Assembly (NCBI GenBank): GCA_046154545.1
Contig: JBJXGC010000087.1
Span: 1-12,774 of the forward strand
DNA: 12,774 nt
Origin: Dehalococcoidia bacterium
GTDB lineage: Bacteria > Chloroflexota > Dehalococcoidia > Tepidiformales > Tepidiformaceae
Direction: 5' to 3'
Part shown: piece by piece, positions 1 to 12,774 of the stretch
Layout of the letters: every line of letters begins with the position of its first letter
Position numbering within the stretch: position 1 is the stretch's first letter
Program-made: the position numbers and the translations under genes
Notes under the pieces: model-generated
Told to the model about the DNA's origin: nothing
Database searches by the model: none
Seen by the model: the letters and a program-made list of their open reading frames with translations, nothing else

Positions 1-533
1 CCGGTGAGCGTCTGGCGCACCTCTTCGGGCGCTTTCCAGAGCTCGCGGGCGACGTCCTGGTCGAAGTGCCAGCGGGTCTCGGTGATCTCGAAGCCGAGGG
101 CGCGGTAGGCGCGGTGGGCGTGGCCCGCGAACGAGTTCGACGTGAGGACGAACGGGCGCCCGGGGCGCTGGGGCTCCAACCAGGTCATGATCGTTGCGAG
201 CATCCGCCTGCAGAGGCCCCGGCCCTCGTATTCAGGCGGTACGTGCACGGACCAGAGGTAGACGCCCGCAGGGTCGTCCGGGTTCACGGACGCCCTCGCT
301 ACCGCCCGGCCGTCCTCCGTCGCGACGAAGTGCAGGTGCGGGCTCGTTTCCAGCATCTTGCGCAGCATGAGCTGGGCACGGAACCGATCGCGGAGATAGG
401 TGAGGTCGAAGGCGTGGTAGGGGAAGCCGTGGGCGCCCCAGCCGGCCATCTCGCGGGCGAGCGCCTCATCCCAGGGGCGCAGGATGAGGCCGTGGCCGCT
501 CAACCGGGCTGGTCTGCGCACGGTCGCGGTCAC
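1..533 (-). CDS. GNAT family N-acetyltransferase, 3' end truncated by the window edge. Likely GTG start at 531-533, with a stop just upstream at 537-539.
   Basis: My reverse-strand translation reads ...LSGHGLILRPWDEALAREMAGWGAHGFPYHAFDLTYLRDRFRAQLMLRKMLETSPHLHFVATEDGRAVARASVNPDDPAGVYLWSVHVPPEYEGRGLCRRMLATIMTWLE...RAYRALGFEITETRWHFDQD. The acetyl-CoA-binding segment (VHVPPEYEGRGLCRRML) and the C-terminal ALGFE block are typical of GNAT. The ORF is missing from the supplied track because no stop codon falls inside the window. Confidence 0.7.
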   Translation of the reverse strand, partial: MTATVRRPARLSGHGLILRPWDEALAREMAGWGAHGFPYHAFDLTYLRDRFRAQLMLRKMLETSPHLHFVATEDGRAVARASVNPDDPAGVYLWSVHVPPEYEGRGLCRRMLATIMTWLEPQRPGRPFVLTSNSFAGHAHRAYRALGFEITETRWHFDQDVARELWKAPEEVRQTLT

Positions 534-648
534 GCTCTACCCCTGGGGCGATGGGCGCCCGCGGCGATGTCGCGGGCAGTCTCCCGGCTATCAGCCTTCA
601 CGGCGGGCAGTATGGGGCAATCGTGGGGGACCTGTCAGTTGCTGGCCG

Positions 649-2169
649 TCAGCGAGCGGACGCCCCGGCTGGAGCGACCGCCGAAACCCCCACCGACCGG
701 AGGCTGGAGGCAAGCCGTTCGACGCTGAACGGCTTCTGCAGCAACCCGGAGATGGAGTCCCGCATCGCATCGTCGATGTGGCCGGCGGCGGCGTAGCCCG
801 TACAGATGATGATAGGCAAATCCGGGGCCACGGACTGGACAGCGTTGAGGACGTCTCGTCCGCCGAGGCCCGGCATCACGAGGTCCAGGAGCATCGCCGC
901 GAATCGGCCCGGGCGGGCGCGCACAAGTTCAATGGCGAGCGCACCGTTGTGGACATCCATCACGTTGTAACCCAGTTTCGTCAGCGCCGCACTGGTCGCC
1001 CGGCGGACGAGGTCGTCGTCATCCACGATCAGCACGAGCTCCGTTGCCGGGTCCTCAGCCGAGGGCTGTGATCGGGCCTCCGCGCGCAAAGGGAACGACA
1101 TGACGAAGGTGGCGCCCTGCCCCGGCTCGGAGGTGACGGTGATGTCGCCGCGGTGTCCGCGGGCGACGCCGTACGCGATGGAGAGGCCCAGGCCGGTGCC
1201 GGAACCCACGGGCTTCGTCGTGAAAAACGGGTCGAAAAGCCGGCCACGCACCTCGGCAGGGATCCCGGGGCCTGAGTCGCTCACGGAAAGCCGCGCCTCG
1301 CCGCGCTGGACCGTCAGCCCGGCCCAGATCGTCCCGCCGTCGGGCAGGACGTCGCGCGCATTCCAGAGGAGGTTCAGCAGTGCCTGCTGGAGTTGGACGA
1401 AGTCGCCTTCAATGGAGACCGGGTGCGCGGGCAGGTCGAGCTCGACGCTGATGTTCGCGCGCAGGGTGGGCCTGATGAGGGTAACCGTCTCGGTCACCAC
1501 ATCGCACAGGTTGAGTGGCACGAAGCGGGACATGCCGCCACGGGCGAAGGCGAGGAGGCGCCCGGCGATATCGGCCCCGCGGCGGGCCGACTGCTCGATG
1601 AGAAAGAGGTTGTCACTGTCCTCGGGGTCGAGCCTTGCGGTCTGTTTGAGAAGGCCAGCGAAACCGAGGATGGCCGTCAGGAGGTTGTTGAAGTCGTGGG
1701 CGACACTCCCGGCCATCAGGCCAAGGCTGCCCATCTTCTGCGCCTGGAAGAGCGCGCGCTCGTTCACTTCTTGCTCGGTCACATCCGTGAGCACGCCCGC
1801 CAGACCAGGCGATCCACCATCCGTGTCGAAGAGGGGCTCGTAGCGGGACTCGAAGATGCGGCCGGCAAGCTCGACCTTTGCTGAGAACGCCTCACCGGCG
1901 AGGCCGCGCCGAACGTGGTCGAGAAACCCGGGATATTCGCGAAACAACGCCGCTGCTGAGGCCCCGGCGGATGGCCGGATCTCCGGCGGCAGAAGCGCCA
2001 GCCCTTTGCCTGCGGCGACGGTATAGACACCCCGGCTGTCGATCGCCCACAGCAGAGCCGGCACGGCTTTGGCGAGGACCTCAAGCGCAGCGGGGGACGG
2101 TGGCCTTGCGAGCTCTCTACCCAAGGGACAACTCCTCACGGACTTCCCCCGCTCGCAAGGGAAGTCCAC
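649..2169 (-). CDS. Hybrid sensor histidine kinase: N-terminal PAS-like sensing domain, HisKA, HATPase_c and a C-terminal receiver (REC) domain. No transmembrane segment, so probably cytoplasmic.
   Basis: 506-aa ORF with a GTG start (codon CAC at 2167-2169). H-box SVAHDFNNLLTAILG; N-box LLNLLWNARDV; G1 DSGPGIP; G2 GSGTGLGLSI. A REC domain follows: LVLIVDDDDLVRR...AMLLDLVMPGLGG...PIIICTGYA...LLQKPFSVERL. A PAS-like segment (LLWAIDSRGVYTVAAGKG...VLTDVTEQ) precedes the H-box. Confidence 0.9.
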   Translation of the reverse strand: MDFPCERGKSVRSCPLGRELARPPSPAALEVLAKAVPALLWAIDSRGVYTVAAGKGLALLPPEIRPSAGASAAALFREYPGFLDHVRRGLAGEAFSAKVELAGRIFESRYEPLFDTDGGSPGLAGVLTDVTEQEVNERALFQAQKMGSLGLMAGSVAHDFNNLLTAILGFAGLLKQTARLDPEDSDNLFLIEQSARRGADIAGRLLAFARGGMSRFVPLNLCDVVTETVTLIRPTLRANISVELDLPAHPVSIEGDFVQLQQALLNLLWNARDVLPDGGTIWAGLTVQRGEARLSVSDSGPGIPAEVRGRLFDPFFTTKPVGSGTGLGLSIAYGVARGHRGDITVTSEPGQGATFVMSFPLRAEARSQPSAEDPATELVLIVDDDDLVRRATSAALTKLGYNVMDVHNGALAIELVRARPGRFAAMLLDLVMPGLGGRDVLNAVQSVAPDLPIIICTGYAAAGHIDDAMRDSISGLLQKPFSVERLASSLRSVGVSAVAPAGASAR

Positions 2170-2228
2170 TCCTGACCTTGCTCACGAATCTAGCGTCTTA
2201 TGGCGAAGCGAGAACTTAGTGAACCCCC

Positions 2229-2834
2229 TTACTTATGGAATCCCATTTGGGATACCCCGGGCGGGGCTTCTGCCCGTCCCCAACCATCGAGCAGGGCGAC
2301 GACCGCACGCCGCATCGCGATGGCCGGATCCGCGCCCGGAAGGCGGAACTGGCCGGCATTGGCGAGCATGCTGAAGCCATGCACAAGCGCCCAATAGGCC
2401 TGAGCCAGGGGAGCGACGTCGGCCGGCGGTACAGCGGCCGAGACCGTGGCGAACAACGGCGCTGCCGCGCCCGCGCCGGGGTCAAACCCGGGCGACTGCC
2501 CATCCGGACACGGACCAAACATCAGGCTTATCAGTTCGGGGTTAGCCCCGGCGAAGGCACAGTACGCATCCGCCATGCCGAGCAGCGCCCCGGCCGTAGT
2601 GGCGGAGTCCTTCACGGCGCGGTCCAGCCGCTGCCCGAGCTCCCTTACACCCTCATCGATGAGCTCGGAGAGGAGGGCGTCGCGGTCACGGACGTGAAAG
2701 TAGAGCGAAGGGGCCTGCACGCCGAGGCGCCGGGCGAGTTCGCGCATGGTGAGAGCGGCCAGGCCCCGTTCTTCGAGGAGCGCCCGCGCCGCTGCCAGGA
2801 CGGAGTGGGGGCCAAGCCGGGCCGGGTGAGGCAT
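2229..2834 (-). CDS. TetR/AcrR family transcriptional regulator
   Basis: 201 aa. The N-terminal HTH (LTMRELARRLGVQAPSLYFHVRDRDALL) is the canonical TetR_N signature, followed by a helical ligand-binding C-terminus. ATG at 2832-2834 (CAT on the plus strand). It is transcribed divergently from the DDN-family gene. Confidence 0.9.
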   Translation of the reverse strand: MPHPARLGPHSVLAAARALLEERGLAALTMRELARRLGVQAPSLYFHVRDRDALLSELIDEGVRELGQRLDRAVKDSATTAGALLGMADAYCAFAGANPELISLMFGPCPDGQSPGFDPGAGAAAPLFATVSAAVPPADVAPLAQAYWALVHGFSMLANAGQFRLPGADPAIAMRRAVVALLDGWGRAEAPPGVSQMGFHK

Positions 2835-2851
2835 GCCTAACAGAATAAGGC

Positions 2852-2880
2852 TTGACCTCCGGAATCGCCAATCTTACAGT
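2852..2880 (+). promoter_or_regulatory. Candidate sigma70-type promoter for the DDN-family gene: -35 TTGACC (2852-2857), 17-bp spacer, -10 TACAGT (2875-2880). It sits in the TetR/DDN divergent intergenic region and is flanked by the imperfect inverted repeat CTAACAG (2837-2843) / GTGTTAG (2879-2885).
   Basis: Hexamers and spacing read directly from the sequence. There is no transcript evidence. The flanking inverted repeat could be a TetR operator. Confidence 0.35.
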
Positions 2881-2908
2881 GTTAGTCATCAACCGTAGGA
2901 GGTGGGCA

Positions 2909-3343
2909 ATGCCCGAATACGTCAGACCCGGCTGGTTCTCTCGAAGCGTGATCAACCTCGTGCCGGCCCTCGCGGCCCGGCTCGGAGTCAGCATGGGTGG
3001 TGCGTGGCTGCTGACCGTGAACGGGCGAAAGACGGGCGAGCCGCACTCCCTGCCGGTGAACCCGCTCACCCTCGGCGCCGCCCGCTACCTCGTCTCGCCC
3101 CGGGGCGACACACAATGGGCCCGCAACCTTCGGGCGGCCGGCCACGCCGACCTCCGGCTCGGACGCAAGACCGTGCGGGTGAGCGTGACGGAGGTAGCCG
3201 AGACGGAGCGGCCGGCGATCATCGCCGAATACTTGAAGCGATGGGGAAATGTAACGCGCAGCCATTTCGGGACGGTGAAGGACCCGGACGCGGCCGAACT
3301 GGCCCGGCTGGCCGCCCGCACCCCGGTCTTCCGGGCGGAGTGA
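2909..3343 (+). CDS. Deazaflavin (F420H2)-dependent nitroreductase-family oxidoreductase (DDN/PNPOx-like split-barrel, PF04075-like)
   Basis: AGGAGG at 2897-2902 lies 6 nt upstream of ATG 2909. The 144-aa product reads MPEYVRPGWFSRSVINLVPALAARLGV...GAWLLTVNGRKTGEPHSLPVNPLTLGAARYLVSPRGDTQWARNLRAAGHADLRLGRKTVRVSVTEVAETERPAIIAEYLKRW. This matches the conserved LLTT-GRK-G-P...P-W-NL block of Ddn-like proteins. The TTG at 2852 used by the ORF track would add 19 residues that do not look like protein and carry no RBS. Confidence 0.8.
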   Translation: MPEYVRPGWFSRSVINLVPALAARLGVSMGGAWLLTVNGRKTGEPHSLPVNPLTLGAARYLVSPRGDTQWARNLRAAGHADLRLGRKTVRVSVTEVAETERPAIIAEYLKRWGNVTRSHFGTVKDPDAAELARLAARTPVFRAE

Positions 3344-3355
3344 GCAGGCATGGCA

Positions 3356-3381
3356 CAGGCCCTGGAATATCCCAGGGCCTG
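3356..3381. terminator. 10-bp-stem hairpin (CAGGCCCTGG - AATATC - CCAGGGCCTG) between the convergent DDN and flotillin genes. Possible bidirectional terminator, but without a clear U-tract.
   Basis: Perfect inverted repeat read from the sequence. The absence of flanking T-runs on either strand lowers confidence. Confidence 0.4.
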
Positions 3382-3430
3382 CCCTGACGTGATTCGCTGT
3401 TGGGCGCTGAGCCTCCCCTCGGAGCTGCCG

Positions 3431-5473
3431 TTACTGCTGCGGCGGCGGCGGCGCCACGGGTGACGGCAAGACCGGCAGGTTCGCCGTCCGGTTGCCACCG
3501 AGGGCCTGGGCGAGGAAGGCTGCGAAGATACCTCCGCCGCCGTCTGCGCCGCCACCGACCATGATGTCAGGCGTGATGCGGAGGCCTGCGGCGGCAATCG
3601 CCTTGGCGACTTCGATCCCGAAGAGGTTCTGCTGCCCGACGGCTTCCTGCTGCTTGTCGTAAGCCTCGGCCGTGGCGTCGCCGACGGCGCGGATCCTGGA
3701 CCCCTCGGCGTTGCCCTCGAGTTCGACGGCCCGGGCCCGCCCCTCGGCCTCGATGATCGTCTTCTGCCTCGTCTGTTCCGAAATCTGGACACCGATCTGG
3801 GCGGCGACCAATTCGATCTGCTTGTCGGCCTGGGCGCGGGTGTTCTCGGTCGCGATGCGCTGCTGCTCGGAACGCTGCTGCTCGATGAACATCGCCTGCT
3901 GCTGAGCAGCGATCACGCGTTTGGTCTGGATGTCCATCAGCTCCTTGGGCAGGATGATCTGGGAGATGAGGACACGCACGCACTCAACGTGGTACTTCTC
4001 AAGCTCCTCCCGCGCCCGGGATTCAGCTTTCTCCTGTTCAATGGCGCGGTCCTGCATGAAGGCCATGGCTTCCGTCGAAGAGGCCTGGTTGCGGAAGGAG
4101 GAGTCGATCATCGGGTGGATAACGTGGTCCACGAGGTTCTGGACGGAGCCGATCTTCGCCACCATCAAGGGCGCCTGATCCGGCCGGACGCGGATGATGA
4201 CCTTCACGCTGACCTTCATTTCGAACCCGTCACGGCTGATGACCGAGAGCGGGTTGAAGAGCTGCACACGTTGACCGGTCGAATCCTGGGCCGGGGCCTG
4301 CTGGCCTTCGGGCACGAAGTTCTCTTCAGCCCAGTCGACTGTGAGGTTGGTCGTCGGGATGACGTAGGCGATATACGCCCAGCGGTTGAGGTAGTAGACG
4401 CCCGGGCCGGCAACGTCACGCTGGATGCCGCGGAAGCCCGTGGGCACCACGTACCGTTCCTGCGCGTCGAGGAGCCGCTCCTGGTCCGGGATCTGCGGCT
4501 CCGGGCCAACGTTCGAGACGAGGACGGCCACCTCACCGCGCTGGATGACGGCGACGTTGTCGAGCTTCACGTCGAACATGAGCGGGTTGATGTAGTAGGT
4601 GCCCGGCTTAAGCAGGTCGAACTGCGGGCCGCGTTGGCCACCGCTCGCGAGGAAGGCTGACGCGTCCTGGAAGTCGTTATGCCCCAGGACGCCCGCCGCG
4701 ACGAGCTCGCCGCCGGGGAGCGGCGTGCCATCCTTGGCGGTCACGAGGCCGACCTGGTTCGCCTGGACCACCGCGGCCGACATCAGTTCGACGTTGAACA
4801 TGTCGAGGTTGAGGCGATAGCGCCCGGGGAGAATGAGGTCGATCTGCGGCCCGCGTTGGCCGCCGTTCTGGATGAAGGCCTCTCCGTCCTGGTAGCTCGC
4901 ATGGCCCTCAGTGGCGCGGGCGAGGAGCCGGCCTGGGGCCAGCGGCTCGCCATCGCGGGCGGTCACGAGGCCGACGGTGCTCGCCGGGATGACCAGCGCC
5001 TTTTCGACGCGGATGCGGAAGAGGTAGGTGTTAATCCGGAACTGCCCCGGCGGAAGGATGTCGATCTGGGTGCCCTTTTGGCCGCCGTTGCGGAGAAAAC
5101 CCTCACCGTCCTGGAATGAGTCGTGGCCGGTGACGCGGCGGGCGAAGATGCGCCCCGGGTCCAGCGGGCGCCCGTCGATCGACTCGATCATGCCCACTTC
5201 GTCTTCGCCGATGGCGATCATGGGCGCTTTGCGGACCTTGTAGAGGAAGGGGATGAGGACGTGCAGGCCCGGCGCGAGGACGCGCGCCTGGATGCCGACC
5301 TCGCCGGCTGTCGCAATAACGCGGCCCTCGGGCAGGCCGCGGCCGATGTAGCGCCGCTCCAGGATGCCAACTTCGGTCCCACCGATGTTGACCAGAGCGC
5401 CCACCAGAGAGGCGAGCAGCCACAGGACGAGGAGGCCGCCGATGACGGCGCCGATCACGATGAGGAATGGCAT
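3431..5473 (-). CDS. Flotillin/SPFH (band-7) family membrane protein (YqiK/FloT-like) with an N-terminal TM helix. It carries an inserted block of tandem 74-aa repeats, a coiled-coil flotillin domain, and a Gly-rich, Pro-rich C-terminal tail.
   Basis: 680 aa. TM segment: MPFLIVIGAVIGGLLVLWLLASLVGALV. The SPFH N-terminal strands (VGILERR.G...HVLIPFLYKV) and the SPFH core (LSVISRDGFEMKVSVKVIIRVRPDQAPLMVAKIGS...ILPKELMD...) resemble E. coli YqiK (AFVRTGLGG...VMPIFHEII...EFYVRVKPD). There is a long Ala/Glu/Gln-rich coiled coil. The C-terminal LRITPDIMVGGGADGGGG resembles YqiK IRIVDMGGMGGVGNGG. ATG at 5471-5473. Confidence 0.85.
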   Translation of the reverse strand: MPFLIVIGAVIGGLLVLWLLASLVGALVNIGGTEVGILERRYIGRGLPEGRVIATAGEVGIQARVLAPGLHVLIPFLYKVRKAPMIAIGEDEVGMIESIDGRPLDPGRIFARRVTGHDSFQDGEGFLRNGGQKGTQIDILPPGQFRINTYLFRIRVEKALVIPASTVGLVTARDGEPLAPGRLLARATEGHASYQDGEAFIQNGGQRGPQIDLILPGRYRLNLDMFNVELMSAAVVQANQVGLVTAKDGTPLPGGELVAAGVLGHNDFQDASAFLASGGQRGPQFDLLKPGTYYINPLMFDVKLDNVAVIQRGEVAVLVSNVGPEPQIPDQERLLDAQERYVVPTGFRGIQRDVAGPGVYYLNRWAYIAYVIPTTNLTVDWAEENFVPEGQQAPAQDSTGQRVQLFNPLSVISRDGFEMKVSVKVIIRVRPDQAPLMVAKIGSVQNLVDHVIHPMIDSSFRNQASSTEAMAFMQDRAIEQEKAESRAREELEKYHVECVRVLISQIILPKELMDIQTKRVIAAQQQAMFIEQQRSEQQRIATENTRAQADKQIELVAAQIGVQISEQTRQKTIIEAEGRARAVELEGNAEGSRIRAVGDATAEAYDKQQEAVGQQNLFGIEVAKAIAAAGLRITPDIMVGGGADGGGGIFAAFLAQALGGNRTANLPVLPSPVAPPPPQQ
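4532..5197 (-). repeat. Three in-frame tandem copies of a 222-bp (74-aa) unit inside the flotillin CDS. A fourth, degenerate copy lies at about 4313-4531.
   Basis: Nucleotide anchor CTGCGG(G/C)CCGCGTTGGCC recurs at 4622 and 4844 and, degraded, at 5066, exactly 222 bp apart. The protein units are aa 93-166, 167-240 and 241-314, with consensus VGlvtA(K/R)DG.PL.pG.l.a....GH..fQDge.F...GGQrGpQiDlL.PG.Y.iN..mF.V.l.....V. Unit 4 (aa 315-387) retains VAVLVSNVGPEP...GPGVYYLNRWAYIAYVI. Confidence 0.8.
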
Positions 5474-5886
5474 GGTAAGTCAGGAACTCCGCGGCGAAGA
5501 TGCGTCACCGCACGGCAAAGGCCCGGTGGGCGCCGATTAGCGCCCTACAACCGATCAGTACGAATGATACCAGATCGGCTTCGTGGCGGGCTATGCATCC
5601 CTACACCGGAGCTATGGATGAACGGTGGCCGCTGCCCTGACTATTCGGTCACGAAGATCTCCTGGCGACAGCGCTGTACCTCCATGGCAGGGTCCCCTGG
5701 CGTTCGCGGCCGTCCCGGCGGCCGGCTTCCGACGGGATATCCTGCCGCACACCGGCACGCGCGGCACCCTCTCCACCGCAGCCTGGCGGTGACAACGTGG
5801 CCGGCCCCAACCCAGCACTGCAGCCGTTCCGGCCGGAGTGGTATCCTTCATTACTGCACAGGCCTCGGCCCTGGCTGGAGTGACGT

Positions 5887-6891
5887 ATGCGATTCGTCGT
5901 GTTTGGCGCGGGCGCCGTTGGCGGTGTCGTCGGTGGCCGGTTGGCCCAGGCGGGCCACGATGTCGCCCTGATTGCGCGGGGCGAGCACGGCGCCGCCATC
6001 CGGGCTCGGGGCCTGACCATCGAATCACCGGCGGGCGCCGCGACGGTGACCGTCGAATGCGTCGATCGGCCGGCCGACCTGGGCTTTCAGGCTGACGATG
6101 TGGTCATCCTGGGGATGAAGACCCAGGACACGGCGGCGGCCCTGGACGACCTCCTCGAAGCGGCCGGCGACGCCATCCCCGTGATCTGCGCCCAGAACGG
6201 GGTAGAGAACGAGCGTATCGCCCTCCGCCGCTTCGCCCACGTGTATGGCATGCCCGTGCGGCTCCCGGCGACGCATCTCGAACCGGGTGTGGTACAGGCC
6301 GATTCGGCCCCGTATTCGGGCGTGCTCGACGTTGGCCGCTACCCCGAGGGCGTCGATGACACCTGTGCGGCCGTCTGCGCGGCGCTCGAACGGTCCACAT
6401 TCAGCGCCCGTCCCGAGCCAAAGGTCATGCGCCACAAATACAACAAACTCCTCGGCATGAATTTGAGCAACGCTCTCCAGGTCATCGCCGGCGATGAAGC
6501 TGCGGGCGCCGCGGACCTCATGCGGCGCGCCCGCGCGGAGGCTGCTGCCTGCTATGCCGCCGCCGGCATCGACTGCGCGACCGAGGAGGAGGACCGTATC
6601 CGCCGCGGTGACCTGATCAAGGTGGGGACCATCGAGGGACGCCGCCGGGGCGGCGGTTCCACCTGGCAGAGCCTCGCCCGCGGCAAGCGGGTGCTCGAAG
6701 TGGACTACCTGAACGGCGAGATCGTCATGCTGGGCCGGCTCTGGGGCGTCGCCACCCCCGTGAACTACGCGCTCCAGCAGGTCGCCAACCGCCTGGCGCG
6801 GGAAGGGCAGCCGCCGGGAGCAATGACGCTGAGGGAGTTCGAAGCACAGGTCCAGCCGATCACCGCAGGCGAAACCCGTGAGTCAGACTGA
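5887..6891 (+). CDS. 2-dehydropantoate 2-reductase (ketopantoate reductase, ApbA/PanE) family NAD(P)-dependent oxidoreductase
   Basis: 334 aa. N-terminal Rossmann motif MRFVVFGAGAVGGVVGGRLAQAGHDVALIARG. The KPR-family middle block contains K...N...N (MRHKYNKLLGMNLSNALQ). GGAG at 5877-5880 precedes ATG 5887. Whether it is a true PanE or a paralog cannot be decided from the sequence. Confidence 0.8.
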   Translation: MRFVVFGAGAVGGVVGGRLAQAGHDVALIARGEHGAAIRARGLTIESPAGAATVTVECVDRPADLGFQADDVVILGMKTQDTAAALDDLLEAAGDAIPVICAQNGVENERIALRRFAHVYGMPVRLPATHLEPGVVQADSAPYSGVLDVGRYPEGVDDTCAAVCAALERSTFSARPEPKVMRHKYNKLLGMNLSNALQVIAGDEAAGAADLMRRARAEAAACYAAAGIDCATEEEDRIRRGDLIKVGTIEGRRRGGGSTWQSLARGKRVLEVDYLNGEIVMLGRLWGVATPVNYALQQVANRLAREGQPPGAMTLREFEAQVQPITAGETRESD

Positions 6892-6947
6892 TGCCGAAGT
6901 GGCCCTGGAAACGCCGCCCCCGCTCAGGCCCACCGGAGTCGTCTCGC

Positions 6948-7715
6948 GTGGCTGAGGCACACTTCGCCCTCAGCGACCGCGGGCAGCGCCGCGCCACGAA
7001 CCAGGACCGGGCCCTGACGAAGGAGCTCCGGGATGGCTACACCCTCCTTATCGTCGCCGACGGTGTAGGTGGCGCCGCTGGCGGCGAAACGGCCAGCTCG
7101 GAGACCGTGGCCGCGATCGTCACTTCGCTCGAGCAGGAGTGGATCGGCGACCCTGAACGGGCCCTCCTCGATGCCGTCACCGCCGCCAATCAGCGTGTCA
7201 GGGAGATCGCCAGGGCCGACCCCAAGATCGCGAACATGGCAACCACGCTCGTCGCGGCGCTGATGGCCGGGCGCGAAGCATGGATCGTGAGCGTCGGCGA
7301 CAGCCGCGCCTACCTCGCCCGCGATAGCACGCTTGAGGCCCTGACGGAGGACGACAGTTGGGTCGCCGAGCAGTTGCGCGCCGGTATCCTCTCCGAGGCC
7401 GAGGCCGCCAGGAGCCCCTACCAGAACGTTGTCACGAAAGGGATCGGCGTGGAGGAACAGGTCACCCCCCTGGTCATCGGCCGCACACTTCAGCAGGGCG
7501 AAACGCTGCTCCTCTGCTCCGATGGCCTCTACCGCGTCGTCAACGACACCGACATCGCCAGGACCCTTCAAAACCGGACGTTGCGAGTGGCCGGCGAGAT
7601 GCTCGTCAAAATGGCGAACGAGGCGGGGGGCCCGGACAACATCTCCGTCGCGCTCTATCGCCACGCCACTGCGGGGAACGACGATACGACGGTGCGGGCG
7701 GTCATCGGCCGGTAG
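6948..7715 (+). CDS. PP2C-family (PPM) serine/threonine protein phosphatase, soluble
   Basis: Metal-binding motifs: SDRGQRRATNQDRA, LLIVADGVGGAAGGETAS, WIVSVGDSRAYL, LLLCSDGL, GGPDNISVALY. I favour the GTG at 6948 (GGAG at 6934-6937, about 10 nt upstream), which gives VAEAHFALSDRG... as in PstP/Stp1-type enzymes. The ORF track's ATG at 6891 overlaps the upstream stop (TGATG) and would add a basic, Pro-rich 19-aa extension. Confidence 0.8.
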   Translation: MAEAHFALSDRGQRRATNQDRALTKELRDGYTLLIVADGVGGAAGGETASSETVAAIVTSLEQEWIGDPERALLDAVTAANQRVREIARADPKIANMATTLVAALMAGREAWIVSVGDSRAYLARDSTLEALTEDDSWVAEQLRAGILSEAEAARSPYQNVVTKGIGVEEQVTPLVIGRTLQQGETLLLCSDGLYRVVNDTDIARTLQNRTLRVAGEMLVKMANEAGGPDNISVALYRHATAGNDDTTVRAVIGR

Positions 7716-7735
7716 CAGGGGCCGCGCACCGGGCG

Positions 7736-8752
7736 TTATCCCTCCTCGGCTTCGGGGGGGTGCTCTTCCCAAAACACGGGCGTGAGGACCTGGGCGCCGC
7801 GGAAACCTTTTAGCGTCACCTCCCGCCCTTCGCCGAAACGGAATTCGCCCGCCACCGATACCAGTTCACGGAGCAGGGACGAGATCAGGATCTGCCCCCC
7901 ATGGGCCTCTCCCATCACTCGCGCCGCGAAACTCACCGCCGACCCGAAGATGTCGTTCTCGTCCCAGAGGACTTCGCCCACATGGAGGCCCATGCGCACC
8001 CGCACCGGCCCGAAGTCGCTGGTTGCGCCGGCGAGCCGGCGCTGCCCCTGGACGGCGCAGCCGATGGCATCGCGGGCGCTGGCGAACAGCACCAGAAAGC
8101 CATCACCGATCCGCTTCGCCTCGCGGCCGCGGAACTCGCGAAACGCCTCGCGAAGGACAGCGTTGTGGGCGTTGATGACCTGGAACGCATCCCGCTCACC
8201 GAGCTCGTTCACCATCGAGGTAGACCGCTCGATGTCCGTGAACATGATGGTGAGCGTCCCCCCGGGGCCCAGGTCCTGTCCCTGCCAGATGCCGCGCAGG
8301 CCACGTCCCGAGAGCGGGCCCTCGTTCGTGTGTGGGCGGGTGTCGTGGTCGGCCGGGAAAACGACGGTGCCGGCCGCCGACCGATCACCATGCACGTCGA
8401 TCGTGACGTCAGCCACGGCGATGCTGTCACCCGGGTTGAGTGCGGTCGGTGCCGTCACGGGTTGGCCGTTGATCGTGACCGGGTTGCGGCCGCCGAGGTC
8501 GGCAATGCGCCAGCCGCCGTCGCCGTCCGGTTCGACCCGGAAATGGCGGCGCGAGACGTACGGACTCGCGAGCTGGACGTCACAGCCAGCGTCACGCCCG
8601 AAGACCACAGCGCTCGATTCGAGCACGGCGTCGAGGGGCGATTCGCCAGGGATGTTGATAGTGAGCGTCAGTTGCATTTCAGGTGTAGCCGCGACCATAA
8701 GAGGATAGGGAGGGACGCGACCGGCCACAAACGACACTCCTTTGCCTGTCAC
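7736..8752 (-). CDS. FHA-domain-containing class III adenylate/guanylate cyclase
   Basis: 338 aa as tracked; the start may instead be an internal GTG or ATG giving MQLTLTINIPG. N-terminal FHA: VVFGRDAGCDVQLASPYVSRRHFRV...RIADLGGRNPVTINGQPV...LNPGDSI, with the GR, SRxH and NG motifs. C-terminal nucleotide cyclase: TIMFTDIERSTS...EAKRIGDGFLVLFAS...VRMGLHVGEV...DIFGSAVSFAARVMGEAHGGQILIS, with both metal-binding Asp residues, the Lys and the AAR Arg. The usually conserved transition-state Asn of the VN-AAR motif is Ser (VSFAAR). Confidence 0.85.
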   Translation of the reverse strand: MTGKGVSFVAGRVPPYPLMVAATPEMQLTLTINIPGESPLDAVLESSAVVFGRDAGCDVQLASPYVSRRHFRVEPDGDGGWRIADLGGRNPVTINGQPVTAPTALNPGDSIAVADVTIDVHGDRSAAGTVVFPADHDTRPHTNEGPLSGRGLRGIWQGQDLGPGGTLTIMFTDIERSTSMVNELGERDAFQVINAHNAVLREAFREFRGREAKRIGDGFLVLFASARDAIGCAVQGQRRLAGATSDFGPVRVRMGLHVGEVLWDENDIFGSAVSFAARVMGEAHGGQILISSLLRELVSVAGEFRFGEGREVTLKGFRGAQVLTPVFWEEHPPEAEEG

Positions 8753-8918
8753 CCCTGGCGCGGATTGGGGCCGTTGGCACGCAACGGTTCACGGTTCAGA
8801 CGGTAAGTAGGCGGCGGCGCAGGATGTCCGTTTTCGCGTCCCCCTTTGAGCCTTTCGAACCGTTGCCTCTCAACCTGCGGCTTGCTGAGCGCCCGTTCGT
8901 TATGCTCTCACCGGCATA

Positions 8919-8949
8919 TTGCAGCCCCACCGTGACACCCTAAGATTAT
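8919..8949 (+). promoter_or_regulatory. Candidate promoter for the AOR gene: -35 TTGCAG (8919-8924), 16-bp spacer, -10 TAAGAT (8941-8946). Alternatively GATTAT at 8944-8949.
   Basis: Hexamer-like elements read from the sequence about 45 nt upstream of the RBS and ATG. This is purely sequence-based. Confidence 0.25.
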
Positions 8950-8993
8950 CCCTCATACCCGGGCCACCACACCCGGCTGAAGGAGTGTGCTCA

Positions 8994-10862
8994 ATGGCGG
9001 ATGCCGTCGCGGAAAAAGGTTATACCGGCAAGATGCTCAACGTGAACCTCACCACCGGTGAGATCACGGTGGAGCGGCCGGACGATTCGCTCTACCGCCA
9101 GTACCTCGGCGGCTACGGGATCGGCGCCCGGATGCTCTGGGACCGCGTGCCCAAGGGCGCCGACGCGCTGGGGCCCGACAACATGCTCGGCATGTTCCCG
9201 GGGCTGCTCACGGGGACGCCCCTGTTCGGCCAGCGCTGGCAAGTCGTCTGCAAGAGCCCGCTGACCGGCGGCTGGGGCGACGCCAACTGCGGCGGCGACT
9301 TCGGCGGCCAGCTCAAGCTCGCCGGCTGGGACGGCATCATGTTCTTCGGCAAAGCCGCCACCCCGAAGTACCTCGTCATCGACAACGATAAGTTCGAACT
9401 CAAGGACGCGGGCGACCAGTGGGGCCAGCTCGCCATCCAGAACGAATCCATGCTCAAGCAGCGCCACGGCAAGAAGGCGAGCGTCGCCAACATCGGCCCT
9501 GCGGCTGAGAAGCTCTCCCTGATCACCGGCGTCTGCAACGACCATGGCCGCCTTGCAGCCCGCTCGGGCGTCGGCGCCGTCATGGGCTCGAAGAACCTGA
9601 AGAGCGTCGTCGTCCTCGCCGACCGCAAGATCATCGCCCAGACACCGGAGACCATCAAGATGCTCCGGGCCAACCTGGACGACTTCGTCAAGCCCCTGAA
9701 GGACTTCTTCCACACCTTCGGCACCACCGGCATCACGGCCGCCAGCGCCCTCAACGGCGACTCGCCCGTGAAGAACTGGGGCGGCGTCGGCATTATCGAT
9801 TTCCCGGACGCCCCGAAGATCGACGGCGGCTCGACGATCAACCCGAAGATGGTGAAGAGCTACGGCTGTTGGCACTGCCCGATGGCCTGTGGCGCCGAGT
9901 CGGTCGAGAGCACGAACGAGAAGTACCCATACCCGCTCCACACCCATCGTCCCGAGTACGAAGCCATGGGCGCCTTCGGCACCATGAACCTCATGGCCGA
10001 CCCTGACGCCCTGATCTACGCCAACCACCTCTGCAACGAGTACGGCTTCGACGTGATCAGCGCCGGCGTCGCCATCTCCATGGCGATCGAGTGCTACCAG
10101 GCGGGCATCATCACCCGCGAGGACACCGACGGGCTGGAACTCGACTGGCGCAACGACGAAGCCATCATCGCCATGCTCAACCTCATGGGAGAGCGCAAAG
10201 GCATCGGCGACATCTTCGCCGACGGCGTGAAGGTCGCTGCCGAGAAGCTTGGCCGTGGCGCCGACAAGTTCGCCATGCACATCGGCGGCCAGGAGCTGCC
10301 GATGCACGACCCGAAGCTCCAGCCGGAGTACCACACCACCTACAAGATCGACCCGACCCCGGGCCGGCACACCCAGTACGAAGGAAACAAGCGCCTGGGC
10401 AAGATCCCGCCGGCGCCCAAGGACTTCAAGGACTACGCGAACCGCGGCGAGCACCACAAGGGCGCCAGCGAATATATGCACGTCGTCAACTCGGGTGGTA
10501 TGTGCCAGTTCATCATGATGGCCGCGAACACGGCCAACATGCCGAGCTGGTTCAACGCCGTCACGGGCTGGGACATGGGCGTCGATGAGATGCTCGAAGT
10601 GGGCGAACGCATCGGCAACCTCCGCATGGCCTACGAAGTGCGCGAGGGCGGCAACCCCCGCAAGCGCGCCGTCCCCACCCGTGTCACGGGCGAGACCACG
10701 GAAGGGACCCACGCGGGCCCGCTCCTGGGCGTCAAGCTCGACACGGAACTGCTCGAGACCGACTACCTCAAGGCCTGCGATTGGGACACGGAGACGTGCG
10801 TCCCTTCAGCCGCGAAGCTGAACAGCCTTGGCCTGAAGGAAGTCGCGCTGGCGCTCCACTAA
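8994..10862 (+). CDS. Aldehyde:ferredoxin oxidoreductase family protein (tungsten/molybdenum-pterin and [4Fe-4S]; AFOR_N + AFOR_C)
   Basis: AAGGAG at 8981-8986 lies 7 nt upstream of ATG 8994. The 622-aa product has the AOR N-terminus GKMLNVNLTTGEITVERP...YLGGYGIGARMLW...LGPDNMLGMFPGLLTGT...KSPLTGGWGDANCGGDFGGQLKLAGWDGIMFFGKA. It has the cluster-ligand motif CWHCPMAC (C-x2-C-x3-C) plus a downstream GGMCQF Cys. The track's TTG 8919 start adds 25 non-protein-like residues. Confidence 0.9.
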   Translation: MADAVAEKGYTGKMLNVNLTTGEITVERPDDSLYRQYLGGYGIGARMLWDRVPKGADALGPDNMLGMFPGLLTGTPLFGQRWQVVCKSPLTGGWGDANCGGDFGGQLKLAGWDGIMFFGKAATPKYLVIDNDKFELKDAGDQWGQLAIQNESMLKQRHGKKASVANIGPAAEKLSLITGVCNDHGRLAARSGVGAVMGSKNLKSVVVLADRKIIAQTPETIKMLRANLDDFVKPLKDFFHTFGTTGITAASALNGDSPVKNWGGVGIIDFPDAPKIDGGSTINPKMVKSYGCWHCPMACGAESVESTNEKYPYPLHTHRPEYEAMGAFGTMNLMADPDALIYANHLCNEYGFDVISAGVAISMAIECYQAGIITREDTDGLELDWRNDEAIIAMLNLMGERKGIGDIFADGVKVAAEKLGRGADKFAMHIGGQELPMHDPKLQPEYHTTYKIDPTPGRHTQYEGNKRLGKIPPAPKDFKDYANRGEHHKGASEYMHVVNSGGMCQFIMMAANTANMPSWFNAVTGWDMGVDEMLEVGERIGNLRMAYEVREGGNPRKRAVPTRVTGETTEGTHAGPLLGVKLDTELLETDYLKACDWDTETCVPSAAKLNSLGLKEVALALH

Positions 10863-10884
10863 GCCAGCAACCAGCACCACGAAA

Positions 10885-10912
10885 GAGAGGGGCCGCATCT
10901 GCGGCCCCTCTC
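10885..10912. terminator. Perfect 12-bp-stem hairpin GAGAGGGGCCGC-ATCT-GCGGCCCCTCTC between the convergent AOR and small-protein genes. A short TTT follows on the minus-strand transcript.
   Basis: Exact inverted repeat read from the sequence. It lies immediately 3' of both convergent CDSs. The U-tract is weak (3 U on the minus-strand read, none on the plus). Confidence 0.55.
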
Positions 10913-10935
10913 GTCGTCCAGGGCGTCAGGATCTT

Positions 10936-11320
10936 CTACGCAGCAAATATCGCCGCCACCGTCTTGAGAGCAGTGGCGACAGCCGGAGCGTGTGGCAGAA
11001 GCGCCTTGAACTCCTCCCAGATCGCTCTGAGCACGGCCCGTTTCCGGCCCGGCTTGCCCGCCTCTTCCGTGAACGTTGTCAGAAGTTCCGCCGCGTCGCG
11101 ATTCGGATGCCGCGACAGGTGGGCCGCAAGCTCGAGGAGCGCCGCCTGGACAGCCGGTCCGTGCAGCTCCCCGACGGCTGTCAACGCGGCGGGCGAGAGG
11201 ACGCTGTCCACGTTCACCTGCCTGACGTGCCCCACACTGCCGCTGCCAACATTGGCACCGGGAGAATTCTGGATGGTGACCGGCGCATTTACATTCGTTA
11301 CCCGGTTCACATGTGCCATG
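10936..11320 (-). CDS. Hypothetical small protein (128 aa): an Asn/Gly-rich N-terminal tail followed by a predicted helical domain
   Basis: AGGAG lies 8 nt upstream of the ATG at 11318-11320 (CAT on the plus strand). The product reads MAHVNRVTNVNAPVTIQNSPGANVGSGSVGHVRQVNVD...LLELAAHLSRHPNRDAAELLTTFTEEAGKPGRKRAVLRAIWEEFKALL.... Codons are less GC-biased than in the neighbours. The opposing plus-strand ORF (10781-11686) translates to an R/S/C-rich non-protein-like string. I recognise no family. Confidence 0.5.
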
Positions 11321-11353
11321 CGGTATGCTCCTGACGTGGCCGTTGATGGAGAT

Positions 11354-11860
11354 TCACCCTGCTCGACCACTTCCAACATTGGCGCCAGCCGAATTCGAAA
11401 CCGTCACCGGGGCGTTAATGTTCGTCACGTACTTTTCGCCATTTTTGACGTTAATGGTCACCTTTCCGGCGTAATCCCTCGACCGCATCACCGTTCCCAG
11501 TTCGTTGATAATTGCATCGACGATCTGTTCGTCCGTAGCGACTCCCACTTTTCCCGTGCCAGAATTCGTTTCAATTCTGACCGCGTACCTCTTGCGGCGG
11601 AGGAGCGCAGCAACGAGGAGGAGTACGAACAGAAAGCCTACCCCTGCCGCCCCGATAATCGGTGCAGCTATCTCTTCAGTCGCTGAGGGCACGTACACGG
11701 CCGCGCCCACCACCAAGAGCATCAGGACGTACAACCAGAGGTTGTTCCGGCGCACCCGGTACTTGCTTATGCTCGTCAAGTTCGCGACCTGGAAGATCTG
11801 ATGACCCCAGACCATCACGTTGTTCTCGATGCTGATAACGCCGTCATCGCGGTCGGCCAT
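11354..11860 (-). CDS. Hypothetical membrane protein (168 aa): short N-terminal domain, two TM helices, and a C-terminal domain ending in the same Asn/Gly-rich motif
   Basis: ATG at 11858-11860 with a GAGGGTGG SD-like sequence upstream. The product reads MADRDDGVISIENNVMVWGHQIFQVANLTSISKYRVRRNN. Two hydrophobic spans follow (LWLYVLMLLVVGAAVYV; IIGAAGVGFLFVLLLVAALL) and then RRKRY. The remainder is ...KVTINVKNGEKYVTNINAPVTVSNSAGANVGSGRAG. The region 11380-11700 is visibly lower in GC than the rest of the window. Confidence 0.6.
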   Translation of the reverse strand: MADRDDGVISIENNVMVWGHQIFQVANLTSISKYRVRRNNLWLYVLMLLVVGAAVYVPSATEEIAAPIIGAAGVGFLFVLLLVAALLRRKRYAVRIETNSGTGKVGVATDEQIVDAIINELGTVMRSRDYAGKVTINVKNGEKYVTNINAPVTVSNSAGANVGSGRAG

Positions 11861-12007
11861 AGAGTGCCACCCTCAACGCGCCTCCAGCCTTAGCGAGGCC
11901 CAGGTGCTTGAGCACGTTGCAGCCGCCAGTTTGGCCCGCACGCGCGCAGATGTCTATGGCGCATATCACACATCCCTGCGCACGTGCGTGGCGGTAGCCT
12001 CCCGAAC

Positions 12008-12352
12008 CTACGTCCTCTCCAGCCACGGGAACGCCGGCGGCGGGCCGGACACGTCCCAATCGGCGTAGGTCTCGACCTCCGTGTGGGCGACGAGCGGCGG
12101 ACGTTCGGCGATCAGTTCGCGGCCAGGCCCGTCGGCATAGAGCCGTTGGAACTCGTCACGCATCTCCGCTTCCGTTTCGTGGATGGTGAGCCAGATGCCG
12201 GCATCCTCGCCCGCAGCGTTCGTGGCCGCATATGGCCCCCCGGCGCGGCGGACGCCAGCCGCGTCCCAGAGGTCGAGGATGCGCTTCGCCCAGGCCCAGT
12301 AGGCGTCGGTCATTCCCGGGGCAATCGTGGCCCGCACAACGCGCAGGTACAC
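12008..12352 (-). CDS. Small alpha+beta-barrel protein, probably an antibiotic-biosynthesis-monooxygenase (ABM) / Dabb-like fold
   Basis: 114 aa. The GTG start abuts the cupin stop codon (…GTGGAG TAG GTG TAC…). YLRVVRATIAPGMTDAY...GIWLTIHETEAEMRDEF...LVAHTEVETY fits the ferredoxin-like ABM pattern. The assignment is by pattern only. My nucleotide count near 12007-12010 is off by one relative to the ORF track; I report the track coordinates. Confidence 0.45.
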   Translation of the reverse strand: MYLRVVRATIAPGMTDAYWAWAKRILDLWDAAGVRRAGGPYAATNAAGEDAGIWLTIHETEAEMRDEFQRLYADGPGRELIAERPPLVAHTEVETYADWDVSGPPPAFPWLERT

Positions 12353-12709
12353 CTACTCCACCACGTCTGTCTTGCAGGGCGGCAGGATGCTGAGGTGGGC
12401 CATGTCCTTGCCCGGCTGAGCCCCGTGCCAGTGCACCGTCCCAGCGGCGACGTGGACGATATCCCCGGCGGTTACCTGGTTCTCGACGGTGTCATCGGCG
12501 ACGATGCCGTGGCCTTCCGTTATGTAGAGAATCTGGTCAGCCGTGTGGGTGTGGCGCTTGTTCTTGCCGCCCGCGACAAAGCGGACGAGGGTCACGGTCA
12601 CGGCCGGGCTCACCTCGGCGGTGACGAGCGGCCGGGAGCGGACATCCCCAATGAAGATCGGGGCGGTGGCCGGCTTCTCCTGGGAATCATCTTTTCGTGC
12701 GACGTGCAT
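12353..12709 (-). CDS. Cupin-domain (cupin_2) protein
   Basis: 118 aa. Strong SD: AAGGAGGAG lies 7 nt upstream of the ATG at 12707-12709. Cupin motif 1 is G(X)5HXH(X)3E...G, here GGKNKRHTHTADQILYITEGHG. Motif 2 is G(X)5P/AXG(X)2H, here AGDIVHVAAGTVHWHGA. Confidence 0.8.
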   Translation of the reverse strand: MHVARKDDSQEKPATAPIFIGDVRSRPLVTAEVSPAVTVTLVRFVAGGKNKRHTHTADQILYITEGHGIVADDTVENQVTAGDIVHVAAGTVHWHGAQPGKDMAHLSILPPCKTDVVE

Positions 12710-12774
12710 GGCGGTACTCCTCCTTCGATGTGGAGCGAGAGCATACCCGGTTGGGCCGCCCGGCCGTATCCTTC

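What the first reader, a model, noticed from the sequence alone, without database searches (positions are those of the whole stretch)
10936..11860. Uncharacterised two-gene module in a lower-GC islet: a 2-TM protein and a small helical protein sharing a duplicated ~20-aa Asn/Gly-rich motif (C-terminus of one, N-terminus of the other)
Two adjacent minus-strand genes (11354-11860 and 10936-11320) have weaker GC bias than every other gene in the window. Segments such as 11441-11500 are about 50% GC, against a background near two-thirds. This suggests a horizontally acquired or accessory insert.

The motif is duplicated at protein and DNA level.
- The membrane protein ends ...GEKYVTNINAPVTVSNSAGANVGSGRAG.
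- 33 bp downstream, the small protein begins MAHVNRVTNVNAPVTIQNSPGANVGSGSVG....
- At the DNA level a ~57-bp segment is repeated at about 70% identity: 11246-11303 and 11373-11429, both starting CCAACATTGGC and 127 bp apart.

Neither protein matches a family I recognise.
- The first has a short beta-looking cytoplasmic N-terminal domain (VISIENNVMVWGHQIFQVANLTSISKY), a TM hairpin and a ~70-aa C-terminal domain.
- The second is mostly helical.

A shared peptide tail on a membrane protein and its soluble neighbour could be a common recognition or degradation tag, a docking motif, or a footprint of partial gene duplication. The pair sits at the 3' end of a same-strand cluster (cupin, ABM-like, 146-bp gap, these two) and ends at a strong hairpin at 10885-10912.
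Basis: seen in the sequence. Interest (0 to 1): 0.65.

Follow-up and report, generated by a model that had tools for sequence, protein, structure and literature searches.

The report
Split membrane protein keeping a duplicated junction motif
These two small genes are the halves of a membrane protein that is a single chain in other microbes, and both halves have kept a copy of the short junction peptide, which probably lets them re-associate; the second half belongs to a widespread protein module that no curated family describes.

Summary
Two co-directional genes are present: A (11354-11860, 168 aa) and B (10936-11319, 127 aa; the finder's start was 1 nt off). They share a 24-aa Asn/Gly/Val-rich motif, at the C-terminus of A and the N-terminus of B. 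They also lie in the window's deepest GC trough.

A is not an orphan. It is a Pfam DUF6232 protein with a two-helix membrane hairpin. B has no family in Pfam, NCBIfam or the PDB.

An exhaustive search showed that B (motif plus a five-helix bundle) is a promiscuous module. It always sits at the C-terminus, in many bacterial and archaeal phyla. Five relatives carry DUF6232 and the B module in one polypeptide. Six other metagenomic loci have the same split as here. In the five whose junction DNA could be read, both halves keep the motif and the two genes are translationally coupled.

The copies lie 3n+1 nt apart in three of the four measured pairs, as an out-of-frame tandem duplication would leave them. 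Synonymous sites between the window's two copies are saturated while the peptides stay 75% identical, so both copies are under selection.

Best reading: an ancient gene fission in which the motif acts as a docking element between the halves. An amyloid-signalling (BASS-like) role is possible but untested. The biological role is unknown.

The parts
11354..11860 (-). Gene A: DUF6232 membrane protein, 168 aa
   Evidence: ORF. Pfam PF19744, E 9.7e-12, 45.8 bits against a cut-off of 27.4, covering aa 9-121. The protein is identical in three independent assemblies.
11738..11860 (-). A aa 1-41: N-terminal segment, inferred cytoplasmic. Its sequence (VISIENNVMVWGHQIFQVANLTSISKY) looks beta-like but this is not established.
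   Evidence: Aligns with the N-termini of the fused relatives, 'LEITNxTLxxxxxxxQIxN'. The flank next to TM1 has 4 K/R and no D/E. The low-confidence single-sequence model drew a helix here.
11600..11737 (-). A aa 42-87: transmembrane hairpin (TM1 42-59, acidic loop 60-66, TM2 67-87)
   Evidence: 19-aa hydropathy peaks of 2.06 and 2.75. Both outer flanks are rich in K/R and the loop is acidic, which by the positive-inside rule puts both termini in the cytoplasm.
11429..11599 (-). A aa 88-144: membrane-proximal cytoplasmic segment with the conserved 'IETNSGTG' box, a helix and beta strands leading to the motif
   Evidence: Colinear with the fused proteins P0007, P0014 and P0021. The single-sequence AF2 model gives low-confidence strands at 133-139 and 142-148.
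11357..11428 (-). Motif copy 1 (A aa 145-168: VTNINAPVTVSNSAGANVGSGRAG), at the C-terminus of A
   Evidence: It lies outside the Pfam DUF6232 match. In other split pairs, the motif positions (2-25) of the B-module HMM hit the A-like tails.
11320..11353 (-). 34-nt spacer between the A stop codon and the B start, with an AGGAG Shine-Dalgarno site at 11328-11332
   Evidence: Read from the sequence. The gene callers of NCBI and Logan both start B at 11319.
10936..11319 (-). Gene B: soluble protein of 127 aa, made of the motif plus a five-helix bundle
   Evidence: Translation. No hit in Pfam, NCBIfam or PADLOC. 34 homologs in the exhaustive HMMER search. No 19-aa stretch reaches TM-level hydropathy; the maximum is 1.38.
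11230..11301 (-). Motif copy 2 (B aa 7-30: VTNVNAPVTIQNSPGANVGSGSVG)
   Evidence: The AF2 model built with an alignment leaves aa 1-35 unstructured, pLDDT mostly below 50 (block means 47-58).
10942..11211 (-). B aa 37-126: five-helix bundle ending in a conserved 'LP' plus an amphipathic C-terminal helix
10885..10912 (-). GC-rich hairpin after B, probably a terminator shared with the convergent aldehyde ferredoxin oxidoreductase gene
   Evidence: Folding energy -37.6 kcal/mol, z = -4.9.
11861..12007 (-). 147-nt gap upstream of A; the presumed promoter region is unresolved
   Evidence: No sigma-70-like site and no Rfam family.

Best explanation
A and B are the two halves of a protein that is a single polypeptide in other lineages. 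That protein has three parts: a DUF6232 membrane anchor, a short beta-prone junction motif, and a five-helix bundle. In the anchor, the N-terminal segment, the TM hairpin flanks and the post-TM segment all face the cytoplasm.

Shown:
- The fused architecture exists in other organisms.
- The split recurs in six further loci. Both halves keep the motif in the five whose junction DNA could be read.
- The motif copies lie 3n+1 nt apart in three of the four pairs measured (L008: 74 nt).
- Both copies are under purifying selection.
- The two genes are translationally coupled.

Inferred origin:
- The split arose by a tandem duplication of the junction that was not a multiple of three. This put the second copy out of frame.
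- In the 'MGDK' pairs, the first gene's stop codon is the second copy's ATG-GGT-GA read one base off. The conserved Met of the motif became the start codon of the second gene.

Inferred mechanism:
- The motif is a homotypic strand-pairing element.
- The copy on A's cytoplasmic tail pairs with the copy on B's N-terminus, so the soluble bundle docks onto the membrane anchor and the original two-part protein is rebuilt non-covalently.

The biological role is not established. My weak guess is a self-contained accessory membrane module of the stress or conflict type. The B module's relatives match the C-terminus of a candidate phage-defence protein, and one pair sits among mobile-element and abortive-infection genes.
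For: 1. Fusion. 5 of 33 B homologs carry Pfam DUF6232 in the same chain (best E 4.6e-15). The A+B concatenation is colinear with them end to end, and the only extra material is about 30 aa, the second motif copy.

2. Recurrent split.
- A DUF6232 gene lies immediately upstream of a B-like gene in L008/L042-45 (19 contigs), L009/L010, L012, L041 and a JGI contig. L011 begins inside an A-like tail.
- In every pair with DNA, the A-like tail ends in the motif that starts its partner. An example is '...VMGDKFSSIKDAVIATHGAIAKGGGHG*' followed by 'MGDVFKNVSDSVIATRGSVASRG'.
- The motif positions of the B-module HMM hit these tails.

3. Selection.
- Between the window's two copies pS = 0.81 (saturated) and pN = 0.13.
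- Across lineages whose A domains share 31-44% identity and whose B domains share 32-44%, A-tails match 10-12 of 15 positions among three lineages (7-8 for L012) and B-heads 8-11 of 15.
- Strain variants of A show 3 synonymous and 0 non-synonymous SNPs.

4. Co-divergence. The window's copies match each other at 11 of 15 positions but match all other copies at only 1-5 of 15. Its nearest relative, L041, has the MGDK type on both sides.

5. Origin. Copy spacing is 73, 73, 74 and 127 nt; three of the four values are 3n+1.

6. Coupling. A GGAGG made of the tail's Gly-Gly codons lies 5-7 nt before B's start in four pairs (L008 has a G-run instead). The window has AGGAG in its spacer.

7. Same compartment. 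A's tail is cytoplasmic by the positive-inside rule, and B has no TM segment or signal peptide.

8. Module behaviour elsewhere. A stand-alone module gene sits next to a larger gene that also ends in motif plus module (L037).
Against: - No direct evidence of an A-B interaction. No multimer prediction was possible.
- AF2 leaves the motif unstructured, but B's motif is divergent within the alignment, so this says little either way.
- In the MGDK pairs, within-pair identity (7-9 of 15) is lower than between orthologous copies. Strict sequence matching between partners is therefore not required.
- The window's high within-pair identity could reflect an independent, later duplication or an old gene conversion rather than co-evolution.
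- The defence link is thin. B itself has no PADLOC hit. Family members hit only the C-terminal ~85 positions of PDC-M14B, with E from 3e-6 to 1e-3. No partner component was found. Most contexts are housekeeping.
- There were no hits in phage, plasmid or viral collections.
Confidence: 0.6

Rival explanations
1. Amyloid-type signalling pair, like HET-s/NWD2, Bell/NLR BASS pairs or Bab/Agp. In this reading the motif is a prion-like cross-beta segment. One partner, once triggered, templates the fold onto the other and switches on a membrane-acting effector.
For: - The gene layout matches the published signature. The genes are collinear and adjacent or overlapping, with a ~24-aa motif at the C-terminus of the upstream product and the N-terminus of the downstream one. 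Fused 'all-in-one' forms exist in other genomes (for the literature; here).
- Composition fits. The two window copies together hold V9, N8, G8, A6, S6 and T4, with a single charged residue (Arg166 in the A copy). BASS motifs are enriched in N, G, V, Q and I.
- The family consensus has conserved Asn and Gly residues.
- The motif is unstructured in the monomer model.
- One partner is membrane-embedded.
- Module relatives touch a candidate defence family.
Against: - There is no NLR/STAND, TPR-nuclease or other sensor. B is a 90-aa bundle.
- Neither partner is Bell/HeLo-like.
- The core strings of both motif types are absent from the BASS1-10 datasets and tables. Only the pentapeptide NAPVT recurs, in one cyanobacterial cluster.
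- In fused relatives the motif is a single internal linker, so templating between chains is not needed for function.
- The MGDK version carries several charged residues.
- Contexts are mostly housekeeping.
Confidence: 0.17
2. The tail copy on A is a leftover of the duplication that split the gene. Under this reading A and B now work independently, or B alone carries the function.
For: The out-of-frame tandem duplication model automatically leaves a copy on each side. No interaction has been demonstrated.
Against: - A leftover would decay. Instead, the tail is kept in all six pairs with sequence.
- It is more conserved than the A domain itself: 10-12 of 15 positions among three lineages, against 31-44% domain identity.
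- In the window, dN is far below a saturated dS.
- Only the last ~15 nt are constrained by B's ribosome-binding site and start codon.
Confidence: 0.1
3. The motif is a shared address read by a third party, such as a protease, chaperone, secretion or modification system, rather than a partner-partner contact.
For: The same peptide sits at an exposed terminus of two co-expressed proteins. It is low in complexity and probably flexible.
Against: - It is C-terminal in one protein, N-terminal in the other and internal in the fusions. That is unusual for degrons or export signals.
- No conserved neighbouring gene could read it.
- Both proteins are predicted to be cytoplasmic-facing.
Confidence: 0.08
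4. The two ORFs are one gene broken by an assembly or sequencing frameshift.
For: B's frame is +1 relative to A's, and a longer alternative B ORF (from 11379) overlaps A's end.
Against: - Three independent assemblies from different runs encode the identical A, and both that reach B show the same two-ORF structure.
- B has its own Shine-Dalgarno site.
- Six other, highly divergent loci (39-67% GC) show the same two-gene structure.
- The A frame keeps reading the motif correctly through to 'GANVGSG'.
Confidence: 0.02

Closest known systems
Pfam DUF6232 (PF19744), a family of unknown function
   Same: A scores above the curated threshold over aa 9-121 and has the family's N-terminal segment, TM hairpin and post-TM segment. 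NCBI already names this protein 'DUF6232 family protein'.
   Different: The Pfam domain ends before the motif. The link of a DUF6232 subgroup to a C-terminal helical module, fused or split, is not part of the family description. No paper in the searchable library mentions DUF6232.
Amyloid signalling gene pairs: fungal HET-S/NWD2, bacterial Bell/NLR BASS1-10, E. coli Bab/Agp BASS11 (Dyrka et al. 2020, bioRxiv 10.1101/2020.01.06.895854; Ibarlosa et al. 2024, bioRxiv 10.1101/2024.11.07.622273)
   Same: A short N/G/V-rich motif is shared by the C-terminus of the upstream product and the N-terminus of the downstream product of collinear, tightly spaced genes. Fused forms exist in other genomes. One partner acts at the membrane.
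   Different: There is no NLR or other sensor protein. There is no Bell/HeLo-type domain. The motif is not found in the BASS datasets. It is an internal linker in the fused forms. Amyloid formation is untested.
PADLOC candidate defence system PDC-M14, component B
   Same: 6 of 10 B-module proteins from other organisms match the last ~85 positions of the PDC-M14B profiles, with E down to 2.8e-6. The helical bundle is therefore homologous to the C-terminus of that candidate defence protein.
   Different: B itself has no PADLOC hit. The N-terminal ~170 positions of PDC-M14B are not matched. No PDC-M14A-like partner was found near any locus tested. As far as I know the system is only a candidate, and no paper on it was found.
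Gene fission / 'Rosetta stone' pairs with translational coupling
   Same: One lineage encodes a single chain and another encodes two adjacent, overlapping genes. The stop and start codons overlap and a ribosome-binding site is embedded in the upstream coding sequence.
   Different: Ordinary fissions cut the chain once. Here the junction peptide is duplicated and conserved on both products for a long time.
Homotypic adaptor domains of prokaryotic conflict systems (Death-like and effector-associated domains; recalled from Kaur, Burroughs, Iyer and Aravind 2020, not checked here)
   Same: The same small element is present on two neighbouring gene products. It is also joined promiscuously to many unrelated domains (TPR, pentapeptide repeats, wHTH, membrane anchors).
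   Different: In the window pair only a ~24-aa peptide is shared, not a folded domain. No NTPase or enzymatic effector is associated with it.

Membership tests
Pfam DUF6232 (gene A) | Score above Pfam's gathering threshold for PF19744 | tested here: met
   45.8 bits against a cut-off of 27.4, E 9.7e-12, profile positions 1-113 of 117. The precomputed annotation agrees.
Pfam DUF6232 (gene A) | Small protein with a central pair of transmembrane helices | tested here: met
   Hydropathy peaks at aa 42-59 and 67-87, with K/R-rich flanks.
BASS/HET-s-type amyloid signalling pair | The same ~20-25-aa motif at the C-terminus of one product and the N-terminus of the product of an adjacent collinear gene | tested here: met
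   A 145-168 and B 7-30 are 18/24 identical, P about 1e-8. The arrangement recurs in five further sequenced pairs.
BASS/HET-s-type amyloid signalling pair | The N-terminal-motif partner is an NLR/STAND or other large sensor (NB-ARC/NACHT with repeats; TPR-nuclease in Bab/Agp) | tested here: not met
   B is 127 aa, made of the motif plus a 90-aa helical bundle, with no Pfam or NCBIfam domain.
BASS/HET-s-type amyloid signalling pair | The C-terminal-motif partner carries a Bell/HeLo-like or other recognised effector domain (TIR, CHAT, hydrolase) | tested here: not met
   A is DUF6232 only. No such domain occurs in either protein.
BASS/HET-s-type amyloid signalling pair | The motif belongs to a described family (BASS1-11, HRAM, sigma, PP) | tested here: inconclusive
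   String search of the BASS1-10 datasets: MGDKF, GDKFEN, IINRS, IVNRS and NVGSG are absent, and only NAPVT is found, in cluster C07. The profile HMMs, grammars and BASS11 could not be run.
BASS/HET-s-type amyloid signalling pair | The motif forms amyloid fibrils or prion-like foci, and the receptor side seeds the effector side | not testable with these tools
   Needs peptide ThT, Congo red and EM assays, or GFP-foci assays.
PADLOC PDC-M14 (candidate defence system) | The protein matches the PDC-M14B profile | tested here: not met
   B has no hit even at E up to 1. Only more consensus-like relatives match, and only through their C-terminal module.
PADLOC PDC-M14 (candidate defence system) | A PDC-M14A partner gene is adjacent | tested here: not met
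   Neighbours in the window and in L020, L024, L037, L041 and L042 gave no PDC-M14A hit.
B module (undescribed 'MGD-motif + five-helix bundle' family defined here) | Leading motif, helical domain with conserved A, F, E, L, W and P positions, and location at the extreme C-terminus | tested here: met
   34 hits in the exhaustive search. Alignment A2. 20 of 20 genome loci confirmed at E 1e-22 to 1e-43, with the module always ending the protein.
Single gene broken by a frameshift error | The two-ORF structure is absent from independent assemblies and from relatives | tested here: not met
   Both independent assemblies that reach B, and six divergent loci, all show two ORFs.

The most novel reading that the evidence does not exclude
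The 'MGD-motif + five-helix bundle' is an undescribed module found across many phyla of Bacteria and Archaea. In this reading it works through templated beta-assembly between two forms. The long form is an anchor or sensor domain that carries the motif. The short form is a free motif-plus-bundle protein.

The short form would be supplied in one of three ways: by a split gene (as in this window), by a separate adjacent module gene (L037, L029), or by internal translation initiation at the conserved Met inside fused genes. On this reading the window's pair is a minimal, NLR-free relative of amyloid signalling systems, with a membrane-anchored seed and a soluble partner.
Probability: 0.15. Interest if true: 0.8.

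Novelty: new variant of a known kind. Interest (0 to 1): 0.55.

Why it matters
If the motif does re-join the halves, this is a natural split protein that carries its own zipper. A single out-of-frame tandem duplication would have turned one gene into a translationally coupled pair and provided the docking peptides in the same step. That is a clean and testable route for gene fission.

The work also puts a structure and an evolutionary context on one branch of a family of unknown function, DUF6232. It defines a promiscuous C-terminal module that is absent from Pfam and NCBIfam, occurs in at least 15 bacterial and archaeal lineages, and has a remote tie to a candidate phage-defence protein.

The layout is the one used to discover amyloid signalling motifs, but here there is no NLR. 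Testing these peptides would show whether that mechanism extends to simpler membrane-anchored pairs.

The apparent internal ribosome-binding site at the module's Met suggests that many of the 'fused' genes also make a free short form. If so, annotation currently misses a hidden layer of gene products.

Tried and rejected
- Word-indexed homolog search of A and B, including A at E up to 10: only self hits.
- tblastn of A and of a consensus-like module against plasmids and phages: no match.
- Hand-made pattern for B's close subgroup: 0 hits in genome contigs. It gave 4 hits in metagenome contigs; the two I inspected lie in unrelated ORFs (chance matches), and the other two were not inspected.
- Broad pattern in viral contigs: 0 hits.
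- AF2 of A without an alignment: pLDDT 49, unusable.
- Rfam on the whole window: nothing. Sigma-70 promoter scan upstream of A: nothing.
- Literature searches for DUF6232, 8xMP and PDC-M14: nothing relevant. The weak 8xMP, KASH and DUF2304 hits to A's TM region are sub-threshold.
- The two TM-hairpin genes between module genes in L029: Pfam does not support them as DUF6232.
- Search for a PDC-M14A partner next to module genes: none found.
- The longer 147-aa start for B (11379): rejected. The 11319 start has the Shine-Dalgarno site, both gene callers chose it, and it places the motif at the N-terminus as in all relatives.
- Recent duplication or gene conversion as the source of the repeat: rejected because synonymous sites are saturated.
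Full report
**1. What is in the window**

Two co-directional minus-strand ORFs are present.
- A spans 11354-11860 and encodes 168 aa.
- B spans 10936-11319 and encodes 127 aa. The finder placed B's start at 11320, one base too far, and translating from there gives the wrong frame.
- An AGGAG site at 11328-11332 lies 8 nt before B's ATG.

The shared peptide is real. A 145-168 (VTNINAPVTVSNSAGANVGSGRAG) aligns with B 7-30 (VTNVNAPVTIQNSPGANVGSGSVG), with 18 of 24 residues identical. The local score is 97, against 29 +/- 5 (maximum 54) in 2000 shuffles. At the DNA level there is a 62-nt direct repeat at 11240-11301 and 11367-11428. It is 71% identical and the copies are 127 nt apart.

The GC trough is the deepest in the window. 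All 300-nt and 500-nt windows below mean - 2.5 sd start at 11070-11550. GC3 is 0.70 for A and 0.74 for B, against 0.84 +/- 0.04 for the ten other genes. The hairpin at 10885-10912 folds at -37.6 kcal/mol, z = -4.9.

Three Logan assemblies from separate sequencing runs carry the same gene order and encode the identical A. Two of them also hold B: one identical, one with three substitutions. The few SNPs in A are all synonymous. The two-ORF structure is therefore not an assembly artefact. NCBI labels the source a Dehalococcoidia MAG.

**2. What the two proteins are**

A is a member of Pfam DUF6232 (45.8 bits against a cut-off of 27.4, aa 9-121).
- It has two hydrophobic helices, at aa 42-59 and 67-87.
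- Both outer flanks are rich in Lys/Arg and the connecting loop is acidic. By the positive-inside rule the N-terminal segment, the post-TM segment and the C-terminal motif all face the cytoplasm.
- The motif lies outside the Pfam domain.

B has no match in Pfam, NCBIfam or PADLOC and has no transmembrane segment. The word-indexed search of 5.8 billion proteins found only A and B themselves. The exhaustive HMMER search of 1.84 billion representatives found 34 relatives of B.

**3. The key result: A and B are one protein elsewhere**

Five of the 33 aligned B relatives carry DUF6232 in the same chain: P0007, P0013, P0014, P0021 and P0032. The A+B concatenation aligns colinearly with them through every element: the N-terminal segment, the TM hairpin, the 'IETNSGTG' box, a helix, beta strands, the motif and the bundle. 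The only surplus is about 30 residues, which is the second motif copy.

**4. The split recurs, and both halves keep the motif**

The stand-alone relatives closest to B each sit directly downstream of a DUF6232 gene. This holds for L008 and L042-45 (19 contigs), L009/L010, L012, L041 and one JGI contig without DNA. L011 starts inside an A-like tail.

In all five sequenced pairs, the DUF6232 protein ends with the motif that opens its partner:
- '...VMGDKFSNIKDAVIATRNAVAKGG...' then 'MGDKIENISNSVFATRGG...'
- '...VMGDKFTNIRDAVVATRSSVATGGRHG*' then 'MGDRIENIHGSVIATRGG...'
- '...VMGDKFSSIKDAVIATHGAIAKGGGHG*' then 'MGDVFKNVSDSVIATRGS...'

My B-module HMM hits these tails through its motif positions. 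The loci range from 39% to 67% GC, so the arrangement is old and widespread.

**5. How the split probably arose (inferred)**

The copy-to-copy distance is 73 nt in L009 and L012 and 127 nt in the window, all 3n+1. In L008 it is 74 nt, next to a G8 run. A tandem duplication of that length inside a fused gene throws the second copy out of frame.

In the MGDK pairs the first gene's stop codon is the second copy's ATG-GGT-GA read one base off. The conserved Met of the motif serves as the new start. The tail's Gly-Gly codons supply GGAGG 5-7 nt upstream of that start in four of the five junctions; L008 has a G-run instead. One mutational event can therefore produce a translationally coupled pair with the junction peptide on both products.

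**6. Both copies are under selection**

- Between the window's two copies, synonymous sites are saturated (pS 0.81) while pN is 0.13. The DNA repeat simply reflects the conserved peptide and is not a recent duplication.
- Among the MGDK pairs, A-tails match each other at 10-12 of 15 registered positions in three lineages (7-8 for L012). B-heads match at 8-11 of 15. The flanking A and B domains share only 31-44% and 32-44% identity.
- A decaying remnant would not behave like this.
- In those pairs, orthologous copies resemble each other more than their own partner does (7-9 of 15).
- The window is the exception. Its copies match each other at 11 of 15 positions and everything else at 1-5 of 15, although its nearest relative (L041, whose B domain is 56% identical) has the MGDK type on both sides. 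In the window's lineage both copies therefore changed together. Co-evolution, an old gene conversion or an independent re-duplication could each explain this, and I cannot tell them apart.

**7. The wider family**

A degenerate pattern on the near-invariant positions retrieved 20 loci from species-representative genomes. All were confirmed at E 1e-22 to 1e-43.
- Bacterial lineages: Acidobacteriota, Bacteroidota (including Spirosoma endophyticum DSM 26130), Armatimonadota, Verrucomicrobiota, Cyanobacteriota, Desulfobacteria and Alphaproteobacteria.
- Archaeal lineages: Halobacteria, Bathyarchaeota, Nitrososphaerales, ANME-1 and Methanosarcinales.
- The module always ends the protein and always opens with '[VI]MGDxFxNIxNSTIINRS'.
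- The N-terminal regions differ: TPR, pentapeptide repeats, MarR-like wHTH, a CDC48_2-like domain, and mostly regions with no family.
- NCBIfam has nothing for these proteins.
- Six of ten members match the C-terminal ~85 positions of PADLOC's candidate defence component PDC-M14B, with E from 3e-6 to 1e-3. B itself does not match, and no partner component was found.
- Contexts vary. L009 is housekeeping (rpsU, def, asd, rpsI, rplM). L042 has a transposase, T4SS fragments, a Gp49/HTH toxin-antitoxin pair and an AbiJ/Abi_C gene. The cupin and 114-aa genes next to A in the window are not conserved partners.
- There were no hits in viral, phage or plasmid collections.

**8. Mechanism**

I commit to the following. 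The motif is a homotypic strand-pairing element. The copy on A's cytoplasmic tail pairs with the copy at B's N-terminus, docking the soluble bundle on the membrane anchor and restoring the two-part protein.

The evolutionary statements are well supported: the fusion, the recurrent fission, and the retention of both copies under selection. The docking step is an inference. Overall confidence is 0.6.

The main rival is an amyloid-signalling pair. The layout and composition match the published signature. However, there is no NLR-type sensor and no Bell-like effector. The motif strings are absent from the BASS datasets apart from the pentapeptide NAPVT, and the motif is a plain internal linker in the fused forms. 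I give that rival 0.17. The neutral-remnant, third-party-tag and frameshift-artefact readings rank lower, for the reasons above.

**9. A lead seen on the way**

The Met of 'MGD' is conserved inside the large fused proteins.
- In 9 of 18 such ORFs an SD core 4-mer lies 4-16 nt upstream. Other internal Mets show this in 9 of 93 cases (Fisher p = 2e-4). Examples are AAGGAGGTTGTTATG and GAGGGAGGTCGTCATG.
- The Glu codon upstream is GAG in 10 of 10 cases, where gene-wide usage predicts 4.5.
- Most ORFs that lack the signal are from Bacteroidota, which as far as I know do not rely on SD sites.
- The sequences are not phylogenetically independent, and the conserved Glu-Val residues confound the first test.
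- Taken at face value, the fused genes may also release a free module from an internal start. That would make 'long form plus free short form sharing the motif' the common theme. It would also cover the window's split pair and the adjacent stand-alone and large module genes in L037.

**10. Verdict**

The finding is real. A is a known DUF. B is the founding member, for curation purposes, of an undescribed module family. The conserved fission with a duplicated junction peptide is a new variant of the paired-motif and gene-fission themes. The biological function remains unknown.

Noticed in passing
L024 around 4840, L027, L014 around 3690, L016, L030, L032 (module start inside large ORFs): A strong SD-like sequence (for example AAGGAGGTTGTTATG) sits just upstream of the conserved Met that opens the module inside fused genes. 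It occurs in 9 of 18 cases against 9 of 93 other internal Mets (p = 2e-4). The upstream Glu codon is GAG in 10 of 10 cases, against 4.5 expected. This suggests internal translation initiation that yields a free ~105-aa module.
   Followed up: partly
L013 2018-2691 compared with L041 1964-2819: L013 is a deletion variant of the intact L041 pair. The A-like ORF runs out of frame after 'IETASGSG...IDHLV', and the B-like gene has lost the first part of its motif. It is either a decaying copy or an assembly error in a related population.
   Followed up: partly
L037 5001-6685 (also L038-L040; 16 contigs): A stand-alone 103-aa module gene is followed 12 bp later by a 453-aa gene. That gene's C-terminus is a second, divergent motif-plus-module ('EVVLGDKFENIYNSTVINRS'). 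The Met is replaced by Leu there.
   Followed up: partly
L029 4196-7687 (Nitrososphaerales MAG): Three module-bearing genes lie within 3.5 kb. Two genes between them (5222-5920 and 5927-6382) have strands, a TM hairpin (in the first) and an 'IINIKAATGALTF' box that recalls A's layout. Pfam does not call them DUF6232.
   Followed up: partly
L042 2101-7355: The L008-type split pair lies beside a DDE_3 transposase, TraG/T4SS fragments, SSB, a Gp49 + HTH_37 toxin-antitoxin pair and an AbiJ_NTD3/Abi_C gene. This is a context typical of mobile elements and defence islands, unlike the housekeeping context of L009.
   Followed up: no
L008 510-531 (and the same junction in L042-L045): A G8 homopolymer sits just before the A/B overlap. 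It gives a 74-nt copy spacing and a 16-nt overlap, instead of 73 nt and 8 nt. The same 16-nt overlap is seen in all five loci fetched for this pair, so it is not a one-off read error, but it could be a slippage-prone site.
   Followed up: no
window 11091-11165 (B helical domain), variant in L002: One strain variant carries 7 SNPs within 75 bp, 3 of them non-synonymous (L52R, R74G, A77T). The rest of the 2.5-kb overlap has only 2 SNPs. It looks like a small recombination patch.
   Followed up: no
BASS cluster C07 sequences in the supplement of PMC8086366: A cyanobacterial BASS family ends in '...FNAPVTFNN', which shares the pentapeptide NAPVT and flanking pattern with the window's 'N[IV]NAPVT[VI]xN'. 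The match is too short to be significant by itself.
   Followed up: partly
It directly abuts the cupin gene, with stop and start adjacent at 12352/12353.
   Followed up: no
window 6891-8752 and 3431-5473: A PP2C phosphatase gene is followed by a convergent FHA-adenylate/guanylate cyclase gene. A 680-aa SPFH/Band-7 protein with internal repeats lies further upstream. This is a Ser/Thr-phospho signalling cluster and appears unrelated to the finding.
   Followed up: no
L020 2119-4449 (-), last ~25 residues: The 776-aa protein next to a module gene in Marinilabiliaceae JC017 matches only the extreme C-terminal ~25 positions of the PADLOC E2, E1-E2 and PDC-S12 models (E about 1e-5). This is a short shared C-terminal element of unknown meaning.
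   Followed up: no
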